Assembly (NCBI GenBank): GCA_011371455.1
Contig: DRQN01000006.1
Location: 1 to 47,371 of the forward strand
DNA: 47,371 nt
Direction of reading: 5' to 3'
Source: Gammaproteobacteria bacterium
GTDB taxonomy: Bacteria; Pseudomonadota; Gammaproteobacteria; SZUA-152
Every line of letters starts with the position of its first letter. Position 1 is the first letter of the stretch. A program made the position numbers and the translations under genes. The notes under the pieces were generated by a model. The model did no database searches, had not been told where the DNA came from, and worked only from the letters and a program-made list of their open reading frames with translations. Shown here piece by piece: positions 1 through 47,371 of the stretch.

Positions 1-386
1 GCGGCATAGTCCCCTCGCACGACGATGCCGTCGGGGTCTGGCCCCCTGACATTGTCGACGAAGTCGTCTTCCCAACTGCTCTCGTCCGCCCACAGCCCGT
101 GCATCAGCACCACCGGCGGCCGCACCAGGGTCAGGGTATCGCGGAAGCGCGTGGTGTTGGCGCGCTTGCCGGCGACGATGGGGGTGTAGGCGAATTCCAC
201 GTCGACCGTGCGCGTGCGGGCGGTGTCGACGAATTCGTCAGGGGGGTAGTAGAACGAAAATGCCTGTTCGAGGCTGCCCACGGTTTGCGTGTTGGTCACC
301 CCCGCCGTTATCGTCCCCTGTGCTGGCGGGGCGTTCGATGTGATCTCGAAGCAACCCTGCCCCTGCCAGGCCGGCCTTGAGCCGCA
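1..386 (-). CDS. Partial alpha/beta-hydrolase (lipase-like) segment that runs off the left edge; it is out of frame with ORF 238..1050 and absent from the supplied track
   Basis: Manual minus-strand translation gives QGCFEITSNAPPAQGTITAGVTNTQTVGSLEQAFSFYYPPDEFVDTARTRTVDVEFAYTPIVAGKRANTTRFRDTLTLVRPPVVLMHGLWADESSWEDDFVDNVRGPDPDGIVVRGDYAA. PPVVLMHGLW resembles the beta-strand-HG motif of lipase-type hydrolases. GC3 is higher than in the competing frame. This frame is closed upstream by TGA at 387..389 with no ATG. Confidence 0.5.
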
Positions 387-1050
387 TCAAAATGGGCGTT
401 ACGCCGTCGGTGGCGACGGCGGCGATGTCGCTGTCGCCGCAGCTTGCCAGCTTGTTTCCGTCGCTGCTCAGGGCCGGGTCGTCATCGCTCACCCGGCAGT
501 GGTTACCGGGGGCGTTGGCGTCGACGAAGCGCCGCCGGGTGTCGCCGACATCCCAGCCGGCCACCGGCACGGTATAGCTGAGCGGGGTGCCGGTGTCGGG
601 GTGGACGCTCGGGTTGGCGATGATATTCAGCTGCGTCCTGCCAACGGCGTTGCCGATCTGCCGGAAAGATGCCGTTGTGATCCACTGGCCTTCCGGGACG
701 AAGAGCGTTGGCGTGCCGCCCGATGAGGGGTCGATCGCCGCGATGATGCCCGGGTCGTCGGAGGTGACGGTGACGATGACGCCCCCTTCCGGCGCCGGCG
801 CGGGAATAATGACGTAAAAATCCGTCTCGCCGCCAACATTGACGGCGCCGACCTGGAAGGAGCCGCCCGTTTCATTCAGACAGCTGTCGGCCGACAATGG
901 CGAAACGCTGTTTGCCGCAAATGTTTGCGGTGGTATGTACAGGCCTGGCTGGATGGCCTGGGCGGACACGCTGGCGGCCGCCAGCATCCATGGCATCGTG
1001 AAGGCCATCCAGCGGGCAACCCGGCGCAGTGTTTTGTTTGCTGTGTTCAT
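238..1050 (-). CDS. Exported protein with a Sec signal peptide; probably the N-terminal part of a frame-disrupted gene that continues into 1..386
   Basis: The N-terminus MNTANKTLRRVARWMAFTMPWMLAAASVSAQA is a typical signal peptide. The body is T/G/S/V-rich and beta-sandwich-like. The last ~40 codons (LLRDHIERPASTGDDNGGG...) have poor GC3 and look non-coding. Confidence 0.6.
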   Translation of the reverse strand: MNTANKTLRRVARWMAFTMPWMLAAASVSAQAIQPGLYIPPQTFAANSVSPLSADSCLNETGGSFQVGAVNVGGETDFYVIIPAPAPEGGVIVTVTSDDPGIIAAIDPSSGGTPTLFVPEGQWITTASFRQIGNAVGRTQLNIIANPSVHPDTGTPLSYTVPVAGWDVGDTRRRFVDANAPGNHCRVSDDDPALSSDGNKLASCGDSDIAAVATDGVTPILMRLKAGLAGAGLLRDHIERPASTGDDNGGGDQHANRGQPRTGIFVLLPP

Positions 1051-1093
1051 CTTTCCTGAATCCTCCCTGTGTTTTCCGCATGTTCACGTCTCG

Positions 1094-1113
1094 CCCGAAT
1101 CCGTGGCTTCAGG
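1094..1113. repeat. REP-like 20-nt hairpin repeat, copy 1 (CCCGAATCCGTGGCTTCAGG)
   Basis: Matches the family consensus CCTGAATCCGTGGNTTCAGG. It lies at the 3' end of the PEP-CTERM gene and overlaps its stop codon. Confidence 0.6.
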
Positions 1114-1738
1114 CGTGTTTTCCACTCGCTTTTGCTCTTCCCAGCATGCCAATGCCGCCGGCCGTCAATAACAACAGGGTGGATGGGGCGGGGACAGGTA
1201 TGACGCCCCGGCTTGTGGTGGCCGTGGCGCTCGCCGATGCAAAGACCTGCGCCTCGGGGTCCGTATTGCCGATGTCCAGAACCAATAGCGCGTCGGTTCC
1301 CAGCGGGTCGTCTGTTGCGTATGGCAACAGACTGCTGTCAAGAAGGAATAACGAGAACGAGTCCGGCGGTGAAAAAGGGCCGTTTGCCGTGCTTTCCAGC
1401 CGGAAACTGAAGGAGGCGCCAAATGTCAGGTTCTGCAACCATTCATTGAAGAAGTCCCCATCGCCCAGCACGAGCGAGCCTGACAGGTCACCCGTTACAT
1501 CACCGGATGATGCAGCCGTTGACAGGACGGCGTCCGAAACGAAACTGCTTATGGTGATGGTATTGTTCGCCAGGCCGTCTCACCATCGAGAAAATCGAAT
1601 GCCAACGCGCCCGTTGTGCCCTGAATGGGGGTCGTATCCACGAAGACATCGATGATTCCGGCGCGGGACACGCCGGCTGACAGAATAAACACTGTAAAAC
1701 AGCAAGATAGTAACCAGGACAACTGCCGAAAACGTTTC
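1109..1738 (-). pseudogene. PEP-CTERM sorting-domain exported protein, apparently frame-disrupted near 1552..1582
   Basis: ATG at 1738 gives the signal peptide MKRFRQLSWLLSCCFTVFILSAGVSRAG, then ...ALAFDFLDGE and a stop at 1549. A second frame, open from 1579, reads DGLANNTITISSFVSDAVLSTAASSGDVTGDLSGSLVLGDGDFFNEW...PVPAPSTLLLLTAGGIGMLGRAKASGKHA. That ends in a PEP-CTERM-like anchor: P-x-P, a hydrophobic helix, then a basic tail. Confidence 0.55.
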
Positions 1739-1903
1739 ATAATGCTCTCTCCCTGACCATGTCGATAACACGGGCTGAACGGAGGAAGTCCGTTTAGCCA
1801 CAGCAGATTCCGTGTTTCCGGAAAGCCGGAACACATCTGAAAAAATAGTCCATCAAAACGCCGGCGCAACCTGATAAAACTGACATGTCGTGGTTTGTAT
1901 AAA

Positions 1904-1923
1904 CCTGAATCCGTGGGTTGAGG
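1904..1923. repeat. REP-like 20-nt repeat, copy 2 (CCTGAATCCGTGGGTTGAGG)
   Basis: Intergenic, between surA and the PEP-CTERM gene; 19/20 identical to the perfect copy at 24661..24680 (reverse complement). Confidence 0.6.
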
Positions 1924-1980
1924 ACGGTTGAGAGATGCAACTGCTCGATTCGTATCGCGTAATGAAAAATCGAGCCAAGC

Positions 1981-2009
1981 AGGGTGAGCACGTCTTTTGT
2001 GCCCACCCT
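1981..2009 (-). terminator. Candidate stem-loop terminator downstream of surA
   Basis: AGGGTGAGCAC-GTCTTTT-GTGCCCACCCT forms about 10 of 11 paired positions. It lies 30 nt past the surA stop on the minus strand. The T-run follows only after an 11-nt gap, so this is a weak intrinsic terminator. Confidence 0.35.
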
Positions 2010-2038
2010 GACTGTGTCTCTGTGGTGAACAAAAGCCC

Positions 2039-3349
2039 TTACAGACGCAGCTCCACATAGGCCTCGTCACGCAGGCGCCGCAGCCAGGCCTGCATGGCGG
2101 GCTCCAGCTTGCTGGCGTGGATGGCCTCGCGGGCCTTGCTGCGCTGCATGTCTTCGGTGCGGTCCTGCTCGCGGCGGCCCAGCACCTCGATGAGATGCCA
2201 GCCGAAGCGGCTCTGCACCGGTTCGCTGAGCTGTCCCACCGCCAGGGCATTCATGGCCTCTTCGAAGGGCTTGACCATGGTGCCGGGGTTGACCCAGCCG
2301 AGGTCGCCGCCCTGCGCGCCGGAACCCGGGTCGTCGGAATTGGCGCGCGCCAGGTCGGCGAAGTCCTCGCCGGACTCGATGCGCAGCTTCAGGTCTTCGA
2401 TGCGCTGGCGGGCGCGGGCGCTGCGGGTCGGATCGTCGACGCGCACCAGGATATGGCGCACATGGGTCTGGGTTACCAGCAGCTGCGGCTGATTGCTGCG
2501 CCGGCCCAGTAGCTTGATGATGTGAAAGCCGCTGGGGCTGCGGATGACATCGCTGATGGCGCCCACTTCGCGGCCCTTGACCCAGTCGGCGAACAGGGTG
2601 GGCAGGGTGGAGGCCTCGCGCCAGCCCAGGCTGCCGCCTTCCAGGGCCTGGCGGCCGTCGGAAACGGCCACCGCCGTTTCGGCGAAGTCGGCCCCGGCGC
2701 GCAGATCGTCGACCACCTCGCTGGCCTTTGCCCGCGCCTTGGCAATGGCCTCGGCGCTGGCGGCCTCGGGCACGCTGATGAGGATGTGGCCGAGTTCGTA
2801 TTCGTATTGGGTGCCGGTCTGCAGGGCGCGGTTGGCGAGAAAGGCGTCGACCTCTTGCGGGGTGATGTTGATGCGGTCGTTGACCTGGCGCTTCTGCAGA
2901 CGGTTGATGGTGATCTCGTCGCGCATGTTTTCTCGGAAACGCTGGTAAGGCATGCCCTCCCTTTCGAGCACGTCGCGGAACGCCAGCAGGCTCAGGTTGT
3001 TCTGCCGGGCGATGCTTTCCAGGGTGCGGTTGAGGGTTTCGTCGTCGACGCTGATGTGGGCCCTTTTCGCCAGTTGCAGCTGGATGCGGCGCAACACCAT
3101 GCGGTCGAGGATTTGCCGCTGCAGGATGTCATCCGCGGGGATGCGCGTTCTCTGTGCGCGCAGCTGGGCCTTGATCAGCGCCACCTCGTTGTTCAATTCG
3201 AGTTCGGTGATGACATCGTCGTTGACGATGGCTACCACCCGGTCGAGCAATTCACCGTTGGCCTGGCCGTCTTGCGCCGCCAGGGCGGGGGGCAGGGCCA
3301 ACAGCAGGGCGAACCCGGCCAGGAAAGGGAAGACGACTTTTTTGAGCAC
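2039..3349 (-). CDS. surA: Periplasmic chaperone / peptidyl-prolyl isomerase SurA
   Basis: 436 aa with signal peptide MLKKVVFPFLAGFALLLALPPALAAQ, a SurA N-domain and two parvulin PPIase-like repeats (GGDLGW... motifs). GTG start. Located immediately downstream of lptD, as in other proteobacteria. Confidence 0.95.
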   Translation of the reverse strand: MLKKVVFPFLAGFALLLALPPALAAQDGQANGELLDRVVAIVNDDVITELELNNEVALIKAQLRAQRTRIPADDILQRQILDRMVLRRIQLQLAKRAHISVDDETLNRTLESIARQNNLSLLAFRDVLEREGMPYQRFRENMRDEITINRLQKRQVNDRINITPQEVDAFLANRALQTGTQYEYELGHILISVPEAASAEAIAKARAKASEVVDDLRAGADFAETAVAVSDGRQALEGGSLGWREASTLPTLFADWVKGREVGAISDVIRSPSGFHIIKLLGRRSNQPQLLVTQTHVRHILVRVDDPTRSARARQRIEDLKLRIESGEDFADLARANSDDPGSGAQGGDLGWVNPGTMVKPFEEAMNALAVGQLSEPVQSRFGWHLIEVLGRREQDRTEDMQRSKAREAIHASKLEPAMQAWLRRLRDEAYVELRL

Positions 3350-3575
3350 TATGGATTCCAGAATTTTTTACCGTTTCGTATTGCATTCGCCACACAGATG
3401 GAGAGGACACGGAGGGCGGCTGATACCGGCTTGATGTCAGCCTGACCGGCTAGCGGTTCGCGCCAACTCTGACAAGCCGTTTTTTGATGTGCCATGTGCC
3501 CCATGTCTCTGTAGTGAAATGGTGGCCATGACTCCCTTTATCAATCGAGCGGCAAACGCCATCACCCGGGTGACA

Positions 3576-5819
3576 TCAGCGCGCTAGGATATCACGCGCC
3601 AGCAGGCTCTCGACATCCCGGCCCACGCTGGACAGGCCCTTCAGCTCCAACTGCAGCCAAAGGGTCTCGGTCAGGGTCTCGTCTTTGACGTTGACCCGGT
3701 AACGGCGCTTCACGGCGCGCACGGTCCAGCAACAGCTTTCGTATTCGAAACCGGCCACGCTCTCCAGCAGCAGGTCGTCCTGGATCGAATAACGCCGCCG
3801 CCCGAGCACGCTGAGGCCTTTCCAGACGGGCCACATGAAGGAGAAATCGGTCTGCTCGAGGCGGTCTCTTTCGAAGCGATAGCCCAGGTTGAGGGCGCTG
3901 CGCGGGGTGGGGTGAAAGCGCATGCCGGCATTGCCACGCGCCACCTGGCGTTGCTCCGCATCCCATTCCAGGTTCAGACGGCTGCTGAGCGAGGCTGTCC
4001 AGTGAGTGTTCACTTCACCCAGCCAGTTGGAGGCCGCGCGGGTATCTTCGCTTCTGCCGGGCAGGGTGACCTTGCGGTCGCTGAAGTAGAAGATACGACC
4101 CAGCGAGGCGCTGGCAAGTTCCCGCCCGCTGGCGTCGAGGAGGCGGCTGGTCAGCACCGTGCTCAACTGGTTGGCGTCGCCCACGCGGTCGGCGCCGTTG
4201 AAGCGATTGTCGCGGAACATCTGGCCAATGCTGAGCAGCGGCTGGCTGCTGTCGAATACCCGTGAGACGCCGTTTTCATCGACGATCAGCTCGGACTGGT
4301 CCCGATAGGGCACGTAGAGATAGAACAGTCGTGGCTCCAGGGTCTGCAGGGCGGCGCGGCCGGCGCTGAGATTGCGCTCGAAGAACAGCCCGGAGTCGAG
4401 GCTGAACAGGGGCAGGTTGCGCACCGGGCTTGCGTCGCTGTCCGGCGCGGTACGCTGCAGGGCGTAGCGGGTGTGGCGAAAGCTCAGCCGCGGCGTCAGA
4501 AAGGCCGCATCGGATGCCATGGGCAGGGCGATGGACGGCTGCACGTCGATGCGATTGCCGATTACCCCTGCCTCGCGTTCGAAACGCACCAGCTCGGCGC
4601 GCGCGTCCAGGCTCAGGCCGCCGGCAAGGGACAGGGGCGACAGGTCCAGCTTGAGCTGCGGCAGGCGGGCATAGGGGCGCGAGGTGAGCGGCTGCGATTC
4701 GTCCAGGGTCTGGTATTTCTGCGCCATCAGGGAGGCGCTCCACTGCGTGGCGGCATAGCTCACGTCGGCGCGGCTCTCCAGGTGGGTCTTGCTGGTGACG
4801 TTGAGCTGGGTGCCGAAGTCGTTGAGGTATTCGCCGTCCGAGACCTCCTGGTAGCGCAGGCTGGTGCGCCAGCCGGGGGCGGGATCGCCGAGATGGTTGA
4901 GATCGATGGCGCGGCGGTCCCCGCCGTAGACCTTGTCACCGGGCAGATAGGCGAGGGTGATGTCGCCGCGGCTGCGCGCATTGAGATAACGGAATTCGCC
5001 TTCCCACAGCACGCCGCGCTTGCTCATGTACCTGGGCGTCAGGGTGGCGTCCTTGTCCGGGGCGATATTGAAATACCAGGGCAGGCTGAATTCGCTGCCC
5101 GAGCGCGTCGAATCACCGATGGTGGGAAGCAGAAAGCCGGTCTTGCGGCCCGCCAGCGGAAAGCTCAGATAGGGTGAATAGAACACCGGCACGCCCAGCA
5201 GCTCCAGCCGTGCATGGTAGGCGATGCCCTCGTTTTCGGCCTGGTCCAGCTCCAGGCGGGCGGCCTTCAGGCGCCAGAATTCATGGTCTTCGTCGCAGGT
5301 GGTGAACAGGGTGCTCTGCAGGCGCAGGCGCTCGGGGCCTTCGATGAACAGCGTTTCGGCGCGGCCGCGCAGGTGCTTGTCCAGCAGCCAGAAACTGGCG
5401 CCACCGATCTCGCCCGTCTCGTTGTCCAGGGCCATGTCGGCCTGGCTGCCGAACAGCAGGCGCTCACCACTGCGGTAGCGGACCGCGCCCCGGGCCTGGG
5501 CCGTCTCATGGGCGGCATCGTAGGTGATCTGGTCGGCGAACAGGCTCTGTGCACCGCGCTGCCCCAGCACCTCACCCCACAGGCGATAGCGGCCGGCCTC
5601 GGCCTCGGCGAAATCGGCGCTGAAATGCAGCTTGTCATCCGCGGGGGCTGGCGGCTCGGCAAAGCGGGGCGCCGGCAGGCAGTAACGCCACTTTCCCGCC
5701 TCGCTGGCCGCGAGGGCGGGGGAGAAGACCGGCAACAGGGTCAAAGCCGCCAGCAGGATGACAGCAAGGGGCCCGTGGGCCGTTCGATGACGGGGAATCA
5801 CGCGCGGGACAACCCGCAA
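3576..5819 (-). CDS. lptD: LPS-assembly outer-membrane protein LptD (OstA/Imp)
   Basis: 747-aa ORF with a signal peptide ending ...PALAAS, an OstA-like N-domain and a large beta-barrel region. lptD-surA synteny supports the call. The start is uncertain: TTG at 5819 or GTG at 5804. Confidence 0.93.
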   Translation of the reverse strand: MRVVPRVIPRHRTAHGPLAVILLAALTLLPVFSPALAASEAGKWRYCLPAPRFAEPPAPADDKLHFSADFAEAEAGRYRLWGEVLGQRGAQSLFADQITYDAAHETAQARGAVRYRSGERLLFGSQADMALDNETGEIGGASFWLLDKHLRGRAETLFIEGPERLRLQSTLFTTCDEDHEFWRLKAARLELDQAENEGIAYHARLELLGVPVFYSPYLSFPLAGRKTGFLLPTIGDSTRSGSEFSLPWYFNIAPDKDATLTPRYMSKRGVLWEGEFRYLNARSRGDITLAYLPGDKVYGGDRRAIDLNHLGDPAPGWRTSLRYQEVSDGEYLNDFGTQLNVTSKTHLESRADVSYAATQWSASLMAQKYQTLDESQPLTSRPYARLPQLKLDLSPLSLAGGLSLDARAELVRFEREAGVIGNRIDVQPSIALPMASDAAFLTPRLSFRHTRYALQRTAPDSDASPVRNLPLFSLDSGLFFERNLSAGRAALQTLEPRLFYLYVPYRDQSELIVDENGVSRVFDSSQPLLSIGQMFRDNRFNGADRVGDANQLSTVLTSRLLDASGRELASASLGRIFYFSDRKVTLPGRSEDTRAASNWLGEVNTHWTASLSSRLNLEWDAEQRQVARGNAGMRFHPTPRSALNLGYRFERDRLEQTDFSFMWPVWKGLSVLGRRRYSIQDDLLLESVAGFEYESCCWTVRAVKRRYRVNVKDETLTETLWLQLELKGLSSVGRDVESLLARDILAR

Positions 5820-5880
5820 GGCAGACAGGATTCGGCACAGAAAATCATGCCGCGTATGTTAACCCGGATGGGAGGGGATG

Positions 5881-5940
5881 AGGACTGAGTGCTGAGTGCG
5901 CCAGAGTTTACTCAGTACCGGGCACTTGGCACTCGGTCCT
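5881..5940. repeat. Imperfect inverted repeat built from AGTGCTG/GCACT units
   Basis: The arms AGGACTGAGTGC (5881..5892) and GCACTCGGTCCT (5929..5940) pair at 11/12. The left arm contains AGTGCTGAGTGC, the reverse complement of the CAGCACT heptamer repeated at 16871..16898. Confidence 0.5.
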
Positions 5941-5942
5941 GC

Positions 5943-6353
5943 TTACTTGAATACCCGCACGATGGATTGCCCGACATCCTTCACCGTCACGGTGGTCTGC
6001 AGTTGGCCAAACTCTGGATCGGAAAAGCACAGCGATCCATCCTTCCAGGCCTGTGGCGACAGGTAGATGCCCATTTCCTTTTTCGGGCTGAAGCCGAACT
6101 TGTAGTCTTCAGGCATCAACAGTGTCTGGCCCGTGTCGCAGTCGCCGCGATGAATCGCCAGGCGCTTCATTATGTCGCTGTGCAGGGGGTGGCCTTCGTT
6201 GTCCTGAAAGCGCACGTGCACCAGTTGGTTGTGCAGCATCTTCTGTGCCGACATCACCATGATCAGCCGCTCACTGCCGGCCTGTGCGGACAAGGGCAGC
6301 GCCAGGGCGACAAACATCAGGGTGAGAGCGGACACGCTGTGGATGGTTTTCAT
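5943..6353 (-). CDS. Small exported hypothetical protein (136 aa)
   Basis: Signal peptide MKTIHSVSALTLMFVALALPLSAQAG, two Cys in the mature part, and no motif I recognise. Confidence 0.7.
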   Translation of the reverse strand: MKTIHSVSALTLMFVALALPLSAQAGSERLIMVMSAQKMLHNQLVHVRFQDNEGHPLHSDIMKRLAIHRGDCDTGQTLLMPEDYKFGFSPKKEMGIYLSPQAWKDGSLCFSDPEFGQLQTTVTVKDVGQSIVRVFK

Positions 6354-6460
6354 GATTCACCTCCCTGCCAATGGGTTGTATCGGTTACGAAAAGAGTCTA
6401 TGCCATTTTTTGAGCATTGGCCAAGGGTTGGCCTGTCACCATGACCTGGATCAATTTTCA

Positions 6461-6480
6461 CCTGAATCCGTGGATTTCAG
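6461..6480. repeat. REP-like 20-nt repeat, copy 3 (CCTGAATCCGTGGATTTCAG)
   Basis: Lies immediately 3' of the mnmE stop codon (6482); the first 13 nt are identical to the family consensus. Confidence 0.6.
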
Positions 6481-6481
6481 T

Positions 6482-7840
6482 CTATTTTCCGATACAAAAG
6501 CTGGAAAAGATCTCGCCCAGCAGGTCGTCGGCAGCGAATTCGCCGGTGATCTCGCCCAGGGCCTGTTGCGCCTGGCGCAGCTCTTCGGCCAACAGTTCGC
6601 CCGCCGCCGCCCGGTGCAGCTGGTGGCTGCCGCGCGACAGGTGCTCGCTGGCGCGCGCCAGGGCGTCGAGATGACGACGGCGGGCCATGAACTGGCCTTC
6701 GCCACCGGGCTGGAAGCCGGCACAGGCCTTGAGGTGCCGACGCAGATCATCCAGCCCGGCGCCCGTGCGTGCCGACAACCACAGTTCGACACCCTGTGGC
6801 GTTTCACGCCGGCGGGGCGGGTCGGCGCTGAGATCGATCTTGGTCCACACCCGGGTCAGTGGTGGGCCGGCGGCGGCCAGCCGACCATGCAGTTCACTGT
6901 CGTCATCATCACTGTCGGCAGCGTGCAACAACAGGATGTGGTCGGCACCCTCGATCTCTGCCCAGGCGCGACGCACGCCTTCCTGTTCCACCGCATCGGC
7001 GGATTCACGCAGGCCGGCGGTGTCGATGATGTGCAGGGGCAGGCCGTCGATACTGATTTGTTCGCGCAGCACGTCGCGGGTGGTGCCGGGGATGTCGGTG
7101 ACAATGGCGCTGTCGCGCCCGGCGAGGGCATTGAGCAGGGTGGACTTGCCGGCATTGGGACGCCCGGCGATGACCACGCGGATGCCCTCGCGTAGCAGGT
7201 TGCCCTGGCGGGCCTGGGCCCGGGTATCGGCCAGGCGCCGCTGTACCGCAGCCAGGCGTTCGGCCACTGCGCCATCGCCGAGAAAGTCGATCTCTTCCTC
7301 GGGAAAGTCGATGGCGGATTCCACGTATACGCGCAGCTCGGTCAGCGCCTCGACCAGTCCGTGTACCCGGCGCGAGAATTCGCCCTGCAGGGAGCGCATC
7401 GCCAGGCGCGCGGCCTGCACCGAGGCGCTGTCGATGAGGTCCGCCACCGCCTCGGCCTGGGCCAGATCCAGCTTGTCGTTGAGGTAGGCGCGCTCGGAGA
7501 ATTCGCCCGGCCGGGCGGCGCGCGCGCCCAGCGCCAGGCAGCGCTCGAGCAGCAGATCCATCACCACCGGGCCGCCGTGGCCGTGCAGCTCCAGCACGTC
7601 TTCGCCGGTGAAGGAGTGGGGATTGGGAAAATACAGGGCGAGTCCGGTGTCCAGCGCCGCGCCTTGCTCATCGAGAAAGGGCAGATACTCGGCCATGCGC
7701 GGCCGCGGCAGATGCCCCAGCAGGGCCTCGGCGATCCCCGCCACCGCCGGCCCGGAGACCCGCACGATGCCCACGCCCCCCCGCCCGGGGGGGGTGGCCA
7801 ATGCGGCGATGGTGTCGGCCGCGGTGTGTGACCTGCTCAC
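6482..7840 (-). CDS. mnmE: tRNA modification GTPase MnmE (TrmE)
   Basis: 452 aa with G-domain motifs [12 protein letters not shown] and DTAG, and the C-terminal CIGK motif. GTG start. Conserved position next to yidC. Confidence 0.97.
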
Positions 7841-7853
7841 GGCCGTCCTGCGG

Positions 7854-9518
7854 TCAGCCCTTGCCGGCCGCCTGGGCCTCGATCTTGCGGGTGATGTACC
7901 ACTGCTGGGCGATGGACAGCAGGTTGTTGACCACCCAGTACAGCACCAGGCCGGACGGGAAGAAGGCGAAAAAGGCGGTGAAGATCAGCGGCAGGAAGGC
8001 CATGATCTTCTGTTGGATGGGATCCATGGGCGGCGGATTCAGCTTCTGCTGCACAAACATGCTCAGGCCCATGATCACCGGCAGGACGTAGTAGGGGTCC
8101 TTGGCCGACAGGTCCTGAATCCACAGCATGAACGGCGCCTGGCGCAGTTCGACGCTCTCCAGCAGCACCCAGTAGAGGGCGATGAAGACCGGGATCTGCA
8201 CCAGCATGGGCAGGCAGCCACCAAGGGGATTGATCTTCTCCTTCTTGTAGATCTCCATCATCGCCTGGCTGAGCTTCTGGCGGTCATCGCCATAGCGCTC
8301 CTTCAATGCCTGCATCTTGGGCGCGAACTGGCGCATCTTCGCCATGCTGCGATAGCTGGCCTCGGACAGTTTGTAGAACAGCAACTTGATGATCAGGGTG
8401 ACGAAGATGATCGCCAGACCCCAGTTGCCGACCATCGAGTGAATCTCGTCCAAAAGCCAGAAGATGGGCTTGGCGAGAATGTCCAACACGCCATAGTCGA
8501 CGGTCAGGCGCAGGTTGGGATCGATCTTCTCCAGCCGCGACTGCTCCTTGGGTCCGACGAACAGGCGGCTGTGGAAATGCGCGGTCTCACCGGCGTTGAC
8601 GGTCTGTTCGACACCGGACAAGCCGATCAAATAACGCCCGTCGGCCAATGCCTTGGTATAAAAGTGGCTGGACGCAGCGGGATCGGGAATCCAGGCGCTG
8701 AAGAAATAGTGTTGCAACATGGCGACCCAGCCGCCCTTGCTGTAGCTCTGCTCGGGCTTCCAGGTGGCCATGTCGTCGAACGAGATCTTTTCGTAGGGAT
8801 CCCATTCGCTGGACACCACGCCGCCCATGAAGGTGTAGATGAGCTTGGACTGGCCGCGCTCGGCCACCTTGGTACGCTGCAGCTGTTCATAGGCACGGCC
8901 CTTCCAGGGCTTGTTGGCGCTGGTCACCGCAAAATCCACGTCGATGACGTAGCTGTCGCGGTGGAAGGTGAAGGTCTTGACCACGCTGACGCCGTCTTCG
9001 CCCTGCCAGGTCATGCGCACCTCGAGGCTGTCCTCGCCCTCATGAAGACGGTATTCCGTCTGCTCTGCCTGGTACACGGCATGGTGATCCGGAGCGGGAA
9101 CGCCGCTGCCGACCAGGCCGGACTGGGCAATGAACAAATAGGGCAGGCGGTCGTCCAGCAGCTGTACGGGCTCGGAATCATCCAGCGACCAGGGATAGGC
9201 CAGTAGCGCGGCGCGGCTCACTTCGCCACCAGCGGTATTGATCTCCACCCTCAGCAGATCGGTCTCCACCTGGATGTACCTGCCAGCGGTAGCCACCGGC
9301 GGTGTCGAGGCCTCGGCCACCGCGGGGCTTTCGGCCGGCAGGGCGGCCGGCCCGTCTGCCGGCAAGGCAGGCGCCGCTGGTGGAGCGGTCGGATCCGCGG
9401 GGTTCTGCGCCGATGCCTGCTGCGCGGGCGGCGGGGCATTGTGCGACTGCCAGGCACTGAACAGCAACATCAACACGAGCGACAGGGCAACGAAAAGCAA
9501 TAAACGCTGGTTATCCAT
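7854..9518 (-). CDS. yidC: Membrane protein insertase YidC
   Basis: [20 protein letters not shown] matches the typical YidC N-terminus. There is a large periplasmic domain and a conserved C-terminal 5-TM core. I chose the ATG at 9518 rather than the track start at 9554. Confidence 0.96.
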
Positions 9519-9747
9519 GATTGAGATTAGTCTTTTTTTCCGGGACAGGGTCAAAGCCGCCTTCGTGCCAGGGGTGGCAACGGCACAGCCTCTTCACCGC
9601 CAGCGAACCACCGCGCAGGACGCCGTGACGTTCCAGTGCCGTCACGGCATAGGAAGAGCAACTGGGGTAGTAGCGACAATGAGGACCCAACAATGGGCTG
9701 AGCAGGTAGCGGTAAGCCTGGATCAGGAGGATGAGGAGTTTGCGCAT
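9511..9747 (-). CDS. yidD: Membrane protein insertion efficiency factor YidD
   Basis: 78 aa with the YidD signature [31 protein letters not shown]...[13 protein letters not shown]. It overlaps the yidC start by 8 nt. Confidence 0.95.
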
Positions 9748-10106
9748 CGTTTTACCAATCGGCGCCAGTGGCGATTCAGGGAATGCAGCAGGCCGGGGTT
9801 GCTTGAGTCATGGGTGGCATGGCGGCTGAGCACCACGATGTCCAGGCCGGCCAGCTGTTGCCGATGACGGCGAAAACTTTCGCGCACCAACCGCTTGACA
9901 CGATTTCTTCCAACGGCGGTCTTGACGTTGCGCTTGCTGATGGCCAACCCGAGGCGTGGATAGTCACGGCCATTGGGTGTTGCCAGCACGAGCAGGTTTT
10001 CATCCACGGATTTGCACCGGGTGTCATCGAAAACACGCTGGAAGTCCTCCCGGCTCAGCAGTCTCAGCCGGCGGGGAAACCCCTGGGGCCTGGCAGACGC
10101 CGTGAT
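9723..10106 (-). CDS. rnpA: Ribonuclease P protein component RnpA (5' end uncertain)
   Basis: The RNase P protein motif ([12 protein letters not shown]) is present. The track ORF starts at GTG 10007, but the same frame is open upstream and encodes [24 protein letters not shown], which matches the conserved RnpA N-terminus. No ATG, GTG or TTG is available upstream in that frame. The coordinate 10106 is an in-frame ATC and is only a guess. Confidence 0.85.
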
Positions 10107-10153
10107 CGGTTCAGAGCACTGATCCGCGTCCGCCGGCCACGTTTTTCCCTGGC

Positions 10154-10288
10154 TCAGGCACTCAGCCTCTTACGGCCCTTGGCGCGACGCGCATTGATGA
10201 TCTTGCGGCCGGCCTTGGTGCTCATGCGGGCACGAAAACCGTGGGTGCGCTTGCGACGAATATTGCTGGGTTGAAAGGTACGTTTCAT
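10154..10288 (-). CDS. rpmH: 50S ribosomal protein L34
   Basis: [44 protein letters not shown] (44 aa) from the internal ATG at 10288. The longer track ORF (to 10411) is an artefactual extension. Confidence 0.97.
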
Positions 10289-10403
10289 GGCCTTTTCCGT
10301 GTGTTGGTTGCGGACGGATGCTCCGCCGGCGAATTCATTAAAAAGCGGCGCAGAATACTGTGCCGGGCCCCGATTTGTCAAGAAATATCCCTGTTTGGGA
10401 CGC

Positions 10404-10424
10404 TTATCCAAGGGTGTGGATAAC
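10404..10424. promoter_or_regulatory. Convergent DnaA-box pair in the dnaA upstream region
   Basis: TTATCCAAG (7/9) and TGTGGATAA (a perfect reverse complement of TTATCCACA) are separated by 3 nt, forming a TTATCCA...TGGATAA inverted repeat about 85 nt upstream of the dnaA ATG. Confidence 0.7.
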
Positions 10425-10508
10425 TTGATTCCAGCGGTATAAACTTGCGTCTCTACGCGCGCGCCATCCGGCGCCCTTTGTTTGGGGAATTTCCGTGAGT
10501 CTCAGGCC

Positions 10509-11858
10509 ATGAGCACCTGGCAGCAATGCCTCGACTATCTCGAGGGAGAACTATCCCCGCAGCAGTTCAATACCTGGATTCGCCCCCTGCAAGTGGTGGA
10601 GGATGAACAGACCCTGCGCCTGCTGGCACCCAACCGGTTCGTCGCCGACTGGGTCTCCGAGCGTTTTCTCGACCAGATTCAGGGCTTCGTCTGCCAAAAG
10701 AAGGAAGACGCCGGCTTCGAAGTGATCCTCGAGATCGGCGCTTCCACGCCGCCGGCAAGCCGCACTACCACTCCCAAGGCCGACCCGGCGGCGGGCAGCG
10801 CAGGCAGAAAACGCGAACACAATACCTCGGTGGTGCACAGCAGTGGCCTCAATCCCGATGCCACCTTTGAAAACTTCGTCGAGGGCAAGTCCAACCAGCT
10901 GGCGCGCGCCGCCTCGTTCCAGATCGGCGAAAATCCCGGCGGCGCCTACAACCCGCTGTTCATCTATGGCGGTGTCGGTCTCGGCAAGACCCACCTGATG
11001 CATGCCGTGGGCAATCTTATCGTAAAGCAGAATCCCGGCGCCAAGGTGGTCTACCTGCATTCGGAGCGCTTCGTGCAGGATATGGTCAAGGCCTTGCAGC
11101 ACAACGCCATCGATGAATTCAAGCGCTTTTACCGCTCGGTCAATGCGCTACTCATCGACGACATCCAGTTCTTCGCCGGCAAGGAGCGTTCCCAGGAAGA
11201 GTTCTTCCACACCTTCAATGCCCTGCTGGAGGGACAGCAACAGATCATCCTCACCTGCGACCGCTATCCGAAGGAGGTCTCAGGCCTGGAGGAACGCCTC
11301 AAGTCCCGCTTCGGCTGGGGGCTGACCGTAGCCATCGAGCCGCCGGAGCTGGAGACCCGTGTCGCCATCCTCATGAGCAAGGCCGTGCAGCTGAAGATCG
11401 ACCTGCCCCAGGACGTGGCCTTTTTCATTGCCAAGCGCATCCGCTCGAATATCCGCGAGCTGGAGGGCGCGCTGCGACGCGTGTCCGCCAACGCACGCTT
11501 TACCGGCCAGCCCATCACCGTCGACTTCACCAAGGATGCGCTGAAAGATCTGATTGCCCTGCAGGAAAAACTGGTTACCATCGAGAATATTCAGAAGACA
11601 GTGGCGGAATATTATAAGATCCGGGTATCCGAGCTGCTGTCGAAGCGGCGCAACCGCTCCATTGCGCGCCCGCGACAGATCGCCATGGCCCTGTCCAAGG
11701 AGCTGACCAACCACAGTCTGCCGGAAATCGGTGATGCCTTCGGCGGCCGCGATCACACCACGGTGCTGCATGCCTGCCGCAAGATCGAGGAACTCAAGAT
11801 CAGCGAGGTCAGGATCATGGAGGATTATTCAAACCTGGTCAGAACCCTGTCGAGTTGA
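10509..11858 (+). CDS. dnaA: Chromosomal replication initiator DnaA
   Basis: [28 protein letters not shown]-domain, AAA+ Walker [11 protein letters not shown], and C-terminal DNA-binding domain (...[16 protein letters not shown]). I prefer the ATG at 10509 to the TTG at 10482. Confidence 0.97.
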
Positions 11859-12088
11859 TGGGGATGAGCTGTGGATAAGTTGGTTGAAACTGAAAACAGA
11901 CAAAGCATTCACATTTTGTCCACAGCTTGTACCGCGTATTCAAGCGGGCTTATCCGGTACTTATCGTGAGTTACAACCAATTGAAATATATAGATAAATA
12001 CAGGTTATCCACAGGACACTGGATGACTAATAACAGTAATAACAAGTTTTTCTTAATAATATAAATATTAAGTAACAGGACGATTGAT
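11859..12088. promoter_or_regulatory. Candidate oriC / DnaA-box cluster with an AT-rich unwinding-like region in the dnaA-dnaN spacer
   Basis: Perfect DnaA boxes sit at 11870..11878 (TGTGGATAA) and 12005..12013 (TTATCCACA). An 8/9 box (TTGTCCACA) is at 11916..11924 and a 7/9 box (TTATCCGGT) at 11950..11958. A very AT-rich stretch at 11975..12075 carries tandem TAATAACA x2 (12028..12045) and the inverted repeat CTTAATA/TATTAAG (12052..12072). Confidence 0.55.
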
Positions 12089-13201
12089 ATGAAATTTTCG
12101 ATCCAACGAGAATCCATCCTGAAACCCCTGCAGATCATTACCGGGGTGGTGGAGCGTCGTCAGACCTTGCCGGTACTGTCCAACCTGCTGCTCAGCGTCA
12201 GCAGTGACAGGGTGTCCATGACGACGACGGATCTGGAAGTGGAAATGATAGCCAGCGTTCCCCTCAATGGTGCCGAAGCCGGTGACGGTGACATCACGCT
12301 GCCTGCACGTAAGTTGGTGGACATCTGCAAAGCCTTGCCCGAGGGTGCGCAAATCGACATCGTTTACGATGAGGAAAAGGAACGGGCAATCATCAAGTCC
12401 GGACGCAGCCGCTTCAATCTGGCTACCCTGCCGGTCAGCGAGTTTCCCAATATCGAGGAGGTCAAGGGCGTATTCGAGTTCCAGGTACCACAAAAGGTAC
12501 TCAAGCAACTGATCGAGAAGACCGCCTTTGCCATGGCGCAACAAGACGTGCGCTATTATCTGAACGGCCTTCTTCTCGAGGTCGACAGCGGCATGGTTCG
12601 TACCGTGGCCACCGATGGTCACCGCCTGGCCATCTGCGAGCACGAGGCCGACGTCAGTCCAGGGGAGAAAATCCAGGTCATCCTGCCCCGAAAGGGCGTC
12701 ATGGAGCTGGCCCGGCTGCTGTCTGACAGCGATGAACCCGTCAAGGTCATGGTCGGCAACAATCACCTGAGCATGGTACTTGAGGACTATGCTTTTACCT
12801 CCAAACTCATCGATGGCAAGTTTCCTGATTATCAGCGCGTGATTCCGCGTGATTCCGACAAGGACGTGACCGCCGATCATGAACTGTTAAAGCAGGCGCT
12901 GGTGCGTACCTCCATTCTTTCCAACGAGAAATACCGCGGCATCCGGCTGCGTCTGCAGGATGGCCTGATCCAGGCGCAGGCAAACAATCCGGAGATGGAA
13001 GAGGCCGAAGAAGAGATCGAGGTGCAGTACACGGGCCCCAAGCTGGAGATCGGCTTCAACGTGAGTTACCTGCTGGACGCGCTCAATGTCATCGATACGC
13101 CCAATGTGACCCTGGCCCTGGGTGACGCCAATAGCAGCTGCGTGATGCGACCAGAGGGTCAGACGGCCTGCACCTACGTCATCATGCCGATGCGCCTATA
13201 G
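12089..13201 (+). CDS. dnaN: DNA polymerase III beta sliding clamp
   Basis: 370 aa starting MKFSIQRESILKPLQIITGVVERRQTLPVLSNLLL and ending ...YVIMPMRL, both typical of DnaN. Confidence 0.97.
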   Translation: MKFSIQRESILKPLQIITGVVERRQTLPVLSNLLLSVSSDRVSMTTTDLEVEMIASVPLNGAEAGDGDITLPARKLVDICKALPEGAQIDIVYDEEKERAIIKSGRSRFNLATLPVSEFPNIEEVKGVFEFQVPQKVLKQLIEKTAFAMAQQDVRYYLNGLLLEVDSGMVRTVATDGHRLAICEHEADVSPGEKIQVILPRKGVMELARLLSDSDEPVKVMVGNNHLSMVLEDYAFTSKLIDGKFPDYQRVIPRDSDKDVTADHELLKQALVRTSILSNEKYRGIRLRLQDGLIQAQANNPEMEEAEEEIEVQYTGPKLEIGFNVSYLLDALNVIDTPNVTLALGDANSSCVMRPEGQTACTYVIMPMRL

Positions 13202-13217
13202 TCTTTTTTCGCCAGCG

Positions 13218-14303
13218 ATGGGGCTGATTCAGCTCAATGTTTCCAACCTCCGGAACATCACCCAGGCCACGCTGAGTCCGCACCCGGCCTTCAATCTGAT
13301 CACTGGCGCCAACGGCAGTGGCAAGACCAGCCTGCTGGAGGCCATTTATTTTCTGGGTCGGGGCCGTTCCTTCAAGACCTCGAACAGCGAAAAACTGATC
13401 CAGAAAGGCAAACACGAACTCACCATCAGCGGGCGAATTCGCCTGAAGGAACGCGAATTCCAGCTGGGTATCCAACGTGCCGGCAAGCGAACTCGCATTC
13501 GCCTTGCGGGTCAAACCATCACCAGGGCCAGCCAGCTCACCGAAGCCTTACCCATCCAGATTATCGAGCCCGGCCTGCACGCCTTTTTCGAGCAGGGTCC
13601 GGAAATCCGGCGGCGTTTCCTCGAATGGGGTGTGTTCCACGTGGAACCACGCTATGAACAGGTCTGGCGCAATTACCGCCGGGCCTTGCAGCAGCGCAAT
13701 GCGGCGCTGAAGGCCGGCTGGCGCCAATCCGCCATCGGGCAGTGGGACGCGCTGCTGGTGGAATCGGCCCGGCTCGTCGACACCTATCGCCAGGTCTATG
13801 TGGAGAGGATCGAGGCCTTTCTGAAAGAATTTCCTGAGCGGGAGCGGATCGGCTTCATGAAAGGCATGGCGATGGATTACTACCCTGGCTGGAAGCAAGG
13901 CGCGGACCTTGGTGAAGTGTTAGCGGCATCGTTGGATTCGGATCGTGTGCGTGGATTCACCCAATCGGGGCCGCATCGTGCGGATATACGTTTCAAGATG
14001 TCGGGAGAGCGGGGCAGGGACGTGCTCTCCCGGGGCCAGCAAAAGCTGTTTATCAGCCTGCTCTTCTTGGCCCAGTCGATCCTGCTACGGGAGCTGACAG
14101 GCAAGGATTCATTGATCCTCATCGATGACCTTGCGGCAGAACTGGATGAAAGCTCGCGGGCTACGCTGGTGAGCGTGCTGCTGTCCACGGGCAGTCAGGT
14201 TTTTATCACTGCGACCACCCTCGATATGTTGGCTGGCTTGCAGGATGACTTACCCCACGCCCTGTTCCACGTGGAACACGGCAATGTTGAACAGGTGGTA
14301 TAA
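13218..14303 (+). CDS. recF: DNA replication and repair protein RecF
   Basis: 361 aa with Walker A GANGSGKTSLLEA, the signature SRGQQKL and Walker B LILIDDLAAELD. Confidence 0.96.
   Translation: MGLIQLNVSNLRNITQATLSPHPAFNLITGANGSGKTSLLEAIYFLGRGRSFKTSNSEKLIQKGKHELTISGRIRLKEREFQLGIQRAGKRTRIRLAGQTITRASQLTEALPIQIIEPGLHAFFEQGPEIRRRFLEWGVFHVEPRYEQVWRNYRRALQQRNAALKAGWRQSAIGQWDALLVESARLVDTYRQVYVERIEAFLKEFPERERIGFMKGMAMDYYPGWKQGADLGEVLAASLDSDRVRGFTQSGPHRADIRFKMSGERGRDVLSRGQQKLFISLLFLAQSILLRELTGKDSLILIDDLAAELDESSRATLVSVLLSTGSQVFITATTLDMLAGLQDDLPHALFHVEHGNVEQVV
13633..13648. promoter_or_regulatory. parS-like ParB-binding site (TGTTCCACGTGGAACC)
   Basis: 14/16 match to the parS consensus TGTTNCACGTGAAACA and 15/16 to the palindrome at 14263..14278. 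It lies inside recF, over the codons for VFHVEP. Confidence 0.55.
14263..14278. promoter_or_regulatory. parS-like ParB-binding site, a perfect 16-bp palindrome (TGTTCCACGTGGAACA)
   Basis: 15/16 match to the consensus TGTTNCACGTGAAACA and perfectly palindromic. It lies in the recF 3' end, about 2.2-2.4 kb from the DnaA-box cluster (11870..12013). Confidence 0.65.
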
Positions 14304-14319
14304 TGCGCCATTTCAGTGA

Positions 14320-16773
<2,454 letters not shown>

Positions 16774-16813
16774 CCACAATGTGAGCGCTCACTCTTTCCG
16801 TGGCGCAAAAGAA

Positions 16814-16845
16814 AAGGCGGTCACCGCAAGGTGATCGCCTTTTCT
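16814..16845. terminator. Bidirectional rho-independent terminator between convergent gyrB and fbp
   Basis: AAGGCGGTCACC-GCAA-GGTGATCGCCTT forms a 12-bp stem with one G-U pair. It is preceded by an A-rich tract (AAAAGAAAA) and followed by TTTTCT. Confidence 0.75.
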
Positions 16846-16870
16846 CATTCAGCGCCTATGTCAGGCTTTG

Positions 16871-16898
16871 CAGCACTCAGCACTCAGCACTCAGCACT
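16871..16898. repeat. Heptanucleotide tandem repeat (CAGCACT) x4
   Basis: Four exact consecutive copies sit 5 nt from the fbp stop codon. The related inverted units at 5881..5940 belong to the same motif. Confidence 0.85.
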
Positions 16899-16903
16899 AT
16901 CTT

Positions 16904-17911
16904 TTACCCTTCCTTGTGATACTCGATCACGCGCTCGACCTCGTTCTTCGAGCCGAGGATCACCGGCACGCGCTGATGCAGGCCCTCGGGCTGGATTTCC
17001 ATGATGCGCTCACGGCCCGTGGAGCACAGCCCGCCGGCCTGCTCGACAACGAAGCCCATGGGATTGGCCTCGTACATCAGGCGCAGCTTGCCGGGCTTGC
17101 TGGGATCCCGGGTGTCCTTGGGATACATGAAGATGCCGCCGCGGGTGAGGATGCGGTACACCTCGGCGACCATGGAGGCTACCCAGCGCATGTTGAAATC
17201 CTTGCCGCGCGGACCCGTGGTGCCGGCCAGGCACTCGTCGATGTAGCGCTGCATGGGGGCTTCCCAGTGACGCTGGTTGGACATGTTGATGGCGAACTCG
17301 GCGGTATCCTCGGGGATGGTCATGTTGGGGTGAGTAAGAATGAACTCGCCGACGTTGTGGTCCAGGGTGAAGCCGTTGACGCCGTTGCCGGTGGTCAGCA
17401 CCAGCATGGTGGACGGGCCATAGAGGGTAAAACCGCCGCAGACCTGCTCGGTGCCGGGCTGCAGGAAGTCTTCCGCAGTGGGATTTTCGACGCCCTCGGG
17501 GCAGCGCAGGATGGAGAAGATGCTGCCCACGGACAGGTTGACGTCGATGTTGCTGGAGCCGTCCAGCGGGTCGAAGGTCAGCAGGTACTTGCCCTTGGGG
17601 TATTCCGGCGGGATCGGGTAGATGTCGTCCATCTCTTCGGAGGCCATGGCCGCCAGGTGGCCGCCCCACTGATTGGCCTTGAGGAAGATGTCGTTGGAGA
17701 GGATATCGAGCTTCTTCTGGGTCTCGCCCTGGATGTTCTCGCTTCCGGCTGAACCCAGCACACCGACCAACGCGCCCTGGTTCACACAGCTGGAAATCGC
17801 CTTGCAGGCGGTGACAACGTCGTTCAGCAAGGCCGTAAAATCGCCAGACGCATTCTTCGTGCCGCGCTGTTCTTCGATGATGAATTGGGTAAAGGTTTCA
17901 CCAGTGTGCAT
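16904..17911 (-). CDS. fbp: Class 1 fructose-1,6-bisphosphatase
   Basis: 335 aa; [16 protein letters not shown]...[10 protein letters not shown]...[18 protein letters not shown]...[13 protein letters not shown] are typical FBPase class 1 motifs. Confidence 0.96.
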
Positions 17912-18104
17912 AATAGTTTCCTAGTTTCAGGGAGCCGCAAAACCGCGCATCATAGCAGATTTCTCTCTATTTCTAAATGGATAGTCAGGCTTGCGGAGAG
18001 CATCCGGTTGCCAGCATCCTATATAGTCCTTAGCATGGTGGCCATTTTTACCAGCGCGGCCTTGGCTGCGCTGTCCTTTAAGGATTGGATTCAGAGTTGA
18101 AAAA

Positions 18105-19034
18105 ATGACCGAAATCGTTCGTATCGCCACCCGCAAGAGTCCCCTGGCCCTATGGCAGGCCGAATTCGTCCGCGACCGCCTGTTGGCCAAATATCCGGAT
18201 TTACAGGTAGAACTGGTGAAGATGGTCACCCAGGGCGACAAGATTCTCGATACCCCCCTGGCCAAGGTGGGCGGCAAGGGGCTGTTCGTCAAGGAGCTGG
18301 AGCAGGGCATGCTGCGCGGCGACGCCGACATCGCCGTGCATTCCATGAAGGACGTGCCGGTGGAATTCCCCGAGGGTCTGCACCTGGCGGTGATCTGCGA
18401 GCGTGAGGATCCGCGCGACGCCTTCGTTTCCAATAGCTACGCCAGCATCGACGAGCTGCCGCAGGGCGCCCGGGTCGGCACCTCCAGCCTGCGCCGCCAG
18501 TGCCAGCTGCGCGCCGCACGCCCCGATCTCGACATCCTCGACCTGCGCGGTAACGTCAATACCCGCCTGCGCAAGCTCGACGAAGGTGACTATGACGCCA
18601 TCATCCTCGCCAGCGCCGGGCTCAAGCGCCTCGGTTTCGAAGACCGCATCCGCAGCTGCCTGAGCACCGAGCAGAGCCTGCCGGCCATTGGCCAGGGCGC
18701 CGTGGGTATCGAGACGCGCAGCGACGACGATCGCATCCACGAACTCATTGCCCACCTCAACCACGGCCACACCCAGACCTGCGTGCTGGCCGAGCGCGCC
18801 ATGAACCACCGTCTCGAAGGTGGCTGCCAGGTGCCCATCGCCGGCTTCGCTGAACTGGATGGCGAGCGTCTGCGTATGCGCGGACTGGTGGGGCGTCCCG
18901 ATGGCCGGGAAGTCATTCGTGGTGAAATCGAAGGCCCGGCGGCGGAGGCCGAAAAACTTGGTACGGCCTTGGCCGACGACCTGCTGGCGCGTGGCGCCGG
19001 GGTGATACTCAAAGCGGTCTATGCCGATGCATGA
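18105..19034 (+). CDS. hemC: Hydroxymethylbilane synthase (porphobilinogen deaminase)
   Basis: 309 aa; [18 protein letters not shown]...[23 protein letters not shown]...TRLRKL are typical HemC motifs. Confidence 0.97.
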
Positions 19035-19087
19035 TAGCCGTGTCACAAATACAGTAAGTCGGCTTACGGCGAAGTGAGTATTCACTA

Positions 19088-19882
19088 ATGATATTGGCGG
19101 GCACTCCCCACGGCGTACTCGATGGTTTCACCATTGCCGTGACCCGTCCGCTCCACCAGGCAGAAAATTTATGTCGGGCGATCGAAGCGGAGGGCGGCCG
19201 CGCTTTCCGCTTCCCCGTCATCGACATCCTCCCGCCGGCGGACAGGACGCCGCTGCAGTCCCGCCTGCAGGATCTCTCCGCTTACCGGCTCGGCATCTTC
19301 ATCAGCGCCAATGCCGTGCACCACACCTACCAGCTTCGTGACGAAAGGCCACTACCGGAAGGCCTGCTGCGCGCCGCCGTCGGCCAGGCCACGGCGCGGG
19401 CCCTGGCGGTGCACGGTCAGCCGGCCCAGGTTCTGCCGCCGGCGCCCTATAACTCCGAGGCCCTCTTGGCCCTGCCCGAGCTGCGGTTGCTTCAGGGAAA
19501 GCGGGTCATCATCTTCCGAGGCAACCAGGGCCGCACCCTGCTGGCCGACACGCTCCGCGAGCGCGGCGCGCAGGTGGAGCAGGCCGAGGTATACCGCCGT
19601 GTGCCCAGTGACAGTGACCCTGAACCGCTGTACCGGCTCTGGGACGAGGGCAGGCTCGACATGATCATCGTCACCAGCAATGAAGGCCTGCGGAACCTCT
19701 TCGACAGAGTGGATACCGGCTATCGGGAAAAATTGCTGGAGACCCTACTGGTAGTCATCAGTGAACGCAGCGCCACGTTGGCACGGAAACTGGGCTTTGT
19801 GCGCCCGGCGGTCGTTGCCAGTGCGGCCAGTGACGCTGCACTGCTTGAGGCCGCAAAGTGCTATGCGCAGGAATCGAGATGA
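19088..19882 (+). CDS. hemD: Uroporphyrinogen-III synthase
   Basis: 264 aa in the hemC-hemD-hemX-hemY operon context. The sequence is consistent with the duplicated HEM4 domain fold. Confidence 0.88.
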   Translation: MILAGTPHGVLDGFTIAVTRPLHQAENLCRAIEAEGGRAFRFPVIDILPPADRTPLQSRLQDLSAYRLGIFISANAVHHTYQLRDERPLPEGLLRAAVGQATARALAVHGQPAQVLPPAPYNSEALLALPELRLLQGKRVIIFRGNQGRTLLADTLRERGAQVEQAEVYRRVPSDSDPEPLYRLWDEGRLDMIIVTSNEGLRNLFDRVDTGYREKLLETLLVVISERSATLARKLGFVRPAVVASAASDAALLEAAKCYAQESR

Positions 19883-21297
19883 AAAATCAAAGCGATCAAA
19901 ATAATCAGAGCAAGCAAAAGAACGTGCCCGCAAAGCCTGCAAGGGGAAAGGCCGCGAAGGATCCGTCAGTCACCGACGAGCCCGGACAACCGGAGGCTGC
20001 CAGTACGGCAGACAAAGACGCGCCGAAACCCGGCGGCAAGCCGGCGCAGAAGAAGCCCGCGGATGCGCAGGGAAAGAAGTCGCCCGGTGGCAGCGAAAAA
20101 CCGCCCAGCGAGCCGGAAAAAGCGACCGGAAGCAGCAAGGCTGCAAAGAAGCCGGCCAGCGGTGATGAAAAACCGCCCAGCAGTCCCACGGCAAAACCGG
20201 CCGCTGTCGGCGGGGCGGCAGAGAAGAAGGCCTCCGCAGCCGGCCTGTGGATTGGCAGCGCGGCCCTGTTGTTGGCGATCCTGGCGGGACTTGGCGCCTA
20301 CTACCTTTATCTGCAGGGGCAGCAGCAGAGCGCGGCGCTGGAGGAACGCCTGGGTGAGCTGCAGGCGAGCATCGACGGCAACCAATCGAAGATCGCCGCC
20401 CACCAGCAGCAACTGGCACAGTTGGAGGCGTTGAAGCAGCAGATCGATGCGATCCGTGGCGAGGTGGACAGTGCCGCCAGCGTGCGTCAGCGCATCGAGG
20501 CCGAACAACAGGCGATCAATACCCGAATGACGGAGATGGTCGCAACCCTGGGCCGCACCACCCTGGCCTGGCGCCTGGCGGAGGTGGAGTATCTGCTCAT
20601 CGTCGCCAACAGTCGCCTGACCCTGGCACGGGACCTGCGCACCGCATTGGTGGCCCTGCAGACCGCCGACCAGAAACTGCGTGCCATCGGTGATCCCGCC
20701 TTCGTGCCGGTGCGCAAGGCGATTGCCGATGAGATTACCGCCCTGAAGGCGGTGGCCGAACCCGACATCACCGGCATGGCCCTGACCCTGGCCAGCCTCG
20801 CCGGGACGGTGGACAGCCTGCCGTTGCCGAACACCCAGCCCGCGCACAGCTCCACGCCGGCGGTTTCCAACGGCAAGGAAGATTACCAATCCCTGGACTG
20901 GTCCGATATCCCCGGCGCGGTGTGGCGGGATCTGCGCAACCTGGTGGTGGTGCGCCGGGTCGACAAGCCCATCGAGCCCCTGCTGCCGCCCAGCGAAGCG
21001 TGGTATCTGCGGCAGAATCTCGAGCTCAAGCTGGAACAGGCGCGACTCAGCCTGCTGCGCCACGAAACGGCCCTGTATCGTCAGCTATTGAACGAGGCCG
21101 ATGATTGGCTCAAGGCGTACTTCAATACCGAGTCCCGTGCGGTGAAGGGCATGCGGGAATCGCTGCAACAACTGAAACAGGCGGAGTTGCAACCCAACCT
21201 GCCGGATATCAGTGAATCCCTGCGCATCCTGCGCCAACACATCGAAAGCCTCGGCGCGGCAGTCGAGCCCGCGCAGCGCGAAGGCGGTGAACCATGA
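19879..21297 (+). CDS. hemX: HemX-family membrane protein (often annotated as uroporphyrin-III C-methyltransferase)
   Basis: The ATG at 19879 overlaps the hemD stop (ATGA). It has a K/P/A-rich disordered N-terminus, one TM segment (LWIGSAALLLAILAGLGAYYL), a coiled-coil and a conserved HemX C-region. Positioned between hemD and hemY. Confidence 0.88.
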   Translation: MKNQSDQNNQSKQKNVPAKPARGKAAKDPSVTDEPGQPEAASTADKDAPKPGGKPAQKKPADAQGKKSPGGSEKPPSEPEKATGSSKAAKKPASGDEKPPSSPTAKPAAVGGAAEKKASAAGLWIGSAALLLAILAGLGAYYLYLQGQQQSAALEERLGELQASIDGNQSKIAAHQQQLAQLEALKQQIDAIRGEVDSAASVRQRIEAEQQAINTRMTEMVATLGRTTLAWRLAEVEYLLIVANSRLTLARDLRTALVALQTADQKLRAIGDPAFVPVRKAIADEITALKAVAEPDITGMALTLASLAGTVDSLPLPNTQPAHSSTPAVSNGKEDYQSLDWSDIPGAVWRDLRNLVVVRRVDKPIEPLLPPSEAWYLRQNLELKLEQARLSLLRHETALYRQLLNEADDWLKAYFNTESRAVKGMRESLQQLKQAELQPNLPDISESLRILRQHIESLGAAVEPAQREGGEP

Positions 21298-22586
21298 TCA
21301 AGCTGCTGCTGATATCCCTGCTTGCGTTCATCGGCGCCGTGGCGCTGGCTCTGCTGATCAAGGACAACCCCGGCTATGTGCTGATCGCCGTGGGTCCCTG
21401 GAGCATCGAGACCACCCTGGCGCTGCTGGTGTTTTTCCTGCTGGCGGTGTTTTCGGTCTTCTATTTCGCCATCCGCTTCTTCGTGCGCCTGTGGTCCATG
21501 CCGCGCAGCGTGACCAGGTGGCGCAAGCATCGCAAGGAAGAAAAGGCACAGAAGGCGCTGACCTACGGGCTGATCGAGCTGGCCGAAGGCCAGTGGCGCC
21601 AGGCCGAACGGCAGGTGCTGAAATACGCCAAACAGAGCGAGGCACCGATCCTCAACTACTTGATCGCCGCGCGCGCCGCGCAGGAGCAGGGCGCCGAAGA
21701 CCGTCGTGACCGCTATCTGCAACTGGCGCACCAGAGCCCGGCACAAGCCGACATTGCCGTGGGTCTGACCCAAGTGGATCTGCTCCTGAGTGAAAACAAA
21801 AAAGAGCAGGCACTGGCCACCCTGCATCGCCTCTATCAGCTGGAACCGGGCAACCCGCAGGTGCTCAAGCCACTGGGCAAGTTGTACCGGGAGCTGGGCG
21901 AATGGAACAACTTCATCGAGCTGCTGCCCAAATTGCGCAAGCGCAAGGTATTCGACAAGCAGACCCTCGACGCCATGGCGCTGGAGGCCTATACCGCCCT
22001 GCTCAGGGACAGCCCGGATGCGGATACGTTGGTCCTCAACTGGTCCCGGGTGCCGAAGGCGCTGCATGATCATGAAACCCTGCTGCTGACCTACCTGCAG
22101 AAATTGAGGGAGTTTGGCCGCGATGGCGAAGGCGAGCTCCTGCTGCGTGGCGCCCTCAAACGCCACCGCAGCGATGCCTTGTTGAGGATGTACGGTCTCA
22201 TCGAGGGGCCGGATCTGACTCGCCAACTGATTCAGGCCGAGTCTTTCCTGGTGGGTCATCAATCGGATGCGACGGCCCTGTTGACGGCGGGGCGGCTGTG
22301 CCTGCGCAACGGTCTGTGGGGCAAGGCGCGCAGCTACCTCGAAGCCAGCATCAACGCGCGGCCCAACGCCGAGGCCTTCCTGGAGCTGGGTACGCTGCTG
22401 GACAAGATGGGTGATCGGGAAACCGCCCTGGCCTGCTACCGGGAGGCACTGCGCCTGGCGCCCTGCTGTGAGCCGCCGGTGGCCGCTGAGGCCGATGTGG
22501 TGGAACATGTGACGCCGGCCATCGAGGCGCCGGAAATCGTCAAGCCGCTGAGCGTTGATAAACCGCTGGATGCAGCCAAGGCGTAG
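21294..22586 (+). CDS. hemY: HemY-family protein (two N-terminal TM segments plus TPR repeats)
   Basis: 430 aa with N-terminal TM helices and TPR-like repeats. ATGA overlap with hemX. Confidence 0.88.
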   Translation: MIKLLLISLLAFIGAVALALLIKDNPGYVLIAVGPWSIETTLALLVFFLLAVFSVFYFAIRFFVRLWSMPRSVTRWRKHRKEEKAQKALTYGLIELAEGQWRQAERQVLKYAKQSEAPILNYLIAARAAQEQGAEDRRDRYLQLAHQSPAQADIAVGLTQVDLLLSENKKEQALATLHRLYQLEPGNPQVLKPLGKLYRELGEWNNFIELLPKLRKRKVFDKQTLDAMALEAYTALLRDSPDADTLVLNWSRVPKALHDHETLLLTYLQKLREFGRDGEGELLLRGALKRHRSDALLRMYGLIEGPDLTRQLIQAESFLVGHQSDATALLTAGRLCLRNGLWGKARSYLEASINARPNAEAFLELGTLLDKMGDRETALACYREALRLAPCCEPPVAAEADVVEHVTPAIEAPEIVKPLSVDKPLDAAKA

Positions 22587-22643
22587 TCGCCTGCTGGTTC
22601 GAGACAGCGATACCGGGAAATATCGGCACATCTAAAGGATGAA

Positions 22644-23675
22644 TCAGCCGTCGGCCTTCGGCGCCTGAAATTCAAAGGCATCGGAATAGAAGTGGGCCTC
22701 CTCGAGACCCCGCTCGCGGAAGGCCGCGAAGGCGGCCCTGACCATGGCCGGCGGGCCGCATACGTAGACATCGAAGGCCGAGAGTTCCTCGCCCCTGGCC
22801 GCCAGATCCGCGATTACCGCCTCGTGCACATAGCCCCGCGCGCCCCGCCACCGACGCGATGGTTCGGAAAGCACGGGCACATAGCGGAAGTCGGCGTGTT
22901 CCTGCGCCCACTGTTGTGGCAGGCTGTCCAGATACAGATCCGCTTCACCACGCACCCCCCAGTATAACCGCATGGACTGTGACATCTCTTCGACGAAGGC
23001 ATGCTCGAGAATGGATTTCACCGGGGCAAAACCGGTGCCGCCGGCGACCAGCAGGAGCGGGCGGGTGGAATTCTCGCGCAGGAAGAAATTGCCATGTGGC
23101 CCCTCGATGCGCAGCACGTCCTTTTCCCGCAGCTGGTCGAAGATGTAACCGGTGAAATCCCCGCCTTCCACATGGCGGATGTGCAATTCCAGCAAGTGGT
23201 CGATACGCGGCATATTGGCGATGGAAAAGCTGCGCCGGCGGCCGTCCTTCATCAGAATATCGATATACTGCCCGGCGAGGAAACGCAGGTGCTCATCCTT
23301 CGGCAGCTTGAGGTAGAGGCGCATCACGTCATCGGCCAGTTGTTCCTTGGTCTGCACCAATACCGGCAGGGTCTTTACCGTCAGATTCTTTACCGCGCCG
23401 ATCTCCTTGACCTCGATGATCAAATCCGAGGCGGCGCGCGCCTGACAGAAGAAGGTGGTACCGCGTGGCATGTTGCGGGCCGTCGGGGGTAGCGGGCGAT
23501 TTGTGTCATAATTCAGCTCACCTTCAAGCAACTGCCCCAGACAGGCGCCGCAACCGCCGCTTCGGCAGCCATAGGGAAAGGCATGGCCGTGGCGCAGGGC
23601 GGCATCGAGGATCGTCTCGTCGGGCTCGATGTCAAAGTAATGGCCGCTCGGTTCGAGATAAACGGTAAAAGCCAT
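22644..23675 (-). CDS. 2Fe-2S ferredoxin / FAD / NAD(P)-binding oxidoreductase (CDP-6-deoxy-delta-3,4-glucoseen reductase-like)
   Basis: From the ATG at 23675 the product is 343 aa. It has a plant-type cluster motif CRSGGCGACLG...C, an FAD motif RRSFSIA and an NAD-binding motif LLLVAGGTGFAP. The 243-aa N-terminal extension in the track ORF overlaps the divergent SDR gene and is rejected. Confidence 0.9.
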   Translation of the reverse strand: MAFTVYLEPSGHYFDIEPDETILDAALRHGHAFPYGCRSGGCGACLGQLLEGELNYDTNRPLPPTARNMPRGTTFFCQARAASDLIIEVKEIGAVKNLTVKTLPVLVQTKEQLADDVMRLYLKLPKDEHLRFLAGQYIDILMKDGRRRSFSIANMPRIDHLLELHIRHVEGGDFTGYIFDQLREKDVLRIEGPHGNFFLRENSTRPLLLVAGGTGFAPVKSILEHAFVEEMSQSMRLYWGVRGEADLYLDSLPQQWAQEHADFRYVPVLSEPSRRWRGARGYVHEAVIADLAARGEELSAFDVYVCGPPAMVRAAFAAFRERGLEEAHFYSDAFEFQAPKADG

Positions 23676-23741
23676 TTTGATGGGCAACCAAGAAGGAAAC
23701 AGAGGGGTAATTATGCGCGAAGCCATCAATGAGAACCACCA

Positions 23742-24623
23742 GTGAATCCGGTTCTGATCGCCGGCTGCGGTGATATCGGCCAGCGCGTGGCGCGCCCGTA
23801 CCGGGCCCAGGGTATCGCCGTGCAGGGTTTGGCGCGCAGTGAAGCCCGCGCGGCGCGTTTGCGTGCCGAGGGCATCGAACCCGTGCTTGCAGACTTGGCA
23901 GACCGCGGAATGCTGAAGGATCTGCCAACGGCGGGGGCCATGGTCTTCTACTTTGCGCCACCGCCCACGCAGGGAGAGCGCGATCCCCTGATACAGAATT
24001 TTCTCACCGCCATCGACCCCGCGCGCCGGCCGGCGAAGCTGGTGTTGATCAGCACCAGCGCCGTATACGGCGACTGCCAGGGTGCCTGGATCACCGAGGC
24101 CCAGGCGGCAGAGCCGCAGACCGCCCGTGGCCGACGGCGACTGGATGCCGAAAACACCCTGCGCCGCTGGGGCAGAGAAACGGGTGTGCCCTGCGTCATC
24201 CTGCGCGTCGGCGGCATCTACGGCCCAGGTCGTCTGCCGGTGGCACGGCTGCAAAAGGGTTTGCCCATTTTGGAGCCGGCCGATTCGCCCTACACCAACC
24301 GCATCCATCAGGACGACCTCGCCCGGGTGTGTGTCGCCGCGGCGCAAAGGGGCCTGGCGGGTGAAATCTATAATGTCGCCGACGGCCATCCCGGCACCAT
24401 GTCGCAATACTTCATCGATGTCGCCAAGGCCCTGGGTCTGCCACCGCCGCCCATCGTCTCGCGTGCCGAGGCGGAAAAGGTCATGAGCGCCGGCATGCTG
24501 TCCTATCTGCGGGAATCACGTCGCCTGGACAACCGGAAGATGCGCGAGGAACTGGCCGTTGAATTGCAGTATCCCGACCTGGCCGCCGGCCTGGCTGCCC
24601 TGAAAAACACCCCGCAACAATAA
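23742..24623 (+). CDS. SDR-family NAD(P)-dependent epimerase/dehydratase-like oxidoreductase
   Basis: 293 aa with a Rossmann start VLIAGCGDIG and extended-SDR-like spacing (STSAVYG). GTG start. Confidence 0.85.
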   Translation: MNPVLIAGCGDIGQRVARPYRAQGIAVQGLARSEARAARLRAEGIEPVLADLADRGMLKDLPTAGAMVFYFAPPPTQGERDPLIQNFLTAIDPARRPAKLVLISTSAVYGDCQGAWITEAQAAEPQTARGRRRLDAENTLRRWGRETGVPCVILRVGGIYGPGRLPVARLQKGLPILEPADSPYTNRIHQDDLARVCVAAAQRGLAGEIYNVADGHPGTMSQYFIDVAKALGLPPPPIVSRAEAEKVMSAGMLSYLRESRRLDNRKMREELAVELQYPDLAAGLAALKNTPQQ

Positions 24624-24660
24624 TGATCCCAGGCCTCCGATAGCGAGGACAAAAATGAAA

Positions 24661-24680
24661 CCTGAACCCACGGATTCAGG
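24661..24680. repeat. REP-like 20-nt repeat, copy 4 (perfect hairpin; reverse complement reads CCTGAATCCGTGGGTTCAGG)
   Basis: CCTGAA-CCCACGGA-TTCAGG is a 6-bp perfect stem with an 8-nt loop. It lies between the convergent SDR and RES-toxin genes. Confidence 0.65.
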
Positions 24681-24726
24681 TGAAACCCGCCCGAGACATG
24701 ATCCCGGCACTGATAATCATTTCGGG

Positions 24727-25500
24727 CTATCGACGTGTTCCCGCCGGTGTAACCGCGGTGCAGCCAGCGGCCTGCATCGACCCATCATCCTGTATCTTCA
24801 AGGTGACGAATGTCTTGTCGGGTCTCCGGGTGACGGTGATTTCCCGGCAACCGGGGTTGTAACGGTAGTCGAGATAGCAGTGATCACGGGGGTTGGAGAG
24901 GATCTTCGGGGTGAAGATGACGCCGATGTCGCCCTTGCAGTGGGCGGAGCGGGTGATCAGTCCGGGATGGCCTTCGCGGTGCAGGCGTTGGCCGATCTGT
25001 TGGCTGAGCTGGTATTCGCCGGGGGTGGCTAACTGGGGATAGTCGGCCAGCTTGGGGCGGAAGTCGAACAGCAGGCCGTCGCATTGAACCTGGAACACGC
25101 GCCGTTCGCCGATGATGGTTTTTGGCCGTTGCGGGAAATCGGCATCGTGGAGAAATTGCAGCCAATGGTGGGTGGTTTCGAAGATGCTGGTTTCGAGGCT
25201 GTCGGCGCCGTACCAGACACCGAAGCGGCCATCGGAATAGCGGCTGCGGCTCCAGTTTTCGAACGGGTAGCGGATGGCGGCGCAATAGCGGGCCTGCTCG
25301 AAGGGGCGGTTGATAATGGGGGTGTCGCCGAAGTCGGCGGGCTTGGCGGCGAGTTCGGCGGCGATGGCGGTGTGCCAGTCGTCGGCCTGGTCGCTGAGGT
25401 CGTCAAAGAGGTTTTGCGATTCGCGCAGGCTGACGATGTTGCGCAGCCAATCGCCGTGGTAGTCGATGCTGCAGAGTTCGTTGAGCAGGCGGTCGATCAC
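24727..25500 (-). CDS. RES-domain toxin (NAD+-targeting RES family)
   Basis: 257 aa with the R...E...S signature context [23 protein letters not shown] ... GLITRSAH. The GTG start overlaps the upstream antitoxin stop by 4 nt (GTGA). Confidence 0.85.
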
Positions 25501-25913
25501 TGGCCGCGAACCTGGTCGAGGTAGCTGCGCAGCATGAGCAGGCCGGCGAAGCCGTGCTGGCGAACCACCTGCACGGGGGCGAGGTTGTCGAAGGCCCGAT
25601 TGGGGGCACGCATCCAGGCATAGGCCAGTTCGCGGTTGTGGGGAAACAGCAGGCGCAGGGATTTGTGGATGCTGAGCAGGTGGCCGACGCGGTCCAGCAG
25701 GTCGCGGTTGCTGCCCAGGGGCTGGCCCTTGCGATAGCGGGCGAGGGTGGTGCGGCTGCCGGCGTCGAGGCCGAGCAGGTCCAGCTGTTCCTCGTTGCTG
25801 AGCTGCCAGTGCTGGAACAGCTGCATGACCATGCGGGCAAGGCCTTGTCGGCTCTCTTTGCTGTGGATATCTGGCCTGGGGGCATGGGTATCTTGGGGTG
25901 TGAGCAAGGCCAT
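25497..25913 (-). CDS. Xre/MbcA/ParS-type antitoxin (DUF2384-like C-terminal toxin-binding domain)
   Basis: ...[72 protein letters not shown] is typical of antitoxins paired with RES toxins. I prefer the ATG at 25913 to the TTG at 25934. Confidence 0.85.
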
Positions 25914-25927
25914 TTCGGGCTCCAATA

Positions 25928-25947
25928 GTAACATCTGTTACATTATA
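25928..25947 (-). promoter_or_regulatory. Putative toxin-antitoxin promoter -10 element with an adjacent palindromic operator
   Basis: The minus strand reads TATAAT (25947..25942) directly followed by the palindrome GTAACAGATGTTAC (25941..25928), then a GGAG RBS and the antitoxin ATG. The only -35 candidate is a poor TTGCCA at 19-nt spacing. Confidence 0.45.
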
Positions 25948-26037
25948 TAGCCCATATGTTGCGTGATGGCAATATTGTGCTCCGTGGCCTCCGTATTTCC
26001 ATCCCGGCCCGTCGCATCACAGCCTGGTCTGCCTTTG

Positions 26038-27948
26038 TCAGAACAGATCGACATTCTCCGGTGGTTTGTTTTCCGTGTCGTCGTTGGCGGCGGCCTTGCC
26101 GCTGAAGCCGGCGACCAGTGATTCCAGCTGTACGGAAAACTGCGACAGGTCGCCGTTGTCGGAGATGTTCTTGCGCGCCAGTTCGGACAGCTCGCGCACG
26201 CTTTGGTCGATCTTGCGGATATTGTCACGCACGGTGGCGGCCAGTTGGGACTGTTGTTCGGCCTGGGCGGCCACCTGTACGTTGCTGTCGCTGATGCCCT
26301 CGACGGCGCTGGCGATGAGGGCGAAGGTCTCACCGGCGGCCTGGGTGCGTTCCAGGTTGAGGACGGAGATCTTGGCGCTGCGTCCCATGAGGTCGACCGC
26401 TTCCTGGTTACCGGCGCGAATGGTGTCCATGAGCTTGCGTACTTCGTCGGTGGCGTCGGTGGTGCGTTTCGAGAGGGCGCGCACCTCGTCGGCGACCACG
26501 GCGAAGCCGCGGCCCTGCTCGCCGGCCCGCGCGGCCTCGATGGCGGCATTGAGGGCCAGCAGGTTGGTCTGCTCGGCGATGGTGACGATCATGTCCAGCA
26601 CCTGGCCGACATCTTCGTGGTGCCGGGTGAGAGCGTCGATGCTTTGCTCCAGCTGCTCGATCTCGTGTTGCATTTCCTGCATGCCGTCCACCGCGCTGCT
26701 GACCACGGCGCGGCCCTTGACGGCCTCTTGGCGGACGTCCTGCGCGGTCTCGCTGGCAAGGCTGACGGCCTCATTCACCTGCTGGCTGCTGTCGGCCATC
26801 TGTCCGATGGTATCGCCGAGCTGGGTGATGGCTTCGACCTGTTCTTCGATGGAGCTGCTGGTGGCCTGGGTGATTTCCTGGGCGCGCAGGCTGCTTTGGG
26901 AAAGATTGGTGGCCACCATGAGAACCTGTTGCACGGTCTGGTCCAGCTTGCCGGTGAAACGGTTGAAGGCGCGACCGATCTGTGCCGTTTCGTTGCGCCC
27001 TTCCTCGGGCAGGCTTACACCCAGCGCGGAATGGCCGTCGGCGATGTGCGCCATGGCGGAGGTGATACGCGACAGGCTGCGGCTGATGCTGCGCGCGATC
27101 AGCAGGCTCAGACCGACCAGGCCGATGATGAGAATCAGGGTGCCGATGAAGACGAGGCTTCGCTGGCTGCGCTGTGACTTCTTGATGGCGGCACGGGCCT
27201 TTTGGGTGAGGGCGTCGAGTTCGGCCAATGCCTGCTGGGTGTTGGTGGCCAGTCTGGCGTGTGGGCCCTGATGGCGTTCCCGCTTGCTGTCCACCAGTTG
27301 GTGGAAATACTGCGCATACTCGTTGAGATCCTGCTGGATATCGCCTTGGGTCGATGCGTCGAGTTCCGTCCGGGCCACGGCCGTCAGCAGGTCGGCATGG
27401 GCGCGGTCGAAGCGGCCGACATACTTTTCGTCCTCGCGCAGCAGGAAGTCCTTTTCATGGCGCCGCAGCATCAGCAGACCGACCAGCAGGGCATCGTTGC
27501 CGGTGGCGCGAAAGGTATCCTCGACCCGATGGGCCGCCTGGCGCAGGGCGCCGCGCAGGCCGCTTGCCTCGTCGAGGCCGATGCGCTGCGTCAGAGCCAC
27601 CAGCTGACTGAAGTCCGTGGCCATGTCATTGAGATGCCGATAAAAGGTGTCGAGGCCGCTGGTATCCAGGCCCAGCTTGTCCATGGTTTGGTCGATTTCT
27701 TGCAACTCCGCTAGCAGGGCCTGCTGTTCATGGAAGAAGTCATCGCGGGCCTGCGGATTTTTGCTGAGCAGAAATTCACGCTCAGCAGCTTGCATGGCCT
27801 GCATATCGGCCTCGGCATCGAGCAGTTGCGCCAGGCCCAGCTGCAGCATATCGGCACGCTGGGAACTGATCTGCTGCATGGCCAGCAGCAACAGCATGGC
27901 GAGGGTAATAATGGCGGAAAGCAGGAACAGACGGTGTTTGATTTTCAT
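26038..27948 (-). CDS. Methyl-accepting chemotaxis protein
   Basis: 636 aa with an N-terminal TM helix, a periplasmic helical sensor region of ~250 aa, a second TM helix, a HAMP domain and the highly conserved signalling hairpin (...[37 protein letters not shown]). Confidence 0.95.
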
Positions 27949-28061
27949 GGACTGGCAGGGGTAATGGGGTCGGTATCATTAGCGGTTCATCGCCTGCGGA
28001 CTTGAGGATAACCGAGCATCTTACACACACTTGACATAATTTCCTGGTGGGGGGCAGGGTT

Positions 28062-28073
28062 TATGTATACATA
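28062..28073. promoter_or_regulatory. 12-bp perfect palindrome TATGTATACATA upstream of the islet operon (possible operator)
   Basis: It lies 27 nt upstream of the ORF1 ATG, followed by a TAAAAT -10-like hexamer and the RBS GGGAGG (28089..28094). A TTGACA hexamer at 28031..28036 has no properly spaced -10. Confidence 0.35.
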
Positions 28074-28099
28074 AAATATTTGAATCTAGGGAGGAAATT

Positions 28100-29428
28100 A
28101 TGCAAAAGGTTATTGCTAGCACTGTTCTGAGTGTCTTTCTTATGGCGGGATGCGGTGAGGAAGACCAAACCGAACCATCCAACCAACCTCAAGTCGAATA
28201 TGCCTCACCCGAGACGGCCTCTGTTGAAATCCGGAATTACATGAATGCCGACTGGCTCTATAACGAGTATTTCGGGGAGTACGGTTTTCCGGACGAATTT
28301 AAGGCCACAGTTATCGACGACATCAAGCTGTTGGCCAACGGTTTTGCCTTGCAATTCGCCAGAGGCGAAGAGGTAGAACAGAACATCGCCGACTTCCGTA
28401 ACGGTATGCTGTTTTTGCAGGTTAGCGGGCAGTTTGGCGCCATGATTTCCCAGATGAGTGAGGCTTGGTACAGCGGTGACTATGAGGCGATGAGCGCCAG
28501 GCCTTCAGCGGTCGATATGGATTCCCTTCCTGACTCCGCGCGTTACTTCGATCTCGGAGTGCCGACCGAGGAGGAGATTTCACGATTGAAGGCGTTAGAA
28601 GCGGAAACGGCGAAAGATGAAGCAGCCTACCGCGTGGCACAGGAAGAACTGGTAGAAAAATATAATCTGCCATACAAGCTTCCAAATCGACGCACAAAAT
28701 ACATTATCTACACCCCGTCTATGAAGGGTGGCGGTGGGAAGAACAATAAGAAAGACGAGAAACCCGAGTACAGGCATGAATCGAATATTTCAGACTGGAC
28801 TTGGCGTCCTGGCGATATTATCTGGAGTGATGGAGCGGCCGGTGTGGGTCACATGGGCATCGTGACTCACTTCAATAATACGGGAGGCGAGATAGCGAGT
28901 GGTGTGCTGCCTTCGTCTTGGAGTCGGCCAAGTGGTGCAGTGTTGTCGATCGTGGATGCCAATACTGGAGGGGTCAATCTGCATCAAGGTGCTCTCTTAA
29001 TGGATGCATGGCAAAAGAAGTACGATACTGTCAGACGATATACTTACGCCTTTTATTTCGGATGGCCCGGCTTTATGCCGCCTTGTGACTACAAGGACTG
29101 CACGCTCAGTGGAAAAAACTATTATAACTACGTTACGCAGCGCATGTTTGCTATTGTCAATTGGGCAATGGGTCAGGTTAACAAGCCTTATAATTGGAAC
29201 TTTTTCAACAAGAACGCAGATGACAGTACATATTGCTCACAGCTTGTCTGGAATGCCTACAGACAGACAGCCAGGCCTTCGCCGCGCCCCGAATGGAGGA
29301 ATATTGATTTGGATAGTAATGGAGGCTGGATCGTTTATCCTAGCGACATTCTAAATCATCCTCTTGTGGTAAATATGGCGGAATCGAAGAAAAAGAAGGT
29401 TGGGGCATGCAAATATTATTGTTTCTAA
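28100..29428 (+). CDS. Lipoprotein with a C-terminal permuted papain-like (NlpC/P60 superfamily, YiiX/C92-like) domain
   Basis: Lipobox LMAGC (MQKVIASTVLSVFLMAGCGEE). An N-terminal helical region is followed by the G/K-rich linker SMKGGGGKNNKKDEK. The order is then GDIIWSDGAAGVGHMGIV (His) before DDSTYCSQLVWNAY (Cys), as in permuted papain-fold amidases. The C-terminal tail is ESKKKKVGACKYYCF. Confidence 0.7.
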   Translation: MQKVIASTVLSVFLMAGCGEEDQTEPSNQPQVEYASPETASVEIRNYMNADWLYNEYFGEYGFPDEFKATVIDDIKLLANGFALQFARGEEVEQNIADFRNGMLFLQVSGQFGAMISQMSEAWYSGDYEAMSARPSAVDMDSLPDSARYFDLGVPTEEEISRLKALEAETAKDEAAYRVAQEELVEKYNLPYKLPNRRTKYIIYTPSMKGGGGKNNKKDEKPEYRHESNISDWTWRPGDIIWSDGAAGVGHMGIVTHFNNTGGEIASGVLPSSWSRPSGAVLSIVDANTGGVNLHQGALLMDAWQKKYDTVRRYTYAFYFGWPGFMPPCDYKDCTLSGKNYYNYVTQRMFAIVNWAMGQVNKPYNWNFFNKNADDSTYCSQLVWNAYRQTARPSPRPEWRNIDLDSNGGWIVYPSDILNHPLVVNMAESKKKKVGACKYYCF

Positions 29429-30666
29429 TCACGGTAATTGCATTACTGGGCTGCAAGCCGGGTGCTGAAACGGTGGCTGTGGTCGATTGCGCCAATACCT
29501 TTGTGGTGTCAGGGAGCAGTCAGTTTGATTTGCTGGCCTACGACAAAACATCGAATGCAATACGCCTGATTCAGCACTATGAAGGGGAGCAGAGGTATCA
29601 GAGCAGTTATATTTGTGAGCGCGATATTGTCTTGTCATCCTACCAGTTTCGAGGCACGGCAAAAGAGGACGCGGGGTTTGAGATTGTTCACCGGAACGGT
29701 AAGGCTGAGCAAGTAAAGTTTACGGATGGGCCCGTAGACTTTGTTTCATACAAGGGCGGCATTCTTGTGAAAACAAATCGCCTGCATGCTGAGCCGGTGG
29801 ATGAGTCTCTGGGTGATTCACCTTATTTGATACGTGACAGAGAGCGTGGCTATTCGCACCGTAAGGACGGTAAAGAGGTGTTTCTTTATACTCACTATAT
29901 CCCATTTTCACATCTGGATGACCGAAGTTTCCGTCCGGAGCATTCTTATCGTTTTAGTGCGGTATTGGGTGATAGCGCAGGGATCTATGGCGATATACTG
30001 CTTGGCCCAGAGACTGTAACACCTGAAACCGGACTGTACCGGTTAAACCTGGTTACAGGACGCCGTGTCCGGCTGAGTAAGGTAGCGGGCAGTCTCAATG
30101 ATATTCATGTTCGCGGTAACGGTGATCGTTACTACCTGATATGGCCTGAGACCAAGAAATATCTCGCTGCCATAAAAGGCCACAAACATCTGCTTGAGCA
30201 GCCTCGCCCAATACCCGATGACCCCGTAGAGGCGCGCTTGCAAGCCTATTACCGTGGCATGGAGCGCGATACCCTGTACCGTTTCGAAGAGGATCCTGTG
30301 AACGGTAAGTGGGCGTACACCAAATTGAAAAAAATCGACGGGGGTATATATCATTATATTTCAGTGGACGAGGCGATTTATATTTTTACCCGCGATCGGC
30401 GGGCGATTCGCTACGATTCGGTGAAGGACACCTGGCAGGAGTTTCCCTTTGAATACAGTGATCGCTTTGAGCGCATAAACGCCATCGGGGATGGTCTGGC
30501 CTTTACGCTGAAGAGTCGCGATGGAAGCCTGGCTCGGGTCTATGTGGTTTCCCGGGATTTTTCCCGCATCAGCAAGCCGTTGACTATTGACCGTGATTGG
30601 TCGGATACGCGAATTTCTACCCGCTACAATTTTGTTTCCACTATTCCGAAATGGCTTGGGCAGTGA
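29407..30666 (+). CDS. Lipoprotein of unknown function (419 aa)
   Basis: Lipobox in MQILLFLITVIALLGCKPG. It overlaps ORF1 by 22 nt and is overlapped by ORF3 by 16 nt. I recognise no motif. Confidence 0.75.
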   Translation: MQILLFLITVIALLGCKPGAETVAVVDCANTFVVSGSSQFDLLAYDKTSNAIRLIQHYEGEQRYQSSYICERDIVLSSYQFRGTAKEDAGFEIVHRNGKAEQVKFTDGPVDFVSYKGGILVKTNRLHAEPVDESLGDSPYLIRDRERGYSHRKDGKEVFLYTHYIPFSHLDDRSFRPEHSYRFSAVLGDSAGIYGDILLGPETVTPETGLYRLNLVTGRRVRLSKVAGSLNDIHVRGNGDRYYLIWPETKKYLAAIKGHKHLLEQPRPIPDDPVEARLQAYYRGMERDTLYRFEEDPVNGKWAYTKLKKIDGGIYHYISVDEAIYIFTRDRRAIRYDSVKDTWQEFPFEYSDRFERINAIGDGLAFTLKSRDGSLARVYVVSRDFSRISKPLTIDRDWSDTRISTRYNFVSTIPKWLGQ

Positions 30667-31064
30667 GATTTCTTATTCCTCTACTTTTTTACCTATTGCC
30701 GTTCAGTATATTTGGTGAGCAATTGTACTGGTACGACGATGACCGAAAAGTGCTTATCCATGAGCGTAGCTACGATGCAACTTTGGGCATCTATGTCTAT
30801 CGCTTTGGCAGTTCATCAGATGCCCCCAGACGTCAGCTGACCGGCGATATCATCGTCAAGTTTTCCGGTATCCAAAGCGCGGATAGTCTTGCGGATTTTC
30901 AGGCAAGGTACTCCGTTACATTGGTGAAAAATCTCCCCGTTGGTACGGGGTATTATATTTTCAGCGCTATCGACAGGGAGACCTCTCTGGACATTGCTAA
31001 CCAAATTTACCGTGATGATGAAGTGCAATTTGCTTATCCTGACTGGCTGACCCTGGGCAGATGA
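30651..31064 (+). CDS. Secreted free-standing subtilase prodomain-like (inhibitor I9 / S8 pro-domain-like) protein
   Basis: The ATG at 30651 gives the signal peptide MAWAVRFLIPLLFYLLPFSIFG. The body GDIIVKFSGIQSADSLADFQARYSVTLVKNLPVGTGYYIFSAIDRETSLDIANQIYRDDEVQFAYPDW follows the beta-alpha-beta-beta-alpha-beta prodomain pattern. It ends ...LTLGR and its stop overlaps the S8 gene start (ATGA). Confidence 0.6.
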   Translation: MAWAVRFLIPLLFYLLPFSIFGEQLYWYDDDRKVLIHERSYDATLGIYVYRFGSSSDAPRRQLTGDIIVKFSGIQSADSLADFQARYSVTLVKNLPVGTGYYIFSAIDRETSLDIANQIYRDDEVQFAYPDWLTLGR

Positions 31065-32557
31065 GTCGTTCAAGTCTGTTTAGCGCCTGTTTGATTTTTC
31101 TTTCAGGTTGCGGCGGTAGTAATTATGAGTCCGATCCCCTCGTAACCGAGCAGTGGTATCTTTCCGGCAGCGACCTTGATGGAAACATGGTGCATATCAA
31201 TCTGAATCAGCACTATTACAAAGGCCGGGGCGTGCTGGTTGCCACAGTGGACAACGGTATTGACGTATTTCATGAAGACCTTCGGGCGAATATCGGAGAA
31301 GGGAGTTACAGCTACTTGCCCGAGGAGTATGGGTTTTCGCAGAAGGCTGATCATGGCACGGCGACTGCCGTTATTATCGCCGCCATCGAAGGCAATGGAA
31401 AGGGGATAAAAGGTATCGCGCCACAGGTCAGGATTATCGGTTTCAATGCCTTGAGGTTGGCGACGGTCAGTAATCTGGCGGATGCCCTGGTGAGAGAGAA
31501 AGAGCGCGTATGGATCTCTAATAACAGTTGGGGAGATATTAATAGCTGGGGTGAGCCGCTGGCGTTGAAAAGCCTGATACGGGATGCGTTGATCGATGGC
31601 GTTACTGATGGCAGAAGCGGCCGGGGTATTGCCTATGTTTTTGCTGCCGGCAATGGTGATGGTGTCATTAATGATCTGCCGATTGATAACGTCAATTATA
31701 GCGGCCTGGTTAATAACCGTTACACCATTCCCATTTGTGCCGTTGATGAATATGGAAAAAAGGCGGCTTACTCTGAGAAGGGCGCGACACTGATAGTTTG
31801 TGCGCCATCAAAAGGACGTGTGGAAGGAGTGGGTATCACGACGACCGATGTAACCGGGGAGGATGGGTACAACCCCACATTGTTTCCGGATGACTTTGAA
31901 AACCGGGGCTATACGGGTAATTTCGGCGGTACATCTGCGGCTGCACCGATGGTATCGGGTGTGGTGGCCTTGATGCTGGAAGCCAACTCGAGGCTCTCAT
32001 GGCGGGATGTGCGGATTATCCTTGCTAGGAGCGCCAGGCGGAACGACTCATCCGATTCGGACTGGGTTAGGAACGGGGCTGGTTATCCTGTCAACCACAA
32101 ATACGGTTTTGGCCTGGTAGATGCGGACAGGGCGGTGCAACTGGCGAAAGAGTGGGCGGGCGTGGGCGATGAAAAGATTCTTGAGTATCAGCAGGATGTT
32201 GGCGAGCCGATTCCAGATGGTGAGAATGATGGAGTACAAAATGAAATTCTTGTGGATGAAGATCTTCACATAGAATTTGTCGAGGTTTTCTTTGATGCTA
32301 GCGATCACCCAAACCTGGGGGATCTGGACATTGTGTTGACCTCGCCCGAGGGAACGGAAAGTGTTCTGGCCGAACAGCACAATGAGATGTTTGGCGTGTT
32401 TCAGTACAACAACTGGCGATTTGGAACAATGCGGCATTTGGGGGAGCGGTCACGGGGGAAATGGCAGCTGAAGGTTGTCGATAAGGCTGCGGGCGGCAGT
32501 GGTACATTTATTAACTGGCGGATCAAGGTTTATGGTACTAGGGAAAATCACAGTTGA
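31061..32557 (+). CDS. Kexin/furin-like S8 serine protease lipoprotein with a C-terminal proprotein-convertase P-domain and no prodomain
   Basis: Lipobox LSGC (Cys17). DPLVTEQWYL...VATVDNGIDVFHEDL (Asp64) aligns to the start of mature Kex2-type enzymes. The remaining catalytic elements are His in HGTATAVIIAA, the oxyanion Asn in NNSWG and Ser in GGTSAAAPMVSGVVAL. The P-domain tail is ...GDLDIVLTSPEGTESVL...GKWQLKVVDKAAGGSGTFINWRIKVYG. Confidence 0.88.
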   Translation: MSRSSLFSACLIFLSGCGGSNYESDPLVTEQWYLSGSDLDGNMVHINLNQHYYKGRGVLVATVDNGIDVFHEDLRANIGEGSYSYLPEEYGFSQKADHGTATAVIIAAIEGNGKGIKGIAPQVRIIGFNALRLATVSNLADALVREKERVWISNNSWGDINSWGEPLALKSLIRDALIDGVTDGRSGRGIAYVFAAGNGDGVINDLPIDNVNYSGLVNNRYTIPICAVDEYGKKAAYSEKGATLIVCAPSKGRVEGVGITTTDVTGEDGYNPTLFPDDFENRGYTGNFGGTSAAAPMVSGVVALMLEANSRLSWRDVRIILARSARRNDSSDSDWVRNGAGYPVNHKYGFGLVDADRAVQLAKEWAGVGDEKILEYQQDVGEPIPDGENDGVQNEILVDEDLHIEFVEVFFDASDHPNLGDLDIVLTSPEGTESVLAEQHNEMFGVFQYNNWRFGTMRHLGERSRGKWQLKVVDKAAGGSGTFINWRIKVYGTRENHS

Positions 32558-32640
32558 TGGCCGCAGATCATTTTGTCTTCTTTGAGTGGGAACCTCTCGA
32601 GTTTGGAAATAATCTGCTGCGTAGATGAGGGCGGCAGAAA

Positions 32641-32669
32641 TTGGCGGTTTTTTTGCCAATCAGTACAAT
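32641..32669 (+). promoter_or_regulatory. Putative sigma70 promoter of mnmG (TTGGCG-17 nt-TACAAT)
   Basis: The hexamers have 17-nt spacing and lie about 30 nt upstream of the mnmG ATG. Confidence 0.4.
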
Positions 32670-32699
32670 GGCCAGTCCCTCTCTCCACGGTTTGGCGTG

Positions 32700-34601
<1,902 letters not shown>

Positions 34602-35279
34602 ATGCCGATGTCGCTGGAAACAATCCTTGCACAGGGGCTGCAGGCGCTGGGCATCGAATGTCCGCTTGAAGTCCGCGGGCGACTGCTGGATTATGTGCGC
34701 CTGCTGGCGAAGTGGAACCGCGTCTATAATCTGACCGCAGTACGCGAGCCGCGGGAGATGGTCACCCGCCACCTGCTCGACAGCCTGGCGGTGTTGCCAC
34801 ACCTGCGCGAGTTGCGGCCGAAGCGGGTGCTGGACGTCGGCACCGGCGGCGGTCTGCCGGGCATCCCGCTGGCGCTGCTGTCGCCGCAGACCGGTTTCGT
34901 GTTGCTCGACAGCAACGGCAAGAAGACCCGCTTCGTGCAGCAGGCGGTGGCCGAGCTGGGGCTGCGCAACGTTGAGGTGGTGCATGCGCGGGCCGAGCAA
35001 TACCGCCCACAGGCGCCCTTCGACGTGGTCATCTCGCGGGCCTTTTCCTCGCTGCGCGAGATGATGGAGAAGGCCGGTGCCTACTGCGATGGCGAAGGCG
35101 TCCTGCTGGCCATGAAGGGCGCCTGGCCAGAGCAGGAACTGGCGGATCTGCCGGCGGCATGCATGCTTCGCGGTTCACGGCGGCTGCAGGTGCCGGGGCT
35201 GGATGAGGAACGGCACCTGATCGTTCTCGCGCCAACGGGCGGGGCAGCGGCAAATCGAGCGGCATCACAAACGGGCTGA
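34602..35279 (+). CDS. rsmG: 16S rRNA (guanine527-N7)-methyltransferase RsmG (GidB)
   Basis: 225 aa; LLAKWNRVYNLTAVREPREMVTRHLLDSL...DVGTGGGLPGIPLA is the SAM-binding motif. It directly follows mnmG. Confidence 0.95.
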   Translation: MPMSLETILAQGLQALGIECPLEVRGRLLDYVRLLAKWNRVYNLTAVREPREMVTRHLLDSLAVLPHLRELRPKRVLDVGTGGGLPGIPLALLSPQTGFVLLDSNGKKTRFVQQAVAELGLRNVEVVHARAEQYRPQAPFDVVISRAFSSLREMMEKAGAYCDGEGVLLAMKGAWPEQELADLPAACMLRGSRRLQVPGLDEERHLIVLAPTGGAAANRAASQTG

Positions 35280-35284
35280 CAGCT

Positions 35285-36067
35285 ATGGGCAAGATCATTG
35301 CGGTAACCAATCAGAAGGGCGGCGTCGGCAAGACCACCACCAGCGTCAACCTGGCGGCCTCGCTGGTGGCGACGCATCGCAAGGTGCTGCTCATCGACAT
35401 GGACCCGCAGGGCAACGCCACCATGGGCAGCGGCGTCGACAAGCACGCCCTCGAGCTTTCCAGCTATGAGGTGCTGACTGGCGCGGCGGACATCCGCGAT
35501 GCCATCACCCAGACAGAATTGGCGGGCTACGACCTGCTACCGGCCAACGCCGACCTTACCGCCGCCGAGGTGGAGCTGTTGCAGATACCACAGCGCGAAC
35601 GACGTCTGCGCGAAGCCCTCAACAACATCAATGGCCGCTACGATTTCATTCTCATCGATTGCCCGCCGTCACTGAATATGCTGACCCTCAATGCGCTGGT
35701 GGCGGCGCAGTCGGTGATCATTCCCATGCAGTGTGAGTATTACGCCCTGGAGGGATTGACCGCGCTGGTCAGCACCATCGAGGACGTGCGCGACAACCTC
35801 AATCCCTTCCTCAAGATCGAAGGCCTGCTGCGTACCATGTATGATCCTCGCAACCGCCTCGCCGGCGATGTCACCGCGCAGCTCAGCAAGCACTTCGGTG
35901 ACAAGCTGTACCGCACCGTGATTCCGCGCAATATCCGCCTCGCCGAGGCACCCAGCCATGGCCAGCCGGCGCTGGTGTACGACAAGGCCTCGCGCGGCGC
36001 CAAGGCCTACCTGGCGCTGGCCGGCGAGATGCTGCGGCGCGAGGAAATGGCCTCGGTCGGCGCCTGA
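35285..36067 (+). CDS. parA: Chromosome partitioning ATPase ParA (Soj)
   Basis: 260 aa with the deviant Walker A motif NQKGGVGKTTT. Confidence 0.96.
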   Translation: MGKIIAVTNQKGGVGKTTTSVNLAASLVATHRKVLLIDMDPQGNATMGSGVDKHALELSSYEVLTGAADIRDAITQTELAGYDLLPANADLTAAEVELLQIPQRERRLREALNNINGRYDFILIDCPPSLNMLTLNALVAAQSVIIPMQCEYYALEGLTALVSTIEDVRDNLNPFLKIEGLLRTMYDPRNRLAGDVTAQLSKHFGDKLYRTVIPRNIRLAEAPSHGQPALVYDKASRGAKAYLALAGEMLRREEMASVGA

Positions 36068-36093
36068 CATTACGCAACTTTTGGAAAAGACAG

Positions 36094-36963
36094 ATGGCAG
36101 CAAAGAAAAAACGCGGTCTGGGCCGCGGCCTGGACGCCCTGCTTGGCGGATCGGCGGCAGCGATGACGGAGGCCACGACGGACACGGAATTGCGTGATCT
36201 GGCCGTCGACCTGCTACAGCCGGGCAAGTACCAGCCGCGCACCGACATGCACCCGGAGAGCCTCGAAGAGCTGGCCAGCTCCATTCGCGTGCAGGGCGTG
36301 GTGCAGCCCATCGTGGTGCGCGAGCTGGCCGGGGGCGGGCGTTACGAAATCATCGCCGGCGAGCGGCGCTGGCGCGCGGCGCAAATCGCCGGCCTGCACG
36401 AGATACCCGCCCTGATTCGCGTGGTGCCCGACGAGGCCGCCATAGCCATGGCGCTGATCGAGAACATCCAGCGCGAAAACCTCAACCCGGTGGAGGAGGC
36501 CAACGCCCTGGCGCGGCTCATCGAGGAATTCGAAATGACTCACCAGCAGGCCGCCGAGGCCGTGGGCCGCTCGCGCGCCGCGGTGAGCAATCTGTTGCGC
36601 CTGCTGACCCTCAATGACGACGTGCGGCGTCTGCTGGAGCACGGCGATCTGGAAATGGGCCATGCGCGGGCCTTGCTGGCGCTGGAGGGCGAGCAGCAGA
36701 GCCGCGCGGCGCGCGAGGTGGCCGCCAAGGCTTATTCGGTGCGTGAAACGGAACAGCTGGTGCGCCGGCTCAGCGCCGGAACGACTGAGAAGTCACCGTC
36801 GGACAAGACGCTGGATCCCGACATCAAGCGCCTGCAGGACGGCTTGAGCGAAAAACTTGCCGCCAAGGTGATTTTTCAGCACGCCGCCAAGGGCAATGGC
36901 AAACTGGTGATCCACTACAACAGTCTCGATGAGCTGGATGGAATCCTGCAGCGCATTCAGTGA
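36094..36963 (+). CDS. parB: Chromosome partitioning protein ParB (Spo0J)
   Basis: 289 aa with the ParB box GERRWRAA and an HTH region ([22 protein letters not shown]). Confidence 0.96.
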
Positions 36964-37040
36964 TTGTTCAGGGTTCTCCCGGGTCGCTAATTACAATATT
37001 TACGGCGGTTGTTTTTTGTTCATATTTATCGCAAAGCGCC

Positions 37041-37069
37041 TTGCTGTGGGTGCACGGGCTGGCTATAAT
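37041..37069 (+). promoter_or_regulatory. Putative sigma70 promoter of the atp operon (TTGCTG-17 nt-TATAAT)
   Basis: -35 at 37041..37046 and a consensus -10 at 37064..37069, 30 nt upstream of the first atp-associated ORF. Confidence 0.6.
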
Positions 37070-37098
37070 GCCCGGCCTAAATTTGGGATGCGCTTGAA

Positions 37099-37305
37099 AT
37101 GAGCGAGTCCAAGAAGCCCGGGTTATTACTCATCGGCGCAGGTCAGATCCTGACCTCGATGATTGTGTCCGGGTTTTTATTAGGCTACTTGCTGGATCTC
37201 TACTTTGAGACCCAGCCGATTTTCATACTGATCCTCGGTGGCCTCGGCTTCATCGGAGGATTTCTGAAAGTCTACCGATTACTGACGGACCCGGAGCTGC
37301 AATGA
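37099..37305 (+). CDS. AtpZ/AtpI-family small membrane protein
   Basis: 68 aa with two hydrophobic helices. It is the first gene of the atp cluster and has an ATGA overlap with the next ORF. Confidence 0.75.
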   Translation: MSESKKPGLLLIGAGQILTSMIVSGFLLGYLLDLYFETQPIFILILGGLGFIGGFLKVYRLLTDPELQ

Positions 37306-37709
37306 GCAAATTGGGCGCCGATCTGGCTGCCAAGGCCCGCCGGGTTGTCATGGTGCAGTTGACGGTGACAGGTATTGTTGCCCTGCTGTTTCTGATTCAA
37401 GGTGCATGGGATGCACTCTCCGCCGGTTATGGCGGACTGGCGAGTGTGTTTCTCGCCCTGCTCTCGATTCGGGGTTTCAAGCGCGCCAATGAGCATGCGC
37501 TGAGCGACCCGAAGAAGAGCATGCTGATTCTGTACATCGGCGCCGCGCAACGTTTCGTGGCGGTGGTGGTATTGCTGGCGATAGGCCTGGGCGGTTTGAA
37601 ACTGGAACCCCTGGCCGTGTTCATTGGTTTCGCGCTGGCACAGGCAAGTTATTTGATGGGTGTTCGTGGTGGCGCGGCGAAAGCAAAGCTCACCGGGCAT
37701 CCGGATTGA
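37302..37709 (+). CDS. atpI: F0F1 ATP synthase subunit I
   Basis: 135 aa, multi-TM, located immediately upstream of atpB. Confidence 0.8.
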   Translation: MSKLGADLAAKARRVVMVQLTVTGIVALLFLIQGAWDALSAGYGGLASVFLALLSIRGFKRANEHALSDPKKSMLILYIGAAQRFVAVVVLLAIGLGGLKLEPLAVFIGFALAQASYLMGVRGGAAKAKLTGHPD

Positions 37710-37718
37710 AAACCTTGA

Positions 37719-38555
<837 letters not shown>

Positions 38556-38612
38556 GATCAAGTTTGTAGTGTTTTCATTTTTTATCTTTAAATAAAAGTA
38601 AGGAGAGTAACA

Positions 38613-38900
38613 ATGACAGCTGATATGCTTGCGACCATTTACGCCTATACGGCAGTAGGTGTGGGCGTTATTCTTGCGGCCGCCGGTCTGGGTTCCGCCA
38701 TTGGTTGGGGCCTGATCTGCGCCAAGACCCTGGAAGGCATCGCGCGTCAGCCCGAGATGCGTCCGGCCTTGATGACCAACATGTTCATCTTCGCCGGCCT
38801 GATGGAGTCTTTCCCCTTCATCATCCTGGCATTCGCCATGTGGTTCCTGTTCGCCAACCCGTTCGTCGGTGCCCTGCAAGCCGCCATTGGCGCGCTTTAA
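38613..38900 (+). CDS. atpE: F0F1 ATP synthase subunit c
   Basis: 95 aa with the loop GIARQPE. The carboxylate-bearing helix is FAGLMESFPFIILAF. RBS AAGGAG. Confidence 0.95.
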   Translation: MTADMLATIYAYTAVGVGVILAAAGLGSAIGWGLICAKTLEGIARQPEMRPALMTNMFIFAGLMESFPFIILAFAMWFLFANPFVGALQAAIGAL

Positions 38901-38973
38901 TTCAAGCCGCTAACTTGGCTGATCCGCTGTTCTCCATTGAGAGTCGGCGGGACAAGCCGGGAGGAACGATAAC

Positions 38974-39444
38974 GTGAACATTACAGTAACCCTATTCGCA
39001 CAGATGTTGGCCTTTGGCCTGTTGATCTGGTTTGTCAACAAGGTCATGTGGGGTCCTCTGTCCGGGCTCATGGAGGCGCGCCAGAAGCGCATCGCCGATG
39101 GTCTCGCCGCCGCGGAAAAAGGCAAGCACGAGCAAGAGCTGGCCGAAAAGCGCGCGACAGAGCTGCTCAAAGAAGCCAAGGATCAGGCACAGGAAATCGT
39201 CGCCCAGGGTCAGAAGCGCGCTTCCGAGATCGTGGAAGAGGCGAAAGACACGGCACGTGCTGAAAGCGAGCGCATCATAGCCGCGGCCAATGCCGAGCTT
39301 GAGCGCGAAGTAAATCAGGCCAAGGAAGCTTTGCGCACCCAGGTTGCGGCGATCGCCGTTGCCGGTGCGGAGAAGATTCTGAAGCGTGAAATCGACGCCA
39401 AGGCACACGAAGATCTGTTGAACGATCTGGCTGCCCGGATCTGA
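38974..39444 (+). CDS. atpF: F0F1 ATP synthase subunit b
   Basis: 156 aa with an N-terminal TM helix and a long charged helix. GTG start. Confidence 0.93.
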   Translation: MNITVTLFAQMLAFGLLIWFVNKVMWGPLSGLMEARQKRIADGLAAAEKGKHEQELAEKRATELLKEAKDQAQEIVAQGQKRASEIVEEAKDTARAESERIIAAANAELEREVNQAKEALRTQVAAIAVAGAEKILKREIDAKAHEDLLNDLAARI

Positions 39445-39454
39445 GGCGTACATC

Positions 39455-39991
39455 ATGGCTGAAATATCCACAATCGCCCGTCCATATGCCGAAGCGGTCT
39501 TCGAGATCGCCCAGGCCGACGGCAAGCTGAAAGAATGGTCTGAGATGTTGCAGACCATTGCGCTGATCACCGCAGACCCTGACATGCAGGCCCTGATCGG
39601 AAACACCAGTGTCGACAAGGCCAAACTGGCCGAATTGATCCTGGAGATTGCCGGCAAGGTGATGGATGACAAGGGCAGCAACCTGGTCAGATTGCTGGCG
39701 GAAAATCGTCGTTTGGGTGCGGTGGAAGAGATCGCGGCGCAGTTCGAAACACTGAAGGCCGAGGCTGAGCAAACCATCGAGGCGGAAATCGTCGCCGCGA
39801 AGGAAGTCAGCGCGAAGCTGCAGAAAAAGATCGCCGACAAGCTCAAGGCCCGGCTGGGTCGTGATGTCAGCCTGAAATGCACCGTTGACGAAAGCCTCAT
39901 GGGTGGCGCGGTCATCAAGGCCGGCGACATGGTGATCGATGGCTCGGTCAGTGCCCAGTTAGATAAGCTTTCCGTAGAGTTGGCCGGCTAA
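39455..39991 (+). CDS. atpH: F0F1 ATP synthase subunit delta
   Basis: 178 aa; ARPYAEAVFEIA is an OSCP-type N-terminus. Confidence 0.94.
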   Translation: MAEISTIARPYAEAVFEIAQADGKLKEWSEMLQTIALITADPDMQALIGNTSVDKAKLAELILEIAGKVMDDKGSNLVRLLAENRRLGAVEEIAAQFETLKAEAEQTIEAEIVAAKEVSAKLQKKIADKLKARLGRDVSLKCTVDESLMGGAVIKAGDMVIDGSVSAQLDKLSVELAG

Positions 39992-40018
39992 GCGCTGCCA
40001 CGAAGAGGAACATGAAAA

Positions 40019-41560
<1,542 letters not shown>

Positions 41561-41599
41561 GCCTTGCACTAACGTCGGTTAAATCGTAGGAGGCCAGCA

Positions 41600-42460
41600 A
41601 TGGCGGTCGGTAAAGAAATACGCACCAAGGTCAAAAGCGTACAAAATACGCAGAAGATCACGCGTGCCATGGAAATGGTGGCGGCGAGCAAGATGCGCAA
41701 GGCGCAGGAGCGGATGGCGGCATCCCGTCCCTATGCGCAAAAGATCCGTAACGTGATCAAGCATCTTGCCCACGCCCACCCGGAGTATAAGCACACCTAT
41801 CTGCAGGATCGTGAGGTCAAACGCGTCGGCTATATCGTCGTATCCAGCGATCGCGGACTGTGCGGCGGCCTGAATGCCAATCTGTTTCGTGCCGCCATTG
41901 GCTCGCTGAAACAGTGGGACGCGAAGGGCGTCGGCATCGATATCTGCGCCGTCGGCGGCAAGGCATCGGCTTTCTTCAAGCGTGTCGGCGGCAACGTGGT
42001 CGCCGAAACCAGCCATCTGGGCGATGCACCGGGCATCAGCGACCTGATTGGTACGGTCAAGGTGATGCTGGATGCCTTCGACAAGGGTGAGATCGATCGC
42101 CTGTACGTGGTCTACAACGAGTTTGTCAGCACCATGGTACAGGATCCGCAAATCGAGCAGCTGCTGCCGATACAAGCGGATACCGAAGACGATTACTCCC
42201 ACCAGTGGGACTACCTCTACGAGCCCGAGGCCAAGGAGGTATTGACCGATCTCCTTACGCGCTTCGTCGAGTCCCTGGTCTACCAGGCGCTGGTGGAGAA
42301 CATCGCCAGCGAGCAATCGGCGCGCATGGTGGCCATGAAGGCCGCATCGGACAACGCCGGCAACCTCATCGACGAATTGAACCTGGCCTACAACAAGGCC
42401 CGTCAGGCCGCGATCACCCAGGAAATTTCCGAGATCGTCAGTGGCGCGGCGGCCGTATAG
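41600..42460 (+). CDS. atpG: F0F1 ATP synthase subunit gamma
   Basis: 286 aa; the N-terminus [25 protein letters not shown] and the C-terminus [14 protein letters not shown] are conserved gamma motifs. Confidence 0.97.
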
Positions 42461-42520
42461 GGACGCTTGCAGCCGGTATCCGCAGGGCGAACAGCTTTTT
42501 TGATATTTGAAGGGGACTGA

Positions 42521-43903
<1,383 letters not shown>

Positions 43904-43926
43904 GCCTTGGCTGAAGGGGAAATATT

Positions 43927-44352
43927 ATGGCTATGACCATGCATGTTGACGTCGTTAGCGCCGAGGAAGAAATCTTCTCCGGCCCCGCGAAGATGCTGTT
44001 TGCACCGGGCGTGATGGGCGATCTGGGCATCCTGCCTCGTCATGCACCGTTGCTGACACGCATCAAGCCGGGCGAAGTGCGCATCGTAACGCCCGATGAC
44101 GAAGAGCAGTTCTACTACGTGTCTGGCGGAATGCTGGAAATCCAGCCCGAGGCCGTCACGGTGCTGGCCGATACCGCCTTGCGCGCCAAGGACATCGATG
44201 AGGCCGCCGCGCTGGAAGCCAAGGAACGCGCCGAGAAGGCACTGGCCGACCGTAGTGGCGAAATCGACTACGCGACCACCGAAGCGGAACTGGCAGAGGC
44301 GGTTGCCCAGCTGCAGGCCATCCAGCGTCTGAAGAAGAAGCTGGGCCGTTGA
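43927..44352 (+). CDS. atpC: F0F1 ATP synthase subunit epsilon
   Basis: 141 aa; it is the last gene of the operon and is followed by a strong terminator. Confidence 0.95.
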
Positions 44353-44378
44353 GTCATCGCGTTTTTGCCAACCGAAAG

Positions 44379-44407
44379 AGGGCGGTTTTCAACCGCCCTT
44401 TTTTTTG
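44379..44407 (+). terminator. Rho-independent terminator of the atp operon
   Basis: AGGGCGGTT-TTC-AACCGCCCT is a 9-bp perfect stem followed by a run of 8 T. Confidence 0.9.
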
Positions 44408-44568
44408 CTTTATGATAAAGCCGCTTTCCCCTGGGTCTGTCTGCGTACATGGGGCAGAAACAAAGCAATAATTCGGCGCGGGCCAGTGTCATCATTCTCA
44501 GAATTTCTTAAGCTGGCGCTACTATAGTTAGTGCACGATTCTCTTGGTACTTAGTCCGCAGGTTACAC

Positions 44569-45942
44569 ATGAGCACACAGTTGACCGTCGTTGTCCTGGC
44601 CGCGGGCCAGGGAACGCGTATGAAATCCGATCTTCCCAAGGTGCTGCACACCATTGGTGGCCGGCCGATGTTGGCGCGTGTCGTCGACAGCGCGCAGTCG
44701 CTGAATCCGCAGGCGATCCACGTGGTGTATGGCCACGGCGGCGAGCGGGTCAGGGAGCAGTTGTCGGCGCTTTCCGTCAACTGGATTCTGCAGTCCCGGC
44801 AGCTCGGCACCGGCCACGCCGTCGATCAGGCAATGGCTCAGATCGCGGATTCACAAAACGTGCTGGTGCTTTATGGTGACGTGCCGCTGATCACACCTGC
44901 CACCCTGTCGAGGCTGGTTGCCGCAGCACAGGATGGCGGCCTGGGCCTGTTGACCGCAAGGCTGCCCGACCCGACCGGCTATGGCCGCATCGTGCGCAAT
45001 GCGGCAGGCAAGGTGTGTTCCATCGTCGAGCAAAAGGATGCCAGCCCGGAGCAGTTGGCGATCAATGAGATCAATACCGGGATGCTGGCTGTAAACGCGG
45101 GCCTGCTGCGCGGCTGGCTGGGCAGCATCGGCAACGACAATGCGCAGGGTGAATACTATCTGACCGACATCGTCGCATTGGCTGCCGATAGCGGCGTCGA
45201 CGTCAATGCCATTTCCACCCCGGACCTGGCGGAGATCGAAGGCGTCAACAACCGGCTCCAGCTGGCCGAGTTGGAGCGCGTGTTTCAACGGCGCCAGGCG
45301 AACCATTTGATGTTGCAGGGTGTGACCCTGCGTGACCCGGCGCGCTTCGACCTACGCGGCAGTCTCGAGGTCGGGCGCGATGTGGAGATCGACATTGGCG
45401 TGCTCATCGAGGGCGAGGTGAAGATTGGCGACCGCTGCTACATCGGCCCGAACAGTGTTCTCAAGGACGTGGTGCTGGGCAGCGACGTGCGTATCGAGGC
45501 CAACAGCATACTGGCGTCGTCGACCATCGGTGACCGGTGCCTGATCGGGCCCTTTGCGCGCCTGCGTCCGGAATGCCGGCTTGCGGAGGGGGTCAAGGTG
45601 GGTAATTTCGTCGAAGTGAAAAAATCGACGGTCGACAAGGGCAGCAAGATCAATCATCTCACCTATGTGGGCGATACCCGCATGGGCGCCAACGTCAACG
45701 TGGGGGCGGGCACCATAACCTGCAACTATGATGGCGCCAACAAACACCTAACGGTAATTGGTGATAATGTTTTCATTGGCTCTGACACCCAGCTGGTTGC
45801 GCCCGTCACCATCGGTGATGGCGCCACCATCGGCGCCGGTTCGACCATTACCCGTGATGCACCCGCCGGCGAGCTGACCTTGAGCCGTAGCGAACAGCGG
45901 ACCCGCAGGGGGTGGAGGCGCCCCGTCAAGGCGCGATCCTGA
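44569..45942 (+). CDS. glmU: Bifunctional UDP-N-acetylglucosamine pyrophosphorylase / glucosamine-1-phosphate N-acetyltransferase
   Basis: 457 aa; VVVLAAGQGTRMKSDLPKVLH is the nucleotidyltransferase motif, and there are C-terminal hexapeptide (left-handed beta-helix) repeats. Confidence 0.97.
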   Translation: MSTQLTVVVLAAGQGTRMKSDLPKVLHTIGGRPMLARVVDSAQSLNPQAIHVVYGHGGERVREQLSALSVNWILQSRQLGTGHAVDQAMAQIADSQNVLVLYGDVPLITPATLSRLVAAAQDGGLGLLTARLPDPTGYGRIVRNAAGKVCSIVEQKDASPEQLAINEINTGMLAVNAGLLRGWLGSIGNDNAQGEYYLTDIVALAADSGVDVNAISTPDLAEIEGVNNRLQLAELERVFQRRQANHLMLQGVTLRDPARFDLRGSLEVGRDVEIDIGVLIEGEVKIGDRCYIGPNSVLKDVVLGSDVRIEANSILASSTIGDRCLIGPFARLRPECRLAEGVKVGNFVEVKKSTVDKGSKINHLTYVGDTRMGANVNVGAGTITCNYDGANKHLTVIGDNVFIGSDTQLVAPVTIGDGATIGAGSTITRDAPAGELTLSRSEQRTRRGWRRPVKARS

Positions 45943-46025
45943 GTCCGTAGGCCTATGGTGGGAAATGACTCAATTCATTGATTCGTCTCGCTATATGGAT
46001 CAAGCCGTTGCATACTTCTATCCGT

Positions 46026-46045
46026 CCTGAACCTGTGGCTTCGGG
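46026..46045. repeat. REP-like 20-nt repeat, copy 5, degenerate (CCTGAACCTGTGGCTTCGGG)
   Basis: 17/20 match to the family consensus; located between glmU and glmS. Confidence 0.45.
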
Positions 46046-46080
46046 GCAGCGTCAATCACTCGAATCATGGAATCATAGTT

Positions 46081-47371
46081 ATGTGTGGAATTGTAGGTGC
46101 CGTTGCCGATCGTGATGTTGTTCCCATCCTTCTGGAGGGCCTTCGAAGGCTGGAATATCGAGGCTATGATTCAGCCGGTGTCGCCGTGCTAGACGAGGGG
46201 AACGGCCTGCAGCGGGTGCGCACCAAGGGCAAGGTTGCCGGCCTGGAGGAGAAGATCGCCGGTAATCTGCACGGCCGCATCGGCATCGCCCACACGCGCT
46301 GGGCGACGCATGGCGTACCCAGCCCGGAAAACGCCCACCCGCATATCTGTGAGGATACCGTTGCCGTGGTTCACAACGGTATCATCGAAAACCACGAGGA
46401 GCTGCGCGAGCGGCAGAACGCCGCGGGCTATCGCTTTACATCGGAAACCGATACCGAGGTCATCGTCCATCAGGTGCACAAGTACCTGACCGAACAGGGA
46501 CAGGGCCTGTTGGCGGCGGTGAAAAAGGCGGTGGCCGATTTCGAGGGCGCCTATGCCCTGGGGATAGTCAGCGATGCGGAGCCTGATCGCATGGTGGCCG
46601 CGCGCCTGGGCAGCCCGCTGGTGATCGGTGTCGGCATCGGTGAATATTTCATTGCCTCGGACGTGACAGCGCTACTTCCCGTTACGCAGCGCTTCATCTT
46701 TCTTGAAGACGGTGACATCGCCGACATACGCCGGGACTCATTGAGCATCTTCGATGCCGAGGGCAAGCAGGTCGAGCGGCCGATTCGTGAGAGTGAGTTG
46801 CGCGCCGATTCCGTCGAGCGTGGCGAGTATCGTCACTACATGCTGAAGGAAATTTTTGAGCAGCCGCGCGCCCTCGCCGAGACCCTGGAAGGGCGTATCG
46901 CCAATGGACGGGTTCTCGAGCAGGCCTTTGGCGCCGGTGCGGGAGAGATTTTCGATGACGTGCAGGGCGTGCATATTATCGCCTGTGGCACCAGTTATCA
47001 CGCCGGCCTCATCGGCCGCTACTGGCTGGAGTCGCTGGTGGGCATTCCCTGCAGCGTCGAAGTGGCGAGCGAATTCCGCTATCGCAAGCCGGTGGTGCGC
47101 AAGAATTCACTCATCGTCACGCTGTCGCAATCGGGTGAGACCGCCGACACCCTGGCCGGCCTGCAGGAGGCTAAGCGCCTGGGTTTTGGCCATTCCCTGT
47201 CCATCTGCAACGTGCCGGAAAGCTCGCTGGTGCGCGAGTCGGACCTGGTGTTGCTGACCCGCGCCGGGCCGGAGATCGGCGTCGCCTCCACCAAGGCCTT
47301 CACCACCCAGCTGGTGGCGCTGATGATGCTGGTGATCGTGCTCGGCCGGCGCAATGGCCTCAGCGAAGAGA
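46081..47371 (+). CDS. glmS: Glutamine--fructose-6-phosphate aminotransferase (partial; runs off the right edge)
   Basis: Manual translation from the ATG at 46081 gives [37 protein letters not shown]...HTRWATHG, the Ntn amidotransferase domain with catalytic Cys2. The frame stays open to the end of the window, so this ORF is absent from the track. Confidence 0.95.

Follow-up and report, generated by a model that had tools for sequence, protein, structure and literature searches.

What are four overlapping genes for exported proteins, markedly richer in AT than their surroundings, doing beside the replication-origin genes of a gammaproteobacterium, and do they work together? In the window (the whole stretch of 47,371 nucleotides that was analysed), the four lie on the + strand in a discrete 4.5-kb island at 28028–32557. 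The preliminary description of this DNA knew of no bacterial system with such a combination of proteins, and a search of the literature likewise found no published description of one. The island and its immediate flanks comprise the following features.

26038..27948, − strand: MCP gene, left flank, outside the cassette (Pfam MCPsignal and HAMP; host-like composition, GC3 0.81)
28028..28099, + strand: conserved upstream leader (putative promoter and ribosome-binding site), travelling with the cassette
28100..29428, + strand: ORF1 (family F1), 442-aa lipoprotein (Pfam C92 and PDB profile matches, lipobox conservation)
29407..30666, + strand: ORF2 (family F2), 419-aa lipoprotein, modelled as a β-propeller of about seven blades
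30651..31064, + strand: ORF3 (family F3), 137-aa secreted protein, candidate external chaperone and inhibitor of ORF4
31061..32557, + strand: ORF4 (family F4), 498-aa lipoprotein, kexin/furin-type subtilase with a P domain (Pfam and PDB matches)
32625..34601, + strand: mnmG, right flank, outside the cassette (from the ORF list and translation; host-like, GC3 0.93), with a likely true start near 32700

Organization and origin of the cassette

The G+C content in 500-nt windows is 0.45–0.54 within the cassette versus 0.60–0.74 outside it, so the hand counts behind the earlier claim of lower G+C were roughly right. GC3 values of 0.544, 0.521, 0.493 and 0.545 for ORF1 to ORF4 lie approximately 5 SD under the mean of the 28 other genes of the window (0.798 ± 0.053, minimum 0.681). 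These surroundings include mnmG, rsmG, parA and parB downstream, and dnaA, dnaN, recF and gyrB upstream. Successive cassette genes overlap by 22, 16 and 4 nt, exactly as first reported. The leader contains TTGACATAATTTCCTGG...GGGTTTAT...ACATAAAAT, plus GGGAGG ahead of the ATG; its promoter function is one that we infer, because a consensus promoter scan scored no better than chance.

All four products carry a predicted export signal, in agreement with the proposal that each is exported or lipid-anchored. On sequence reading, ORF1, ORF2 and ORF4 have a lipobox (...FLMAG before Cys18, codon 28151–28153; ...ALLG before Cys16, 29452–29454; and ...FLSG before Cys17, codon 31109–31111, respectively), and ORF3 has a hydrophobic, Sec-type leader ending ...SIFG22. 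The G/A/S-Cys lipobox is retained in essentially all homologues of the three lipoproteins.

A copy of the leader and four-gene unit with 84% DNA identity and sharp ends is present at an unrelated locus of another gammaproteobacterial metagenome-assembled genome (L001). The DNA homology is confined to 28028–32551, starting with the leader, and the flanks have nothing in common. Purifying selection acts on each of the four genes, with dN/dS values against this copy of 0.165, 0.144, 0.398 and 0.104 for ORF1 to ORF4. The cassette is AT-richer than the host flanks in 12 of the 13 loci measured (the present locus and 11 of 12 others), which, with the L001 copy, upholds the suggestion of horizontal acquisition. 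Integrase and tRNA genes are absent from the flanks, and repeats there are only of chance-match size; the earlier reading had noted the lack of all three. Positions 28028–32557 thus form an operon that is complete in itself and was acquired horizontally, with a leader of its own and translational coupling between its four genes.

The conserved core of the cassette is the lipoprotein trio ORF1, ORF2 and ORF4. It recurs in more than 20 independent loci across Pseudomonadota, Campylobacterota and Desulfobacterota, almost always in the same order, which supports the view of the genes as a single functional unit. The order ORF1-ORF2-(ORF3)-ORF4 is retained in loci of Gammaproteobacteria, Burkholderiales-type taxa, Campylobacterota and Geobacteraceae, among which ORF1 identity falls to approximately 28%. 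Comparison of neighbourhoods across loci revealed no recurring gene beside the cassette other than its own members. The S8 protease gene is kept in approximately 22 of 27 informative loci; ORF1 and ORF2 are paired without a neighbouring protease in L025, where the ORF1 N-domain is present, and in L003, where it is absent. Relatives of ORF2 also occur alone (L021) and as tandem paralogues, the latter on a short contig that shows no other gene (L020).

The hosts of the cassette are aquatic, sediment and hydrothermal bacteria. In Halarcobacter, the cassette is flanked by IS transposases and adjoins restriction-modification and GmrSD genes.

Cassette proteins

ORF1 comprises a family-specific N-terminal domain of approximately 190 aa, with NADWLY...ANGFALQ motifs and no known relatives, and a C-terminal YiiX-like permuted NlpC/P60 domain in which His251 (28850–28852) precedes Cys379 (29234–29236). 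Both residues are invariant in the family alignment. The permuted papain fold recognized earlier is corroborated by Peptidase_C92 (37 bits, cut-off 27), which matches 10 of 11 family members, and by the top PDB matches of the family profile, 3KW0 and 2IF6 (E ~1e-3, with His and Cys aligned); these scores make placement in the YiiX family a modest one. The His-before-Cys arrangement is shared with the YaeF/YiiX-like enzymes (PF05708; 2IF6, 3KW0; relatives LnsA and Tox-Act1), to which ORF1 adds the N-terminal domain, a flexible linker rich in Gly and Lys, and its lipoprotein anchor. The preliminary description had also called the protein amidase-like, but published work speaks for acyl or lipid substrates instead: characterized enzymes with the permuted NlpC/P60 fold act on lipids (PMC3142127, PMC7387801, PMC12994826), and by analogy an acyl or lipid linkage, in phospholipid or lipoprotein, is a more likely target than peptidoglycan. 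Between the domains, Met208-Lys209 (28721–28726) is invariant among the 11 aligned family members and Met-Lys is present in most of the wider set (exceptions L013, L022 and L042). The next 15–40 aa, rich in Gly, Lys and Pro, are highly variable.

ORF2 has no matches in Pfam or NCBIfam and in that respect remains the orphan it was said to be; its fold, however, can be modelled. The AlphaFold2 prediction, computed from a 40-sequence alignment (pLDDT 80.7, pTM 0.83), is a β-propeller, and Cys28 and Cys70 are conserved. Foldseek retrieves generic propellers, including the lipoprotein BamB (TM 0.4–0.5), and Kelch_6 matches weakly in 5 of 40 family members. BamB-type propellers are, like ORF2, lipoproteins of approximately 400 aa, but the likeness is one of generic fold only (~10% identity) and a role for ORF2 in BAM is unsupported. 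The family is rare, with only 40 representatives among 1.84 billion proteins.

ORF4 contains an S8 domain (residues 55–351, 31223–32113; Peptidase_S8 E 7e-37) and a P domain (residues 415–489, 32303–32527; P_proprotein E 1e-18). Its best PDB matches are furin and kexin (E ~1e-49, residues 24–494), with the Aeromonas protease ASP as the third-best group (E ~1e-34). The catalytic triad is intact: Asp64 (31250–31252), His98 (31352–31354) and Ser292 (31934–31936). In alignment with furin, mature ORF4 starts at the first residues of the catalytic domain and therefore has no cis prodomain; in all homologues, too, the mature protein begins where the catalytic domain starts. This agrees with the initial assignment of a prodomain-less kexin/furin-like S8 protease with a P domain. 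Besides the triad, ORF4 shares with the eukaryotic proprotein convertases the Asp at the base of S1 (furin D306, ORF4 Asp263), which is compatible with a basic P1 residue, Lys or Arg, whereas other acidic pocket residues are changed (furin D154 to Asn, D258 to Ser). It differs from furin and kexin in lacking the cis prodomain and in its lipid anchor in a bacterial envelope. The PrtP model matches ORF4 only partially, its 48 bits falling far below the cut-off of 300, and ORF4 is therefore not a PrtP equivalog.

The ORF3 gene, where present, is always directly 5′ of the S8 gene and overlaps it. Its start is ATG, as in homologues; an upstream TTG at 30597 is also in open frame. An N-terminal, hairpin-like LYWYDDD segment is followed by a later segment ending ...AYPDWLTLGR, for which the pattern of conserved residues suggests a β-α-β-β-α-β fold. 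A prodomain-like fold is plausible but unproven, and homology to subtilase prodomains, as first proposed, is not established: sequence searches of Pfam, NCBIfam and PDB gave no matches, and hhalign against the furin, PC1 and Kex2 prodomains gave P = 0.02 only, with the expected register. Of eight ORF3 lineages, four have Lys or Arg as the last residue and the other half a non-basic one. The gene is found in approximately 70% of cassettes that have the protease gene; in the remaining ~30% (L014, L015, L030, L032, L034 and L042) the proteases are also prodomain-less, and an ORF3 chaperone is therefore not universally required.

Comparison with known systems

The closest counterpart of the ORF3–ORF4 pair is ASP of Aeromonas sobria (PDB 3HJR, 3WQB), a kexin-type S8 protease that also has a P domain and no propeptide. 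ASP needs the product of an adjacent small gene, an exported folding protein that acts as a temporary inhibitor, its C-terminal Lys occupying the active site (PMC5638518). Unlike ORF4, ASP is soluble and secreted, and the gene for its chaperone follows that for the protease, whereas ORF3 precedes ORF4. Sequence similarity between ORF3 and the ASP chaperone chain is absent at E ≤ 10, some cassettes lack ORF3, and neither an NlpC/P60 protein nor a propeller accompanies the protease in ASP operons.

Dentilisin of Treponema denticola (prcB-prcA-prtP) likewise consists of three lipoproteins from one operon, including an S8 protease, for whose stability the partners are required (PMC8167434). Cleavage of PrcA depends on PrtP and yields two pieces, of which the N-terminal one is acylated and the C-terminal one free (PMC8167434). 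PrtP differs from ORF4 in having an N-terminal pro-region of its own, and dentilisin has been described as restricted to spirochetes of the mouth. No relationship was seen between PrcA/PrcB and ORF1/ORF2, whose sequences were not compared directly.

Possible functions of the cassette

Our preferred reading, tentative and held at somewhat below even chances, is that ORF3 chaperones and inhibits ORF4, that ORF4 cuts the ORF1 linker and that ORF2 is a scaffold or protector.

The cassette could instead be an effector–immunity module, which we regard as unlikely, with ORF1 a surface-displayed or released, lipid-targeting, toxin-like enzyme, the S8 protease its releasing peptidase and ORF2 an immunity lipoprotein. 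ORF1–ORF2 is indeed the most persistent pair, surviving without the protease in L003 and L025, and the solitary or tandem ORF2 relatives resemble orphan immunity genes. Sporadic scattering of an AT-rich island over phyla and the gene neighbours in Halarcobacter also fit, and among permuted NlpC/P60 relatives, Tox-Act1 and TseH are antibacterial toxins that target lipids, the immunity protein of Tox-Act1 being membrane-associated (PMC12994826). However, no secretion or delivery apparatus linked to the cassette was found in the loci compared, and ORF1, having its own lipoprotein signal, would enter the envelope of its producer. Its catalytic domain is conserved rather than polymorphic, a 400-aa propeller would be unusual as an immunity protein, and PADLOC returned just a generic subtilase match for the cassette. 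Retention of the protease in most informative loci suggests a role beyond that of a releasing accessory.

Deep, strict co-inheritance and fixed order of three families without other partners would be left unexplained, as would the invariant Met-Lys/Gly-rich linker of ORF1, were the protease and an acyl-hydrolase independent surface enzymes on a propeller platform, acting on external substrates without an internal cascade. This arrangement, which might serve nutrient scavenging or host or prey interaction, seems quite unlikely. It would accord with the external protein targets of kexin-like ASP and dentilisin (PMC5638518, PMC8167434), with the habitats of the hosts and with the +2 residues of the three lipoproteins, which are mostly non-Asp and compatible with an outer-membrane or surface location.

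Control of cell-wall remodelling is improbable. Here ORF1 would be a peptidoglycan hydrolase whose level or activity is set by an ORF2 adaptor and the ORF4 protease. CHAP, NLPC_P60 and Amidase_6 do match weakly in ORF1 family members, and proteases that control NlpC/P60 or cortex hydrolases have precedents: NlpI–Prc degrades MepS. Similarly, CspB activates pro-SleC (PMC3567191). Yet the best matches of ORF1 are in the permuted YiiX-like branch, whose characterized members act on lipids (PMC3142127, PMC12994826), and the cassette belongs among accessory islands moved by horizontal transfer, not among housekeeping loci.

Chance adjacency, or native core genes of odd composition, would suit flanks devoid of mobility genes, tRNA and repeats but is hardly credible given the order repeated across phyla, the sharp-ended L001 copy, the GC3 deviation and the overlapping start and stop codons.

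A pattern that would have favoured the putative zymogen-activation step of the preliminary description, an ORF1 N-domain confined to loci with the protease, is contradicted by L025. Because ORF1–ORF2 pairs without an adjacent protease exist (L025, L003), ORF1 function cannot need obligatory processing, and the Met-Lys motif may have a structural role instead of marking a cleavage site. In the preferred reading, ORF3 would serve ORF4, which has no prodomain, as a dedicated external factor that assists its folding and temporarily inhibits it, as in the Aeromonas ASP–ORF2 pair, and the propeller of the present ORF2 would be a scaffold, adaptor or protective partner of ORF1. Once rid of ORF3, ORF4 would act as a membrane-anchored convertase on a co-encoded partner, most plausibly cutting ORF1 where the linker begins, after the invariant Met208-Lys209. 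Such a cut, resembling the PrtP-dependent cleavage of the PrcA lipoprotein in dentilisin, would detach the catalytic domain from the lipid-anchored N-domain and thereby activate or release it.

Layout and composition of the cassette

The window carries a cassette that encodes a trio of predicted lipoproteins, among them a prodomain-less furin-like protease, together with a small secreted protein; across genomes the trio is co-inherited, and the gene for the small protein is tied to that of the protease. The cassette and its surroundings are laid out as follows.

Genes of the cassette and its surroundings
28100-29428, + strand, ORF1, predicted YiiX-like lipoprotein (ORF scan)
29407-30666, + strand, ORF2, propeller-modelled predicted lipoprotein (ORF scan)
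30651-31064, + strand, ORF3, small secreted protein (ORF scan, counted from an ATG also used by homologues)
31061-32557, + strand, ORF4, predicted S8 and P-domain lipoprotein (ORF scan)
26038-27948, - strand, MCP gene (MCPsignal and HAMP)
Downstream of the cassette: mnmG, rsmG, parA, parB
Further upstream of the cassette: dnaA, dnaN, recF, gyrB

The ORF scan reproduces the overlaps of 22, 16 and 4 nt read by eye in the preliminary description, and the flanks named there, an MCP gene on one side and mnmG on the other, are likewise correct. The AT-richness suspected from hand counts is present both in windowed GC and in GC3. In 500-nt windows, GC is 0.45-0.54 across the cassette and 0.60-0.74 on either side, with overall values of 0.50 for the cassette and 0.62 for the host. 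The GC3 values of ORF1 to ORF4 (0.544, 0.521, 0.493 and 0.545) all lie below the minimum of 0.681 among the remaining 28 genes of the window (0.798 +/- 0.053).

The mnmG ORF opens at 32625, and the conserved MnmG N-terminus (an 18-residue stretch) begins at about 32700, so that the gap between the cassette and mnmG is probably about 140 nt, not 67 nt. Directly upstream of the MCP gene on the reverse strand lies a RES-domain toxin gene (24727-25500), overlapping an Xre/MbcA/ParS-type antitoxin gene (25497-25934). The succession of this pair, the MCP gene and the cassette suggests that the stretch before mnmG is a collector of accessory genes. A second low-GC stretch, at about 11500-12500 around the dnaA-dnaN junction (GC of about 0.51 in a 1-kb window), may be a replication origin or DnaA-box region, unrelated to the cassette.

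Proteins of the cassette

ORF4 is, on sequence criteria, a subtilase of the kexin/furin subfamily of S8 that lacks a cis prodomain. It matches Pfam Peptidase_S8 (E of 6.7e-37), and the furin triad has its counterparts in Asp64, His98 and Ser292, in the order typical of subtilases. The catalytic domain is followed by a P domain (PF01483, residues 415-489, E of 1.1e-18, 67.5 bits against a cut-off of 21). The top PDB matches are furin and kexin (E of about 1e-49, residues 24-494), followed by Aeromonas ASP. The furin alignment opens at residue 24, with only six residues between it and the lipobox Cys17; a conserved DP..QWYL motif comes immediately after, and so short a stretch leaves no cis prodomain before the catalytic domain. 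The prodomain is likewise lacking in every ORF4 homologue inspected. At the base of the S1 pocket the equivalent of furin D306 is kept as Asp263, and two other acidic pocket residues are changed in the pairwise furin alignment (D258 to Ser and D154 to Asn). The NCBIfam mycosin and PrtP models score far below their cut-offs. In PADLOC, ORF4 matches the generic 'subtilase' model only (E of 6e-14) and ORF1 to ORF3 have no match; together, the PADLOC and PHROGs searches of the cassette return generic protease matches only.

ORF1 has two halves. The C-terminal half matches Peptidase_C92 (PF05708; 37 bits against a cut-off of 27), as do 10 of 11 family members in all, and its score of 17.7 against the NCBIfam YiiX equivalog cut-off of 216 indicates that ORF1 is not a YiiX orthologue. 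His251 precedes Cys379, and both are invariant in the family alignment. The ORF1 family profile retrieves exactly two solved structures of YiiX-like permuted NlpC/P60 proteins, 3KW0, which aligns at His251 and Cys379, and 2IF6, which aligns at Cys379. The N-terminal half carries NADWLY..YFGEYG.P and ANGFALQ motifs and has no relative in Pfam or the PDB. An invariant Met208-Lys209 is followed by a Gly/Lys/Pro-rich segment that varies in both length and sequence. In the source MAG, ORF1 is publicly annotated as a 395-aa protein (record P0005) that spans 89% of the 442-aa ORF, with 28100-28240 affected; it apparently begins at an internal Met and so omits the lipoprotein signal. The longer form is backed by homologues such as P0006 (443 aa).

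ORF2 is modelled as a β-propeller of about seven blades. The AlphaFold2 model from a 40-sequence alignment (pLDDT of 80.7 and pTM of 0.83) is nearly all β, the number of blades being taken from the strand count; a model from a five-sequence alignment was discarded (pLDDT of 39.6). Foldseek retrieves generic propellers at TM scores of 0.4-0.5 (tetrathionate hydrolase, AztD, the lipoprotein BamB and NirN), and weak Kelch matches are present in five family members. Strong matches to Pfam families of other kinds (MBG at 1e-19, PLDc at 5.5e-8 and Nse4_C at 3e-7) come from single members of the 40-sequence alignment, which may be fusions or false family members. ORF1, ORF2 and ORF4 are predicted to be lipoproteins by their lipoboxes (LMAG/C, LLG/C and LSG/C, respectively), whose Cys is conserved in essentially every homologue across the three families.

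ORF3 begins with a Sec-type leader, and the pattern of its conserved residues would fit a β-α-β-β-α-β arrangement that ends in AYPDW and a short tail. No Pfam match was found at E <= 10 with five members searched. Against PDB sequences, ORF3 profiles retrieve no prodomain or chaperone chain, the hits being unrelated proteins with E of 0.025-1.7, and the ASP chaperone chain of 3WQB is not retrieved at E <= 10. An hhalign comparison with prodomain sequences of furin, PC1 and Kex2 gives the expected register, but only at P = 0.02 and a probability of about 2%. Given these Pfam, PDB and hhalign results, ORF3 is at most a candidate prodomain-like protein. The tails end in Lys or Arg in four of eight lineages. 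Co-variation of the C-terminal residue with the S1 pocket of ORF4 finds no support, as the S1 Asp is kept whatever the ORF3 terminus.

Co-occurrence across genomes

Loci were recovered by ORF1 and ORF2 searches, and every ORF in them was then scored with the family HMMs. The four gene families are found together far beyond the window and L001, the copy in another gammaproteobacterial MAG.

Gene content of homologous loci (L numbers denote loci in other genomes)
ORF1-ORF2-ORF3-ORF4: L002, L005, L006, L022/L023
Same order: L004/L010 (Halarcobacter), L009 (Sulfuricurvum)
Same order: L011/L027 (Methylococcaceae), L017 (Sideroxydans)
Same order: L026, L028, L029, L033, L036
ORF1-ORF2-ORF4 without ORF3: L014 (Comamonadaceae), L015 (Geobacteraceae), L030, L042/L043
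Without ORF3, and no ORF2 homologue detectable between ORF1 and ORF4: L032
Without ORF3, rotated order ORF4-ORF1(-ORF2): L034, L040
ORF1 and ORF2 without adjacent protease: L003, L025
Truncated ORF1: L018 9932-10876; L019 9857-10735; L038 3357-3974
Isolated ORF2 relative, no ORF1 or S8 gene nearby: L021 8001-10207
Tandem ORF2 paralogues on a 2.1-kb contig showing no other gene: L020 1-2114
Extra membrane protein: L004 10315-10773; L005 10375-10650; L011 4283-4588; L015 12454-13032; L022 2795-3082

The protease gene adjoins ORF1 in about 22 of 27 informative loci, and the most persistent pair is that of ORF1 and ORF2. A hint from L003 that the N-domain of ORF1 is restricted to protease-bearing loci was rejected, as L025 has full-length ORF1 and ORF2 with no adjacent S8 gene. 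The truncated ORF1 genes comprise the N-domain only or are broken off past the linker, are followed by neither ORF2 nor an S8 gene, and are probably remnants of decaying cassettes. The lone ORF2 relative has as its neighbour a gene that faintly matches the DPPIV_N and Tricorn propeller families.

In some cassettes, an extra small and very hydrophobic multi-pass membrane protein is encoded after the ORF2 homologue and before that of ORF3; it replaces ORF3 in L015, and the cassette of the window has no such gene. An all-against-all comparison of flanking ORFs across the loci found no recurrent further neighbour. Two-component genes near five loci are of a generic kind and vary in position.

Boundaries and mobility

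The nearest relative of ORF2 outside the source MAG is on the L001 contig, where the same four genes, again in a GC trough, lie between a thioredoxin-like gene and a LytTR/histidine-kinase two-component pair. BLASTN of the whole window against L001 gives a single match, window positions 28028-32551, at 84% identity. The homology begins 72 nt 5' of the ORF1 ATG, inside a strongly conserved leader, and ends at the ORF4 stop; the transferable unit is therefore the leader plus the four genes. These bounds show that the cassette limits drawn in the preliminary description were nearly exact. Between the two copies, dN/dS is 0.165, 0.144, 0.398 and 0.104 for ORF1 to ORF4, and selection therefore maintains all four genes.

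The composition of the cassette departs from that of its host, and in other genomes the cassette is at non-homologous sites, as expected of horizontal acquisition; insertion contexts differ again in loci other than L001. Of 13 loci, 12 have a cassette richer in AT than the flanks, by as much as 21 points of GC in a Comamonadaceae MAG, and the cassette equals its host in composition only in Halarcobacter (25% GC). The plasmid collection contains no match to ORF2 and, for ORF1, only unrelated YiiX-like proteins, and no cassette match was found in the viral contig collection. Of 1.84 billion proteins, the ORF2 family accounts for only 40 representatives (50% identity); with the AT-richness and the absence from the plasmid and viral collections, this marks the cassette as rare, accessory and repeatedly transferred.

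Within the window, the early observation of no integrase, tRNA or direct repeats holds: the window has no tRNA gene, repeats flanking the cassette do not exceed chance size, and no mobility gene adjoins it. Promoter and terminator scans of the cassette were not above shuffled expectation. Transposases flank the cassette in L004 only, a Halarcobacter MAG in which it has a DDE transposase on one side and an rve-type transposase on the other. That copy also neighbours two DNA methylases, an NgoFVII-type restriction enzyme and GmrSD (L004 1-7700 and 13393-14586), and its surroundings look like a defence or mobile island.

Proposed mechanism and alternatives

Components of a known kind make up the cassette, and its partial analogues are ASP with its chaperone, and dentilisin. 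Aeromonas ASP has no propeptide and needs the product of an adjacent gene, the C-terminal Lys of which occupies the active site (PMC5638518). By analogy, ORF3 would be an external chaperone and inhibitor of ORF4. The Lys or Arg termini of ORF3 and the lack of a propeptide in ASP are consistent with such a role; against it, about 30% of S8-carrying cassettes lack ORF3. The likeness is one of function only, as no sequence relationship is found between the ASP-type chaperone and ORF3 at E <= 10.

ORF4 would in turn cut ORF1 at its Met-Lys/Gly-rich linker, the retained Asp263 at the S1 base being compatible with Lys at P1. There are two precedents. Dentilisin is a three-lipoprotein operon whose product PrcA, itself a lipoprotein, is split into an acylated N-terminal piece and a free C-terminal one, a cleavage that needs the S8 protease PrtP (PMC8167434), and CspB-SleC consists of a subtilase that activates a hydrolase zymogen (PMC3567191). 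ORF1 would probably target acyl or lipid bonds, by analogy with characterised permuted NlpC/P60 enzymes, which are lipid-directed: YiiX has a fatty-acid pocket, and the group further includes the LRAT and HRASLS enzymes, LnsA, which acts in lipoprotein N-acylation, and the phospholipase toxin Tox-Act1 (PMC3142127, PMC7387801, PMC12994826). ORF2 may serve as a scaffold or protective partner of ORF1. The whole chain, from ORF3 as chaperone through processing of a lipid-directed ORF1 by ORF4 to ORF2 as partner, is tentative, and we give it somewhat less than an even chance. Rather unlikely is the broader proposal of a new mobile class of convertase, in which a lipid-anchored furin-like protease, folded and restrained by a separate prodomain-like protein, would activate or release a co-encoded lipid-acting permuted NlpC/P60 pro-enzyme that the propeller holds or neutralises.

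The chief rival reading is a conflict module, in which ORF1 would be a toxin-like effector and ORF2 would confer immunity to it. The ORF1-ORF2 pair persists, ORF2 genes also occur as orphans or in tandem, and the cassette behaves as an island, the Halarcobacter copy being between transposases and beside restriction-modification and GmrSD genes. Against this reading, the cassette has no linked delivery system, ORF1 is conserved rather than polymorphic in its catalytic domain, and PADLOC returns nothing specific. It is less likely that the products are independent surface enzymes or exert cell-wall control of the NlpI-Prc-MepS kind, and chance adjacency of the four genes is excluded.

Significance

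A literature search found no description of a furin-like protease combined with a propeller and a YiiX-like lipoprotein, with or without a small helper, and none of ORF2, ORF3 and the ORF1 N-domain corresponds to a curated family in Pfam or NCBIfam. Furin and kexin have few and little understood relatives in bacteria, and for bacterial YiiX-like permuted NlpC/P60 enzymes hardly any physiological substrate is established. The cassette joins both kinds of enzyme in one compact unit, and its protease and proposed substrate form a pair that can be tested directly, down to a specific candidate site of cleavage. It is also a second, independent case of a prodomain-less subtilase with a separately encoded candidate helper. 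If the convertase proposal is true, the cassette would be a self-contained module of convertase and substrate, or of pro-toxin and immunity, for the Gram-negative envelope; if ORF1 and ORF2 are instead effector and immunity protein, the known antibacterial arsenals would gain a lipid toxin that is carried on a lipoprotein and released by a protease. The unit has been kept over deep divergence and has moved between phyla, which argues for a selectable function that works in many envelopes.

What the first reader, a model, noticed from the sequence alone, without database searches (positions are those of the whole stretch)
30651..32557. Kexin-like protease split from its prodomain exactly at the expected processing junction
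The S8 ORF starts with its own lipobox (Cys17). Only 47 residues later it reaches the catalytic Asp (VATVDNG). The segment DPLVTEQWYL...GRGVLVATVDNGIDVFHEDL aligns with the start of mature Kex2-type enzymes (DPLFERQWHL...VVAAIVDDGLDYENEDL), so there is no room for a cis prodomain. The preceding ORF encodes a signal peptide plus about 110 residues with the prodomain/I9-like pattern. It ends ...AYPDWLTLGR-stop, so the C-terminal residue is Arg, the P1 residue a basic-specific convertase would hold in its active site after autoprocessing. The stop overlaps the protease ATG (ATGA). This looks like a genetically pre-cleaved prodomain acting in trans as a foldase or inhibitor. A separately encoded external chaperone is known for the propeptide-deficient kexin-like protease ASP of Aeromonas sobria (ORF2), but that partner lies downstream of asp and I cannot say it is homologous.
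Basis: partly seen in the sequence, partly recalled or inferred. Interest (0 to 1): 0.66.

Follow-up and report, generated by a model that had tools for sequence, protein, structure and literature searches.

The report
Separately encoded prodomain for lipoprotein subtilase
A small secreted protein encoded just upstream of a membrane-anchored, furin-shaped protease is that protease's detached folding and inhibitor domain; the principle is already known from one Aeromonas enzyme, but here it appears in a different, widespread gene layout.

Summary
ORF3 (30651-31064) carries a signal peptide plus about 115 residues. It overlaps by ATGA a 498-aa S8 + P-domain lipoprotein that aligns to mature furin and Kex2 from residue 24 and has no cis prodomain.

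ORF3 is a real prodomain homologue.
- Its profile hits the segment just N-terminal to the catalytic domain in long S8+P proteases.
- Its AlphaFold model (pLDDT 92.5) best matches PC1/3 and subtilisin prodomains.
- The split is conserved in at least 9 loci down to about 30% identity, so it is not a frameshift.

- The protease clade has replaced the furin/kexin acidic specificity residues: D154, E236, D258, D264 and D306 become N, L, N, L and S.
- ORF3's tail is 5 residues, against a canonical 7. Its terminal Arg/Lys is conserved only in the closest relatives.

Across the wider family, 52 of 71 stand-alone genes stop exactly at the K/R that fused relatives carry before xxPxDPLFxxQW. Relatives occur fused, split upstream, or split downstream (the ASP/ORF2 gene order).

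Proteases without a prodomain are lipoproteins; all 13 fused ones are not. The likely reason for the split is N-terminal lipid anchoring. Verdict: a new variant of the known external-chaperone principle. Function is inferred, not shown.

The parts
28100..29428 (+). Gene 1 of the cassette: a 442-aa lipoprotein (lipobox MAGC, Cys18) with a C-terminal Peptidase_C92 (YiiX-like permuted papain) region.
   Evidence: ORF list. Pfam PF05708 E 4.7e-9 at residues 346-391. Homologues sit upstream of the protease in L001, L002, L004, L008, L088, L089 and L090.
29407..30666 (+). Gene 2 of the cassette: a 419-aa lipoprotein (lipobox LLGC, Cys16) with no family assignment, possibly repeat or beta-propeller-like.
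   Evidence: ORF list. No Pfam or NCBIfam hit. Weak PDB hits to designed beta-propellers only. Conserved in L001-L004, L008, L088 and L089.
30651..31064 (+). ORF3: the separately encoded prodomain homologue. It is 137 aa from ATG 30651. An alternative start, GTG 30663, would give a GTGA overlap with the stop of gene 2.
   Evidence: Homologues P0002-P0004 keep the N-terminal extension. The GenBank call (P0001, 113 aa) starts at an internal TTG and drops it.
30651..30716 (+). Predicted Sec signal peptide of ORF3 (MAWAVRFLIPLLFYLLPFSIFG|EQ).
   Evidence: Read directly from the sequence. The hydrophobic N-terminus is conserved in P0002-P0004 and in the wider family. No signal-peptide predictor was available, so the cleavage site is inferred.
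30717..30827 (+). N-terminal beta-strand subdomain of mature ORF3, carrying the LYWYDDDRKV motif.
   Evidence: AlphaFold strands at mature residues 3-7, 10-14, 16-20 and 25-29. The motif (Y/W-Y-x-x-x-x-K) recurs at the N-terminus of stand-alone and fused relatives.
30828..31046 (+). Prodomain core (beta-alpha-beta-beta-alpha-beta) of ORF3, ending in the AYPDW motif.
   Evidence: AlphaFold pLDDT 92.5. Foldseek top hits are the PC1/3 prodomain (9fic, 9fid, 9fie; TM 0.73-0.79 on the target) and subtilisin prosegments. Profile positions 50-133 match cis-prodomains of S8+P proteases.
31047..31061 (+). C-terminal tail LTLGR of ORF3.
   Evidence: The tail is 5 residues, against 7 in 52 of 71 stand-alone relatives. 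The terminal residue is R/K/K/K in the four closest relatives.
31061..31064 (+). ATGA overlap of the ORF3 stop and the protease start.
   Evidence: Conserved in L001, L002 and L003 with no indel.
31061..32557 (+). A 498-aa S8 + P-domain lipoprotein protease without a cis prodomain.
31061..31111 (+). Lipoprotein signal peptide and lipobox (LSGC, Cys17) of the protease.
   Evidence: Cys17 is invariant in 68 relatives. A lipobox is found in 59 of 71 short-N-terminus relatives by a strict pattern, and in nearly all by eye.
31223..32113 (+). Subtilase catalytic domain (triad D64, H98, S292; oxyanion N198).
   Evidence: Pfam PF00082 at residues 55-351. The catalytic residues are invariant.
32303..32527 (+). 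Proprotein-convertase P domain.
   Evidence: Pfam PF01483 at residues 415-489, E 1e-18. Aligned through to the furin P domain.

Best explanation
ORF3 is the prodomain of the downstream subtilase, encoded as its own gene.

**Proposed mechanism**
1. Both proteins are made from one translationally coupled operon and exported separately. ORF3 uses an ordinary signal peptide. The protease uses a lipoprotein signal peptide.
2. In the periplasm ORF3 binds the unfolded or newly folded catalytic domain in trans, as a cis prodomain would. It acts as folding template and temporary inhibitor.
3. ORF3 is then released or degraded, leaving an active protease that is lipid-anchored at Cys17.

**Why the gene is split (inference)**
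An N-terminal lipid anchor and an N-terminal cleavable prodomain are incompatible. Autoprocessing would cut the enzyme off its anchor.

**What is shown**
- Homology of ORF3 to cis prodomains.
- The prodomain fold.
- Absence of a cis prodomain in the protease.
- Conservation of the split and of the gene pair.
- The correlation between a lipobox and absence of a cis prodomain.

**What is inferred**
- Binding, foldase and inhibitor activity.
- The fate of ORF3.
- Any role of the C-terminal tail.

The protease is furin-shaped but probably not specific for basic residues.
For: **Homology to cis prodomains.** A profile of ORF3 and its 3 relatives found 101 proteins (E <= 1e-3) among 1.84 billion representatives. 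These include long proteases (P0154, P0162, P0168, P0186, P0192, P0193, P0200). In them the match (profile 50-133) lies at about residues 130-225, directly before Peptidase_S8 + P_proprotein. In P0200 Pfam Fervidolysin_NPro-like covers the same stretch. That family is hit by 18 of 47 and 17 of 25 stand-alone relatives, and 3 of 47 hit S8_pro-domain.

**Fold.** AlphaFold gives pLDDT 92.5, pTM 0.83 and a beta-alpha-beta-beta-alpha-beta core. The eight best PDB matches are PC1/3 prodomains (free and bound to furin) and subtilisin prosegments.

**Junction.** In 52 of 71 stand-alone representatives the protein ends exactly 7 residues after the P-[DN]-[WF] motif, and 56 of 71 end in R/K. Fused relatives have K/R at that same position, followed by xxP[ND]DPLFxxQWHL. 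One example is L065: AHPDFLIEPKKR|SFDPLFDPLQWNL.

**Conserved pairing.** ORF3-like genes lie immediately upstream of the protease in window, L001/5, L002, L003, L004, L008, L088, L089, L006, L007 and L066.

**Lipoprotein correlation.** All 13 relatives with a cis prodomain lack a lipobox. Of the relatives without one, 59 of 71 have a lipobox by the strict pattern and about 70 of 71 by eye.

**Precedent.** ORF2 of Aeromonas sobria ASP is required for maturation of that propeptide-less kexin-like protease and inhibits it, with its C-terminal Lys at the catalytic centre (PMC5638518).
Against: - No experiment exists, and no interpretable model of the complex. The pseudo-zymogen AlphaFold model had mean pLDDT 62.8, with the junction and much of the catalytic domain below 50.
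- ORF3 itself hits no Pfam or NCBIfam model.
- Foldseek E-values are modest (3.5e-3 at best). The beta-alpha-beta-beta-alpha-beta fold is common, and RRM and ACT domains follow in the list.
- One relative, L090 (protease 52% identical), has the cassette but no detectable ORF3-like ORF. The partner is therefore not universally adjacent, or not universally needed.
- The tail is shorter than canonical and its end is variable in this clade. This argues against a strict role for the tail in the active site.
Confidence: 0.72

Rival explanations
1. ORF3 is 'pre-cleaved' exactly at P1, and its C-terminal Arg sits in the S1 pocket of a convertase specific for dibasic sites, as after furin or Kex2 autoprocessing.
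For: - The four closest ORF3 proteins end in R/K, two of them in RK.
- In the wider family the stand-alone genes end precisely at the K/R of the fused junction, often KR or RR.
- The C-terminal Lys of ASP ORF2 lies at the catalytic centre (PMC5638518).
- Basic termini are enriched even in the window's clade: about 10 of 17 tails.
Against: - Furin S1, S2 and S4 residues D258, D306, D154, E236 and D264 correspond to N161, S214, N65, L139 and L167 here and in every clade member examined. Relatives with RxKR junctions keep D/E at these positions.
- Loci with the identical pocket have tails ending in F (L004) or Q (L008).
- The window tail is 5 residues, not 7. With canonical docking it would stop near S3.
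Confidence: 0.2
2. ORF3 is only an inhibitor, an I9-type 'safety catch' that protects the envelope until the protease reaches its destination. It has no foldase role, and the protease folds on its own.
For: - Stand-alone propeptide-like proteins that act purely as inhibitors are known, for example Plasmodium SUB1-ProM (PMC6993865).
- L090 lacks an adjacent ORF3, which suggests folding may not strictly need it.
Against: - Tight translational coupling (ATGA) and 1:1 gene pairing across divergent lineages fit a stoichiometric maturation factor.
- The only characterised propeptide-less kexin-like protease, ASP, needs its partner for maturation.
- The two roles are not mutually exclusive in known prodomains.
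Confidence: 0.15
3. The split is an artefact or a recent pseudogenisation: a frameshift in a single pro-protease gene.
For: A 4-nt overlap is what a +1/-1 frameshift at a junction could look like. L002 does show a broken protease ORF further downstream.
Against: - The same ATGA junction without indels occurs in four loci.
- The split is present in at least 9 loci down to about 30% ORF3 identity.
- The downstream ORF starts with its own lipoprotein signal peptide, with an invariant Cys.
- No relative at or above 49% identity has a fused prodomain.
Confidence: 0.01
4. ORF3 serves another cassette member, the C92-like amidase or the 419-aa lipoprotein. Alternatively it is a substrate or adaptor of the protease rather than its prodomain.
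For: The four genes form a conserved unit. ORF3 has an extra N-terminal beta subdomain of unknown role.
Against: - ORF3-like genes pair with S8 genes also where the C92 and 419-aa genes are absent (L006, L007, L066).
- The same domain is fused to S8 in many relatives.
Confidence: 0.04

Closest known systems
ASP / ORF2 of Aeromonas sobria: a propeptide-deficient kexin-like serine protease and its external chaperone (PDB 3HJR, 3WQB; Pfam PF18492 ORF_2_N)
   Same: - Both are bacterial S8 + P-domain proteases with no cis propeptide. The window protease hits ASP at E 8e-34.
- Both have a small partner encoded in the same operon.
- ORF2 is needed for maturation and acts as a temporary inhibitor, with its C-terminal basic residue at the catalytic centre (PMC5638518).
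- From my memory of Kobayashi et al. 2015 (not held in the library), the ORF2 body plus tail resembles an intramolecular propeptide.
   Different: - The partner is upstream here, not downstream.
- There is no significant sequence similarity. ORF3 and profiles A2 and A5 find no 3WQB chain. ORF_2_N is hit only below threshold, in 3 of 47 and 7 of 25 relatives. 3WQB_B is not among the top 50 fold matches.
- The protease here is a lipoprotein, is closer to furin/Kex2 than to ASP, and lacks the acidic specificity residues.
- It sits in a four-gene lipoprotein cassette.
Cis prodomains of bacterial S8 + P-domain proteases (Pfam PF22148 Fervidolysin_NPro-like) and of furin/kexin/PC1/3 (PF16470 S8_pro-domain)
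   Same: - Detectable sequence homology to the cis domain.
- The same fold.
- The same motif ...A-Y-P-D/N-W followed by a short tail. In fused proteins the tail ends in K/R before DPLFxxQW.
   Different: - ORF3 is encoded and exported as a separate polypeptide.
- Its tail is 5 residues, not 7.
- ORF3 itself is below detection by the Pfam models.
- It carries an extra N-terminal beta subdomain in place of the first of two tandem domains seen in the fused proteins.
Stand-alone I9 / propeptide-like inhibitors such as Plasmodium SUB1-ProM (and, from memory, yeast PBI2 and Pleurotus POIA1)
   Same: A separately encoded protein with a subtilase-propeptide fold, encoded next to subtilase genes, that binds its cognate protease (PMC6993865).
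   Different: Those act on proteases that still have their own cis prodomain, and they are regulators rather than replacements. Here the protease has no prodomain at all.
Furin / Kex2 proprotein convertases (MEROPS S8B)
   Same: Catalytic domain plus P domain aligned end to end (E about 1e-49), with an intact triad and oxyanion Asn.
   Different: - No cis prodomain.
- A lipid anchor instead of a C-terminal transmembrane segment.
- Acidic S1, S2 and S4 residues replaced.

Membership tests
Subtilase prodomain superfamily (PF22148 Fervidolysin_NPro-like / PF16470 S8_pro-domain / I9-like) | Beta-alpha-beta-beta-alpha-beta open-sandwich fold. | tested here: met
   AlphaFold pLDDT 92.5 with elements E38-49, H55-65, E67-72, E79-84, H89-98 and E103-113. 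The top 8 Foldseek PDB hits are PC1/3 and subtilisin prodomains.
Subtilase prodomain superfamily (PF22148 Fervidolysin_NPro-like / PF16470 S8_pro-domain / I9-like) | Sequence homology to domains located immediately N-terminal to an S8 catalytic domain. | tested here: met
   The ORF3 profile matches residues of about 130-225 in P0154, P0162, P0168, P0186, P0192, P0193 and P0200, whose S8 domains start at about 258-281. Many fused loci show the same.
Subtilase prodomain superfamily (PF22148 Fervidolysin_NPro-like / PF16470 S8_pro-domain / I9-like) | Match of this protein to the curated Pfam model above the gathering score. | tested here: not met
   ORF3 has no Pfam hit at E <= 1. Membership rests on transitive evidence: 18 of 47 relatives hit PF22148 and 3 of 47 hit PF16470.
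Subtilase prodomain superfamily (PF22148 Fervidolysin_NPro-like / PF16470 S8_pro-domain / I9-like) | C-terminal tail that ends at the P1 residue and occupies the S4-S1 subsites of the cognate protease. | tested here: inconclusive
   The wider family ends exactly at the fused-junction K/R. The window tail is 2 residues shorter. The complex model is unreadable.
Subtilase prodomain superfamily (PF22148 Fervidolysin_NPro-like / PF16470 S8_pro-domain / I9-like) | Foldase and/or inhibitor activity towards the cognate protease. | not testable with these tools
   Needs co-expression and inhibition assays.
ASP/ORF2 external-chaperone system | Kexin-like S8 + P-domain protease that lacks a cis propeptide. 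| tested here: met
   Residue 24 aligns to residue 7 of mature furin, and 3hjr/3wqb_A are hit at E about 1e-33.
ASP/ORF2 external-chaperone system | Partner encoded just downstream of the protease gene. | tested here: not met
   ORF3 is upstream. Other relatives do have a downstream partner of about 200 aa (L009, L010, L017, L020-22, L028, L056, L091).
ASP/ORF2 external-chaperone system | Partner is a member of the ORF2 sequence family (Pfam PF18492). | tested here: not met
   No hit for ORF3. Relatives give only sub-threshold hits, the best at 25.7 bits against a cut-off of 29.2. No PDB sequence hit to 3WQB chain B.
ASP/ORF2 external-chaperone system | Partner required for maturation, with its C-terminal basic residue at the catalytic centre. 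| not testable with these tools
   Structure jobs are exhausted and the pseudo-zymogen model was low-confidence.
Furin/kexin proprotein convertases (S8B) | S8 catalytic domain followed by a P domain, with an intact D-H-S triad and oxyanion Asn. | tested here: met
Furin/kexin proprotein convertases (S8B) | Acidic S1, S2 and S4 pockets that confer specificity for basic residues (furin D154, D191, E236, D258, D264, D306). | tested here: not met
   Only the D191 equivalent (D97) is kept. The others are N65, L139, N161, L167 and S214, the same in every clade member examined. The mapping comes from the alignment.
Furin/kexin proprotein convertases (S8B) | Cis prodomain removed by autoprocessing. | tested here: not met
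   Only 7 residues lie between the lipidated Cys17 and the DPLVTEQWYL start of the mature fold.

The most novel reading that the evidence does not exclude
Bacterial furin-like subtilases form a natural series in which one prodomain is found in three states: fused, encoded upstream, or encoded downstream (which may include ASP/ORF2 as a distant member).

The stand-alone genes typically terminate at the very residue that is P1 of the ancestral autoprocessing site. Detachment was selected because it lets the mature enzyme keep an N-terminal lipid anchor.

In the window's clade the system has moved further. The protease has lost its basic specificity and the tail is free to vary. The pair also travels as part of a horizontally mobile four-gene lipoprotein cassette, with a C92 amidase-like protein and a propeller-like protein, whose function is unknown.
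Probability: 0.4. Interest if true: 0.6.

Novelty: new variant of a known kind. Interest (0 to 1): 0.45.

Why it matters
**Mechanistic rationale.** The finding offers a testable reason why some subtilases have 'lost' their propeptide. The propeptide is still there, as a neighbouring gene. The split correlates perfectly in this sample with lipoprotein anchoring of the enzyme.

**Annotation.** Many database entries for propeptide-less bacterial 'kexins' have an unannotated or mis-named partner. The window's copy is called from an internal TTG without its signal peptide. A 128-aa relative is named 'S8 family serine peptidase'. Heterologous expression of these proteases will probably fail without the partner.

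**Evolution.** Fused, upstream and downstream states of one domain, with gene ends that coincide with the processing site, make a clean natural experiment on intramolecular versus intermolecular chaperones.

**Limits.** The principle was already established for ASP/ORF2, so this is an extension rather than a new concept.

Tried and rejected
1. **Model of the complex.** I concatenated mature ORF3 with the protease from Cys17 as a pseudo-zymogen and aligned it with 16 natural fused relatives (A9). AlphaFold gave mean pLDDT 62.8, with residues 111-175 and much of the catalytic domain below 50. The position of LGR cannot be read from it.
   - Alignments A7 and A8 were discarded unsubmitted because MAFFT misaligned the short prodomain sequences.
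2. **Direct sequence link to ASP ORF2.** phmmer or hmmsearch of ORF3, profile A2, profile A5 and a downstream-type partner against all PDB chains found no 3WQB chain B. Only sub-threshold Pfam ORF_2_N hits appeared in relatives. The Kobayashi 2015 paper is not held in the library.
4. **Frameshift hypothesis.** Rejected.
5. **Defence-system reading of the cassette.** Only a generic subtilase model hit in PADLOC.
6. **Promoter and terminator scans.** Nothing above shuffled expectation.
7. **Covariation of the tail's last residue with the protease S1 pocket inside the window's clade.** The pocket is invariant while the tail varies. There is no covariation signal. The contrast appears only between clades.

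Full report
**1. The observation**

The window is the 47,371-bp contig of a metagenome-assembled gammaproteobacterium. NCBI names the two genes ENK51_00400 and ENK51_00405.

*The protease.*
- The ORF at 31061-32557 encodes 498 aa starting MSRSSLFSACLIFLSGC|GGSNYESDPLVTEQWYL.
- Pfam finds Peptidase_S8 at 55-351 (E 7e-37) and the proprotein-convertase P domain at 415-489 (E 1e-18).
- Against all PDB sequences the best hits are mature furin (E 2e-49) and Kex2 (E 5e-48). Query residues 24-494 cover residues 7-467 of the furin chains. Aeromonas sobria ASP (3hjr, 3wqb_A) follows at E about 1e-33.
- The lipobox Cys17 is invariant in 68 relatives, as are D64, H98, N198 and S292.
- Only seven residues separate the lipidated Cys from the start of the mature fold, so there is no room for a cis prodomain.

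*ORF3.*
- It spans 30651-31064 and ends ...AYPDWLTLGR-stop.
- Its stop overlaps the protease ATG as ATGA. That junction is conserved without indels in three other loci.

**2. ORF3 is a real gene and the split is ancient**
- ORF3 has no Pfam, NCBIfam or PDB sequence hit.
- It has three close homologues at 66-75% identity. Each lies directly upstream of an S8 gene with a 4-nt overlap.
- A Sulfuricurvum genome (L004) carries a 34%-identical ORF3 upstream of a 65%-identical protease.
- The pair also occurs in L008, L088 and L089. More distant versions in Sulfurimonas and other metagenomes are L006, L007 and L066.
- None of the roughly 75 protease relatives at or above 49% identity has a long N-terminus. 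All go from a lipobox to DPLxxxQW within about 7-15 residues.
- A frameshift artefact is excluded.
- The public annotation of ORF3 (P0001, 113 aa) starts at an internal TTG and omits the signal peptide that the homologues conserve.

**3. ORF3 is homologous to cis prodomains**

A profile of the four ORF3 sequences was scored against 1.84 billion representative proteins and gave 101 hits at E <= 1e-3.
- About 70 are small stand-alone proteins.
- The long hits (800-1074 aa) are all S8 + P-domain proteases. In them the ORF3 match (profile 50-133) lies at about residues 130-225, just before the catalytic domain.
- In P0200 the Pfam model 'Fervidolysin N-terminal prodomain' covers the same residues.
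- Among stand-alone relatives, 18 of 47 and 17 of 25 hit that model, and 3 of 47 hit the furin/kexin S8_pro-domain model.

AlphaFold2 was run on mature ORF3 with a 44-sequence alignment.
- It gave pLDDT 92.5 and pTM 0.83.
- The model has four short N-terminal strands followed by beta-alpha-beta-beta-alpha-beta.
- The best PDB matches by Foldseek are the human PC1/3 prodomain, free and bound to furin (9fic, 9fid, 9fie; target TM 0.73-0.79, rmsd 2.4-2.9 Å). Subtilisin E and BPN' prosegments come next.
- The E-values are modest (>= 3.5e-3) and the fold is common. Taken with the sequence evidence, the assignment is secure.

**4. The junction**

Among 71 stand-alone representatives:
- 52 end exactly seven residues after the P-[DN]-[WF] motif;
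- 56 end in R or K, including KR 13 times and RR 9 times.

Fused relatives carry K/R at precisely that seventh position, followed by xxP[ND]DPLFxxQWHL. Examples are YAYPNWLRGRTKR|ATPNDPLFPDQWHL (P0098) and AHPDFLIEPKKR|SFDPLFDPLQWNL (L065). For the family as a whole, the stand-alone genes do stop at the predicted autoprocessing P1.

In the window's own clade the rule is relaxed.
- Tails are 3-8 residues; the window's is 5 (LTLGR).
- Tails end in R, K, F, Q, P, L, E, S or D.
- Basic termini are still enriched, in about 10 of 17 tails. These sequences are related, so this is not an independent count.

**5. The protease is furin-shaped but probably not basic-specific**

I used the furin alignment and alignments of relatives.

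| Furin residue | Window residue |
|---|---|
| D154 | N65 |
| D191 | D97 |
| E236 | L139 |
| D258 | N161 |
| D264 | L167 |
| D306 | S214 |
| Y308 | L216 |

- The motifs SWGD[FI]NSWGEP and NYSGLVNN are essentially invariant in the window's clade.
- The fused relatives with RxKR junctions keep D/E/D/E/D/Y at these positions. So do the relatives with downstream partners ending in R/K (L009, L010, L091).
- Between clades, basic tails go with acidic pockets.
- Within the window's clade the pocket is fixed while the tail end varies: R/K in window, L001-3, L088 and L089; F in L004; Q in L008.
- The specific claim that Arg137 is the P1 ligand of a basic-specific convertase is therefore weak.
- My attempt to model the complex failed, with pLDDT 62.8 and the junction below 50.

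**6. Three architectures, and a reason for the split**

hmmsearch of 90 related loci shows the same domain in three arrangements:
- fused (L031, L039, L054, L057, L058, L062, L065, L067, L072, L074, L075, L077, L082, L084);
- encoded upstream (the window type);
- encoded downstream as a protein of about 200 aa (L009, L010, L017, L020-22, L028, L041, L044, L056, and L091 from Leptonema illini). This is the gene order of asp-orf2.

All 13 relatives with a cis prodomain lack a lipobox. Relatives without one have a lipobox in 59 of 71 cases by a strict pattern, and in nearly all by eye.

My inference is that a cleavable N-terminal prodomain would sit between the lipid anchor and the enzyme, so autoprocessing would release the enzyme. 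Moving the prodomain to its own gene, with its own Sec signal peptide, keeps both the chaperone and the anchor. The correlation is shown; the causal reading is not.

**7. Comparison with what is known**

*ASP/ORF2.* The closest functional precedent is ASP/ORF2 of Aeromonas sobria.
- ASP is a kexin-like protease without a propeptide.
- Its maturation requires ORF2, which is encoded just downstream.
- ORF2 inhibits ASP (IC50 84 nM), and its C-terminal Lys lies at the catalytic centre (PMC5638518).
- From memory of Kobayashi et al. 2015 (not held), the ORF2 body and tail resemble an intramolecular propeptide.

ORF3 works like ORF2 in all likelihood, but it is not a demonstrable member of the ORF2 family.
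- No PDB sequence hit to 3WQB chain B.
- Only sub-threshold Pfam ORF_2_N hits, and only in relatives.
- The opposite gene order.
- A lipoprotein rather than a secreted enzyme.

*Stand-alone inhibitors.* Stand-alone propeptide-like inhibitors are also known in eukaryotes, for example SUB1-ProM (PMC6993865). There the protease keeps its own prodomain.

**8. Context**
- ORF3 and the protease are the last two genes of a four-gene cassette with overlapping reading frames. The first two are a C92 (YiiX-like) lipoprotein (28100-29428) and a 419-aa lipoprotein of unknown family (29407-30666).
- The cassette is conserved in L001, L002, L004, L008, L088 and L089. In L090 it is present without ORF3.
- The cassette has 47-52% GC against 62-71% in the flanks. 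It sits in different neighbourhoods in different genomes. This suggests horizontal transfer between Campylobacterota and Gammaproteobacteria.

**9. Verdict**
- It is a new variant of the external-chaperone principle known from ASP/ORF2, with a plausible new rationale (lipid anchoring) and a much wider distribution than the literature I could search describes.
- All functional statements remain inferences from homology, fold and gene context.

Noticed in passing
window 28000-32600: The four-gene cassette is a low-GC island (0.47-0.52) between flanks of 0.62-0.71 GC. It lies next to mnmG-rsmG-parA. The cassette sits in unrelated neighbourhoods in L001, L004, L088 and L089, which suggests horizontal transfer as a unit.
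   Followed up: partly
window 30651-30725: The GenBank gene call for ORF3 (P0001, 113 aa, MYWYDDD...) starts at an internal TTG and omits the signal peptide conserved in homologues. ATG 30651, or GTG 30663 (a GTGA overlap with the upstream stop), fits better.
   Followed up: partly
window 28100-30666: Two further lipoproteins are co-transcribed with the pair. One is a 442-aa protein with a C92/YiiX-like permuted papain region. The other is a 419-aa protein with only weak resemblance to designed beta-propellers. Their function, and their link to the protease, are unknown.
   Followed up: partly
L090 2288-6518: A relative with 52% protease identity has the C92-like gene and a 448-aa gene directly upstream of the protease, but no ORF3-like ORF anywhere in the 11.5-kb locus.
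   Followed up: partly
L002 2256-3501: The protease gene of this close relative is broken into two ORFs (159 and 246 aa). This is either a frameshift/pseudogene or an assembly error in a 4-kb contig.
   Followed up: no
L011-L014 (e.g. L012 1124-8240): Three S8 + P-domain paralogues lie in tandem, each with long N-terminal regions. A weak ORF3-like ORF lies upstream of the first.
   Followed up: no
L006 6001-6387 (P0228, Candidatus Sulfurimonas baltica): NCBI names a 128-aa stand-alone prodomain 'S8 family serine peptidase', while UniRef calls it 'Fervidolysin-like N-terminal...'. The locus is flanked by relaxase, integrase and AbiEii genes, which suggests a mobile element.
   Followed up: no
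Alignments A2 and A5 (stand-alone relatives): Pfam PF18492 (ORF_2_N, built on the ASP chaperone ORF2) gives sub-threshold hits to the prodomain-like region of 3 of 47 and 7 of 25 relatives. The best is 25.7 bits against a cut-off of 29.2. This hints that ORF2 is a distant member of the same superfamily.
   Followed up: partly
L091 6603-7208 (Leptonema illini): A lipoprotein S8+P protease that keeps furin-like acidic pockets has a 201-aa partner downstream ending ...PDWWREVSRR. The pair sits inside a flagellar gene cluster (flgK, flagellin, fliW, csrA).
   Followed up: no
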